Part shown: positions 1 to 39,055 of the stretch, piece after piece
Numbering within the stretch: position 1 is the first letter of the stretch
Layout of the letters: every line of letters begins with the position of its first letter
Origin: a virus
Direction: 5' to 3' (one strand)
IMG/VR virus record: IMGVR_UViG_3300017408_000002
Length of the DNA stretch: 39,055 nucleotides
Notes under the pieces: model-generated
Database searches by the model: none
What the model saw: the letters and a program-made list of their open reading frames with translations, nothing else
What the model was told of the DNA's origin: nothing
Translations under genes and position numbers: made by a program

Positions 1-91
1 CTTGTTCCAACGGGCAAACTCAGCGGCAGCACCGGCGTAGTCCCCAGCCTTGTGCTTCTTGATGAGCGTGGACGATGCGAGCGCACCTGTC
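1..91. repeat. Terminal overlap copy 1, identical to 38965..39055. Signature of a circular or permuted genome.
   Basis: Base-by-base comparison: cttgttccaacgggcaaactcagcggcagc...gcgcacctgtc is present at both contig ends. It lies inside a coding sequence. Confidence 0.95.
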
Positions 92-372
92 CCAATATTG
101 TACGCCATTGAGATAAGCGCGCCACGCTGGTTATCCGTGGCAGGAGCGCCGCCAAGCGCTTTCACTACACCGGCCTCATATCCCACCAGATCGGTAGCTA
201 GCCGCCCATCTGCCTGCGCCTGCGTCCATACCACGCCGCGGCGGATACCGGGGCCGGTTGCGCCCCAACCAATAGTCCAAGGATCGCCACCGCTGCCGGG
301 GTCGGGGTATGCCTTTAGGCGGCAGCCCTCGAAGTCCTTGATAAGCTCAGCGGCTATCTTGATCGCGCTCAC
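1..372 (-). CDS. Endolysin, GH24 (T4/lambda-R type) lysozyme, N-terminal 124 codons. The ORF leaves the left end and continues at 38964.
   Basis: Hand translation from GTG at 372: VSAIKIAAELIKDFEGCRLKAYPDPGSGGDPWTIGWGATG...ISMAYNIGTGAL...FARWNK. It carries the E..(8)..D..(5)..T catalytic pattern (FEG / YPDP / WTIGWG) typical of the phage lysozyme family. AAGGA lies 6 nt upstream. GTGA overlap with the upstream ORF stop. Not in the ORF track because it is split by linearisation. Confidence 0.8.
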   Translation of the reverse strand, partial: MSAIKIAAELIKDFEGCRLKAYPDPGSGGDPWTIGWGATGPGIRRGVVWTQAQADGRLATDLVGYEAGVVKALGGAPATDNQRGALISMAYNIGTGALASSTLIKKHKAGDYAGAAAEFARWNK

Positions 373-689
373 GGCTTGTCCTTTGCTTTGAAGTAAGCGG
401 CAGACAACCGCTTCTGTATCACATTGGCACGATGATGGCGCAGCTTGCGCCAACCATAGCCGCCAAGGAACAGCACGACGCCATAGGTCAGCAAGGTCAC
501 GGCCCACCCATCAAACGGACTTTGCCGCTGCTCCCATATCACCCCAATGGTAAGGAAGGAACCTGCGCCCATAAGGCCAAGGCCCGCTCTCTCGCACTCG
601 TTCAGCTCTTCGCGAAGAGCTGTAACGATGATTGCCGCTATCGCTGTTACCAGCAAGCGGCCAAACGAGTTTACGATATCCCAGATCAT
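369..689 (-). CDS. Small membrane protein, holin/antiholin candidate (3 hydrophobic helices, basic tail)
   Basis: Internal ATG at 689 makes an ATGA overlap with the upstream stop. Hydrophobic runs GRLLVTAIAAIIVTAL, GLGLMGAGSFLTIGVIW and WAVTLLTYGVVLFLGGYGW, then a K/R-rich C-terminus. Lies directly upstream of the endolysin. Confidence 0.55.
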   Translation of the reverse strand: MIWDIVNSFGRLLVTAIAAIIVTALREELNECERAGLGLMGAGSFLTIGVIWEQRQSPFDGWAVTLLTYGVVLFLGGYGWRKLRHHRANVIQKRLSAAYFKAKDKP

Positions 690-976
690 GCATCGTCCTC
701 CTTCTTGAGGCCAAGCATTTTCTCGGCGCGACGACGAATGAGCGGCATCAAAGGAATGCCAAAAGCGGCGCCAAAGAATGTGGTGCCACAAGCAGCCCTT
801 AAAGGCGTGATGTCAACGTGGAATATGTCAGCTACAATCCACGGAACGCCAAAAATGGCAAAGACAAATCCAACAACAAAGGCAAACAGCGCTTCTTGCC
901 AAGGCATCAGCTTCCAAGGCTGGAACCACAAAGATGCCAGGGAGCCACCAATCGCTGATAGCCCTATCATCAGCAT
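686..976 (-). CDS. Small membrane protein, holin candidate (3 TM, charged C-tail)
   Basis: Start moved to MLMIGLSAIGG (976), 20 nt after the upstream stop. TM-like runs, then RRRAEKMLGLKKEDDA. Position in the lysis cassette. Confidence 0.55.
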   Translation of the reverse strand: MLMIGLSAIGGSLASLWFQPWKLMPWQEALFAFVVGFVFAIFGVPWIVADIFHVDITPLRAACGTTFFGAAFGIPLMPLIRRRAEKMLGLKKEDDA

Positions 977-996
977 CCTGCGGTCGTTGTCATCAA

Positions 997-1503
997 TCAC
1001 GCCTGCGCTTCCTTGCAAGAAACGCCGGACGCCATGCCCAAAGAGCGAAAGCTGCGCCAACAACTAGACACACGATCTGCACACCCATCACCCCCGACTA
1101 CGAACAGGACCGCAATCTGGACGACAAGGCACGCGTCTAGAACAGTCTCATATTCAACATACTGGAAACCGTTAAGCCAAGCCAACGCATGCATGAACAA
1201 GGTTGCAAGATAGACGGTCCAGATCATCGGGGACCACCATACAGCACGACCCGCCCATCCTACAACAATAAGGCTCAATAGATCTGCCAGCGCCCACATA
1301 TCTTCATGAGTGGCAGGCAGTCCCCATACTTTCAAAATGTGTGCAGGAGACAGTGGATTGTATATCCACGGCATCGCAAACAGCAACCAGTTTGCGGCGA
1401 TGACGGCGGCGCATAGCTTGGCGAAGCGGCGTTCCTCATACGCATGTGCCGCCACCACTAAGGCGACGGCACACAGCAGGCCAAATGTGACCAGCTTCAG
1501 CAT
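997..1503 (-). CDS. Multi-pass membrane protein (168 aa), function unknown (holin-class or exclusion candidate)
   Basis: ORF track. At least 4 long hydrophobic segments rich in W. TAATG overlap with the upstream ORF. Confidence 0.5.
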   Translation of the reverse strand: MLKLVTFGLLCAVALVVAAHAYEERRFAKLCAAVIAANWLLFAMPWIYNPLSPAHILKVWGLPATHEDMWALADLLSLIVVGWAGRAVWWSPMIWTVYLATLFMHALAWLNGFQYVEYETVLDACLVVQIAVLFVVGGDGCADRVSSCWRSFRSLGMASGVSCKEAQA

Positions 1504-1706
1504 TACTTACCGGGAGGGGGAGGGTTCTTGGTGCCGCCGCCGCCACTATCCCCATCACCCGGCGCCGCATTCGCCTCATCATCTTGCGTGGTGAAATCCG
1601 GCTCTTCGCAGTGCTTGTCCTTGTGCGGGTGCTTCTTGTGGTCAGTCATGTCGCATTGCTCCTGTTGTGCGATGAGGCATATTAATAGCTGAATCATATG
1701 AGCCAC
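1503..1706 (-). CDS. Small His/Lys- and Gly/Pro-rich protein, start uncertain (GTG 1706, ATG 1697 or ATG 1649)
   Basis: ORF track. ...TDHKKHPHKDKHCEEPDF...GDGDSGGGGTKNPPPPGK. AGGAG lies 9 nt before ATG 1649. Coupled to the downstream membrane gene. Confidence 0.35.
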   Translation of the reverse strand: MAHMIQLLICLIAQQEQCDMTDHKKHPHKDKHCEEPDFTTQDDEANAAPGDGDSGGGGTKNPPPPGK

Positions 1707-1713
1707 TCAACAG

Positions 1714-3996
1714 CTAGGCATCTATCGGAATGCGCAGCTCCAAAAACGCCGCTGTCATACCCGCTGTATTACCAATGGAAATATTGCCATTGGCCTGCCA
1801 GCGGACTGAAGTCTGCCCACTAGGGTAGGTAGTATCAGCTGTCGTAAAGGCGGGAACAAGCCTTGCCGATTCAGAAGATGGGCGGCGCCCTACTGGTAGG
1901 GAAACCGCCGCGGTGTTGGCGGCTGCGCCACCAAAACTAATCACACCTTTAACAAAGGTAAACCTACCTCCCCTGCGATACTGGGCGTTCGTAAAAGGCG
2001 ATGTAACTACGCCATACGGAGAAACTAGAAATGTGGGGGAGATGTTTTGCCATGGCTCATACCAAGAATAAACGTCATCGGGAGTAGAAGATGTGGCAGG
2101 CGAACAATTGATGTACTGGCAACTTTCATCGTGATAAACACGTCCAGAGTAGTTAGACCCTTTTAGAAAAATTGCGCCAAAAGAACCTACACATTTGAAT
2201 GTGTCACCCCTATGAATGATAACATCATCTGCCGCTCCAAGTGAACGGCACATCATTCCAGATCTCCCGGAGAGATATGGATATTGAGTGTCTGGGAAAA
2301 CTACCGCCGCGCCGATCCACGTCGTACCAGAAGAAAAAATCTTTAGCCCAGTCGCCTCACCCATGCTCAATGCGAACCCAGGCGTGAGGGTGGCTGATCC
2401 GCTGGTGGAACCATAGGATCCATCGAAAGTGCATCCGTTGACCAAATGCAGTTCACGCACCCCTTGCCCCCCCGCCATCGCGAGGGATCGAACAGAGAGA
2501 CTGCCGGTCAAGCATTGAACGCCGTCAAGAATGAGGGATCCTTGCAAGCACTCTTCAATGAAAAAACCTTCACTTTGCACATCTGGCGTGCCGTCATTAA
2601 CATTCCTACGCTTCTGTATAAGCCTAATGCGCCCATTTCCCGTGCCTCGCGCGGTGGACATGGGGCCGTAAGCTCTATTGGCAAATATAGAAAGGTCGTA
2701 TCCCTCAGAATATGTCATGGCTCCAGCCGCGGCGCTACCATCACAATTTATCGTGGCGCGCATATTGACGCTAGATCTGATTTCAAAATTGTAAGCGCTA
2801 TCAACCGTTGTCGTGACCACGCCAGTCGCTTCGCAATTTACAGCAAGTGCTTTTGAGTACCCAGCTGTGATCTGGCCTACCGATGAGTAATTGTATTTCA
2901 AAGGCGTTTTCAAAGTAACCAGAGTGCCACTGCGAGACCTGACCTGTACATATTCACCATCGAGGTCGATATAGTTGGGCTTCCCTGCGGCAAAAGAAGA
3001 CACAGATGTAGGCGGACCATTAAGCCTGATCCACTGGCCTTCTACGAACTCATTTGATGCCGGTGTGACATTAAGTACTATCTGGAATGCGCCTGCCGAA
3101 CACGGCTGTATTGCGATAAGGGTCGGAGAGCCGAACGCGTAATCAGGATCTCCGGAATCCGGAACCCAAGGGGTGGGCAACATCTGGCTTCCATATCCGT
3201 CCGGAAAGCCAGTAGAAGGCGTGCCGGGGCCTCCAGCAATGTATTTCTGCCCCGCTCCCCATGACCTTATCTTCGCACCGTTACACTCAAAACGCCAGGT
3301 TCCAAACATTTGGATATCCGCGTTCTGGTAGTTCTTACCCCCTACAAGGCGTAGTGTGGCCCCGGTCTGGTAACAATACGTATTTGCTCGACTTGATGCG
3401 GCAGCATAGTCGGTTTCACCGGGCATCAAAAAGTCATCCAAATCTACCGCGATGGATTTAATTTTTGACGCGCTATCGCGAGAGGGCAATGTGTCCGATA
3501 CCTTAAAGGCAATGCTATTTGCTGACTGTCGAACTAATGCACCGGTTGAAAGAGGAATGCCGTTGACCTGAACTACATCGGTGCGACCGGTAAAATTTCC
3601 TAGCTGGTAAGTAAACAAACCATTGGAAACGCCGCCATCTGCGCCTGAAGGGGAGGCCAGATTGTATGTAAGCCCGGTGATTCCCGCGGACTTCATAGCG
3701 GACAGAGTTGCATAGCTGTTTGCGTCGCCGCCCGCTGGGCCAACGGGGCCGCTGGCCAAGCCATCAACATTGCGAATCCAGCGACCGGCCTGCAATGGCG
3801 TCTTGTCGTAAGGGCGAATAACGTCCTTTCCGTCGTCAACCGCTGTTGAACCGGGGTCATACTCGAACAATCCCTGCAAACCGTTCACTAGATAGAGATC
3901 GCCATCAGCAATGAAGCTGGACGGAATAGCCCGCAAATCCTGCGCACTATCGACCTGTGCCAGATTACCCGGAAATGTTACGTTGACCGCTGCCAT
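1714..3996 (-). CDS. Tailspike / receptor-binding protein (760 aa), probably beta-helix type
   Basis: Size, last position in the virion module, and a Gly/Ser/Thr/Asn-rich repetitive body. The GC-normal N-terminal about 130 aa is followed by a low-GC body. GAGGG SD before ATG 3996. Confidence 0.6.
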   Translation of the reverse strand: MAAVNVTFPGNLAQVDSAQDLRAIPSSFIADGDLYLVNGLQGLFEYDPGSTAVDDGKDVIRPYDKTPLQAGRWIRNVDGLASGPVGPAGGDANSYATLSAMKSAGITGLTYNLASPSGADGGVSNGLFTYQLGNFTGRTDVVQVNGIPLSTGALVRQSANSIAFKVSDTLPSRDSASKIKSIAVDLDDFLMPGETDYAAASSRANTYCYQTGATLRLVGGKNYQNADIQMFGTWRFECNGAKIRSWGAGQKYIAGGPGTPSTGFPDGYGSQMLPTPWVPDSGDPDYAFGSPTLIAIQPCSAGAFQIVLNVTPASNEFVEGQWIRLNGPPTSVSSFAAGKPNYIDLDGEYVQVRSRSGTLVTLKTPLKYNYSSVGQITAGYSKALAVNCEATGVVTTTVDSAYNFEIRSSVNMRATINCDGSAAAGAMTYSEGYDLSIFANRAYGPMSTARGTGNGRIRLIQKRRNVNDGTPDVQSEGFFIEECLQGSLILDGVQCLTGSLSVRSLAMAGGQGVRELHLVNGCTFDGSYGSTSGSATLTPGFALSMGEATGLKIFSSGTTWIGAAVVFPDTQYPYLSGRSGMMCRSLGAADDVIIHRGDTFKCVGSFGAIFLKGSNYSGRVYHDESCQYINCSPATSSTPDDVYSWYEPWQNISPTFLVSPYGVVTSPFTNAQYRRGGRFTFVKGVISFGGAAANTAAVSLPVGRRPSSESARLVPAFTTADTTYPSGQTSVRWQANGNISIGNTAGMTAAFLELRIPIDA

Positions 3997-4084
3997 GCTG
4001 TTACCCTCGCTGGTATTATGTTACCCGTACCTCATGCGGCGTATTTTGAAAAGCATGTGGTGGCTGTTCGTGATGTATTGGGCT

Positions 4085-6766
4085 TTACCGCCGTTGTGGT
4101 TTCTGGTCTTCCGCTGCCGCTTTTGACACGGACGTTGAAAGAGCCTGCTGGATGGGCAGCAGGTCGTTAGCAATCTCGGGCTGGCGCGTAGCGATTACCG
4201 ATAGGCGTCGAGCTGCGTTTGCGATCTGCTGCGGCGTATTGGCGGGGCGTGCTAGCCAACGCGCAACCGCAGGTAATGCCAGAACGCGCCCACTTATGAT
4301 CTGTGCTGTGGCTCCTGCGATGGCGGCAGTTGGCGATACCTGCCCAAGGCCGAACAGGGCCGCTACGTTCAGGACGCCGCCCGTGTTGGAGCGATTGGCA
4401 TATCCTGCCGCCTGCTTCGTGCCATCGGTGATCTTGGCCAGATCGTTCAGCGCATCGCGCGCCTCGCCTTTGAACAGAACGTCCTTGGCGCGCGGCGTCA
4501 GCTGGTTCCACTGGGCCAGGAATTGCGCGGGCGAAAATGCTGCTCCTTCCGCATCCTGCGCTCCTGCTGACGCCTTGCCGAGTTGGCCTATGACAGTTGC
4601 ACGAATGCTGGCCTGTTCCTCTGACGGCAGCGCATCCATGAAACGGCGTAGACGGGCAGAATCACTACGGCTGGCGTTCTGGAGATTGGAAAATACCCGC
4701 TCGGGCGCATAAGCCTTTTCGTTGCGCCCACCGATGATAGGCTTGATTACCTCATCAATCGTCTCGATGCGGTCGCGATGTGCCTGATCTGCTGCACGAA
4801 ACTGTGCACGCGCCTGTGGCGGCAGTCCTTCCGAAATATCGTCAGAGATGGCATCAAGGACCTGCCCTGCACGGCGCTGAAAATCTGTGCCGCGCAACTC
4901 ATCCGTTTGTGCGAGGCCGCGGACGTTAGTGCGCAAACGACGCAGCGCATCGATCGACAAGCCACCTTCCGCGCTAAGATCCGCCTTTAGACCCTCAAGC
5001 GCCTTCGTTACAGGTGCGCTGGTGCTAGGAGTCTCGGCAAGCTCCTGTAGGTTGGTGTCAACAGCGGCAAGGGCGCGCTCCGGAACGGGCCTGACGCCTT
5101 CCGACGCACCGCGCGCACGATCGTACAGCCCGCCGACTTGTTGGCGCGACGTAGAAATGTAATCCCGCGCACCCTGCTGTGCCAATTCGCCTGCCTCGAC
5201 GGGCTGCACGGCGTTGCCCACACCAGCCGCAATACGATCACGCGCGCCGGCAATTTCCTCATTGACACGCTGACCGCCGCGAATGATCGGACCAGCCGAC
5301 AACGGCCCCTGCGCTGCGGCGGATGTAAAACGGCGCGTCATAGGGCCACCAACGTCGGCGGGAAGCGGGCTAACACCTTGACGCCCCGCAGCAGCCATCA
5401 GCTCGCTGGCACCGCTCCCGCCACCACCCCCAGGCGGCACATTGCCCGCACGCGCCGCCAGCCATTCAGCACCACGCCCCAGCCCATACCCAAGCACACC
5501 ACCCGCTAAAGCGCCGCTGCCGACTTCAAGAGCGCGAGAGCTAGCATCACCGTAGGAATTACCCAGACCGTATAGCGCGCCGGCTGCTGCACCGTTTCGC
5601 CCAAGGTTTGCGGCGGTTGCACTCCCCACGAGAGGAACCGCGAAACCACCGGCGAATTGCCCCACACCTCGCGCAAGGGGATTGTTCTGTTCGTCATATG
5701 CATCGTACCCCCTGCGGCGGTCCAAAGCCTCACCGTAATTCTCGCCTCCTACCGCATCCGCTAGCGCGCCCAAGCGGTTGACGAAGCCTAGCGATCCAGT
5801 GTTGGCCACTCCACGCGCAAAGGCACCGGCAGCTCCATCGTTCGGGTTGATGGCCTGCACTTCGTTGTCCACGTTGACCGTGGGCGCAACGCTGCGGTTC
5901 TCGGGCTTGGCGTAAAACTGTGCCAGCCCCTGCAATTCCTCATCGGACGCCTTGAGGCCAAAGCCATTCGCCAAAGCCTGCAAAGCCTGCGGCGGCGCTC
6001 CCGACTGCGCCAGCGCCTGAAATGCGGCCTTCTGCTCTGCGGTCAGGTTTACGGCGTCGCTGCGCTGCGCGGGGGCTTGGTCGTTGAATTGGACCGGGCC
6101 GCGAAGGCTATCTACCTGTGTAGCGCCAGTGCCTGCTCCAATGCGGAAACCTTCAATGACCTGCTGACGCGCTCGTGCTTTCTGCGCCAAAACATCTTCG
6201 CTATCGCCAGTTTGCGGGTAGAAAATCTGGTCTTGGCGATCAAACTCTTCTTTGCCAATCGCAGCGCCAGACTCCAGGCGAAGGCTGGCCCGGATGAAGT
6301 TTTCTTTAGCCTGCTGCGCCCTTTGACGAGCAGGCGAGGTGTTTTCGTTGACGATGTTTTTCGGCAGAACCGCTCGCGCTACATCGCCAAGGATGCCAAC
6401 CGGCTGCGTACCCTGTTTTAGCTGAGGATCGGCGACAAGCGACTGCCATTCCTGCTCAGCACCAAGCGCCGAGTTGTAGAAGTTGGTGGTTTTGCCTTCA
6501 CCTTCCGTAAGGCGGCCTTCGGTAGTCAGCTTCTTTTCGTCAATACGCGCCTGCCTAGCAGCGGCTTCGGCTTGACGCGCCGCCGTGGCCTCCGCTCGAT
6601 CCGCCGCAGCAGCAGCCCGAGCATCCGAATTAACCGCCAGCCCGAAACGCGCCTGTTCCAACGGGTCAACCGTTTTAGGCCCGCCATAGATACGGGCAGG
6701 AGGCGATCCCGCCTGCACAGCGGGCTGGGCCGGGATAAGATCGGCAAATGGATTAACCTGCGCCAT
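4085..6766 (-). CDS. Large internal virion / DNA-ejection protein (893 aa)
   Basis: Ala/Gly/Gln-rich, coiled-coil N-terminus (AAAADRAEATAARQAEAAARQARIDEKK), Gly-rich hydrophobic central patch (GAAAGALYGLGNSYG...GALAGGVLGYGLG). Sits after two other Q/G-rich proteins and a peptidase. Confidence 0.55.
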   Translation of the reverse strand: MAQVNPFADLIPAQPAVQAGSPPARIYGGPKTVDPLEQARFGLAVNSDARAAAAADRAEATAARQAEAAARQARIDEKKLTTEGRLTEGEGKTTNFYNSALGAEQEWQSLVADPQLKQGTQPVGILGDVARAVLPKNIVNENTSPARQRAQQAKENFIRASLRLESGAAIGKEEFDRQDQIFYPQTGDSEDVLAQKARARQQVIEGFRIGAGTGATQVDSLRGPVQFNDQAPAQRSDAVNLTAEQKAAFQALAQSGAPPQALQALANGFGLKASDEELQGLAQFYAKPENRSVAPTVNVDNEVQAINPNDGAAGAFARGVANTGSLGFVNRLGALADAVGGENYGEALDRRRGYDAYDEQNNPLARGVGQFAGGFAVPLVGSATAANLGRNGAAAGALYGLGNSYGDASSRALEVGSGALAGGVLGYGLGRGAEWLAARAGNVPPGGGGGSGASELMAAAGRQGVSPLPADVGGPMTRRFTSAAAQGPLSAGPIIRGGQRVNEEIAGARDRIAAGVGNAVQPVEAGELAQQGARDYISTSRQQVGGLYDRARGASEGVRPVPERALAAVDTNLQELAETPSTSAPVTKALEGLKADLSAEGGLSIDALRRLRTNVRGLAQTDELRGTDFQRRAGQVLDAISDDISEGLPPQARAQFRAADQAHRDRIETIDEVIKPIIGGRNEKAYAPERVFSNLQNASRSDSARLRRFMDALPSEEQASIRATVIGQLGKASAGAQDAEGAAFSPAQFLAQWNQLTPRAKDVLFKGEARDALNDLAKITDGTKQAAGYANRSNTGGVLNVAALFGLGQVSPTAAIAGATAQIISGRVLALPAVARWLARPANTPQQIANAARRLSVIATRQPEIANDLLPIQQALSTSVSKAAAEDQKPQRR

Positions 6767-7008
6767 TACTGCGAACCCCTGCGGCCGAAATACGGTACTT
6801 TGCCGTATCCAGGCAAAGTAACATGGACGTGGTCGCCCTCGTCAAGATAGCGGGCGCGTGGTCCAAAGTATGACTGCAACTTGGCAACAGACGTATTCGC
6901 GTAATCCACGCCATCCCCCGTCAAATGATGACTAGTACGTACACCGCCTACGGCTGCATTGCCAGCAACAGTACGACGACCGCTAGTCAACGTACCGGGC
7001 GCGCGCAT
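6766..7008 (-). CDS. Minimal zinc peptidase, M15 (VanY / L-Ala-D-Glu peptidase-like) cell-wall hydrolase domain, 80 aa
   Basis: [30 protein letters not shown] ... GDHVHV matches the SxHxxGxAxD ... HxH metal-ligand pattern of M15 peptidases. ATG 7008 lies 4 nt after the upstream stop. TAATG overlap with the 893-aa gene. Confidence 0.6.
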
Positions 7009-7012
7009 GGGA

Positions 7013-7750
7013 TCAGGGAAACGTCGCGCCCCCTTGCGAGGGCGCACCTCCCTTCATCTGTGCAAGACGGGCGCGAACTGCGGCAGGATCGGCACCCGCC
7101 GCAATCGCCTGTTGCGCCATTGCCTCAAGGTCGCCCCCACCTTGTTGCGCTGGAGCGGCCTGTGCGGCAGGTGGCGGTGCAGATGTGTCGCCGATCGGCG
7201 CGCCCGTCATGGCGTCGAAGCCTTGTAGGTATCCGCCCTGCGGGATGGCCATGTATTTCACGCGGCCAGACGCCAGTGTATCAGTGATCGATCGCGCCGA
7301 ATTGATGTATCCGTCGAGCGCGCCATCGGACAGATCCTGCGCAGCGTGCGCCAGATCCTGTTGGCTGATGCCACGCTGCATCAGGGCCGGCGCATATTGC
7401 TGCAAAGCCTGTCCACGCTGTTCGGCAGGGAGCTGCCGCAAACCAGCCGCAACCTTCCCTAGCACGTCTGCCTGATCGCCTAGCTGCTTCTGCTGGTCCT
7501 GATGCAGGCCCTCGATATGCTTGGCTAGGTCGATGTCTCCCGCTGCGTATGCCGCTTGCGTAGCGCCGCGATAATCGCCTTGCGCCAGCGCACCACCCGC
7601 TTGCTGTCGGGCCTGCATCGAGCGCTGCTGCTGCTCAGCCTGTACCTGCCGCTGTTGCTGGATAAGGCCCTGCTGCTGCGCTTGCCCAAATGACTGTAGC
7701 GCCTCCATCGCGTTAAAGCCGTTGCCGGAAAGGCCCCAATTGACGGCCAT
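7013..7750 (-). CDS. Q-rich internal virion / ejection protein (245 aa)
   Basis: Start refined to [11 protein letters not shown] (TGATG overlap at 7750). Long Q/A-rich helices. Position. Confidence 0.5.
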
Positions 7751-8442
7751 CAATAAATACCCCCAAGGCGCCCGCCATAAATTGGCGAAGTGCCGCTTTT
7801 GGTATAACTGGACGAAAGACCCCCACCCGCTGCATAGCTGCCTAGATTGGCCAGATTCTGCAACGCACCCGACCACGCCGCGCCACCAGCAAGAGAGGCG
7901 TTGGACGAAGCATCAGCCGCCCCCTGCTGCACCTGATTGATGTTGTTGGTTGTGTTGGTCGCGGCGCCTGCAACTTGCCCGATCGCGTTCTGCCCCTGAT
8001 TGGAAATGTTCTGCAAACCGTTGAGCCAGTTGCTTGAAGACTGATCCGCCAGCGCCATGCCCTTGGCCTGCAAAGCCTTCAGTGTGGCGCCGGATCCACC
8101 AAGCCCCCGTGCATAGGCGTTTGCACTGACAGAACCCAATCCAGTGTTGACAAGATCCTGATACCCGGTCGAACCCCGATAGGTGGATAGCGCCTGTTGC
8201 GCCGCGTCCCCGCCAGACAGCCCGAGGAAATTTCCCGCCAACGATCCAGCTGCATTGCCGCGGTCAATGGCAGGCTGATTAAGGCCGGTAATATATTGCT
8301 GGTTCTGCTGTAGGCGCTGCTGTTCCGAAGCCGCAGCAGCGGCCTGCGTCTTGGCTGCCTTTTTGGCAGCGCTGGACTGGATTGCACCCCCAAGAAGGGA
8401 GCCGCCTGCGGCAACACCTGCTGCAATTGCTACTGGTGGCAT
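7750..8442 (-). CDS. Gly/Ala/Asn/Gln-rich virion protein with hydrophobic N-terminus (230 aa)
   Basis: ORF track. MPPVAIAAGVAAGGSLLGGAI... Low-complexity composition typical of ejected or internal proteins. Confidence 0.5.
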   Translation of the reverse strand: MPPVAIAAGVAAGGSLLGGAIQSSAAKKAAKTQAAAAASEQQRLQQNQQYITGLNQPAIDRGNAAGSLAGNFLGLSGGDAAQQALSTYRGSTGYQDLVNTGLGSVSANAYARGLGGSGATLKALQAKGMALADQSSSNWLNGLQNISNQGQNAIGQVAGAATNTTNNINQVQQGAADASSNASLAGGAAWSGALQNLANLGSYAAGGGLSSSYTKSGTSPIYGGRLGGIY

Positions 8443-8871
8443 TTACAGACCTTCCGTCACAAAATACTGAACCTCGCCTGCGATTGAGTCCGTGCCGAAC
8501 CCGGCTGGCTTCAATCCCATTCGCCGAATATAGCAGATGGCGGCACGATTGTATATCGAGGGCTGCCCCCAGACGATCTTCGCGCCTTGTGTCTTCATAA
8601 ATTCCAGCATCTTGCGGCCTATAGCCATAGCAGCGGCTCCGCGATCTTCCTTACGAACCATCAAATGGCACTCATAAATTTCGGGACCGCGCCATACGAA
8701 TATTGCGCAGAAACCCTCATCGATCAGGATGACGTTGCGCGGATCCTCAACCCATGGCGTAAAATCCAGATCGTTTGGCGGATACATTGCACCAAGAAAC
8801 ATCATTTCCCGAACCGATGCGTCGTTACCGATAGCGTTGACCAGCTCGGGATCGTCAACCCTTTGCATCAT
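8443..8871 (-). CDS. GNAT-fold acetyltransferase-like protein (142 aa) inserted in the tail module
   Basis: HLMVRKEDRGAAAMAIGRKMLEFMKTQGAKIVWGQPSIYNRAAICYIRRMGLKPAG resembles GNAT motif A/B (R-G-x-x-A ... N..A ... G-F/L). ATGA overlap upstream. Local GC is lower (hand counts 29/60 and 33/60). Confidence 0.5.
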   Translation of the reverse strand: MMQRVDDPELVNAIGNDASVREMMFLGAMYPPNDLDFTPWVEDPRNVILIDEGFCAIFVWRGPEIYECHLMVRKEDRGAAAMAIGRKMLEFMKTQGAKIVWGQPSIYNRAAICYIRRMGLKPAGFGTDSIAGEVQYFVTEGL

Positions 8872-9476
8872 GCTTCATCCGCGTTCTGGAATTTCGCTTC
8901 CACATAACCAGGGCGTCGTGGGCCACTGCCGCCATCAGATGTGCCGGCAGCAGGAATAAGCACAGCGCCGACAACATGCGTGTCCCCGGTCTGCACGGGC
9001 GGCGTGGTGCTGACGACATAGGTCACAGTGCCGCCGTCGCGCTCGGGATCGTCATACGAAACATAATCCGTGTCCCCGCTGCCGGTTGCGATGACAGTAC
9101 CACCATTGACGGGTGCGGATGTGCCGTCTGCATACATCCGGGTATGCGGCGCGATGGTAATAATTGTAGGGCTGGCGGTAAGCACCGAATCCGGCTCGAT
9201 ATATGAGTTAACCAGCGCCTGTTCGCGCTTCGTCGCGTCGGTCAGAGCGGAAGCGGAGGCAGCGGCGTCCAAAGCGGCTTGAGTCGCCGCGTCTAAATTT
9301 GCCAGCTGGCTTTGGATTTCGGGCAGCAGCGCAATCGTATTCAGCAGCGTAACAATCTGGCTTAAAATGTCATTCAACCGTCGCGCAAACTCGGTCGTCA
9401 TACGACCTTCCCGGTCAACAATCGGGTTGGACTGTTGTAGGTTCGGAATGCGGATAGGGCTAGGTGCTACCGCCAT
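8868..9476 (-). CDS. Tail-associated protein with N-terminal coiled coil (202 aa)
   Basis: Start refined to MAVAPSPIRIPNLQQ (9476). Helical LNTIALLPEIQSQLANLDAATQAALDAAAS, then a beta-rich C-terminal part. Position between tail genes. Confidence 0.45.
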   Translation of the reverse strand: MAVAPSPIRIPNLQQSNPIVDREGRMTTEFARRLNDILSQIVTLLNTIALLPEIQSQLANLDAATQAALDAAASASALTDATKREQALVNSYIEPDSVLTASPTIITIAPHTRMYADGTSAPVNGGTVIATGSGDTDYVSYDDPERDGGTVTYVVSTTPPVQTGDTHVVGAVLIPAAGTSDGGSGPRRPGYVEAKFQNADEA

Positions 9477-10795
9477 GCTTCGTTCGCCACCATGCCAGCA
9501 AGGCGAATCCTCTCCGGGGCGATGCACGACACCTCGACTGTACGATAAGGCTGCTGCGGACGTCCAAGGCGCCATAGACTGGCCACGTCGAATGGCGAGC
9601 GTACTGTCAGCTCGTCGTAATAATCGGGGTAGCCGTCCTGACCGTCCATCCAGCGGATACGCACGGTCGTGCCAGCAGAGCAGCCAACACCAACGCTAAG
9701 GCTATCATTGCGGCCAATCGCCCCGATGAAGCCCACAGTACCGGTAGCAATGCGCTCGATCGCTAGGCCATCATCCGTCCCGCTATCAGGATCCACACGC
9801 CATACTGCGCCGTTTGTGTCGGACCCGCAAAGTATCGTGCCTTGCCGGTCATAACCCACTCGCGCGGCCCAAGTGGATTTACCCAACGTGGCGAATTCAG
9901 ACCACATCTCAGTCGATGCGTCGTATGCGAATGTGCCTTGCCCCGGAATGGCAAGGCAATAGAATTCGTGTCCGTCGATACCGAACACCCAGGCGGATAG
10001 ATCACCCCCCTTCTTCCGTATGCGCTCAGCGATCGCGTTGTCGCTGACGACTTGCGGGACCGCACCCCCGCGGCACACCTGGGCATCATCAGATACCCAC
10101 ATGACTGAATTGTCAAACCGTTTCACCGTGTCGCGTGCAAGGCAACCGCGCTCGTAGATGCGGCCCGTAACGCGCTGGAACGGCGCATCCAAATCCCCCG
10201 TGGATTGCCACGGTTCGATACTATCGTCGCCGAAAATCCAGAACTCGTCACCAACACGTCGGATGGCTACAGCTTTGTCCGGCGAGCTTTCTGCCGTGGC
10301 GAAGTTCAACGGATCAACCGTCGTCTCGCCGGGAACCAACCAGTAGAATTTGCCGGTGCGGGTGAGAATGAGCAGATATTGATTGATCTGGTCTATATCC
10401 ACCACTTCACCAGCATCGTCCGGCATCGTCAACGTCCGCAACGTGCCGTCGTATACGTATAATGTGGAGCCACCAAGGATGGCGTAGATGAACGTGGTGC
10501 CGACCATCGGGGTTATGCCGGTGCCAGCGATTGCCCCTTTGTCGGCCCCGCCGCTAAAAAGCGAACCGCCGGAAACCGTCATCTGCTCATCGCTCGACAC
10601 GCGGTAATCAAGCCCGCGGACAGGCCCAAGCCCAAGCGTTTGTGCGCGCGTCAAGCCGGGGCGTTGAATACGCAATGTCTGGTCCGGACTAATGCCAGAC
10701 TCGTCCTTTTCGACATAGAAATTGCGCAGCTTCGTTTCAGGAACGAAGCCATCAGTGCGCTTGTATGCCTTCAGGCCAATGGGGACTGCTACCAT
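9467..10795 (-). CDS. Tail hub / packaged-DNA stabilisation protein (P22 gp10-like by size and position), 442 aa
   Basis: ORF track. Beta-rich repetitive W/G/D pattern suggesting a propeller. N-terminus (PIGLKAYKRTDGF..ETKLRNFYVE) recalls the phage stabilisation protein family from memory only. Confidence 0.4.
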   Translation of the reverse strand: MVAVPIGLKAYKRTDGFVPETKLRNFYVEKDESGISPDQTLRIQRPGLTRAQTLGLGPVRGLDYRVSSDEQMTVSGGSLFSGGADKGAIAGTGITPMVGTTFIYAILGGSTLYVYDGTLRTLTMPDDAGEVVDIDQINQYLLILTRTGKFYWLVPGETTVDPLNFATAESSPDKAVAIRRVGDEFWIFGDDSIEPWQSTGDLDAPFQRVTGRIYERGCLARDTVKRFDNSVMWVSDDAQVCRGGAVPQVVSDNAIAERIRKKGGDLSAWVFGIDGHEFYCLAIPGQGTFAYDASTEMWSEFATLGKSTWAARVGYDRQGTILCGSDTNGAVWRVDPDSGTDDGLAIERIATGTVGFIGAIGRNDSLSVGVGCSAGTTVRIRWMDGQDGYPDYYDELTVRSPFDVASLWRLGRPQQPYRTVEVSCIAPERIRLAGMVANEAWR

Positions 10796-10826
10796 GCTGA
10801 GACCTTAGCATGTTCGTTGAGCAAAA

Positions 10827-11615
10827 TCACGCTGGCACCGTTGGCCGCGTCGGCGAACCAATCAACGCCTCCTGACCATGTTCGTAGGCCATGATCGCCT
10901 CCGCATCGTGGCGATCCGAGGTGGAGAGCACGCCATTGAACACCGCTATGGCTTCAAGGATGACCCCCTCGGCATTGATGACGTCATAGAACTGCGTCCA
11001 GCCGATCGATGCGCCCGTAGCGCCATTGGAGGGCGTCCCGGTGAATTGCTTGGTCTGACCTGCGCCACCATTGACGTAATGGGTCGACAGCGGGTCAGTT
11101 CCGGAAGCCATGGTGTGAACCATCAGCGACGTGACGTTCAGCGCGCTGTTCGTGGAGTTGTGATCGCCAAGCGGCATCGCAGCCCAGGTATTCGTCCCGC
11201 TGTTGCCATAGCCCGCCAAGCGCCAAGGGCCAGCGCCCGATCCCCAAGACAGGATCAACACGTTCTGCTTGTTGACCGTGCCACGATACAGCAGCAGGAT
11301 CGTATGACCCATGGTATCCTTGGGGAACACGCCGGGTGTCGTGAACTCCATACGGCTGTCCGCCGTCATCATGAGCGCCGGCTTGTTGCCGATGCTGGCG
11401 ACAGACGCGACATACGGCGGCCGACGCGAAGCCGTCGTTTGTTGAAGAACCGTTGACCCGTCGCGAGCGCGCCATTCCGAGACACCATTGCTGCCGTCGA
11501 GGGTGAACGTCGAAGCGTCAGCGATGGCATGATAGCCGATCAAGTTTGCGATATCGCCCATCCGCTTGTTGCGGGTGCCACCGCCAGTCGGATATGGGGC
11601 TGACAGGACGATCAT
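10827..11615 (-). CDS. Lectin/LamG-like jelly-roll protein, receptor-binding accessory candidate (262 aa)
   Basis: Start at MIVLSAPYP (TGATG overlap with the fibre stop). W..RDGS...RRPPYV...GNKPALMM pattern typical of ConA/LamG-like phage fibre domains. Confidence 0.45.
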   Translation of the reverse strand: MIVLSAPYPTGGGTRNKRMGDIANLIGYHAIADASTFTLDGSNGVSEWRARDGSTVLQQTTASRRPPYVASVASIGNKPALMMTADSRMEFTTPGVFPKDTMGHTILLLYRGTVNKQNVLILSWGSGAGPWRLAGYGNSGTNTWAAMPLGDHNSTNSALNVTSLMVHTMASGTDPLSTHYVNGGAGQTKQFTGTPSNGATGASIGWTQFYDVINAEGVILEAIAVFNGVLSTSDRHDAEAIMAYEHGQEALIGSPTRPTVPA

Positions 11616-12745
11616 CAGGCCGTCCGATACAGAGACACAGCCCCAGCCGCAGTAGAGGTGACGGTGAACCAATCACCAGCCGCCAGAACTACAGGCAGCG
11701 TAACCGTCGTGGTCGTGCCGCCAGTGGTCTTGGTATACGACACGCCCGGCGTTCCCAACGTGGCCCCCAAGGCAAGCGTCATGCCGGTACGGGTGTAGAT
11801 ATTAAGCGAGCCTGCCGCTGAAAAATTGAACGGATAGTCGAGCTGGTCAAGCGCCAGCCGCGGCGTCACCGTATCTACGGCCGAAACGGTAATGTTAGTA
11901 GTACCGTCGAACGACACGCCATTGATCGTCCGCGCCGTCGCCAGTTTGGTTGCAGTTCCCGCGTTGCCAGTGACGCTGGTCTGATCGCCGGTATTCGTTC
12001 CCGACAGGTTCGATCCGCTGACAGCGCCGGTCGCCGCAACACTGGTCGGGGTGATTGCACCCAAAGTCAGTGACAAAGACGGTGTAGTGCTGGCGTTGGC
12101 GACCGTGCCGGTTATCCCGGCGCCGTTTGCAAACGAGAAGGACGTAACCGTACCCGCGCCTCCACCACCGGACGCCCCATTGGCCGCAGCAATCACGCGC
12201 CCCTTGGCGTCCACGGTAATATTGGCGTTGGTGTAGCTGCCGGCAGTCACGCCCGTGGCAGCCAAGGTCGCGGCGAACGATCCCGTTCCAGACCCCGTAA
12301 CGTCACCCGTCAACGCAATCGTCTGATCGCCGGTGTTTGTGCCATTGGCGGTGCCGGTCCCCGCAGCCGCCCCAAGCGCGATCCTTGCTGCCGCAGCCGT
12401 GCTGGATCCCGTGCCACCGTTGGCAACCGACAGGTCAGCACCAGACCAATTGGCATCGTTGACACTGGAAAGCGCCGCAAGCGAACCAAGCCCAAGGTTG
12501 ACGCGTGCAGCATTGTAATCCGTCAGGCCGGACAGGTTATCCGACTTATACATGTCCCCCCCGCCGGCACTGCCGGAAGACCCGCGAGGAATGCCGAAAG
12601 CCAGAATCAGGTCGTTATCGGTGCCGATATTGGTGACAGTGGCAGGCGAACCCACAGGCAGCGTGGTTGTTTCACCAACCGTTACCGATGGCGCATCGAC
12701 GGCAACGCGCACGGCGCCACCCGTACGAACGATACGAGATGTCAT
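11615..12745 (-). CDS. Tail fibre (376 aa)
   Basis: Repeated GTNTGDQT motifs and [21 protein letters not shown], a classical phage tail-fibre repeat. Gly/Thr/Ala-rich. ATGA overlap at 12742-12745. Confidence 0.7.
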
Positions 12746-13194
12746 ACCGGCGCCCTCACAAGAACATTGATCCACACCGGAGTGGTAACGGGCGAGATAA
12801 TGCTAAGCACTGCGCCCAACACACTGACCGTCAATGTCTTAGGAACGCGCTGCACAATAATAACAACCTGCGTGTTGGTTGCGCTATTTTCTTCTACACT
12901 GGCATCATTGCGATATGCCACGCCGTTAGGCGTTTCAGCCGTGGTAGTAACGGCGGGCTTGATCCCCGCGGCATAAGCCTTCGGGTATATGAATACCGCT
13001 CTGCCGTTTGCGTCAGGCGTTACTTGAGTGCGCACGGCCTGCTGGCGATCGGCGCCGGTCAATGCATCTGCCGCCACCGAATCCGCCTTGACCATTGCGG
13101 CATTGGCAGTAGTCGTAGCATTACTGGCTTCAGCCGCAACAGCAGCCAAATCAGCTGGGCTGACACCGGATGGGTTGAACAAGCCCTCAGGCAT
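12742..13194 (-). CDS. Virion-module protein (150 aa)
   Basis: ORF track. Coupled to its neighbours. No motif recognised. Confidence 0.45.
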
Positions 13195-13577
13195 CAGGAA
13201 AACCGATTGACAGTATACGGCTGGTTTGCCGCCGTGGACAATAGCGTCAGCGTACCCGCAGTGCGATCAGGCGGGTTGTAGGAGCCACCAGCAACGATCG
13301 GGAAGGATCCAACTCCATTGACAGCAGGCGTTCCCCACGAAGCCCACAGCGTAGCCGTGGATGGGTTGATTATCTCGGAACGCGTCGTGTTGGTAATCTG
13401 CACTGCTGCCGTTGAACCGCTAGCTGCAATGGACCCAGACACGGACGAAGATGCAACAGACGTCGTTGCCACAGATGCCGTACGCAACGGCGCAGCAGCG
13501 GTGCCAACCGGATTAAGATCATCATCGGCCATCCATACGGGAACAGCCGTCGAGGATTTGCTTTGCTGTCCAGGCAT
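13194..13577 (-). CDS. Virion-module protein (127 aa), Ser/Thr/Ala-rich
   Basis: ORF track. Coupled to its neighbours. Confidence 0.45.
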   Translation of the reverse strand: MPGQQSKSSTAVPVWMADDDLNPVGTAAAPLRTASVATTSVASSSVSGSIAASGSTAAVQITNTTRSEIINPSTATLWASWGTPAVNGVGSFPIVAGGSYNPPDRTAGTLTLLSTAANQPYTVNRFS

Positions 13578-14266
13578 CAGATATACACCCCCATCACACT
13601 TTCACGACGCATACCGTAACGGTGAGTCATTTGCATCCTGAAACGCGCGGCTTGGCTAACGGTTACTTCGGAAAGTTCGGCGCCAAACTGGTCTGCAATC
13701 TCGACCGCAAGGCATGATGCCAGCCCGGACGCGTCAGCGGTAGAGCGGGGGGCTTCATCGTCCTGTTGTAGAGATTCGATCTGCTCCCACTTCTTCAGCG
13801 TGCCGTCATAGATCGACGTCAGCACATTGCCGGTCGCCTCATCGGTGATGATGACCACGGAGCCATCTCGGGGCGACTGCACGCATCCGATAGGCTGGCT
13901 GGGCTGAATATCCACCACCGTGTCATTACCCTGCGTGGTGATACTAATGATGGTGCCATAATACCCGCTGCGCAGTTCGCGACCGTAGTCCGGCACGATG
14001 CCGTCAGACACAAACTCTGGCAGGATGATTTCGATATCGTCTCCAGCGCGGCGCATGATGCGTTCGTTGCCTCGTGCAACGTACTGCGTACCCTGCGGCA
14101 TCCGGTCATAAAGGCGCCCGAACGCCCCCGATGCAATCCAAGATTGATATAGCCCCTGAAGGCCCGCCAGCGCGTCCGCTGCATCCGTAGGCCGTGCGTC
14201 ACGCCCTCCCCCCAACACGCCCAATTTACGCAGGGCAAGGTTCGTGACGTGACGCACTGTCGCCAT
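13577..14266 (-). CDS. Head-to-tail adaptor candidate (229 aa)
   Basis: Position after the head genes. N-terminal NLALRKLGVLGGG...DALAGLQGLYQSW resembles adaptor/tail-accessory N-termini seen in podophages (from memory). Confidence 0.4.
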   Translation of the reverse strand: MATVRHVTNLALRKLGVLGGGRDARPTDAADALAGLQGLYQSWIASGAFGRLYDRMPQGTQYVARGNERIMRRAGDDIEIILPEFVSDGIVPDYGRELRSGYYGTIISITTQGNDTVVDIQPSQPIGCVQSPRDGSVVIITDEATGNVLTSIYDGTLKKWEQIESLQQDDEAPRSTADASGLASCLAVEIADQFGAELSEVTVSQAARFRMQMTHRYGMRRESVMGVYI

Positions 14267-14592
14267 TACTTGGTCGCTTCCACCAGCTTTGCGCGGAGCG
14301 TTTCGACGCTGGGATTACCCTGCACCGACACGCCGCGTGCGCGCAGCTGAGTCTTCAAAGCAGCCTTTTCAGTGCCTTCTTCGGCACGTGCTGCCAGCAT
14401 TTCCGCATCAGGCTCGTCCGCTTCCACCGGATCCGCCTTCGCTTCCGCGCTAAACATCGGGTTGCCCTTCAAGGCGTCGAACAATCCCTTGTCCTTCACC
14501 TCGACAGGCTGGCCCTTCACGAAGGTAACGCCCTCGATCAGCACCATCTGCGCTTCGGGGTCGCTATCCCCGATCCAGGTCAGCTTCGACAT
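14266..14592 (-). CDS. Acidic head-module protein with C-terminal HeH/SAP-like motif (108 aa)
   Basis: LKTQLRARGVSVQGNPSVETLRAKLVEA resembles the Rho-N/HeH motif. TGATG overlap at 14592. Confidence 0.5.
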   Translation of the reverse strand: MSKLTWIGDSDPEAQMVLIEGVTFVKGQPVEVKDKGLFDALKGNPMFSAEAKADPVEADEPDAEMLAARAEEGTEKAALKTQLRARGVSVQGNPSVETLRAKLVEATK

Positions 14593-15065
14593 CAGGCCGG
14601 CTCCTCGACATACCCATCCAGCACCACGACGATGTTGCCGGTGTTGTTGGTGGTTGCGCCGCCAACCGTCAGCGTGACAGTCGTGTAGGCACCCTTGCCA
14701 CCCGGCGTGTTGGGCGACGACAGGAAGTCTCGACCCGCATCCGCCATGGTGACGTTGCTGCCCGTCGCTGCGGCCGAAGCCGAAGCGAAGTAGCGAGCTG
14801 GGTCAGCGCCTGCGCCGCCGCCGCCGGTATCGCCCACCGTGTAGGTGACGCCAGTGCCGGCCGCACCCACCACCTTGACGAAAGCCGACCGCACCCGGAA
14901 CTTCGGATGCAGGCGGAACAGCTCGACCACATCACCCACCGCGAGCGCGCCCGTGGTGGCAAGGTTGATCTCCGCACGCTCTACCTTGAGCGAACGACCG
15001 CCGATGCCCGGACCCGAAACCGGATACTTCGGCACCGTCATCTGAAGGGACTGGAAAGTTGCCAT
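14592..15065 (-). CDS. Capsid decoration / cement protein candidate (157 aa)
   Basis: Immediately downstream of the major capsid gene. Beta-rich, Gly/Thr/Ala-rich. Confidence 0.4.
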   Translation of the reverse strand: MATFQSLQMTVPKYPVSGPGIGGRSLKVERAEINLATTGALAVGDVVELFRLHPKFRVRSAFVKVVGAAGTGVTYTVGDTGGGGAGADPARYFASASAAATGSNVTMADAGRDFLSSPNTPGGKGAYTTVTLTVGGATTNNTGNIVVVLDGYVEEPA

Positions 15066-15077
15066 GTCAGTATCTCC

Positions 15078-16211
15078 TTACGAGCCGATGGGCGTGGAAG
15101 CGGTGAAGACCTCGACCATGCCATAGTTGGTGCCAAGGAACGAGGTCTTCTTCTGACCGCGAAGTTCCTCGATCGCGACGCCCGGACGGAAGCCGTAATC
15201 GCGATCACGATCACTCTTCGGCGTCGGGTCCTGACCCCATGCAATCGCCAGCGCACCAGCGCCGCACAGGAACGAACGGCTGACGTTGGCACCCGAAGTA
15301 CCCACGCCGTTCAGCGTGTTCAGCTCGGGGATCTCGCGCAGGATAACGCCGTCATAGATACGGTCGCCACCCTGAAAGATCGGGTTGCTGTCCACGCCAC
15401 GCTCACGAGCATCGCGGTCGGCCTGTGCGATCAACGGATCACGGCTGGCCTGCGAGAACGCAAACGAGTCCATAAACATAACGAACCATTCGCGGCCCGC
15501 AGTGGCATCCGACTGATACGGATTGATCGCCATGCCTTTGCTGTTGTTCGTGGTGCGCTTGGCGAGCGACTTGGCGATCTGGATGACCCGCGCCGACATC
15601 TGGTCGTTCACGGTATCGACCGTGCCAAGCGCCGTTGCGAAATTGCCCGAAGCCGAGTTGGCCAAATCACTGCCGAACAGCATGCGGTCGGCGTTGTTCT
15701 GGAGGTACGTGTTGCGCTGTGCCGCAGTGGCGTTGGCGTAGAGCACGGCAGTGTCAGCCAGCGGCGATCCGTCAGCGTCGGTGACGCCGGGAATAATAAC
15801 CGACTGGAACGCGTTGATGATGCTATCGCGCAGCTTCACCTTCGACCACGTAACCAGACGCTCGCGCGCCGCGTTCAGCAGGTCGATTTCGGTACGGAAC
15901 GACGTGGACTTGGGAACGACAACACCGTTACGCAGCCAGTTGATGCGCACCTGATCGCCGTAGTTCTCCATCTCCTCCTCGTTGCCTTCGAGGACTTCGG
16001 AACCCTCGACGCCGCGACCGCGCAGTTCGAGAATGAGCGGGATGTTGATGGTCGAACCTGCATCGGTGCGCAGTTCCGAACGAATGCGGATGATGCTCGA
16101 TTCCGAACGACCCATATACGGAGCGTAACCGGAAGCGCGCGTGTAGGACTTCAGATAGTTGGTGACCCAGACAGCTTTTTCGCTGACGGATGCAAGCTGG
16201 ACTTCTGCCAT
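15078..16211 (-). CDS. Major capsid protein (377 aa, HK97-fold type)
   Basis: Portal-scaffold-capsid order and size. The N-terminal region pattern (...YMGRSESSIIRIRSELRTDAGSTINIPL...LEGNEEEMENY...) is like podophage major capsid families. Confidence 0.8.
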   Translation of the reverse strand: MAEVQLASVSEKAVWVTNYLKSYTRASGYAPYMGRSESSIIRIRSELRTDAGSTINIPLILELRGRGVEGSEVLEGNEEEMENYGDQVRINWLRNGVVVPKSTSFRTEIDLLNAARERLVTWSKVKLRDSIINAFQSVIIPGVTDADGSPLADTAVLYANATAAQRNTYLQNNADRMLFGSDLANSASGNFATALGTVDTVNDQMSARVIQIAKSLAKRTTNNSKGMAINPYQSDATAGREWFVMFMDSFAFSQASRDPLIAQADRDARERGVDSNPIFQGGDRIYDGVILREIPELNTLNGVGTSGANVSRSFLCGAGALAIAWGQDPTPKSDRDRDYGFRPGVAIEELRGQKKTSFLGTNYGMVEVFTASTPIGS

Positions 16212-16220
16212 TGTACCCTC

Positions 16221-16976
16221 TTAGGAAAAGAGAGCATCAACTCCAACAAGGGGGCCGGTAGCGGTTTGCCGAACATCGCTTGGCGCTGTTGCCTGCGATG
16301 CCAGACTGCGCGGAACCCTTGGCGTCGGTGATGCCGATGCGGGAACCACAGCGGCGGTTGCCGGTGCGGACGCGCTCTGACCTAGAAGTGCCGGGTTCTT
16401 GGCAAGGTAGTCCTTGACGAAATCGTCAATGCTACGATCACCGATCTGCGACACGAGGCCGTCACGCTTGTGTTGCTGGATCACCCAATCAATCGGCAAC
16501 GCCTGTGTCTCGAATGCGACTTCGACCTGCTGCCTGAAAACCGGATCCGACTGCGCCTTTTCAAGCGCCCAAGACCGTGCTTCCTCAACCTTGTCCTTGC
16601 CGTAATCTCTGACCGCAAGATGATAGCTGGTATCGACCTTCTGCGTTTGACGCGCTTGGTTGATCTGGCTTTCGATATGCGCGGCGAACCCGTTAGGGTC
16701 ATCATAGGGATCGGGAATATTGGCTTGCGCCTGCGGTGCCTGCTGCTTCAGGCGCTCAATCTCTGCTTCCAGAGTCTTGCGCTTTTCCCGTTCATCCAAC
16801 AGCGCCCCGATCGGGATGCGGTCTTCGGTGCGGGCCTCAACAACTGGCGGCTCCGGTTCCGGCTCTGGCTCTTGTGGAGCCTCGACCACTTCCGGCTCTG
16901 GCTGAATATCAACAACAGGCTCAACGGCTTCAACCGCTTCATCCGTTCCGAACACTTCATCCAGATTGTCAGCCAT
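16221..16976 (-). CDS. Scaffolding protein (251 aa)
   Basis: Between portal and capsid genes. Very acidic, Pro/Glu-rich N-terminus with helical coiled-coil segments. GGGAG lies 6 nt before ATG 16976. Confidence 0.6.
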   Translation of the reverse strand: MADNLDEVFGTDEAVEAVEPVVDIQPEPEVVEAPQEPEPEPEPPVVEARTEDRIPIGALLDEREKRKTLEAEIERLKQQAPQAQANIPDPYDDPNGFAAHIESQINQARQTQKVDTSYHLAVRDYGKDKVEEARSWALEKAQSDPVFRQQVEVAFETQALPIDWVIQQHKRDGLVSQIGDRSIDDFVKDYLAKNPALLGQSASAPATAAVVPASASPTPRVPRSLASQATAPSDVRQTATGPLVGVDALFS

Positions 16977-17110
16977 ATTCACTCCCTACGTTCCGTCTCG
17001 TGGAACCAACGACACGCCCGGCAACCTCGGCGGCAGGTGCTGATTATTGCGGTCCAGCAACCGATACGCCCGTTATCCCCGGCGGCGGGTAGCCTGATAC
17101 CCGTTGAATA

Positions 17111-19069
17111 CTACTGATTGTCCGCCAACGCAAGCATCGGATCAAGGCCAAGCTGTGCGAACAATTGGGCCTGCGCCGTATCCGCATCTGCTGCCGTCTT
17201 GTGCGCCGATGCGACCTTCTGCAACGTCGCTGCCTGCGTATCCTCGATCTTCGCGGCCTGCTCTGCCTCGACCAGCTGCTGCGCGCGTGCCTGCGCCTCT
17301 GCCTGCGCCTGCATCTGCTGCGCCTGCTCTTGCTGCACGGCCTCCTTCATCGACTTGACGCGTTCCAGCAATCGCGTCTTGTCCGGTAGCGGGGCCAGTT
17401 CCAGCACGACTTCGAACACCGGCGACATCGGATCGATACCCGACTGGATCAGGTCCATAACAGATTCGAACACCTCCTGCTCCAGCGCCACAGTGTCGGG
17501 CGTGCTGGCAATGATGATATCCATATCCATTTCGGCGGGGCGGTTCTGGGTGATAGGCTGCTGGACAACTTGCCCCTGACCGTCAGGCCCCGGAACGATG
17601 GTTGGCTGGTAGCCTGTGACCTCATTGATCTGCAAGAACTCCACAGCCCTTGGATTGTCCGTCACACGAATCCATTCCGGCTCCGTTTTGAATTGCTGCG
17701 CGCACTTCCACATCTGCTCATAGACGCGGTTTTCGAACTCCGCGAACCGCCCGAACCCGCGCCCGAACTGCGTCAGGCCAGCCTGCTGCGCCACCTGACG
17801 CGCGCGGCCCGATGCTGCTGACCCCTCCCGCAGATCTTGGGCTATGGCGACCGGCACCATGCGTTGCAGGCTTTCCTTCGCCTCAGCCAACATCTGAAGG
17901 TTGCCGGACGCCATATCTTGCGCCTGTACGGCCTGCCAACCGATCGGGATGACGCCATCGGCTCTTGCCGTCTCACGGCGCAACTCTTCGGTATCGACCG
18001 GTGGCGCATTCATATCGGTTTGCTGAACCTGCCGGCTGTTGAGCAAATGCAGGCCACGAGAACGACGCGCGTTCACCTCATCCTGCATGTACCGCATCGA
18101 ACGGATAGGCCCATAACGGTTGTTCTGGCGATCCACCTTGAACGATTCCGCCTCGATCGGGCAGCGCGTTTCGCCGGTCTGCACGTCTACATACGGCGAG
18201 CGGTCGAACTCCAGCGTTCCCGCGGCGCAGTACACAGCACGCAACCAGCCTTCAGCGGCCTTGTAATAGATTTCAACCACCAGCACACGATTGCGGCGCC
18301 GGTCCACCCACATGATACGTGACTCCGGCTTGTCGTCCCAAGTCGCTTCCAGAGCATTCTCCGCAACAGTAGTGATATCACCCATCGTTCGCACGCGCTC
18401 GGCCCATTCCGGGTTTGCAGCTACCTCGTCGGCGTACATCCACGTCGTAAAACCCAAGTACTTTGCGTCCTTGAAGTCGTTGTCGCGGCTCTTGGGGTCG
18501 TAGAAGAACGTTTCCCACCGCCCGCGGCTGACCGTCACGTCACGCCCGTTGAACTCGATCACTGCGGCACATACGCCGTGCTTCAGATAATCCTCCGCGC
18601 AGTCCATGCGCTTCTTGGTCCATTTTGACTTGTCCGCAATGAACCGCAGCATCTTGGTCGCCACGTCCGCGGCCGGCTGCGCTTTGGGATTGCGCGGATA
18701 GGCGCGCGGGTCAGTCTTGCCCGACTCCATCACGCCAAGAATGCCATCGATCGCAGGAGCAATACGGTTGTCAATCACCAGCGGCTGGCCACGCTGCTTC
18801 AGGACGGAACGCACCTCGGCATTGGCCTGCCCGTGCGTGTCGTAATAATCCTGATCCTTCTCCTGCTCGTCGCGCGCCTCGTTGGTCAGCTGCCGCGATT
18901 CATCGAACATCTTCTTCAGCTTATCGATCGTCGGCGGCTTCAGGCCACTATCGCTATCATCGTCGGCAGGCGGGGTGACGCTGTGTTCCGCGATGTCGCC
19001 GGGGATCTGGCCATGCGGAACAACAGCATGGGCTTTGCGAATAGGCGATGCTTCGTTGTCAATTGCCAT
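17111..19069 (-). CDS. Portal protein (652 aa) with long Q/A-rich C-terminal helix
   Basis: Directly after TerL. Size. C-terminal QQEQAQQMQAQAEAQARAQQLVEAEQAAK barrel-like helix as in P22-type portals. Confidence 0.8.
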   Translation of the reverse strand: MAIDNEASPIRKAHAVVPHGQIPGDIAEHSVTPPADDDSDSGLKPPTIDKLKKMFDESRQLTNEARDEQEKDQDYYDTHGQANAEVRSVLKQRGQPLVIDNRIAPAIDGILGVMESGKTDPRAYPRNPKAQPAADVATKMLRFIADKSKWTKKRMDCAEDYLKHGVCAAVIEFNGRDVTVSRGRWETFFYDPKSRDNDFKDAKYLGFTTWMYADEVAANPEWAERVRTMGDITTVAENALEATWDDKPESRIMWVDRRRNRVLVVEIYYKAAEGWLRAVYCAAGTLEFDRSPYVDVQTGETRCPIEAESFKVDRQNNRYGPIRSMRYMQDEVNARRSRGLHLLNSRQVQQTDMNAPPVDTEELRRETARADGVIPIGWQAVQAQDMASGNLQMLAEAKESLQRMVPVAIAQDLREGSAASGRARQVAQQAGLTQFGRGFGRFAEFENRVYEQMWKCAQQFKTEPEWIRVTDNPRAVEFLQINEVTGYQPTIVPGPDGQGQVVQQPITQNRPAEMDMDIIIASTPDTVALEQEVFESVMDLIQSGIDPMSPVFEVVLELAPLPDKTRLLERVKSMKEAVQQEQAQQMQAQAEAQARAQQLVEAEQAAKIEDTQAATLQKVASAHKTAADADTAQAQLFAQLGLDPMLALADNQ

Positions 19070-19072
19070 GTA

Positions 19073-20659
19073 TCAACCCCAAACCGAACCCGACAACTCT
19101 TTCCGCATCGGCTTGTGCCAGCGGTCGTTTGGTCCTGCTATCACAGGTTTTGTCTTGACAATAGCGGGATGTGCCATGTCGATGGCGCGCCCGATATTGG
19201 CCGCAGCGTCAACCTCGTCGTCCCAGCGCCCGGTCGGGAACTTCTTGTACTGCTCCAAAACCTCATCACCCATGAAGCCGATAGGGATATGCACCTCACC
19301 CATCGCGGCCTTTGCCTGAAACGGCTGCGCCTTGGTGGGTTTGTCACCACCAGCGGTTGATAGTGGCTCGATACGACAGGCGATCTTGTTGCGCCGCATA
19401 GCCGCCATCACGAAGGGTTGCGCCGACTTCCAGTTGTTATCGGCCTCGGGAAACCAGCACAGTGGCTTCCACTTCTTGATGAGCGGCAAGGCACCCTCAT
19501 CGCATAACGTCTGCTCGCCGGTTCGCTCATCCAGCTTGACGCCCATAGCAACGTCGATCGTACCCTGCACGCGGTAACCATCCAGCAACCAGATATGCTG
19601 GTGCTCATCCACACCCCACACCCGGAACACGTTGAAGTCGCTGTCCTCAGTGCCACCAGGAGCATGATCGCTGGTCATGTAGATATTGAGCGCAGCCGGC
19701 TTCTGGCTGTAGCGCTGGAACCACGTAGTTTTGAAATATGTGCCTTCCTCGGCAGACGGCTTCTGCTGATACAAACTTGTCCATGTGCGCACATTGCGCT
19801 GGAACGGCGCCCAATGCTCATGACTGAACCACTCGGGCCACAACGTCTCACCGATTGCACGGCCTAGGGGATCGTCGCGCCGATCTGCGATGGCTGGCAG
19901 ACAGATTACTTTCCACCAACGCCCATCGCGCCCTTCGAATATCCCACTCTCGCCATCCCAATCCTCAGGCAGAATACGGCCAGCAGGGTCATCGGCATGC
20001 CAACGTGTCAGGATCATCACCTGCGGCGCGCCGGGAATCAAGCGCGAGCAGAAGTCATCGACATACGCATCCCATGTCGTGTTGCGGATCGTCTCGCTCT
20101 CTGCCTGCTGACGGCCCTTGATCGGGTCGTCCAGCACGCCCAAGGCCGCACGGTTGCCAGTAAGGCCCGACAGGATACCGCCGGCCATGTACTCAGATCC
20201 GTTGGACAGCGCCCATTCGTCAGCCGCGGACTGATCTCCACGCAATATCGCATCAGGGAATATCTGATTGAACCGGGGTGATTTGATAAGCTGGCGTGCG
20301 CGTCGCCCCTGCTTCTTGGCAATATCGCTCGCATAGCTGGCAAGAATGACGTTTTTACGTGGCTGACGCGCCATGAACCACGGCACACCCACAACGTCTA
20401 CGTACGTGCTTTTGGCGCTCCCTGGCGGCATCAGCACCATCAGATTAGGAACCGCGGGCGTACCGATCTGCTGGAAGTCGCTCAACAGCAGGTCGTGATG
20501 GCTGGCTAGCTTGGGCTGACGCAGCGCGTCGAACTTACTTTCGTCAGGATCGTCGGACAGTGGCACAGTCGGAATATCAACCGAGCATGCGAAGTCCTTG
20601 ACGTAGCGGCGGGCTAGCTCGTGCTGTGCGGCCTCAACGTCCGCCGTTGTCAGTCGCAC
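19073..20659 (-). CDS. terL: Terminase large subunit
   Basis: Walker A-like MPPGSAKST, Walker B/coupling LGVLDDP and ILTRWHADD, C-terminal nuclease-like acidic motifs. 528 aa, upstream of the portal gene. Confidence 0.9.
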   Translation of the reverse strand: MRLTTADVEAAQHELARRYVKDFACSVDIPTVPLSDDPDESKFDALRQPKLASHHDLLLSDFQQIGTPAVPNLMVLMPPGSAKSTYVDVVGVPWFMARQPRKNVILASYASDIAKKQGRRARQLIKSPRFNQIFPDAILRGDQSAADEWALSNGSEYMAGGILSGLTGNRAALGVLDDPIKGRQQAESETIRNTTWDAYVDDFCSRLIPGAPQVMILTRWHADDPAGRILPEDWDGESGIFEGRDGRWWKVICLPAIADRRDDPLGRAIGETLWPEWFSHEHWAPFQRNVRTWTSLYQQKPSAEEGTYFKTTWFQRYSQKPAALNIYMTSDHAPGGTEDSDFNVFRVWGVDEHQHIWLLDGYRVQGTIDVAMGVKLDERTGEQTLCDEGALPLIKKWKPLCWFPEADNNWKSAQPFVMAAMRRNKIACRIEPLSTAGGDKPTKAQPFQAKAAMGEVHIPIGFMGDEVLEQYKKFPTGRWDDEVDAAANIGRAIDMAHPAIVKTKPVIAGPNDRWHKPMRKELSGSVWG

Positions 20660-20888
20660 GCTTTTCCGCCACCCAAGAGTTTAACTGCTGGAATGCAAAT
20701 GCGGGATCAAATCCGACGCGAGAGACACGACAGCCGCAGCGGCCTAGCTCCGGGATTTCTACCGCCATCTCACCGTAGCGAAGGCCACGACTGATTATAA
20801 CTGTTGCTCCAGAGCCAAGCCGCTTTGCGAAACCGCGCTCTTCATCATCCATGACCAACTGGTCATTAATCAGCGTTGCCACTTTCAC
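20634..20888 (-). CDS. Hypothetical protein, start uncertain (GTG 20888, GTG 20882 with GGAGG 6 nt upstream, or ATG 20852)
   Basis: ORF track. Overlaps the TerL start by 26 nt. Confidence 0.45.
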   Translation of the reverse strand: MKVATLINDQLVMDDEERGFAKRLGSGATVIISRGLRYGEMAVEIPELGRCGCRVSRVGFDPAFAFQQLNSWVAEKRATDNGGR

Positions 20889-21000
20889 CCTCCAGCTTCT
20901 CTATCTGCTCATTGATGAGCCGCAGTCGTGCCGCGTAGCCTTCGCCCATGCGCTGACTGGCGTCACGAAGGGCGTAGAGGCGGGCGAGTTCATCCGCCAT
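20866..21000 (-). CDS. Possible 44-aa coiled-coil micro-protein (below the ORF-track cutoff)
   Basis: Hand translation: MADELARLYALRDASQRMGEGYAARLRLINEQIEKLEGESGNAD*. Fills the otherwise empty 101-nt gap. No SD. Confidence 0.3.
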   Translation of the reverse strand: MADELARLYALRDASQRMGEGYAARLRLINEQIEKLEGESGNAD

Positions 21001-21310
21001 TGTTAAGCGCCGCAATCTCGCGAAGGGCCGCCTCGCTCAAGTTACCAACTGGTAGCATCTGAATCTTGATAGCATCGCCGTCCTCACCGGTAACCTGCAT
21101 TGGAAGAACTTTGCCAAGTAGCGCCATGAAAGGCCCGGGGTTCTTCATTGCCTGATCTTCAAGATATCCTACAAGTCCATCGTCTCCACCAGCTTTGCTA
21201 GCCGCTTGTAGTATGGCGTCCTTCAGCAGCGCTGTAGTCTTGTTGACAGCGCCCTTGGGTCGGCCCGGACCCGGCTTGCCATTTCCGATGTTATTTAATT
21301 CCGTGGCCAT
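20990..21310 (-). CDS. Terminase small subunit candidate (106 aa)
   Basis: First gene of the packaging block. N-terminal GNGKPGPGRPKGAVNKT basic DNA-binding motif is common in small terminase-like proteins. Confidence 0.45.
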   Translation of the reverse strand: MATELNNIGNGKPGPGRPKGAVNKTTALLKDAILQAASKAGGDDGLVGYLEDQAMKNPGPFMALLGKVLPMQVTGEDGDAIKIQMLPVGNLSEAALREIAALNNGG

Positions 21311-21316
21311 CACCGG

Positions 21317-21345
21317 AATATAGCACGCGCAATCGCGTTCGCCAA
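21317..21345 (-). promoter_or_regulatory. Sigma70-like promoter candidate (TTGGCG-N17-TATATT) for the packaging/structural operon, possibly leaderless
   Basis: Reverse complement reads ttggcgaacgcgattgcgcgtgctatattccggtgATG. The -10 ends 6 nt before ATG 21310, and no SD is present. Confidence 0.3.
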
Positions 21346-21395
21346 GTTGCGACCAAGTCCATAAAACAGCCCCTGATTAAACCACCGCCATCTGC

Positions 21396-21602
21396 TCAAC
21401 GCCCATCATCCCACATATGCACCCGCACGGCCTCGATGGCGGCACGGGCATCGTCACGGAAGTCATCACGGGTAAACGCGCTTTCGTAACCGCGAGCCCG
21501 CCGCTCAATCTTCGTGTTCGGCAACGCCAGCCAATCGGACTCATCGCCGCCATAAATCGCCCGAGCCACCCGCTCCACCAAAGCCTCGTCATCCAGGATC
21601 AT
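21396..21602 (-). CDS. Hypothetical protein (68 aa)
   Basis: ORF track. GGGAGAG SD 5 nt upstream of the ATG. Confidence 0.55.
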   Translation of the reverse strand: MILDDEALVERVARAIYGGDESDWLALPNTKIERRARGYESAFTRDDFRDDARAAIEAVRVHMWDDGR

Positions 21603-21603
21603 G

Positions 21604-21771
21604 CTACTCTCCCTTTCGGTGGGTGGGGGTGATCTTGCCCTGAAGCCAAAGGAGCGATGACCCCATGGCGTACATAAGCCGGGCCATTGCAGCGGTGCGC
21701 CAAGTGACCAGATCCCGATGCGCCATGATGAAGCGATAGTTTGCTTCTAGCTGCTTGCGTTGCTTGCTCAC
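21604..21771 (-). CDS. Hypothetical 55-aa protein (below the ORF-track cutoff), replacing track ORF 21599..21862
   Basis: Hand translation: VSKQRKQLEANYRFIMAHRDLVTWRTAAMARLMYAMGSSLLWLQGKITPTHRKGE*. GTGA overlap with the upstream stop. Ends 2 nt before the next ATG. About 39/55 codons have G/C at position 3. Confidence 0.4.
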   Translation of the reverse strand: MSKQRKQLEANYRFIMAHRDLVTWRTAAMARLMYAMGSSLLWLQGKITPTHRKGE

Positions 21772-21971
21772 CGCCCCGCCTCCTTTTCGAGGGCGCGCAA
21801 GACGTGCCGCGCGTCGGGGTGAATGATGCGGTTTGCCGCCATAAGAGCAGCCGTGAAGTCACGACCCTCGTCGTCTGTGAGCGCCTGTCCCTGCACCCAA
21901 GCTTCGATGCATCGGTCCAAAGCGTCGAGTGACATGGCTAGGACCAACTGCTCGCTTTCCGATAGCGTCAT
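21768..21971 (-). CDS. Hypothetical protein (67 aa)
   Basis: Start refined to MTLSESEQ (ATGA overlap at 21968-21971). Confidence 0.5.
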   Translation of the reverse strand: MTLSESEQLVLAMSLDALDRCIEAWVQGQALTDDEGRDFTAALMAANRIIHPDARHVLRALEKEAGR

Positions 21972-22438
21972 GACCGATCCCCCGCAGCAAGGGCGCGGCC
22001 GCGCTTGATGGCGGCGAGGGCTAGCGAAACACCGGCTTGCGGGTCCTCGTCCTTCTCCCCAGCGAGAATGCGCGGCACCCACTTGTGGCCCAGCTTGTCG
22101 GCTTCTACGGCAGCCATTTCCCTTGCAGCGATCAGATCCGCATCAACCGGCTCGGGCAGCAGGGCGACGATGGCGCGGGCGCGCTCCCACGCCTCGAAGC
22201 CCCAGCGCGTGTAGTAATCCGCGTGCAGCCCACGAACGTGCTCCATCCACTGTGCGAGGCCGATAGCGCGCTCAACCACCTCCGGCCCCACCTCACTCGG
22301 GCTTGGCGCTGGGTGGGGCTTTGCGAGCGGTGAGCCAGCCATATACGAGCACGCCCTGCCATCACTGGGACGTAGATGCTGGCCGAACTCGCCGACTTGG
22401 CCCGAGAACCCGCATTTATTGCAGAAGCCGGTCGTCAT
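21968..22438 (-). CDS. Hypothetical protein (156 aa) with N-terminal CxxC
   Basis: Start refined to MTTGFCNKCGF (ATGA overlap at 22435-22438). Confidence 0.55.
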   Translation of the reverse strand: MTTGFCNKCGFSGQVGEFGQHLRPSDGRACSYMAGSPLAKPHPAPSPSEVGPEVVERAIGLAQWMEHVRGLHADYYTRWGFEAWERARAIVALLPEPVDADLIAAREMAAVEADKLGHKWVPRILAGEKDEDPQAGVSLALAAIKRGRALAAGDRS

Positions 22439-22695
22439 GCTTCCGTCTCCGAAGTGGCGAGGGCAACCTTCATCATTGCGACCCAAGAATCATGCGCCGC
22501 ATCGTAATCAGCGCGCGCCCCAACTCGTGGCATTTGCGCGGTAATTTCAGGTGCCCCCGCGAGCTTCATTGCCATCGTCGGTTGAATAGCAGCTTGCAGG
22601 ACTATACGCGCTAAGCGCGCATAGTTTCTTGCGTCTGCAATTACGTGGCCGTCATCGCGGATAGCCTGAGCGCAACGATCAATCATTTCACTCAT
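22435..22695 (-). CDS. Hypothetical protein (86 aa)
   Basis: ORF track. AGAGGA SD upstream. Confidence 0.55.
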   Translation of the reverse strand: MSEMIDRCAQAIRDDGHVIADARNYARLARIVLQAAIQPTMAMKLAGAPEITAQMPRVGARADYDAAHDSWVAMMKVALATSETEA

Positions 22696-22721
22696 CTCTC
22701 AATATCCTCTTAGCAGCCGGA

Positions 22722-23075
22722 TCATGCCGACGTCTCCGGTGTGGGGATGACAGGTGTCGTCTTAGTGATCGCGCGACGAACAGCGCTCAGCGCGTTCAGC
22801 TTGATGCCAAATTTCTCGGAGGGCTTTGCCGACAGCGCTTCTTCTGCAAGAAGCAGAGCCGCCAGCAGATCGGGTGCGGCAGCCATCAGGCGAGCATTGG
22901 CAGCCAGTTCCTGTTCTGAGGTGCGATTCTTAACCGATCGACTTTGGTAAGAATATCCCCCACTAATAAGGGCGCTGAAGCGATTGACATCCCCAATCTC
23001 ATCAAGGGCGTAGACCATTGTGCTGCCATTGCGGGACGCCAAAAACCATTCCCCAGGCGTATGCTTCTCACTCAT
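22722..23075 (-). CDS. Conserved phage protein of unknown function (TPGEW ... ANARLMAAAPDLL motif family)
   Basis: HTPGEWF near the N-terminus and ELAANARLMAAAPDLLAAL are a recurrent signature of small uncharacterised phage proteins. ATGA overlap with the HNH stop. Confidence 0.6.
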   Translation of the reverse strand: MSEKHTPGEWFLASRNGSTMVYALDEIGDVNRFSALISGGYSYQSRSVKNRTSEQELAANARLMAAAPDLLAALLLAEEALSAKPSEKFGIKLNALSAVRRAITKTTPVIPTPETSA

Positions 23076-23722
23076 GCCCCATTCTCCAATTCGAAACGGT
23101 CTGCGGCGAGGGCGTCAGCTGCGTTTCCTGCTTCATTGCCATACGCTGCAAAATTGGCTTGGCGGCGACCGACTTCATAGTCCGGCTTTCTCCCCTCTTT
23201 CAGTTCGGCAGCGCAAAATTCACTAAACACATTGTTGAAAACTATGCGGCGCCGCCACTCACTGCCATTAGCACAACCGCCTTTCTTGCCGGTCGCCTCC
23301 ATAGTTGCTTTAGCCTTGGCAACCGCTACCGCTCTTTTTTCCGGGGAAATATCCCGAGTATTTTGCTCGGGCGTCCCCCATTGTAAATGAGCCGGGTTAC
23401 AGCACACTGGATTGTCGCACATATGCCTTGCGATACTAGGACAGTTGTAAACCACCTTCTTGACCGCGAACATATCCCACTGTCCCGTCTTCAGGACGAG
23501 CGAAATGCGATGAGCCTGATACTGGCCATATTTGCTGAAAAACCAGCCGTAGCCGCTGGTTCGCTTTTCGCCAGTCCATGGCCAACAGGCGTCATCGCCG
23601 GCGGATTTATCCACCTTGCTCCAAAACAGCTTCTTGGTTACATCATCAAACACAGCGGCACCTCCATTGCCGTTAGGGGTGACATCGAGCGGACCTACCA
23701 AGAACGCTCTGTCACCCCGCAC
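23072..23722 (-). CDS. HNH (HNH_3-type) homing endonuclease-like protein
   Basis: CWPWTGEKRTSGYGWF...YQAHRISL...HMCDNPVCCNPAHLQWGTPEQNTRD. Free-standing and lower GC (hand count 28/60). GTG start uncertain. Confidence 0.8.
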   Translation of the reverse strand: MRGDRAFLVGPLDVTPNGNGGAAVFDDVTKKLFWSKVDKSAGDDACWPWTGEKRTSGYGWFFSKYGQYQAHRISLVLKTGQWDMFAVKKVVYNCPSIARHMCDNPVCCNPAHLQWGTPEQNTRDISPEKRAVAVAKAKATMEATGKKGGCANGSEWRRRIVFNNVFSEFCAAELKEGRKPDYEVGRRQANFAAYGNEAGNAADALAADRFELENGA

Positions 23723-23810
23723 CTTACACCAAAATCGATTTCTCTCAAGACCCCTTTTTCCTCACCGCACAACCACGGCAGGGGGAGGGGTTAGCGCTAC
23801 GTCGTCTGCT

Positions 23811-23977
23811 TCCCCAATCCCAATCTGGAAAACATGCCAGCCTCCCCAATTTCATCCCCAAACATACGCCCCCCCCTTTAGGGGGGCGTGTTTTGGGGAA
23901 TTGGGGATTGGCAGTTTTCCGCCATTCTTGAATCCAATTTCCCAAAACATTCCCCAATTATTTTACCCAATTGGGGA
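23811..23977. repeat. Cluster of seven TTGGGGA/TCCCCAA heptamers in both orientations. Iteron or origin candidate.
   Basis: TCCCCAA at 23811, 23843, 23855 and 23951. TTGGGGA at 23893, 23901 and 23971. The copies flank a GC hairpin and form an imperfect palindrome of about 65 bp (23843-23907). Confidence 0.6.
23866..23894 (-). terminator. GC-rich hairpin (9-bp stem acgcccccc/ggggggcgt, 6-nt loop). Likely intrinsic, bidirectional terminator after the primase-helicase gene.
   Basis: Perfect stem 23866-23874 / 23881-23889. T-run (gtttt) on the plus side and tatgttt on the minus side. Lies 70 nt downstream of the primase stop. Confidence 0.5.
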
Positions 23978-26101
23978 AAGCCCAAAAGCCTTGTTCGCGG
24001 CCTCGATATTGGCCCGCAAGCCCTTTGCCGCGCGGCCCTTCACGCTATCGTGAAAATCATACTCTTCGATCATCTTGCCATCCATCAATAGGCCGGTGAT
24101 CTTGCGCGCCTCGTCATCCTCAACGCCCATCATGTCGCCAATCAGATAACCGATCCAGCGCTTCGACCCGCCGGCCGCGCTCTTGCTGAAGGGCTGGTCC
24201 GTAGCCACGCCATCCTGATCGACAAAGCCTTCTTCAAGCGTATTCAGCACCCGCATAATCTGCGATGGCTCATAGGCACCAAGACCGTTGGGCACCCATG
24301 GCTTAAGTGCGCCAACCTCGTCGCCGCCCTCGCTATCGTCAGCCGCCCCGTTCTGAAGGACGACCGAAATCTTCTCGAACCAGGAACGTCCGCCGATTAG
24401 CGAATTGTTGGACTTGGCGTCGTCATAGCGGACGTATCGAAAGCGATCGTCTTCCTTCACCGATAATGCCGACGCCTCGCCCTTCGACATCACGAACAGC
24501 GTCGCAGCCAAGCGCGCTGAATTGACGATGGCGCCGCCACCGCGAATCACATCCGCACTGCCAGCCTTATCCTCCGATCCCTTGGTGGTGTGATGCACCA
24601 GATAGACCGCAGCGCCCGTAGGCCGAGCGATCTTATCTCGCCATATTTTCATCGCCCACTTGGTATCGCCGTTGCTATTTTCGTCACCGTCGAACGTCTC
24701 TGCGAACGGGTCCACGATCACCACGTCAATGCCGTAATGCTTGATGACATCCACCAACTGGTCCACCAGCGGCGTCGCGATCAGAGATTTTTTCACCGGA
24801 TCGCTGGTGGACATCAGGATATTTTCCGGAGCATCGGCAAGCATTATCTGCCCGCGCTCGGCGCCAAACCCCATCACCGTTTGCGCCGCCACCATGCGCC
24901 GCCGCTGCTCGGCTATGTCGTCCTCGGCATTGATGATGAGCACCTTGCACTTCTTCTTCGGGCGCCACTTCGCCCATTCCCTACCCGCAGCCAGCATAAG
25001 CCCAAGCTGCAACGTAAACACCGATTTGCCGGTGCCACCAGGCGCTGCAAGAATGTGCGTGGATCCCGCCAGCAACGCGCCGGGAATGATCCACGGGCGC
25101 AACGGTATGTCTGCTTCCTTGAAATCCATGGCATCCACGAATGAGATTGCGCATGGCGGTGCCGCTGCCGGCGGCTCGGGACGATTGGCGAAATCGATCA
25201 AGCCTTGTCGGAATGTCGCGGCGACAGCCTCCACACCTTGCTCGATCATCTGGCCGTTGAAGTCGTCGTCCCCACTGGCAAGTTGCGGAGGCGCAATGAC
25301 CGGGACACCCAGCTCCGCGCCAAGCTGCTCCATGGCGGACAGGCCCTTGCGATCCGCGGCAATGACCACACCCACACCGGCGGCGATCATCTCGCGCGCG
25401 ATATTCTCAACCTGACCCGCGCTGAAAGCGATGCACACCTTGTCGGGCACGGCCTCATAAATAGATGCGCCTGTTGCAAAGCCTTCGCAGATCGTGACGC
25501 GGCCGAAACCGATGCCGATGTAGAAGCGCGCACCGACCGTGGGGGCATCTTTCTGGAACCGTTTGGTGCCATCCGGCGCGATCGACTGGACGTTGATGAT
25601 GTCGCCATTCGCGTCCCACATCGGCACAAGGAGATTATCGCCCTCCATACGCGCCCCGCATGGCGCGACATACTTGCGCTCCAGATAGCCTTGCGTGCCT
25701 TCAACGTCGCGCGCCCGATCCCATCGACGGTTAGCCTGCTCAATCGCGGCCTTGCGTAGCTGCTGGGCAATCGCTTCCTGCCCCGCCAGCCATTCCTTAC
25801 GCTTTTGCCGGTCGGTATCGGACAGCTCGATAGACTGGCCGCCGGTCAACCGGCCCACGGCCTCGGCGATAGTGATATGCTCAATCTTGGAAACGAAGTC
25901 GATCACATCGCCATGCGCGCCGCATCCGAAGCAATGCCAATGCTCATCCGATTCCTTGAACTTCAGGCTCGGGCTGTTCTCGTTGTGGAAGGGGCATAGC
26001 CCTTCATACCAACCGCTGTGCTTGCGCAATTTGATCGTGCGGCCGATCACCTCATCAAGCGGGTAACTTTGCTTGATGGCGTCAAAGTCGTGGCCCTTCA
26101 T
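23963..26101 (-). CDS. Bifunctional DNA primase-helicase (zf-CHC2 + Toprim + RecA/DnaB-like ATPase), P4-alpha-like architecture
   Basis: CPFHNENSPSLKF...WHCFGCGAHGDVIDFV (CHC2 zinc finger). Toprim-like TICEGFATG...VVIAADRK. Walker A LAAPGGTGKS, Walker B DVVIVDPF. Confidence 0.9.
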   Translation of the reverse strand: MKGHDFDAIKQSYPLDEVIGRTIKLRKHSGWYEGLCPFHNENSPSLKFKESDEHWHCFGCGAHGDVIDFVSKIEHITIAEAVGRLTGGQSIELSDTDRQKRKEWLAGQEAIAQQLRKAAIEQANRRWDRARDVEGTQGYLERKYVAPCGARMEGDNLLVPMWDANGDIINVQSIAPDGTKRFQKDAPTVGARFYIGIGFGRVTICEGFATGASIYEAVPDKVCIAFSAGQVENIAREMIAAGVGVVIAADRKGLSAMEQLGAELGVPVIAPPQLASGDDDFNGQMIEQGVEAVAATFRQGLIDFANRPEPPAAAPPCAISFVDAMDFKEADIPLRPWIIPGALLAGSTHILAAPGGTGKSVFTLQLGLMLAAGREWAKWRPKKKCKVLIINAEDDIAEQRRRMVAAQTVMGFGAERGQIMLADAPENILMSTSDPVKKSLIATPLVDQLVDVIKHYGIDVVIVDPFAETFDGDENSNGDTKWAMKIWRDKIARPTGAAVYLVHHTTKGSEDKAGSADVIRGGGAIVNSARLAATLFVMSKGEASALSVKEDDRFRYVRYDDAKSNNSLIGGRSWFEKISVVLQNGAADDSEGGDEVGALKPWVPNGLGAYEPSQIMRVLNTLEEGFVDQDGVATDQPFSKSAAGGSKRWIGYLIGDMMGVEDDEARKITGLLMDGKMIEEYDFHDSVKGRAAKGLRANIEAANKAFGLSPIG

Positions 26102-26271
26102 ACCGCTGACCCCTGGAGGTAGTCGGATAGCGCTTTTACAGTCGCATATGTCGGCTCGTTGCCCCGCTTAATGAGGTTGTAGATCTTCATATAAGGCACG
26201 CCACTACGCCGGCTTACCTCCATCAGATTGCGGTCCTCCAGCTTGTCCTTGATGTCGGTGGGCGTCAGCAT
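26098..26271 (-). CDS. XRE/Cro-type helix-turn-helix regulator (57 aa)
   Basis: Start refined to MLTPTDIKDKLEDRNLMEVSRRSGVPYMKIYNLIKRG (HTH). GAGGGA SD. ATGA overlap with the primase start. The upstream part of track ORF 26098..26508 looks non-coding. Confidence 0.7.
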   Translation of the reverse strand: MLTPTDIKDKLEDRNLMEVSRRSGVPYMKIYNLIKRGNEPTYATVKALSDYLQGSAV

Positions 26272-26293
26272 GTTTTTCCCTCGTGCTAAAATT

Positions 26294-26332
26294 GTTGCTT
26301 GACTACTAACGCGAGCCGCGTTCATAAGCAAC
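26294..26332. promoter_or_regulatory. 7-bp inverted repeat GTTGCTT-N25-AAGCAAC bracketing a TTGACT-N18-CATAAG promoter-like element. Operator candidate.
   Basis: Read in the 85-nt divergent intergenic region between the HTH gene (minus) and the ATPase gene (plus). Confidence 0.3.
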
Positions 26333-26356
26333 CCCGCAAGAAAGGAAGAAGCCAAT

Positions 26357-27217
26357 ATGTCCATCTTATCCCGCGCCTCCAAACCGGAGGCCGAACCCTT
26401 CGTCGGCACCATCGTCGGCGTACAGGGTACAGGCAAGACCAGCCTGGCCTGCACATTCCCAGACGTGTTTATGATCCGCACGCAGGGCGAAAAGCCGCCG
26501 CAGGACATTCCGGATAACCAGCAGCCTACGACGCTGGAAATCGAAACCGCAGCCGAGCTGTGGGATGCGCTGAAAGCGCTTCTGCGTGAGGATCACGCCT
26601 TTAAGACGCTGGCATTCGACACCGCGACTGGCCTCGACATCTTGTTCACCCAAGACGTGCTTGCGGCAGACGCAAACGCTCGCGGCCTGAACCAGAGCCA
26701 CGGCGGCTATGGCAATGGCGCTAGCATGGTGTCCGCGATGCACATGCGGGTGCGCAAGGCCGCTGAGATGCTGCGCAAACAGAAGGGCATGAATATTATC
26801 TTTCTGGCGCATGCCGAGATCGTGGATGTGTCACCGCCTGACGGTGAACCATATTCGTCCTACTCGCTGCGGCTGCCCAAGAAGTCGATGGCGCCCTACC
26901 TGGACTCCGTGGACTGCGTTGGCTTCCTGAAGCAGGAGCGTATCGTGCGCGGTGCCGTCGAAGCAAAGGGCGACCGCGGCGCAAAGCCGGGGCGTGCCAT
27001 CAGCAGTGGCGACCGGGTGCTGGTGACGTACCTGACGCCGGCAATGGCGAGCAAGAACCGCTACGGCATCACCGAGGATCTTGAGGTTGTGAAGGGCGAA
27101 AACCCGCTGGCCGCTTATGTGGGGCAGGGAAAGCCCAAGAAGGTACGACCCAAACCCGAGCCGGTGAACGAAGACAATACCCCTGACAGCATTGATGAAG
27201 AGGAGAATGCAGCGTGA
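26357..27217 (+). CDS. AAA_24 / Sak4-like RecA-fold ATPase (recombination/annealing helper)
   Basis: Walker A VGVQGTGKTSLA, Walker B-like TLAFDTATG, NIIFLAHAE. Acidic C-tail. AGGAAG SD. Confidence 0.8.
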   Translation: MSILSRASKPEAEPFVGTIVGVQGTGKTSLACTFPDVFMIRTQGEKPPQDIPDNQQPTTLEIETAAELWDALKALLREDHAFKTLAFDTATGLDILFTQDVLAADANARGLNQSHGGYGNGASMVSAMHMRVRKAAEMLRKQKGMNIIFLAHAEIVDVSPPDGEPYSSYSLRLPKKSMAPYLDSVDCVGFLKQERIVRGAVEAKGDRGAKPGRAISSGDRVLVTYLTPAMASKNRYGITEDLEVVKGENPLAAYVGQGKPKKVRPKPEPVNEDNTPDSIDEEENAA

Positions 27218-27804
27218 GCTTTTGGGATTTGGACGACGGCACCAGCGCCGTCAGTGGCGACAAGGAATTCAGTGCGGGCGGCGTTGACTTTGATGTAATT
27301 CCCAAAGGCACTAGCGTTCTAGTGACGGTAGAAGATGCCAACTGGAAGCCAGGGTATCAGGTCGAAGAAGAGTTCGTGAACCTGAAGGTGCGCGTGCTGA
27401 AGCCCGAGGCGTATGCCAATCGCGTCTTGTTCTTCAAGCTGTGGGTGGATGACCTTGACCCCGGCGTAAAGACCAACGGCGTGTTCGACAATGCCAAGGC
27501 CAAGACCAAGCGCGACAAGCATAAGAAGATGCTCATGGCGATCGACGCCAACAGCAAGGGTCGGCTGGCGAAGCTGACCTCGCGCATGGATAACGACCAG
27601 CTCGCCATGGCGCTTGTCGGCGGCCAGTTCGTCGCCACACTCGGCGTGTGGGACAAGGACGAAGGCGGCGTCAAGGTCCCCGGCGGCAACTGGCTGATGG
27701 CTGCAAAGCCCAAATCGGCAGAGATCAGCGATGGGCCGGCGCTCAAGGCCAAGCCAAAGGCGGCGCCGATCACCGATGACCTCGACGATGATGTCCCCTT
27801 CTAA
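27214..27804 (+). CDS. DUF669-like phage ssDNA-binding protein candidate (196 aa)
   Basis: GTGA-coupled to the ATPase. FDVIPKGTSVLVTVEDANWK...VNLKVRVLKPEAYANRVLFFKLWV pattern. Acidic C-terminal DDLDDDVPF tail, like SSB partner-binding tips. Confidence 0.6.
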   Translation: MSFWDLDDGTSAVSGDKEFSAGGVDFDVIPKGTSVLVTVEDANWKPGYQVEEEFVNLKVRVLKPEAYANRVLFFKLWVDDLDPGVKTNGVFDNAKAKTKRDKHKKMLMAIDANSKGRLAKLTSRMDNDQLAMALVGGQFVATLGVWDKDEGGVKVPGGNWLMAAKPKSAEISDGPALKAKPKAAPITDDLDDDVPF

Positions 27805-27819
27805 CCACCCCTGACCGGA

Positions 27820-27844
27820 CGCCGCCCCGTAGCAAAGGGCGGCG
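27820..27844 (+). other. GC stem-loop (8-bp stem cgccgccc/gggcggcg, 9-nt loop) without a U-tract
   Basis: Read directly. Lies 16 nt after the DUF669 stop, at the boundary with an AT-rich segment. Confidence 0.35.
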
Positions 27845-27872
27845 CGAGGATGAGGACGAGTGGAGAGAAGAG

Positions 27873-28040
27873 ATGAATTTTTATTTTAAGCGCAAACCAA
27901 TCAATGGCAGCAGATATGGCATTGGTTTTAAAAGCAAAAAGCAATTGCCCTTGGTGATGATTTGGAAGGAGTTTTTAAGCGAAGGCGAAGTTTGCGAAGC
28001 TTATGTTATTTATTCTTCTTACCGCGGCTACAAAGCATGA
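27873..28040 (+). CDS. AT-rich 55-aa micro-ORF (below the ORF-track cutoff), unknown function
   Basis: Hand translation: MNFYFKRKPINGSRYGIGFKSKKQLPLVMIWKEFLSEGEVCEAYVIYSSYRGYKA*. GGAGAG lies 5 nt upstream. ATGA overlap with the exonuclease start. Local GC hand count 24/60. Confidence 0.45.
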   Translation: MNFYFKRKPINGSRYGIGFKSKKQLPLVMIWKEFLSEGEVCEAYVIYSSYRGYKA

Positions 28041-28906
28041 CCGCCCCCCAGCGCTCTCCCGAATGGTTCGCCGCCCGTGCCAAGCGTATCACCGCAAGTC
28101 GCGTAGGCGCTATTCTTGGTCACTCCCCCTTTGCCACGCCTGATGATGTCATGCGCACGATGGTTCGTGAAGCCTTGGGCGCAGAAAGAGAGTTTACTGG
28201 CAACGTGGCCACCGCCTGGGGTAATGCTATGGAAGCAAATGCCATCGCGGACTTTGAGATGGAAACCGGCCTTTCCGTCGAGGCTACGGGTTTCCACGAA
28301 TACGAAGATTGGGCGGGTGTATCGCCAGACGGCCTGATCGGCCGCAACTGCGGCATAGAACAGAAGTGCCCCTACGGCCTGCGTAACGATCCTGAGCCGG
28401 TGTTCAAGCCGCTGAAGGAACAGCCGCATTATTACGATCAGGTGCAATTCACGATAAATTGTCTCAACCGTGATTGCTGGTGGTTCGTACAGTGGACGCC
28501 GCATGGTAGCGCACGGGAAATGGTGCCGCACAGCAAGGCGTGGGCCGATACCAATATGCCGATCTTGCGGCAGTTCTATGCGCGCTTCCTGTCTGAGCTG
28601 GAATCGCCGGATGAGCATCTAGCGCCATTGCGGACGGTGATCGACACCCCCGCAGCCGCCCTCATGGTAGCTGAATACGACCAGCTATCCGAAGCCATCT
28701 CGCTTGCGGAGGAACGCAAGAAGGACCTGCTCGCAGAGATGGTGGCGCTGGCTGGGGAGAGGAATGCGGTGTTTGGTGGGCGGAAGCTTACCCAAACAAC
28801 CCGCGCCGGTTCCGTGTCTTACGGCAAGGCGCTGAAGGAATTGGCACCGGGGGCGGATCTGTCGAAGTGGACGGGGAAGCCGTCGAGCTATTGGGGGTTG
28901 AAGTGA
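28037..28906 (+). CDS. YqaJ/lambda-exonuclease-like PD-(D/E)xK recombination exonuclease
   Basis: SPEWFAARAKRITASRVGAILGHSPF ... SPDGLI ... IEQKCPY. Start refined to ATG 28037. The track start 27962 is a TTG extension through AT-rich DNA. Confidence 0.8.
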   Translation: MTAPQRSPEWFAARAKRITASRVGAILGHSPFATPDDVMRTMVREALGAEREFTGNVATAWGNAMEANAIADFEMETGLSVEATGFHEYEDWAGVSPDGLIGRNCGIEQKCPYGLRNDPEPVFKPLKEQPHYYDQVQFTINCLNRDCWWFVQWTPHGSAREMVPHSKAWADTNMPILRQFYARFLSELESPDEHLAPLRTVIDTPAAALMVAEYDQLSEAISLAEERKKDLLAEMVALAGERNAVFGGRKLTQTTRAGSVSYGKALKELAPGADLSKWTGKPSSYWGLK

Positions 28907-29586
28907 TGTGGACCGTAGAGCCTTTAACCAAAAAACAAGCCGACGCTTTGGTTACAAAGCGCCATTATTCGCGTCGTGCCTCAATGTTTCAATATGCCTT
29001 TGGCTTGATTGAAAATGGAAAAATCGAAGGCGTTGTTGTATACGGCTCACCGCCATTGCAAGTAGTAAAGCATGCGTTAAACGGTGCAGATTTTCTTATG
29101 TTAGAACTGACTAGGTTGGTTATTCAAACAAAAGAAAAAAATGCAGCATCATTTCTAATTGGTCGTTCTTTGACCATGCTTCCGCAGCCGTGTGCTGTGG
29201 TTTCGTATGCGGATACAGAATTTAGCCATGCTGGCATTGTGTATCAAGCGACTAATTGGCTCTACACAGGCGCTACAAAATCACACGATCATATGTATTT
29301 GATCGACGGAAAACGCGTTCATCCTAGGACGTTAGCATCTCGCGGAATCACCAATCCTAAACAATGGGCAAAAGACAACGGCATTGAAACAGTGCCCCCG
29401 ATGTATAAGCATCGTTATTTCTTCTTTAACGGCAATAAGAAAGAGAAAAAGGCGCTTAGACTAAATCTTAAATATCCGGTTATAACGCCTTATCCTAAAA
29501 TGGATCAAAATAGATACGACGATGGCGAGCGTGTAGAAATGCATTTAACAGATAGGAATGCTGATTTTCAGCAGTCATTGCTATGA
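28906..29586 (+). CDS. GNAT-fold protein of the Mom-like (adenine methylcarbamoylation) type. DNA-modification candidate.
   Basis: KRHYSRR...YAFGL...GVVVYGSP...LELTRLV...VVSYADTEFSHAGIVYQATNWLYTG...HPR signature. I remember this signature from proteins annotated as Mom family. Strongly AT-rich (hand counts 27/60, 17/60 and 20/60, against 40/60 in the next gene). TGATG overlap. Confidence 0.5.
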   Translation: MWTVEPLTKKQADALVTKRHYSRRASMFQYAFGLIENGKIEGVVVYGSPPLQVVKHALNGADFLMLELTRLVIQTKEKNAASFLIGRSLTMLPQPCAVVSYADTEFSHAGIVYQATNWLYTGATKSHDHMYLIDGKRVHPRTLASRGITNPKQWAKDNGIETVPPMYKHRYFFFNGNKKEKKALRLNLKYPVITPYPKMDQNRYDDGERVEMHLTDRNADFQQSLL

Positions 29587-31382
29587 ACCTTCGCCCATAC
29601 CAAACCGCAGCCTGCGACGCCGCCCTAGACTACATGCGCACCACAACCAGCCCGTGCCTCATCGACGCAGCGCCCGCGGCCGGTAAAAGCCACATGATCG
29701 CCCACATCGCTGATCGACTACATGCCATCAGCGGCGGCAAGCGCATCCTGTGCCTCGCGCCCAATGCAAAGCTAGTCCACCAGAACAAGGAAAAGATGGA
29801 CCTGACCGGACACAAGTCCTCTATCTTTTCCGCCAGCGCTGGTGCCAAGTCCACACGACATTCGATAATTTTTGCCACCCCCGGCACGGTCAAGAATGCC
29901 ATCAGCCGCTTTAACGATGGCAGCTATTGCGCGGTCGTCGTGGATGAGTGCCACGGCATGACGCCCACTATCCGCGCCATCATCGACGCCATGCGGGTCG
30001 GCAACCCTAATCTGCGGGTGCTGGGCCTGACCGGTACGCCCTACGTGCTGGGCAAGGGCTATATCTTCCGCCAGCATCCCAACGGCAAGGTCAACGGCGA
30101 TGATCTGACCCGCGATCCGTATTTCACGCGATGCGTGTATCAGGTGTCCGCTCGCGAGATGCTGGATGCAGGCTACATAACCCCCATGGTTGTCGGCGCA
30201 ATTAACACAGACGCCTACGACACGTCGGGCGTTGTACTGCTGCCGAACGGCCATCTGGACGCCTCGACGGTTGAATGCGCCTTCGTAGGCCACGGGCGTC
30301 AGACTGCGCATGTGGTGGCGGATGTCGTGGCGCAGGCTCAACACAGGAAGGGCGGTGTGATGCTCTTTGCCGCCACCGTGGCGCACGCGCATGAGATCAT
30401 GGCCAGCCTGCCGCCGGGTAACTCCGTGCTGGTGACGGGCGACATGGATCCGGCGGCAGAGAAACGGGCTGTGGCGTCGTATAAGGCACACCGGGTCCGC
30501 TACGTCGTTAGCGTCGGCAAACTCACCACCGGATTCGACGCGCCGTGGACCGAGATCATCGCGGTGCTTCGGTTTACCGAGTCCGCCACGCTGCTGACCC
30601 AGATCCTGGGGCGGGCATGGCGGCTGTTCGATGGCAAGCGAAATGCGCTATGGCTGGACTATGCCGGCAATGTCGAGCGCCACTTCCCGGACGGGGACAT
30701 TTACAAGCCCACTATCAAAGCAGGCAAAGCCGCAGAAGGCGGTGACGGCATCGAGGCGGAGTGTCCATCGTGCGGTTATGCCAACAACTTCACCGCCACG
30801 CCTGACGGCCAAGTCTACAAGCTCGATAAGCACGGATACTGCCTCGACGTTTGGGGTGCGCGGGTGGAAACCGAATACGGTCCCATGCCGGGTCATTTCG
30901 GCAGGCGCTGCAACGGCTTGATCAAAATCGGGCCGGAGTACGAACGCTGTAATTATTTCTGGACCGCAAAGGAATGTGAGGCATGCGGCGAGAAGAACGA
31001 CATCGCGGCGCGGTTCTGTCGGTCTTGCAAAGCGGAGATCATCAATCCGAACGATCGCCTGGTGCTGCAATTCGAAGCGCTGAAGAAAGATCCGTATGCT
31101 CCGCAAACTGATGTCGTGCTATCTGTGTCTAGGAAAGATTCTGTTTCCCAACGGGGCAACCCGGTAGTGCGGGCGGATTGGGTGACGCCGTATAGGCGGT
31201 TCGCGACCTTCCACCAGCCCGAAGCGACCTTCGCGAAAGCCCAGAGGGACTGGCAACGCTTTGACGAGGCAACGCGCCACGGACAGCCCGAGACGATTAG
31301 CTACGTCAAGGAAATGAACGGGTTTTTCCGGGTGCTGGCGTTCAACGAGCCGGCTGATACCGTACAGGAGATGGCAGCATGA
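29583..31382 (+). CDS. SF2 DEAD/DEAH-box DNA helicase with C-terminal zinc ribbons
   Basis: Motif I DAAPAAGKSH, motif II VVVDECH, motif III GLTGTP, motif VI QILGRAWR. CPSCG...C, CEACG...CRSC. Confidence 0.85.
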   Translation: MNLRPYQTAACDAALDYMRTTTSPCLIDAAPAAGKSHMIAHIADRLHAISGGKRILCLAPNAKLVHQNKEKMDLTGHKSSIFSASAGAKSTRHSIIFATPGTVKNAISRFNDGSYCAVVVDECHGMTPTIRAIIDAMRVGNPNLRVLGLTGTPYVLGKGYIFRQHPNGKVNGDDLTRDPYFTRCVYQVSAREMLDAGYITPMVVGAINTDAYDTSGVVLLPNGHLDASTVECAFVGHGRQTAHVVADVVAQAQHRKGGVMLFAATVAHAHEIMASLPPGNSVLVTGDMDPAAEKRAVASYKAHRVRYVVSVGKLTTGFDAPWTEIIAVLRFTESATLLTQILGRAWRLFDGKRNALWLDYAGNVERHFPDGDIYKPTIKAGKAAEGGDGIEAECPSCGYANNFTATPDGQVYKLDKHGYCLDVWGARVETEYGPMPGHFGRRCNGLIKIGPEYERCNYFWTAKECEACGEKNDIAARFCRSCKAEIINPNDRLVLQFEALKKDPYAPQTDVVLSVSRKDSVSQRGNPVVRADWVTPYRRFATFHQPEATFAKAQRDWQRFDEATRHGQPETISYVKEMNGFFRVLAFNEPADTVQEMAA

Positions 31383-31792
31383 AGTTCCCCCCATGGCTAC
31401 CCGTCTACGGCGATCAGTCGTTTCGCGGCAAATGCTTCCTGGAGCATATTGAGCAAACCTCGATCATCAACCGCATCCGCCGCGAGCATCCCGACACCTG
31501 GGGGCGGCTTGTGCTGCATCCGCGAAATGAAGGGCTGAAGCAGGGCGGCCAGTTCTCAACCGTCGTGAAGCACAAGGCTGAGGGCATGGCGGTTGGGGCT
31601 TGTGATGTTGTCATACCTACATCCCCCAGCTTCTGTTGCGAGATCAAGCGCGCGGACCACACGCAGTCGCATTGGCAGGAAGGGCAACTTGAGTACCTTC
31701 AGGCGGCACAGGATGCCGGCGCCTTCGCCTGTGTCGCGTTGGGGGCTGTAGCGGCGTGGGAGGCATTCGAGACATGGAAGTCCGGCCTGTAA
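31379..31792 (+). CDS. VRR-NUC domain nuclease
   Basis: GACDVVIPTSPSFCCEIKRADHTQSHWQEGQLEYLQAAQDAGAFACV (D...ExK plus the Q..W...G pattern). ATGA-coupled to the helicase. Confidence 0.75.
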   Translation: MKFPPWLPVYGDQSFRGKCFLEHIEQTSIINRIRREHPDTWGRLVLHPRNEGLKQGGQFSTVVKHKAEGMAVGACDVVIPTSPSFCCEIKRADHTQSHWQEGQLEYLQAAQDAGAFACVALGAVAAWEAFETWKSGL

Positions 31793-32016
31793 CGTGGTGG
31801 CTGCACCAGTACCTCACTGGCATCCTACCCGCAGACAAGATTCCCCCAGCCGTCCTGAGCTGGTCGCGCTTCTTCATCTTCGAAGGAGCGCGCGAGATCG
31901 TGCTGATGTACGACAAGTACGAAAGAATAGCGGCGCTGGCAAAGATACCGACGCCGCTTCGTGTGACTGTGGAGGATGAGGTTAAGAGGCTGTGGCCTAT
32001 GCGCGCCTCACTTTAA
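31774..32016 (+). CDS. Hypothetical protein (80 aa)
   Basis: ORF track with start refined to MEVRPVTWW. Overlaps the VRR-NUC end by 19 nt. Confidence 0.4.
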   Translation: MEVRPVTWWLHQYLTGILPADKIPPAVLSWSRFFIFEGAREIVLMYDKYERIAALAKIPTPLRVTVEDEVKRLWPMRASL

Positions 32017-32211
32017 ACTCCGCATGACCTTATCCAGCACCAGATCCTCCGCCCCAGCCACAACCAGCAACGCCGTCATCAGCCGCGGATCCTTCGTCTC
32101 ACCGGCCACCGCCTTCAGGCATTCCCGCACCACGCGCGCATTCCTGACGCGCTGCGATGCGAGATAAGCCGATACGGCTTCGTCGGGGTAGTTGGTGGTT
32201 ATGGAGGTCAT
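32008..32211 (-). CDS. Hypothetical protein (67 aa)
   Basis: Start refined to MTSITTNYPDE (ATGA overlap at 32208-32211). Confidence 0.5.
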   Translation of the reverse strand: MTSITTNYPDEAVSAYLASQRVRNARVVRECLKAVAGETKDPRLMTALLVVAGAEDLVLDKVMRSLK

Positions 32212-32414
32212 TGTGGTTCCTCGGGGAGGGGCATCCAGTGGGTGGGGGATACAGGTGAATATCCTACATCGTATCCGCCCGCTGTCTCCCAGCCAGTCGT
32301 CCAACCCTCAAAATCTTTACCTTTCACCCACCAGCATAAAACATACTGACCATATGCCCAGCCAAGGACCTCTTGGTATTTCGGCGCCGTCTCAATAGGT
32401 TGCCACTGCGTCAT
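32208..32414 (-). CDS. DUF551-like small phage protein (68 aa)
   Basis: MTQWQPIETAPKYQEVLGW...W...W signature. ATGA overlaps on both sides. Confidence 0.55.
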   Translation of the reverse strand: MTQWQPIETAPKYQEVLGWAYGQYVLCWWVKGKDFEGWTTGWETAGGYDVGYSPVSPTHWMPLPEEPQ

Positions 32415-32590
32415 CACCACCCTCCCCAATTCATCTTCCCGCGTCCACGTTCGGACAACAGACAGTTTTCCCAGCGATCTTCGATCTGGATATCCAGCTC
32501 TTCTACGGTGCGGCCCGGATAGGGAAAGCCGCCGACAGCCGCGCGCCCTGGGCCAGCGGAAGGCCCGAAGCTAAATTCGTAGCGCTTCAT
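32414..32590 (-). CDS. Hypothetical protein (58 aa)
   Basis: Start refined to MKRYEFSF (ATGA overlap at 32587-32590). Confidence 0.45.
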   Translation of the reverse strand: MKRYEFSFGPSAGPGRAAVGGFPYPGRTVEELDIQIEDRWENCLLSERGRGKMNWGGW

Positions 32591-32907
32591 GCTGCCACCC
32601 CATGCCGCGCTTCCCACGCCGCCATAGGAACGCCCATATACTGGCCGGAACGGATCTGCGCCTTCAGCAGGTTGCGGCATCCCTCCTGAGACTGGGCGCG
32701 GCTGATCTCGACATTGTAAGAATCGATGTTCGCCAACCGCTCGTTATGCGGGATGGAGCGGCGGATGCCAGCAGCGTTGAGGTGCTTGATCCGGTGATGC
32801 AGGACGTGAACGTTGATGTAATAGCCGTCCTCGCGCATTTCCTTGAGCGCCGCGAACGCGCTGTTTTCCATGACGTATTCGTCGATGATGTCGATGGTGG
32901 GGAGCAT
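32587..32907 (-). CDS. Hypothetical protein (106 aa)
   Basis: Start refined to MLPTIDIIDEYV. Begins 1 nt after the stop of the upstream micro-ORF. Confidence 0.5.
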   Translation of the reverse strand: MLPTIDIIDEYVMENSAFAALKEMREDGYYINVHVLHHRIKHLNAAGIRRSIPHNERLANIDSYNVEISRAQSQEGCRNLLKAQIRSGQYMGVPMAAWEARHGVAA

Positions 32908-32908
32908 T

Positions 32909-33037
32909 TTACTTATCCTGATCTGGTTTGCGACCTGCATGGAATCCGTCATCGTCTTCCCAGCCTTCAACGGTGTTTACGTATAGAAATACTACACCAG
33001 CGATGAGGGCGAGGGCTGCGACTATGAATACAATCAT
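32909..33037 (-). CDS. 42-aa single-pass membrane micro-protein (below the ORF-track cutoff)
   Basis: Hand translation: MIVFIVAALALIAGVVFLYVNTVEGWEDDDGFHAGRKPDQDK*. GGAGAG SD 6 nt upstream. Confidence 0.5.
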   Translation of the reverse strand: MIVFIVAALALIAGVVFLYVNTVEGWEDDDGFHAGRKPDQDK

Positions 33038-33061
33038 GGCATTCTCTCCTGTTGCGCCGCT

Positions 33062-33280
33062 TTACGCGGTCGCGGGTCCGTAAACCGTAATGCATGTCTT
33101 GTTACGACGAACTCCGAATGACCGGCCTTGCCATGGCTGTTGGCCTTCTGCGTGAAACGCCACGGACGTGATACCGTCAGCGGGCCATTCATAATCTGGT
33201 GCCAGCACTCGACGCACTACGCGACCCACCAGAACATAATCTTCTGGCAGCGCATTCACTATGACGCGAGGGCGGGTCAT
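33062..33280 (-). CDS. Hypothetical protein (72 aa)
   Basis: ORF track. ATGA overlap with the Cro-like gene stop. Confidence 0.55.
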   Translation of the reverse strand: MTRPRVIVNALPEDYVLVGRVVRRVLAPDYEWPADGITSVAFHAEGQQPWQGRSFGVRRNKTCITVYGPATA

Positions 33281-33465
33281 TGCGTCAATTCCGGCATCTG
33301 CACGCCCGCTGACGCAGCCAGCATCAGAAGAGTGTTATGGTGCATCTTAGGCACCCCCTTCTTGCGCCAGTAGGCAATGGCCTGCTTACTGATGTTATAA
33401 TGCGCTTTGATCCGAGGATGGCCCAAGCGGTCAATAGCGGCGGCATGTGGGTGCAGTTTGTCCAT
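33277..33465 (-). CDS. Cro/YdaS-like HTH DNA-binding protein (62 aa)
   Basis: AAIDRLGHPRIKAHYNISKQAIAYWRKKGVP is a typical short phage Cro-type HTH. First gene of a leftward arm next to a divergent control region. Confidence 0.65.
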   Translation of the reverse strand: MDKLHPHAAAIDRLGHPRIKAHYNISKQAIAYWRKKGVPKMHHNTLLMLAASAGVQMPELTQ

Positions 33466-33482
33466 ACCCCTACGTACAGCGA

Positions 33483-33526
33483 CAAATATTTTCCTGCAAG
33501 GGGTTGCGGGTCAAATATTTTCCTGC
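33483..33526. promoter_or_regulatory. Two perfect 15-bp direct repeats CAAATATTTTCCTGC (33483-33497 and 33512-33526). Operator candidates.
   Basis: Read directly. 29-bp periodicity. The repeats overlap both candidate divergent promoters. Confidence 0.6.
33485..33514 (-). promoter_or_regulatory. Leftward promoter candidate TTGACC-N18-AATATT
   Basis: The -35 comes from repeat copy 2 and the -10 from repeat copy 1 (reverse complement). About 20 nt upstream of ATG 33465. Confidence 0.3.
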
Positions 33527-33532
33527 CATAAA
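33504..33532 (+). promoter_or_regulatory. Rightward promoter candidate TTGCGG-N17-CATAAA
   Basis: The spacer is exactly repeat copy 2. AAGGAG SD at 33542, ATG at 33555. Confidence 0.35.
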
Positions 33533-33554
33533 GCTCCCAACAAGGAGACCCGAA

Positions 33555-33740
33555 ATGCCCCACCTCATGACCCGCAGCGACATTGACGAGTTGATCGCCG
33601 ACTACGCCCTTAACATGGCAGCACTGCGTGCGACCGGTGCGTTCGCCAGGTACGGCAGCGCTCTACGCGGCACCGGTGATGTGCAAAGCGGCGAGGCGGA
33701 TGCGTTTCGTGCGGCGCCTGTGTGGGGTGCGGGGCTGTGA
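33555..33740 (+). CDS. Hypothetical protein (61 aa), first gene of the rightward accessory arm
   Basis: AAGGAG SD 7 nt upstream. The track ORF 33447 start is an upstream non-ATG extension. Confidence 0.55.
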   Translation: MPHLMTRSDIDELIADYALNMAALRATGAFARYGSALRGTGDVQSGEADAFRAAPVWGAGL

Positions 33741-34003
33741 GCTTCATTGAAAATCCGCCGGCCTTTCCGAATGATGGCCGCGGGCCACGTTGGCCGGAGC
33801 AAAACGGCATGACGCTGCGCGACTGGTTTGCGGGCAAGTTCCTAGCTGGGGTTGCTGCCTCGCCTGACACTGCCCTTGAGGTGCCAGCCGATTGCCGTCA
33901 GCACGAGCTTGATGCTGCCCTTGCAGAGCATTGGGGGCAGGTAGCCCGCGCAGCCTACATCGCTGCCGACGCCATGCTAGCAGTCCGCGGAAACGCAGCA
34001 TGA
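33737..34003 (+). CDS. Hypothetical protein (88 aa; alternative start ATG 33809)
   Basis: GTGA overlap. MTLRDWFAGKFLAGV motif is common in small phage proteins. Confidence 0.5.
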   Translation: MSFIENPPAFPNDGRGPRWPEQNGMTLRDWFAGKFLAGVAASPDTALEVPADCRQHELDAALAEHWGQVARAAYIAADAMLAVRGNAA

Positions 34004-34170
34004 TCCTCGACACCCCCACCAACGCAGACATCATGCGCTCCGTCCATGATGCACAGGCGCGGCTTGGGCTGGAGCCTGAGTTTGCTTTCATCCACCATTC
34101 GACCACATTCGACGTCGAGTACCGCGCAGCACGTCGCGCGCTCGATGCAATCCGACAGGAGCTAATCTGA
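34000..34170 (+). CDS. Hypothetical protein (56 aa)
   Basis: ATGA overlap at 34000-34003. MILDTPTNADIM... Confidence 0.5.
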   Translation: MILDTPTNADIMRSVHDAQARLGLEPEFAFIHHSTTFDVEYRAARRALDAIRQELI

Positions 34171-34391
34171 TGGAACCCCGTATTTTCAAAACCACGAAGC
34201 GCGCCAGCTTCGGTGTCACTCGCTCTGGCTACGATGCCGATCAGCCTGCGAACCTGTCGCAGTGGCAGAAGGAGACGATGGGCGAGCTGATCCCGTTGGA
34301 GGGAAAGCCGGACTATATCGTAAGCCTGAAGGAGTTTCTGGCGGTTGCGGTACTGGTGGCGGCTGTCGTCGCTCTTGTGGTGTCGCTGTGA
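34170..34391 (+). CDS. Small C-tail-anchored membrane protein (73 aa)
   Basis: TGATG overlap. C-terminal FLAVAVLVAAVVALVVSL. Confidence 0.5.
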   Translation: MEPRIFKTTKRASFGVTRSGYDADQPANLSQWQKETMGELIPLEGKPDYIVSLKEFLAVAVLVAAVVALVVSL

Positions 34392-35035
34392 TGACCGACG
34401 CAAGCAACGAGGTGGTGCTGCTGCCGTGTCCGTTTTGTGGGGGCGAGTGGGGTTTAGGACAGGAGCCGGACGACAATTATCCTTTCCAAAGCATGTGGTA
34501 TTTATACCATAAGTCTCCACGCTGCTTTTGGAATTGGTCGCCCCCTCATTTCGCCAATCGTGATGCAGCCGTGTTTGCTTGGAACCACCGCATCGCCCAC
34601 TCCGATCCCCGCCCGGTTGCGGAAGGTCTGCGGGAGGCGTTAGTCGGACTGTGCAGCGCTTATGTGGCCCTTGATACCGAAGGCCACCGCCATGCTGCCG
34701 GGTCTTGGTATCAACACGCTCGCACCACCCTCGCCACCCATAGCCCCGCACCGATGGCGGGGGAGGAAGCTTGCCCGGTATGCAACGGAGACTGCGGCAG
34801 CGCGAATCCGCCCGTGATGTTCTGCCCGATGCGTGACATGCCTGCCCCCCATAGCCCCACGCCGGTGATGATTCCGGCAGGCTACGTGCTGGTGCCGGTC
34901 GAGCCGACCGAGGCGATGATACAGGCGGTTTGGAAAGCAACATTGGGCGGCTCGTTGCTTGCCGCTGAACGTGCAGCACGCGCCATGATAGCCGCCGCCC
35001 ATCCTTCGACGCAGGAGGGCGCTGACCGTGGCTGA
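34391..35035 (+). CDS. Lar-like restriction-alleviation domain fused to a Cys-rich C-terminal extension (214 aa)
   Basis: VVLLPCPFCGGEW...C...RDAAVFAWNHR follows the Lar family pattern (CPFCGG ... eAi.aWNrR). Followed by CPVCNGDCGSANPPVMFCP and VPVEPTEAMIQAV. TGATG overlap. Confidence 0.5.
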   Translation: MTDASNEVVLLPCPFCGGEWGLGQEPDDNYPFQSMWYLYHKSPRCFWNWSPPHFANRDAAVFAWNHRIAHSDPRPVAEGLREALVGLCSAYVALDTEGHRHAAGSWYQHARTTLATHSPAPMAGEEACPVCNGDCGSANPPVMFCPMRDMPAPHSPTPVMIPAGYVLVPVEPTEAMIQAVWKATLGGSLLAAERAARAMIAAAHPSTQEGADRG

Positions 35036-35219
35036 TAGCGAGACTTACAGCACTGACGCCCCTGAATGCCCCTACTGCGGGTACAAGCAGGGCCACGACG
35101 GCGGCTATTTCTACGACGAGGACCTGACCGAAACCGAGTGCGGCTCGTGCGAGCGACTATTCGAGGTCGAGGTGTATCACCGCACGTCGTGGACGTGCCG
35201 CCCAAAGGACGCAGCATGA
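35028..35219 (+). CDS. Zinc-ribbon protein (63 aa)
   Basis: CPYCG-x25-CGSC four-Cys ribbon. GTG start overlapping the upstream end. Confidence 0.5.
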   Translation: MADSETYSTDAPECPYCGYKQGHDGGYFYDEDLTETECGSCERLFEVEVYHRTSWTCRPKDAA

Positions 35220-36475
35220 CCTCTTCCCCCACTCCCGCTGTGCTGCCCGATGCGCGGGCGCTGGTTGCGCAGTTCGGCCGCCAAGTCGGACATTGCTACG
35301 AGTTCGGCACCGGGCTCGAAATCTCGGGCAAAGCCGCGCTCGATCTGTTCCATGCGATCAACACCGTCCTCGCCACCCCGCCCGCGAGCGATGCCGCGGT
35401 TCCGGCGGGGGAGGTGTGCGATCTGTGCAACGGCGGTGGACGCAACAATCACAGCCAGCTTTGGCCAGATTATCCGCCTGCATGTCGTGCTTGCAATGGA
35501 ACGGGACGCCTCGCCGCAGCCCCCAAGGTCGCGAGCGAAAGCCTCACCGCCAACACGACCGACGTGGTGGAAGGCGTGTGCCTCCCCCTCAAAGCGTTGC
35601 AGCCCGGATACAACCCGCTCAACGGCTTTGTGACCGACAACCTGCCGCGTTGGATTTTGGACGGCTGGACTGACGGTAACGAGCAGTGGGAGGAAGCATC
35701 CGAGCCAATGCAGGATATGGCGTCGAGCGCGGCCCGTGCCGTTATCGATGGCATCCGCGCAGACATGGAAAGCCTAGAACCTGATGCCCCCAAGGTCGCG
35801 AGCGACACCGGGGCGGGGAACCTCGACTGGCGTAGGATCGCTAAGTTGGCGGGCGAGCATGGTATCCGGTATCGGACCAACGCTGCATCAGAGAAGTTCC
35901 TCGAAGCCCTAGCCACCCCCACCGATGCGACGGACGGGGCGACGGGCGGCGGGGAGGGGTTTTTAGAAGCTATCCATGAAGCCACGCCAGCAGGGGAGTG
36001 GATCACAGTCCGGCATACTCCCAATGGAGATTGGGCCGTCCGCAACCCGCCGCATAAGGCATTTGGTGGGTACGGGACAGATGTGGATATGGGGGAAGAA
36101 TGGACGTTCACGCCTGACGATCGCGAAAAAGCGGCGATCCTGTCGCTGTGTGCCGATCAAGAGTTGTCACCGACCGCCGTCATGCGTCAGGCCCTGCGCC
36201 TGTACCAGCATGACCACTGCCGTCGCAAGGATGGCGAGACGGTCACATGGTCGGGCGACGATCAGCGCGCTCGCGACTTTGCCGGCCCTCTCGCCACCAC
36301 CCCCGGCGGGGACTTGCTGGAACAGGCGGCGGGGTATCTGTCCGACTATGCGCGCTTCATTCGGGATGACGTGAAGGCTGACGATTTGGAACGGCACCCG
36401 TATCTGCCCGCGCTTGAGCAGACGGTTGCCGATCTGATCGCCCTCAAGCCTGCTGGCGACGGGGGTGAGGCATGA
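35216..36475 (+). CDS. 419-aa orphan multidomain protein: two DnaJ-type CxxCxGxG fingers, APKVAS repeats, RHH-like segment
   Basis: ATGA overlap at 35216. CDLCNGGG and CRACNGTG. FTPDDREKAAILSLCADQELSPTAVMRQALRLYQ resembles a ribbon-helix-helix. No family recognised. Confidence 0.55.
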   Translation: MTSSPTPAVLPDARALVAQFGRQVGHCYEFGTGLEISGKAALDLFHAINTVLATPPASDAAVPAGEVCDLCNGGGRNNHSQLWPDYPPACRACNGTGRLAAAPKVASESLTANTTDVVEGVCLPLKALQPGYNPLNGFVTDNLPRWILDGWTDGNEQWEEASEPMQDMASSAARAVIDGIRADMESLEPDAPKVASDTGAGNLDWRRIAKLAGEHGIRYRTNAASEKFLEALATPTDATDGATGGGEGFLEAIHEATPAGEWITVRHTPNGDWAVRNPPHKAFGGYGTDVDMGEEWTFTPDDREKAAILSLCADQELSPTAVMRQALRLYQHDHCRRKDGETVTWSGDDQRARDFAGPLATTPGGDLLEQAAGYLSDYARFIRDDVKADDLERHPYLPALEQTVADLIALKPAGDGGEA

Positions 36476-36813
36476 GCGGGGCTGTCTTCTATTGGATTGG
36501 CGTAGGCGCAGTCAGCGTCATCACGGCTGGTGCAGTTCTGGCAGGACTGACGGTGATTTACGCCGCGCTTTTGCATGGTAGATTTTACCTGATCTTCTTT
36601 CGCAAAACGGACCGCCGGCTATCGCTAGCATCTTGGTACAATGCCCGGATGATGAGTGACGAACATTTTGGAGCGGATGACTTCCCGATAGCGCAGCGAC
36701 CGTTCTTGCTCTCTTATGACATCGGCAAGCGCAGGATATTCATCATGGCTGGTGTGATGGAAGATCGTCGCCATTCGCCGATTGAAGGCAAGCATCCGGA
36801 GTATTCTGCATGA
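36472..36813 (+). CDS. N-terminally membrane-anchored protein (113 aa)
   Basis: ATGA overlap. VFYWIGVGAVSVITAGAVLAGLTVIYAALL hydrophobic N-terminus. GC somewhat lower than the flanks. Confidence 0.5.
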   Translation: MSGAVFYWIGVGAVSVITAGAVLAGLTVIYAALLHGRFYLIFFRKTDRRLSLASWYNARMMSDEHFGADDFPIAQRPFLLSYDIGKRRIFIMAGVMEDRRHSPIEGKHPEYSA

Positions 36814-37064
36814 CCACCGACGTTGCAGCGATCTGCGCGGGGCTGACGAAGGCGCAGCGGGAAACCGTCATGCGGTGGTCCGGCAATCATAGCGAGGTGA
36901 TCGACCCAGCGCTTGACCCGCTTTGGTACTGCATCATCAAAGACGCGCCGGATCGGTTCAGGCTCAGCCCAACAAATCTCGGCCTCGCCGTCCGCGCCGC
37001 CCTCCAGCAGAATGACGAAGGGGCATTGACCTCACCCACCCCCAACAAGGATGAGGCGCGATGA
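36810..37064 (+). CDS. Hypothetical protein (84 aa)
   Basis: ORF track. ATGA overlap. Confidence 0.5.
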   Translation: MTTDVAAICAGLTKAQRETVMRWSGNHSEVIDPALDPLWYCIIKDAPDRFRLSPTNLGLAVRAALQQNDEGALTSPTPNKDEAR

Positions 37065-37270
37065 GCGAATACAGCGACCCGATCAAAGCATTGCGCCTGA
37101 AGGTGAAGGACATGCAGTGGCAGGCTGAAAAGCTACGCCGTGAGGCTCGTGACCTCGATCTGCGCGCCAGGGAGATTTACAACGCGTCGATCGACATCGA
37201 CTTGCTGACCGACAAAATCGAGAAGGCGCAGACGCCACACCCCGCAAAGGACACTGACGATGGCGAGTGA
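37061..37270 (+). CDS. Coiled-coil protein (69 aa)
   Basis: ORF track. ATGA overlap. KALRLKVKDMQWQAEKLRREARDLDLRAREIYN. Confidence 0.5.
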   Translation: MSEYSDPIKALRLKVKDMQWQAEKLRREARDLDLRAREIYNASIDIDLLTDKIEKAQTPHPAKDTDDGE

Positions 37271-37430
37271 GGCTGAACCCGACGCCTATGGCCGCACTGG
37301 CGAGCAAAGCGAATGCTGGACCTGCATTGGCAGTGGCATGGAGTGGGGCGAAACCTGCGTGGTCTGTGGCGGCTATGGTTGGGTCCGCGATGACGCCCGA
37401 GCCGCCACCATGGGAGGCAGCGATGATTGA
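37260..37430 (+). CDS. 56-aa DnaJ-type zinc-finger micro-protein (two CxxCxGxG; below the ORF-track cutoff)
   Basis: Hand translation: MASEAEPDAYGRTGEQSECWTCIGSGMEWGETCVVCGGYGWVRDDARAATMGGSDD*. Overlaps the neighbours by 11 and 8 nt. Confidence 0.5.
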   Translation: MASEAEPDAYGRTGEQSECWTCIGSGMEWGETCVVCGGYGWVRDDARAATMGGSDD

Positions 37431-37734
37431 GGTAACAGGCAATGATCTAGCCGCGGCGGACGCGGTAATCGAAAGTGTCGAATGGCAGATGAGTAACTTC
37501 ATGCCCGCGAAAGGCGAGGGCGGCGAGGCATGTAGATCGCGGCGGCTACATGCGGCTATCGCTGAGGCTGTTCGTGATGCCCGCCAGCAAGCCGAGGATG
37601 CGATGCGGGAGCGGTGTGCGGCCATCGCGGACGGGCAGAAGGAGAAGTGGGGGCGCCACGCCTATGTCGTCGCCACGGCTGACTCAATCGCCGCCGCCAT
37701 CCGCGGCATCGACGCTGGTGGGGAGGGTGAGTGA
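37423..37734 (+). CDS. Hypothetical protein (103 aa); the track ORF 37267 start is probably over-extended
   Basis: MIEVTGNDLAAADAV... begins at the ATG overlapping the micro-ORF stop. ERCAAIADG motif. Confidence 0.45.
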   Translation: MIEVTGNDLAAADAVIESVEWQMSNFMPAKGEGGEACRSRRLHAAIAEAVRDARQQAEDAMRERCAAIADGQKEKWGRHAYVVATADSIAAAIRGIDAGGEGE

Positions 37735-37925
37735 TGGATTGGGTCGAGTGGAATGGAGGCGAATGCCCGTTCGGGGACGATACTATCGTTGATATCAGGA
37801 CACGTATTGATGAATACCCGCAACAGCGCGCGCGAGGTTGGCATTGGGCTACGTGGGCACATGAACCGACGCATCACTTCGGAAATAACAGCGACATCAT
37901 CGCATATCGCGTGGTGTCGGCATGA
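37734..37925 (+). CDS. Conserved small phage protein (WNGGECP ... DIIAYR motif), 63 aa
   Basis: MDWVEWNGGECPFGDDTIVDIR...WATWAHE...SDIIAYRV is a recurrent uncharacterised phage signature. GGGGAGGG SD. TGATG overlap. Confidence 0.55.
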   Translation: MDWVEWNGGECPFGDDTIVDIRTRIDEYPQQRARGWHWATWAHEPTHHFGNNSDIIAYRVVSA

Positions 37926-38104
37926 CAGACAAAAACTCGTTGCGGACAGATGATGTCCGCAGGGTCGCTAAGGCGATCTACGACGACTGCCATGGCTGGT
38001 TTGACGAACGCTTGGATATCGGACCCGATGACATGGAAGATACTGCCCGCGCCGCCATCGCAGCGCTCGATCAGGTGAGGGGTCAGGCAGATCCTTCAGG
38101 ATAA
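37922..38104 (+). CDS. Hypothetical protein (60 aa), last gene of the rightward arm
   Basis: ORF track. ATGA overlap. Confidence 0.45.
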   Translation: MTDKNSLRTDDVRRVAKAIYDDCHGWFDERLDIGPDDMEDTARAAIAALDQVRGQADPSG

Positions 38105-38307
38105 CTGAAGCTATCCGCCAATCCCTCAACCCAATCCAGATACTGATATGCCACTACCTGCTGGGTGAACGTTGGGCTGACCTTCTTGGAGGAACTGCCC
38201 GCGTCTACCCAGACGGACCACTGGCCGTCATGCAGTTTGACATAAGCCCGACCGCCTGCCGGGATTTCCGGCGGTAGCTTGCCTAGCAGGCGGTCCAGCT
38301 TACTCAC
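38083..38307 (-). CDS. Hypothetical protein (74 aa), last gene of the long leftward arm
   Basis: ORF track. ATGA-type coupling to the upstream gene. 22-nt convergent overlap with 37922..38104. Confidence 0.45.
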   Translation of the reverse strand: MSKLDRLLGKLPPEIPAGGRAYVKLHDGQWSVWVDAGSSSKKVSPTFTQQVVAYQYLDWVEGLADSFSYPEGSA

Positions 38308-38657
38308 TTGAGGCCCAAGACCTTCAGCAGCAGCGAGCCGATCGTCTCTGCCTTCTTGCTGACGGTCGAGTTGAACACGTCCTGCACGAAAGCGCGACCG
38401 ATGTCCTCGACCTCCTTCAGGCCCTTGGTGATACCGCCAGCCTTCAGCGCATCGACCAGCAGCGGCAGCGTGTTGACCACTACCGCTTCAAACTTCTCAG
38501 GACCGCTAAGCGTGCTGCTGGTAAGTGCCTTGATATCCGCAGCCACCGCGGCGCCGACTTCGGTGTTTTTGAGAGCTGCAATGGCCTTCTGCGCGTCAGT
38601 AAGCTCGATGACGGCGGTGATGTTCTTCTTGCTAAATAGCTTGCTGAAAAAGCTCAT
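38304..38657 (-). CDS. Soluble amphipathic helical protein (117 aa) in the lysis cassette
   Basis: ORF track. K-rich N-terminus MSFFSKLFSKK and amphipathic C-terminus IGSLLLKVLGLK. No TM segment. Confidence 0.5.
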   Translation of the reverse strand: MSFFSKLFSKKNITAVIELTDAQKAIAALKNTEVGAAVAADIKALTSSTLSGPEKFEAVVVNTLPLLVDALKAGGITKGLKEVEDIGRAFVQDVFNSTVSKKAETIGSLLLKVLGLK

Positions 38658-38662
38658 GGTTT

Positions 38663-38899
38663 TTACTCCTTCGGTGTCGTGACGTTGATGTCGCCGCTAT
38701 CGGTGGATGCGGCCGGTGCGCGCTGTGTCGGAATGCGCAGAATACCGATCAAGCCGCCGGTGATGGTGCCTAGCCCAAACACTTCTGCTTTGCCTAGCAA
38801 CTCCGGCACCATAGCCGCAGCGACGATGGCGATAGCAAATACCAGTGCCAGCGTGAACAGGGTGGCTAGATAGGCGATAAGCTGTTCGTGAGCGCTCAT
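38663..38899 (-). CDS. Two-TM membrane protein (78 aa) immediately downstream of the endolysin
   Basis: ATGA overlap with the endolysin stop. LIAYLATLFTLALVFAIAIVAAAMV and VFGLGTITGGLIGIL. Confidence 0.55.
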   Translation of the reverse strand: MSAHEQLIAYLATLFTLALVFAIAIVAAAMVPELLGKAEVFGLGTITGGLIGILRIPTQRAPAASTDSGDINVTTPKE

Positions 38900-39055
38900 G
38901 ACCGATACACAGCCGCTTCAGCCGCGCGACGGCGCGTCAGGCCCGCCAGCACCTTGCCACTGGCCTTGTTCCAACGGGCAAACTCAGCGGCAGCACCGGC
39001 GTAGTCCCCAGCCTTGTGCTTCTTGATGAGCGTGGACGATGCGAGCGCACCTGTC
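38896..39055 (-). CDS. Endolysin C-terminal segment (same gene as 1..372). 38965-39055 duplicates 1-91.
   Basis: The frame continues exactly across the junction: ...WNK|ASGKVLAGLTRRRAAEAAVYRS*. Stop TGA at 38896-38898. Joined gene is 441 nt (146 aa). Confidence 0.8.
   Translation of the reverse strand, partial: TGALASSTLIKKHKAGDYAGAAAEFARWNKASGKVLAGLTRRRAAEAAVYRS
38965..39055. repeat. Terminal overlap copy 2, identical to 1..91
   Basis: Same 91 nt as the window start. Confidence 0.95.

Follow-up and report, generated by a model that had tools for sequence, protein, structure and literature searches.

The gene at positions 28906–29586 (+ strand) of the 39-kb window, the whole stretch of viral DNA that was analysed (39,055 nucleotides), encodes a GNAT protein of the Mom family (PF25680) and lies as a precise single-gene insertion between an exonuclease gene and a helicase gene. 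It is probably an intact and active transferase of the His-type subgroup that entered the phage as a single-gene cassette at an exonuclease|helicase cargo slot, and by analogy with Mom of phage Mu it is likely to have a DNA-modifying, anti-restriction role. The gene is of an already known kind, being named at once by Pfam and PHROGs. The operon in which it sits is arranged as follows.

26357–27217 (+), Sak4-like annealing protein at the operon start (phrog_124 / phrog_9002 hits for the Sak4–SSB pair, E 1.3e-32 / 2.4e-35)
27214–27804 (+), SSB, after the Sak4-like gene at the operon start (phrog_124 / phrog_9002 hits for the Sak4–SSB pair)
28037–28906 (+), YqaJ/RecE-like recombination exonuclease, left wall of the slot (PF09588, E 1.4e-17; phrog_434, E 3.9e-37)
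28904–28908 (+), TGATG, exonuclease stop and Mom-like start, translational coupling (sequence read directly)
28906–29586 (+), Mom-family (PF25680) GNAT gene of the His-type subgroup (226 aa; inserted low-GC cassette)
29583–29586 (+), ATGA, helicase start and Mom-like stop (sequence read directly)
29583–31382 (+), SF2 DNA helicase, right wall of the slot (phrog_16, E 2.5e-64; DEAD/ResIII/Helicase_C)

The inserted gene encodes a Mom-family protein with a conserved catalytic core

The Pfam Mom profile (PF25680) matched the protein with 128 bits against a cut-off of 27.1 (E 4.9e-37), residues 2–190 covering profile positions 2–200 of 202, and PHROG 1384, "Mom-like DNA modification protein", matched with E 2.9e-47. 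A phmmer search of the PDB recovered Mu Mom (8bv8, E 3e-8). The AlphaFold2 model of the protein (pLDDT 93.1, pTM 0.87) likewise returned 8bv8 at ranks 1–2 in Foldseek (E 2e-11, TM 0.66–0.71), while generic GNATs ranked after it with E 3e-5 or weaker and TM ~0.45. Profiles, sequence and fold thus bear out the Mom-family membership put forward in the first-pass annotation, and the comparison it had proposed with Mom and other GNAT families gave Mom as the best match and no acetyltransferase family, none of the Pfam acetyltransferases (Acetyltransf_1 and relatives) matching at E ≤1. NCBIfam, under which Mu-clade proteins bear the NCBI name "Mom family adenine methylcarbamoylation protein", yielded 0 families at E ≤1. 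A match to the homing-endonuclease family phrog_3339 (E 0.0096) was taken as noise or as a Mom-like domain fused there.

All parts of the sequence signature on which the initial assignment had been based were found, namely HY (residues 20–21), FGL (32–34), ELTRL (67–71) and SYADTEFSHAGIVYQATNWLYTG (100–122). Six residues that mutagenesis has shown to be important in Mu Mom, H58, Y59, R111, S124, D149 and Y159 (PMC7261163, PMC13219725), are kept in the alignment as H20, Y21, R70, S82, D103 and Y113, respectively, and all six are invariant or almost so among the 119 clade members. Mutation of H58 and Y59 drastically lowers the activity of Mu Mom (PMC13219725, PMC7261163), and R111 and S124 are essential (PMC13219725). 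Within the same stretch as D103 and Y113, E105 and H108 align with the positions of Mu R151 and R154. Residues ~131–163 align with the helix-turn-helix-like insertion of Mu Mom (Mu 175–209), which is essential and has been proposed to bind DNA (PMC13219725); in the model, helices 140–145 and 151–157 of this insertion lie between strands 136–138 and 161–163. These elements map to the following positions.

28963–28968 (+), codons of H20–Y21, equivalent to Mu H58–Y59 (invariant, 119/119 clade members)
29113–29115 (+), codon of R70, equivalent to Mu R111 (119/119 clade members)
29149–29151 (+), codon of S82, equivalent to Mu S124 (118/119 clade members)
29212–29244 (+), codons of D103-T-E105-F-S-H108-A-G-I-V-Y113 (D103 equivalent to Mu D149 and Y113 to Mu Y159, both conserved)
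29296–29394 (+), residues ~131–163, helix-turn-helix-like insertion (by alignment, of similar length to that of Mu)
29500–29583 (+), 28-residue C-terminal tail after the YPK motif (carries a clade-conserved Y-D-D-G motif)

The gene occupies a cargo slot that often holds DNA-modification genes

Direct reading of the sequence reproduced the coordinates given for the gene and both of its start/stop overlaps. The ATG (28906–28908) shares its A with the exonuclease stop TGA (28904–28906), and the TGA of the gene (29584–29586) overlaps the helicase ATG (29583–29585), so that the translational coupling to both neighbours claimed at first pass is real. A G-run at 28893–28897, 8 nt upstream, is a likely Shine-Dalgarno sequence. 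No obvious ribosome-binding site was seen upstream of the helicase ATG, and helicase translation is therefore probably coupled to the inserted gene. Automatic gene calling had placed the start at a GTG at 28867 (P0001, 239 aa); this longer form was rejected as an artefact because its first 13 residues correspond to the conserved 3′ end of the exonuclease gene read out of frame; these residues recur in siblings whatever cargo gene is present. The ATG is the start of the homologues and of the Pfam match, which supports the 226-aa form.

Comparison with 21 sibling loci, whose helicases are 50–97% identical to that of the present phage, found the Mom-like gene in none of them (0/21). Nucleotide homology with every sibling stops at 28906–28908 and restarts at 29579–29595. 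In nine of the siblings the exonuclease gene is followed immediately by the helicase gene, and the same ATGA joins the two in the empty slot; the exonuclease stop overlaps the helicase start directly in L005, L006, L007 and L019. Cargo-bearing siblings share the left junction TGGGGGTTGAAGTGA with the present phage. The first-pass annotation had deduced a recent foreign insertion from base composition. The insertion is indeed foreign, as shown by the low GC and, more decisively, by the 21 gene-free siblings in which homology breaks exactly at the gene ends, but its recency is only relative, the closest gene-free sibling having ~85–90% nucleotide identity in the flanks.

The cargo found at this position in the siblings often consists of DNA-modification genes. 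A C5-methylase (PF00145) occupies the slot in L004 and an N6/N4 methylase (PF01555) that in L010, and L002 and L020 carry genes of the DNA methyltransferase PHROGs 757 and 799, with ThyX also present in L020. Elsewhere the slot holds a PAPS-reductase-like gene (L016), GIY-YIG or HNH endonucleases (L013, L016 and L017) or unknown genes, including members of phrog_12600 (L003 and L022) and phrog_24928 (L008). The orphan methyltransferases of L002, L004, L010 and L020 sit in the identical slot with the same translational coupling, and their presumed purpose, self-protection of phage DNA, is that presumed for the Mom-like gene, although their fold is unrelated and they use SAM to transfer a methyl group, where a GNAT would transfer an acyl group. 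Among the siblings only the present phage bears a Mom-like gene at the slot, and this context supports a role in DNA self-protection. The 176-aa slot protein of L008, which has an RHYSR motif at the same position, was considered as a distant Mom relative and rejected (BLASTP E 0.076, hhalign probability 0.4%). With translational coupling maintained throughout, the slot offers an exceptionally clear natural experiment in how phages exchange cargo, probably through recombination within the conserved flanking sequences.

The His-type clade diverges from Mu Mom at essential positions

The present protein and Mu Mom (PDB 8BV8) have in common the Pfam family, the GNAT fold, the six active-site residues and the helix-turn-helix-like insertion; each needs no more than a single gene and is presumed to serve its phage against restriction. 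However, their identity is only ~23–28%. The essential R151 of Mu Mom is replaced by E105, and this position is R in 120/120 Mu-clade proteins, whereas of the 119 members of the present clade 99 have E, 13 have A and none has R. The R151A variant of Mu Mom has no detectable activity in vivo (PMC13219725). Mu R154 corresponds to H108, which is His in 119/119 members of the present clade. Mu W48, which is required for dimerisation and activity, and W181, whose substitution by alanine drastically lowers activity, are replaced by K10 and R137. The present protein begins at the equivalent of Mu residue ~39 and lacks the 38 N-terminal residues of Mu Mom, in which the basic 11–19 segment has been proposed to aid tRNA binding and a 20-residue deletion reduces activity. 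At the other end, Mu Mom stops at YPK and lacks the 28-residue tail. The genomic setting also differs: Mu mom is expressed late from a com-mom arrangement, overlapping the upstream gene for the zinc-finger translational activator Com, whereas the present gene has no Com and no late-promoter context, sits in a recombination/replication operon and has as its upstream neighbour the 289-aa YqaJ/RecE-like exonuclease.

Judged from its sequence, the Mom-like protein is not a Mu-type Mom. Mu Mom places glycine from Gly-tRNA(Gly) onto adenine N6, and the product is rearranged to N6-carbamoylmethyl-adenine (Silva et al. 2026, PMC13219725). Given the Glu in place of R151, the loss of both tryptophans (W48 and W181) and of the N-terminal arm, and the lack of an NCBIfam match, this base is just one possible product of the Mom-like enzyme. 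The same features speak against the favoured reading of an active Mom-family transferase. The marks of the His-type are Glu or another residue at the R151 position, an invariant His at that of R154, the lack of a basic N-terminal arm and the extra C-terminal tail. It is conceivable, if somewhat doubtful, that His-type enzymes install a DNA hypermodification other than N6-carbamoylmethyl-adenine, perhaps from a different aminoacyl-tRNA or acyl donor, or on a different base. If so, the phage genome would carry an undescribed base modification produced by a mobile cassette that swaps with methyltransferases at one slot.

The His-type forms the majority of the family, with ~97 of 134 top cluster representatives lacking Arg at the Mu-151 position; the Mom family as a whole comprises 3664 clusters at 50% identity (E ≤1e-10). 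Many cultured phages encode His-type proteins, among them phages of Listeria, Staphylococcus, Bacillus, Vibrio, Mycobacterium and Microbacterium. To our knowledge, all mechanistic understanding of Mom comes from the Mu clade. No biochemical data for His-type Mom-like proteins were found in the searchable literature; two metagenomic homologues, which may or may not be of the His-type, are active (PMC13219725). A majority clade without a residue that is essential in Mu marks a gap in current Mom biochemistry, and its product is directly testable.

Proteins of PHROG 1384 from cultured phages are 30–40% identical to the present protein over the full length. They include Bacillus phage Riggi gp9, Listeria phage A511 gp178, Microbacterium phage BarnCat gp63 and proteins of Staphylococcus phage Alsa_2, Polaribacter phage P12002L, Roseobacter phage CRP-902 and Acinetobacter phage JeffCo. 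Like the present protein they carry the His-type motif [SF][YF]AD-x4-H-x-G-x-[VI]YQA with no Arg at Mu-151, and several share the C-terminal Y-x-x-G-x-R tail, which in the Riggi, A511, Alsa_2 and JeffCo proteins reads Y-x-x-G-E-R and is similar to the present one. In these four proteins the insertion is shortened, whereas it is full length here. The genes of the PHROG 1384 proteins often adjoin replication genes or DNA methyltransferases, but the phages belong to other host phyla and the genome contexts are different from that of the present phage. We know of no demonstration of DNA modification by any of these cultured-phage proteins.

A less likely explanation is that the protein retains the fold and has another target, acylating a host protein, a charged tRNA (as do TacT/AtaT) or a small molecule in host takeover or counter-defence. 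The replacement of R151 by Glu and the loss of W48, W181 and the N-terminal arm would fit such a shift, as would expression alongside early/middle replication genes (Mu Mom being made late), the generic GNAT fold common to many acetyl-CoA enzymes and the habit of GenBank annotators of naming these proteins plainly "acetyltransferase". However, the helix-turn-helix-like insertion, which is Mom-specific among GNATs and the proposed DNA binder, is retained, and the invariant R70 is the equivalent of R111, a residue kept among Mom homologues and not across GNATs (PMC7261163). Structurally, Mom is moreover a far better match than any acetyl-CoA GNAT, Pfam acetyltransferase families give no match, and DNA-modification and replication genes predominate in the slot and in the neighbourhoods of the relatives. 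The aminoacyl-tRNA-using GNATs of the FemX family and the TacT/AtaT toxins share the GNAT fold with the present protein but show no specific match in sequence or fold beyond the generic core, and they act on peptidoglycan precursors or charged tRNA instead of DNA; for Mu Mom, a FemX-like mode of tRNA binding and a TacT-like mode of DNA binding have been proposed (PMC13219725).

Base composition and relatives of the cassette

The Mom-like gene has a GC content of 41.7% compared with 58.6% for the 39-kb window (z = −4.7 against all 681-nt windows of the stretch) and is the lowest-GC region of the window; elsewhere the minimum is 48.6%. The G+C counts made by hand at first pass proved exact when the 60-nt lines are counted off from window position 1, with 27 at 29041, 17 at 29101, 20 at 29401 and 40 at 29641, the last line belonging to the helicase gene. 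GC3 is 37.9%, compared with 66–78% for the neighbouring genes. The CAI-like index is 0.53, compared with 0.72–0.81 in most backbone genes (two have lower values of 0.67 and 0.58). Rare codons account for 4.9% of the gene compared with ≤2.5% in the backbone. Such poor codon adaptation might limit expression of the Mom-like gene.

In other high-GC phages, an exonuclease gene and a helicase gene likewise flank the two closest homologues (73% and 68% identity), and other His-type members adjoin DNA polymerases, helicases or DNA methyltransferases. Nucleotide similarity to L023 and L028 is confined to the ORF (71–74%), and no donor homology beyond the ORF was found in either; the direct donor of the cassette is not among the sampled phages. 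A megablast search with the 5.5-kb operon gave no match among GenBank phages, which include no cultured close relative. A scan for the helicase in 185,579 bacterial and archaeal genomes found no relative and therefore provides neither a prophage copy nor a host assignment.

We consider it unlikely that the low GC is kept by selection, either because rare codons throttle a toxic enzyme or because an AT-rich sequence has a function, with the gene perhaps an old resident of a cassette lineage in circulation among high-GC phages. The present gene, P0002 (L028) and P0003 (L023) all sit in exonuclease|helicase slots of phages with 56–59% GC and lie 9–17 GC points below the backbone, yet they are only 68–73% identical to each other, and expression of Mu Mom at the wrong time is toxic (PMC3378877). 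However, clade members with 60–63% identity to the present protein in L036 (59.9% GC, 79% GC3) and L024 (59% GC, 76% GC3) match the composition of their backbones, so that low GC is not needed for the protein or for its function. The absence of the gene from the 21 siblings also means that it is not an old resident of the phage lineage.

Expression and proposed mode of action

No convincing promoter or terminator was found on the + strand inside or flanking the Mom-like gene; scans gave 7 promoters compared with 4.2 ± 1.7 in shuffled sequence and 11 terminators compared with 7.6 ± 3.0, both within ~2 SD. This absence fits operon read-through. No tRNA genes were detected anywhere in the phage, and hence no phage-encoded tRNA(Gly), which by analogy with Mu, relying on host tRNA, would be neutral for function. 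PADLOC defence models gave only a 13-bit match, at chance level. The second anti-restriction layer that the first-pass annotation had ascribed to a Lar-like gene did not hold up: the candidate at 34391–35035 (+) spans profile positions 3–57 of 58 in PF14354 but scores 14.3 bits (E 0.048), below the cut-off of 28.6, and the zinc-ribbon ORF at 35028–35219 has no Lar match.

That the gene is an inactive or barely expressed passenger, a selfish or neutral cassette in decay, is the least probable explanation: codon adaptation is very poor, the gene is dispensable for this type of phage because it is missing from all 21 siblings, and selfish homing endonucleases occupy the same slot in other siblings, but the reading frame is uninterrupted over its full length and retains all the clade-invariant residues, the precise overlaps at both ends have made helicase translation dependent on the gene, three independent metagenome contigs carry it intact and without sequence differences, and the very large and conserved family (3664 clusters) indicates purifying selection.

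For an active Mom-family transferase, the overlaps suggest that ribosomes would reach the gene by coupling from the exonuclease (TGATG) and then move on to the helicase (ATGA), so that the protein would be co-produced with the replication and recombination proteins. By analogy with Mu, the enzyme would bind double-stranded phage DNA via its helix-turn-helix-like insertion and then transfer an activated acyl or aminoacyl group to the exocyclic amine of a base, and the bulky adduct would shield the phage genome from host restriction endonucleases. The context of the slot also flags phrog_12600 and phrog_24928 as candidate modification or anti-defence genes.

Family and fold of the Mom-like protein

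The first-pass annotation had recognised the product of the gene between the exonuclease and helicase genes as a Mom-like GNAT protein, and this recognition is correct, as profile, sequence and fold evidence agree. The 226-residue protein matched the Pfam family PF25680 ("Mom protein family") with 128 bits (cut-off 27.1) over nearly the whole profile, and the PHROGs family phrog_1384 ("Mom-like DNA modification protein") with an E-value of 3e-47; no NCBIfam model matched it. The only PDB sequence match was 8bv8 (Mu Mom; E 3e-8), and the protein motif quoted by the annotation was found verbatim. An AlphaFold2 model with an input of 124 sequences was confident (pLDDT 93.1, pTM 0.87), and its top structural matches in the PDB were both chains of 8bv8 (E 2e-11, TM 0.66–0.71), with ordinary GNAT acetyltransferases ranking below them (E 3e-5 or weaker, TM about 0.45). 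Family membership and horizontal acquisition of the gene are, in our judgement, close to certain. The finding holds, with good support; as a discovery it is ordinary, the Mom family being already known and catalogued, and the value of the case lies in a cleanly documented cargo slot and in the spotlight on the uncharacterised His-type majority of the family.

Genomic setting and composition

Genes identified in the window include those for a P22-like portal, large terminase, capsid and primase-helicase, and the operon order is Sak4–SSB–exonuclease–[Mom]–helicase–nuclease. The same phage genome was recovered as three contigs, each about 39.1 kb long; one of them has the Mom-like gene at its end, which fits a genome that is complete and circularly permuted. 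Searches of GenBank phage and bacterial/archaeal genomes gave no host assignment, and no tRNA genes were found in the window. Rereading of the sequence confirmed the bounds of the gene and both overlaps, by which it is translationally coupled inside the replication/recombination operon.

Mom-like gene and its overlaps
28904–28908 (+), TGATG, in which the upstream TGA and the Mom-like ATG share one base
28906–29586 (+), Mom-like ORF, ATG start and TGA stop
29583–29586 (+), ATGA, in which the Mom-like TGA and the downstream ATG overlap

The hand-counted G+C values per 60 nt (27, 17 and 20 in the lines at 29041, 29101 and 29401, and 40 at 29641 in the next gene) were reproduced exactly. The gene has a GC content of 41.7% compared with 58.6% for the window and no other 681-nt stretch of the 39 kb is as low (z = -4.7); elsewhere the minimum is 48.6%. 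Its GC3 is 38%, compared with 66–78% in neighbouring genes, and rare codons make up 4.9%, compared with at most 2.5% in backbone genes. The CAI-like index, for which backbone genes served as reference, is 0.53, compared with 0.72–0.81 in most backbone genes and 0.67 and 0.58 in two lower ones. A second compositionally deviant segment at 1714–3996 (-) comprises a 760-aa ORF with a GC content of about 50–52% and a CAI-like index of 0.58, and is probably a gene for a tail fibre or receptor-binding protein that has undergone horizontal exchange.

A variable cargo slot between the exonuclease and helicase genes

A search of IMG/VR with the helicase yielded 21 sibling contigs (helicase identity 50–97%), none of which encodes a Mom-like protein. 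Nucleotide homology to all siblings stops at window positions 28906–28908 and restarts at 29579–29595, with none over 28909–29578. The slot is empty in 9 of the 21; in L005, L006, L007 and L019 the exonuclease stop overlaps the helicase start directly (...GGGGGCTTAAATGAC...), and in L007 both flanking proteins are 93–94% identical.

Contents of the slot in sibling contigs
L004, C5 DNA methylase (PF00145)
L010, N6/N4 methylase (PF01555)
L002 and L020, DNA methyltransferases (PHROG); L020 also ThyX (PF02511)
L016, PAPS-reductase-like gene and GIY-YIG endonuclease
L013 and L017, GIY-YIG and HNH (homing) endonucleases
L003/L022, protein without assigned function (phrog_12600)
L008 (5504–6001), 176-aa protein without assigned function (phrog_24928)
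L018 and L021, small ORFs without assigned function

Many cargo genes begin on or beside the exonuclease stop at a common left junction, TGGGGGTTGAAGTGA, and several finish at or beside the helicase start. The junction is a genuine slot for variable cargo; the Mom-like gene is a single-gene insertion at a site otherwise used for DNA methyltransferases. DNA-modification genes are the most frequent identifiable content, and this setting supports the view that the Mom-like gene acts on DNA. Automatic gene callers had placed its start at a GTG at 28867 (P0001, 239 aa), an artefact, since the added residues arise by out-of-frame translation of the exonuclease gene's conserved 3' end; the extra MDGEAVELLGVEV (window 28867–28905) precedes most sibling cargo genes, whatever the cargo.

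The 176-aa protein of L008 was rejected as a Mom relative: its RHYSRQ motif occupies the N-terminal position of the Mom RHYSRR motif, but no homology was detected (BLASTP E-value 0.076; hhalign probability 0.4%). A second variable slot follows the helicase gene: in the window this gene overlaps the downstream nuclease-like gene (phrog_824) by ATGA at 31379–31382, and in L005, L006, L008, L020 and L021 ~630–680 extra nt lie between the two.

Origin of the cassette

The best homologues of the Mom-like protein are metagenomic, with at most 73% identity. The two closest, P0002 (L028, 468–1142; 73% identity) and P0003 (L023, 6001–6675; 68%), also lie between exonuclease and helicase genes, in phages distant from that of the window (in L023 the helicase is about 30% and Sak4 26% identical). 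Both phages have 56–58% GC, and both genes are AT-shifted (47% GC, 9–11 points under their backbones). These slots point to a cassette lineage repeatedly entering analogous slots. Clade members further removed, at 60–63% identity, adjoin genes for DNA polymerase A or an SNF2 helicase and have the composition of their backbones, as the copy in contig L036 does (59.9% GC, 79% GC3), so the protein itself does not impose low GC. On the simplest reading, a cassette lineage originating in a gene pool of lower GC has moved into comparable slots in several phages of high GC. The earlier description of the insertion as recent is supported by the lack of amelioration and by absence of the gene from 21/21 siblings, but the closest gene-free sibling is only about 85–90% identical in the flanks.

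Comparison with Mu Mom and proposed function

In phage Mu, Mom takes glycine from Gly-tRNA(Gly) and attaches it to adenine N6 in double-stranded DNA; once on the base, the glycyl group is converted by rearrangement into N6-carbamoylmethyl, as shown by Silva et al. (Nat Commun 2026, PMC13219725). Residues R111, S124 and R151 and the helix-turn-helix-like insertion (175–209) are essential; substitution at H58, Y59, W48, Y159 or W181 drastically lowers activity, D149A greatly reduces it, and removal of 20 N-terminal residues also reduces it (PMC13219725). These positions were compared in an alignment of the Mom-like protein with Mu Mom and 239 homologues.

Mu Mom features in the Mom-like protein
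H58 and Y59, kept as H20 and Y21
R111, kept as R70
S124, kept as S82
D149, kept as D103
Y159, kept as Y113
Insertion 175–209, kept at full length (residues about 131–163; model helices 140–145 and 151–157)
R151, lost (E105)
W48, lost (K10)
W181, lost (R137)

The protein thus belongs to the Mom family of GNATs and has both an intact core and a putative DNA-binding insertion. Unlike Mu Mom, it lacks the 38 N-terminal residues, and whereas Mu Mom ends at YPK, it continues for another 28 residues, a tail that includes a conserved Y-D-D-G motif. Because R151, W48, W181 and the N-terminal arm are lost and His108 and the C-terminal tail are gained, donor, target and product are not transferable from Mu.

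The enzyme would be produced during phage DNA replication, bind duplex DNA and move an activated acyl or aminoacyl group onto a base amine, and the resulting bulky adduct would block restriction. By analogy, the donor would most likely be a host aminoacyl-tRNA, probably Gly-tRNA. That the protein modifies DNA is probable; N6-carbamoylmethyl-adenine is a tentative candidate for its product, on balance somewhat doubtful.

The second, Lar-like layer proposed alongside is unproven. The candidate at 34391–35035 (+), with LLPCPFCGG...FAWNHR, spans almost the full PF14354 profile, but at 14.3 bits (E 0.048) it falls under the cut-off of 28.6. Overlapping it on the minus strand is a 450-aa ORF (33744–35096), which had no family match.

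The His-type subgroup

In the alignment, ADERCG is present in 120/120 Mu-clade proteins. Arg at Mu position 151 occurs in none of the 119 proteins of the clade of the Mom-like gene (E in 99, A in 13), and His at position 154 occurs in all 119; the R151 difference is a clade signature. The same His-type pattern is found in Mom-like proteins of the cultured phages Riggi, A511, Alsa_2, BarnCat, P12002L, CRP-902 and JeffCo. The family comprises 5967 clusters at 50% identity (E ≤1e-3), and among the best 134 cluster representatives with a readable motif Arg is absent in 97 and His present in 92, making the Mu type the minority. In the literature searched, published biochemistry was found for the Mu type alone. 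In a metagenomic protein of 1439 aa (P0302), a His-type Mom domain forms the C-terminus of a family-B DNA polymerase, which also has an intein/LAGLIDADG insert; whether a fusion or the product of a read-through gene call, it is a further tie between Mom-like genes and replication genes.
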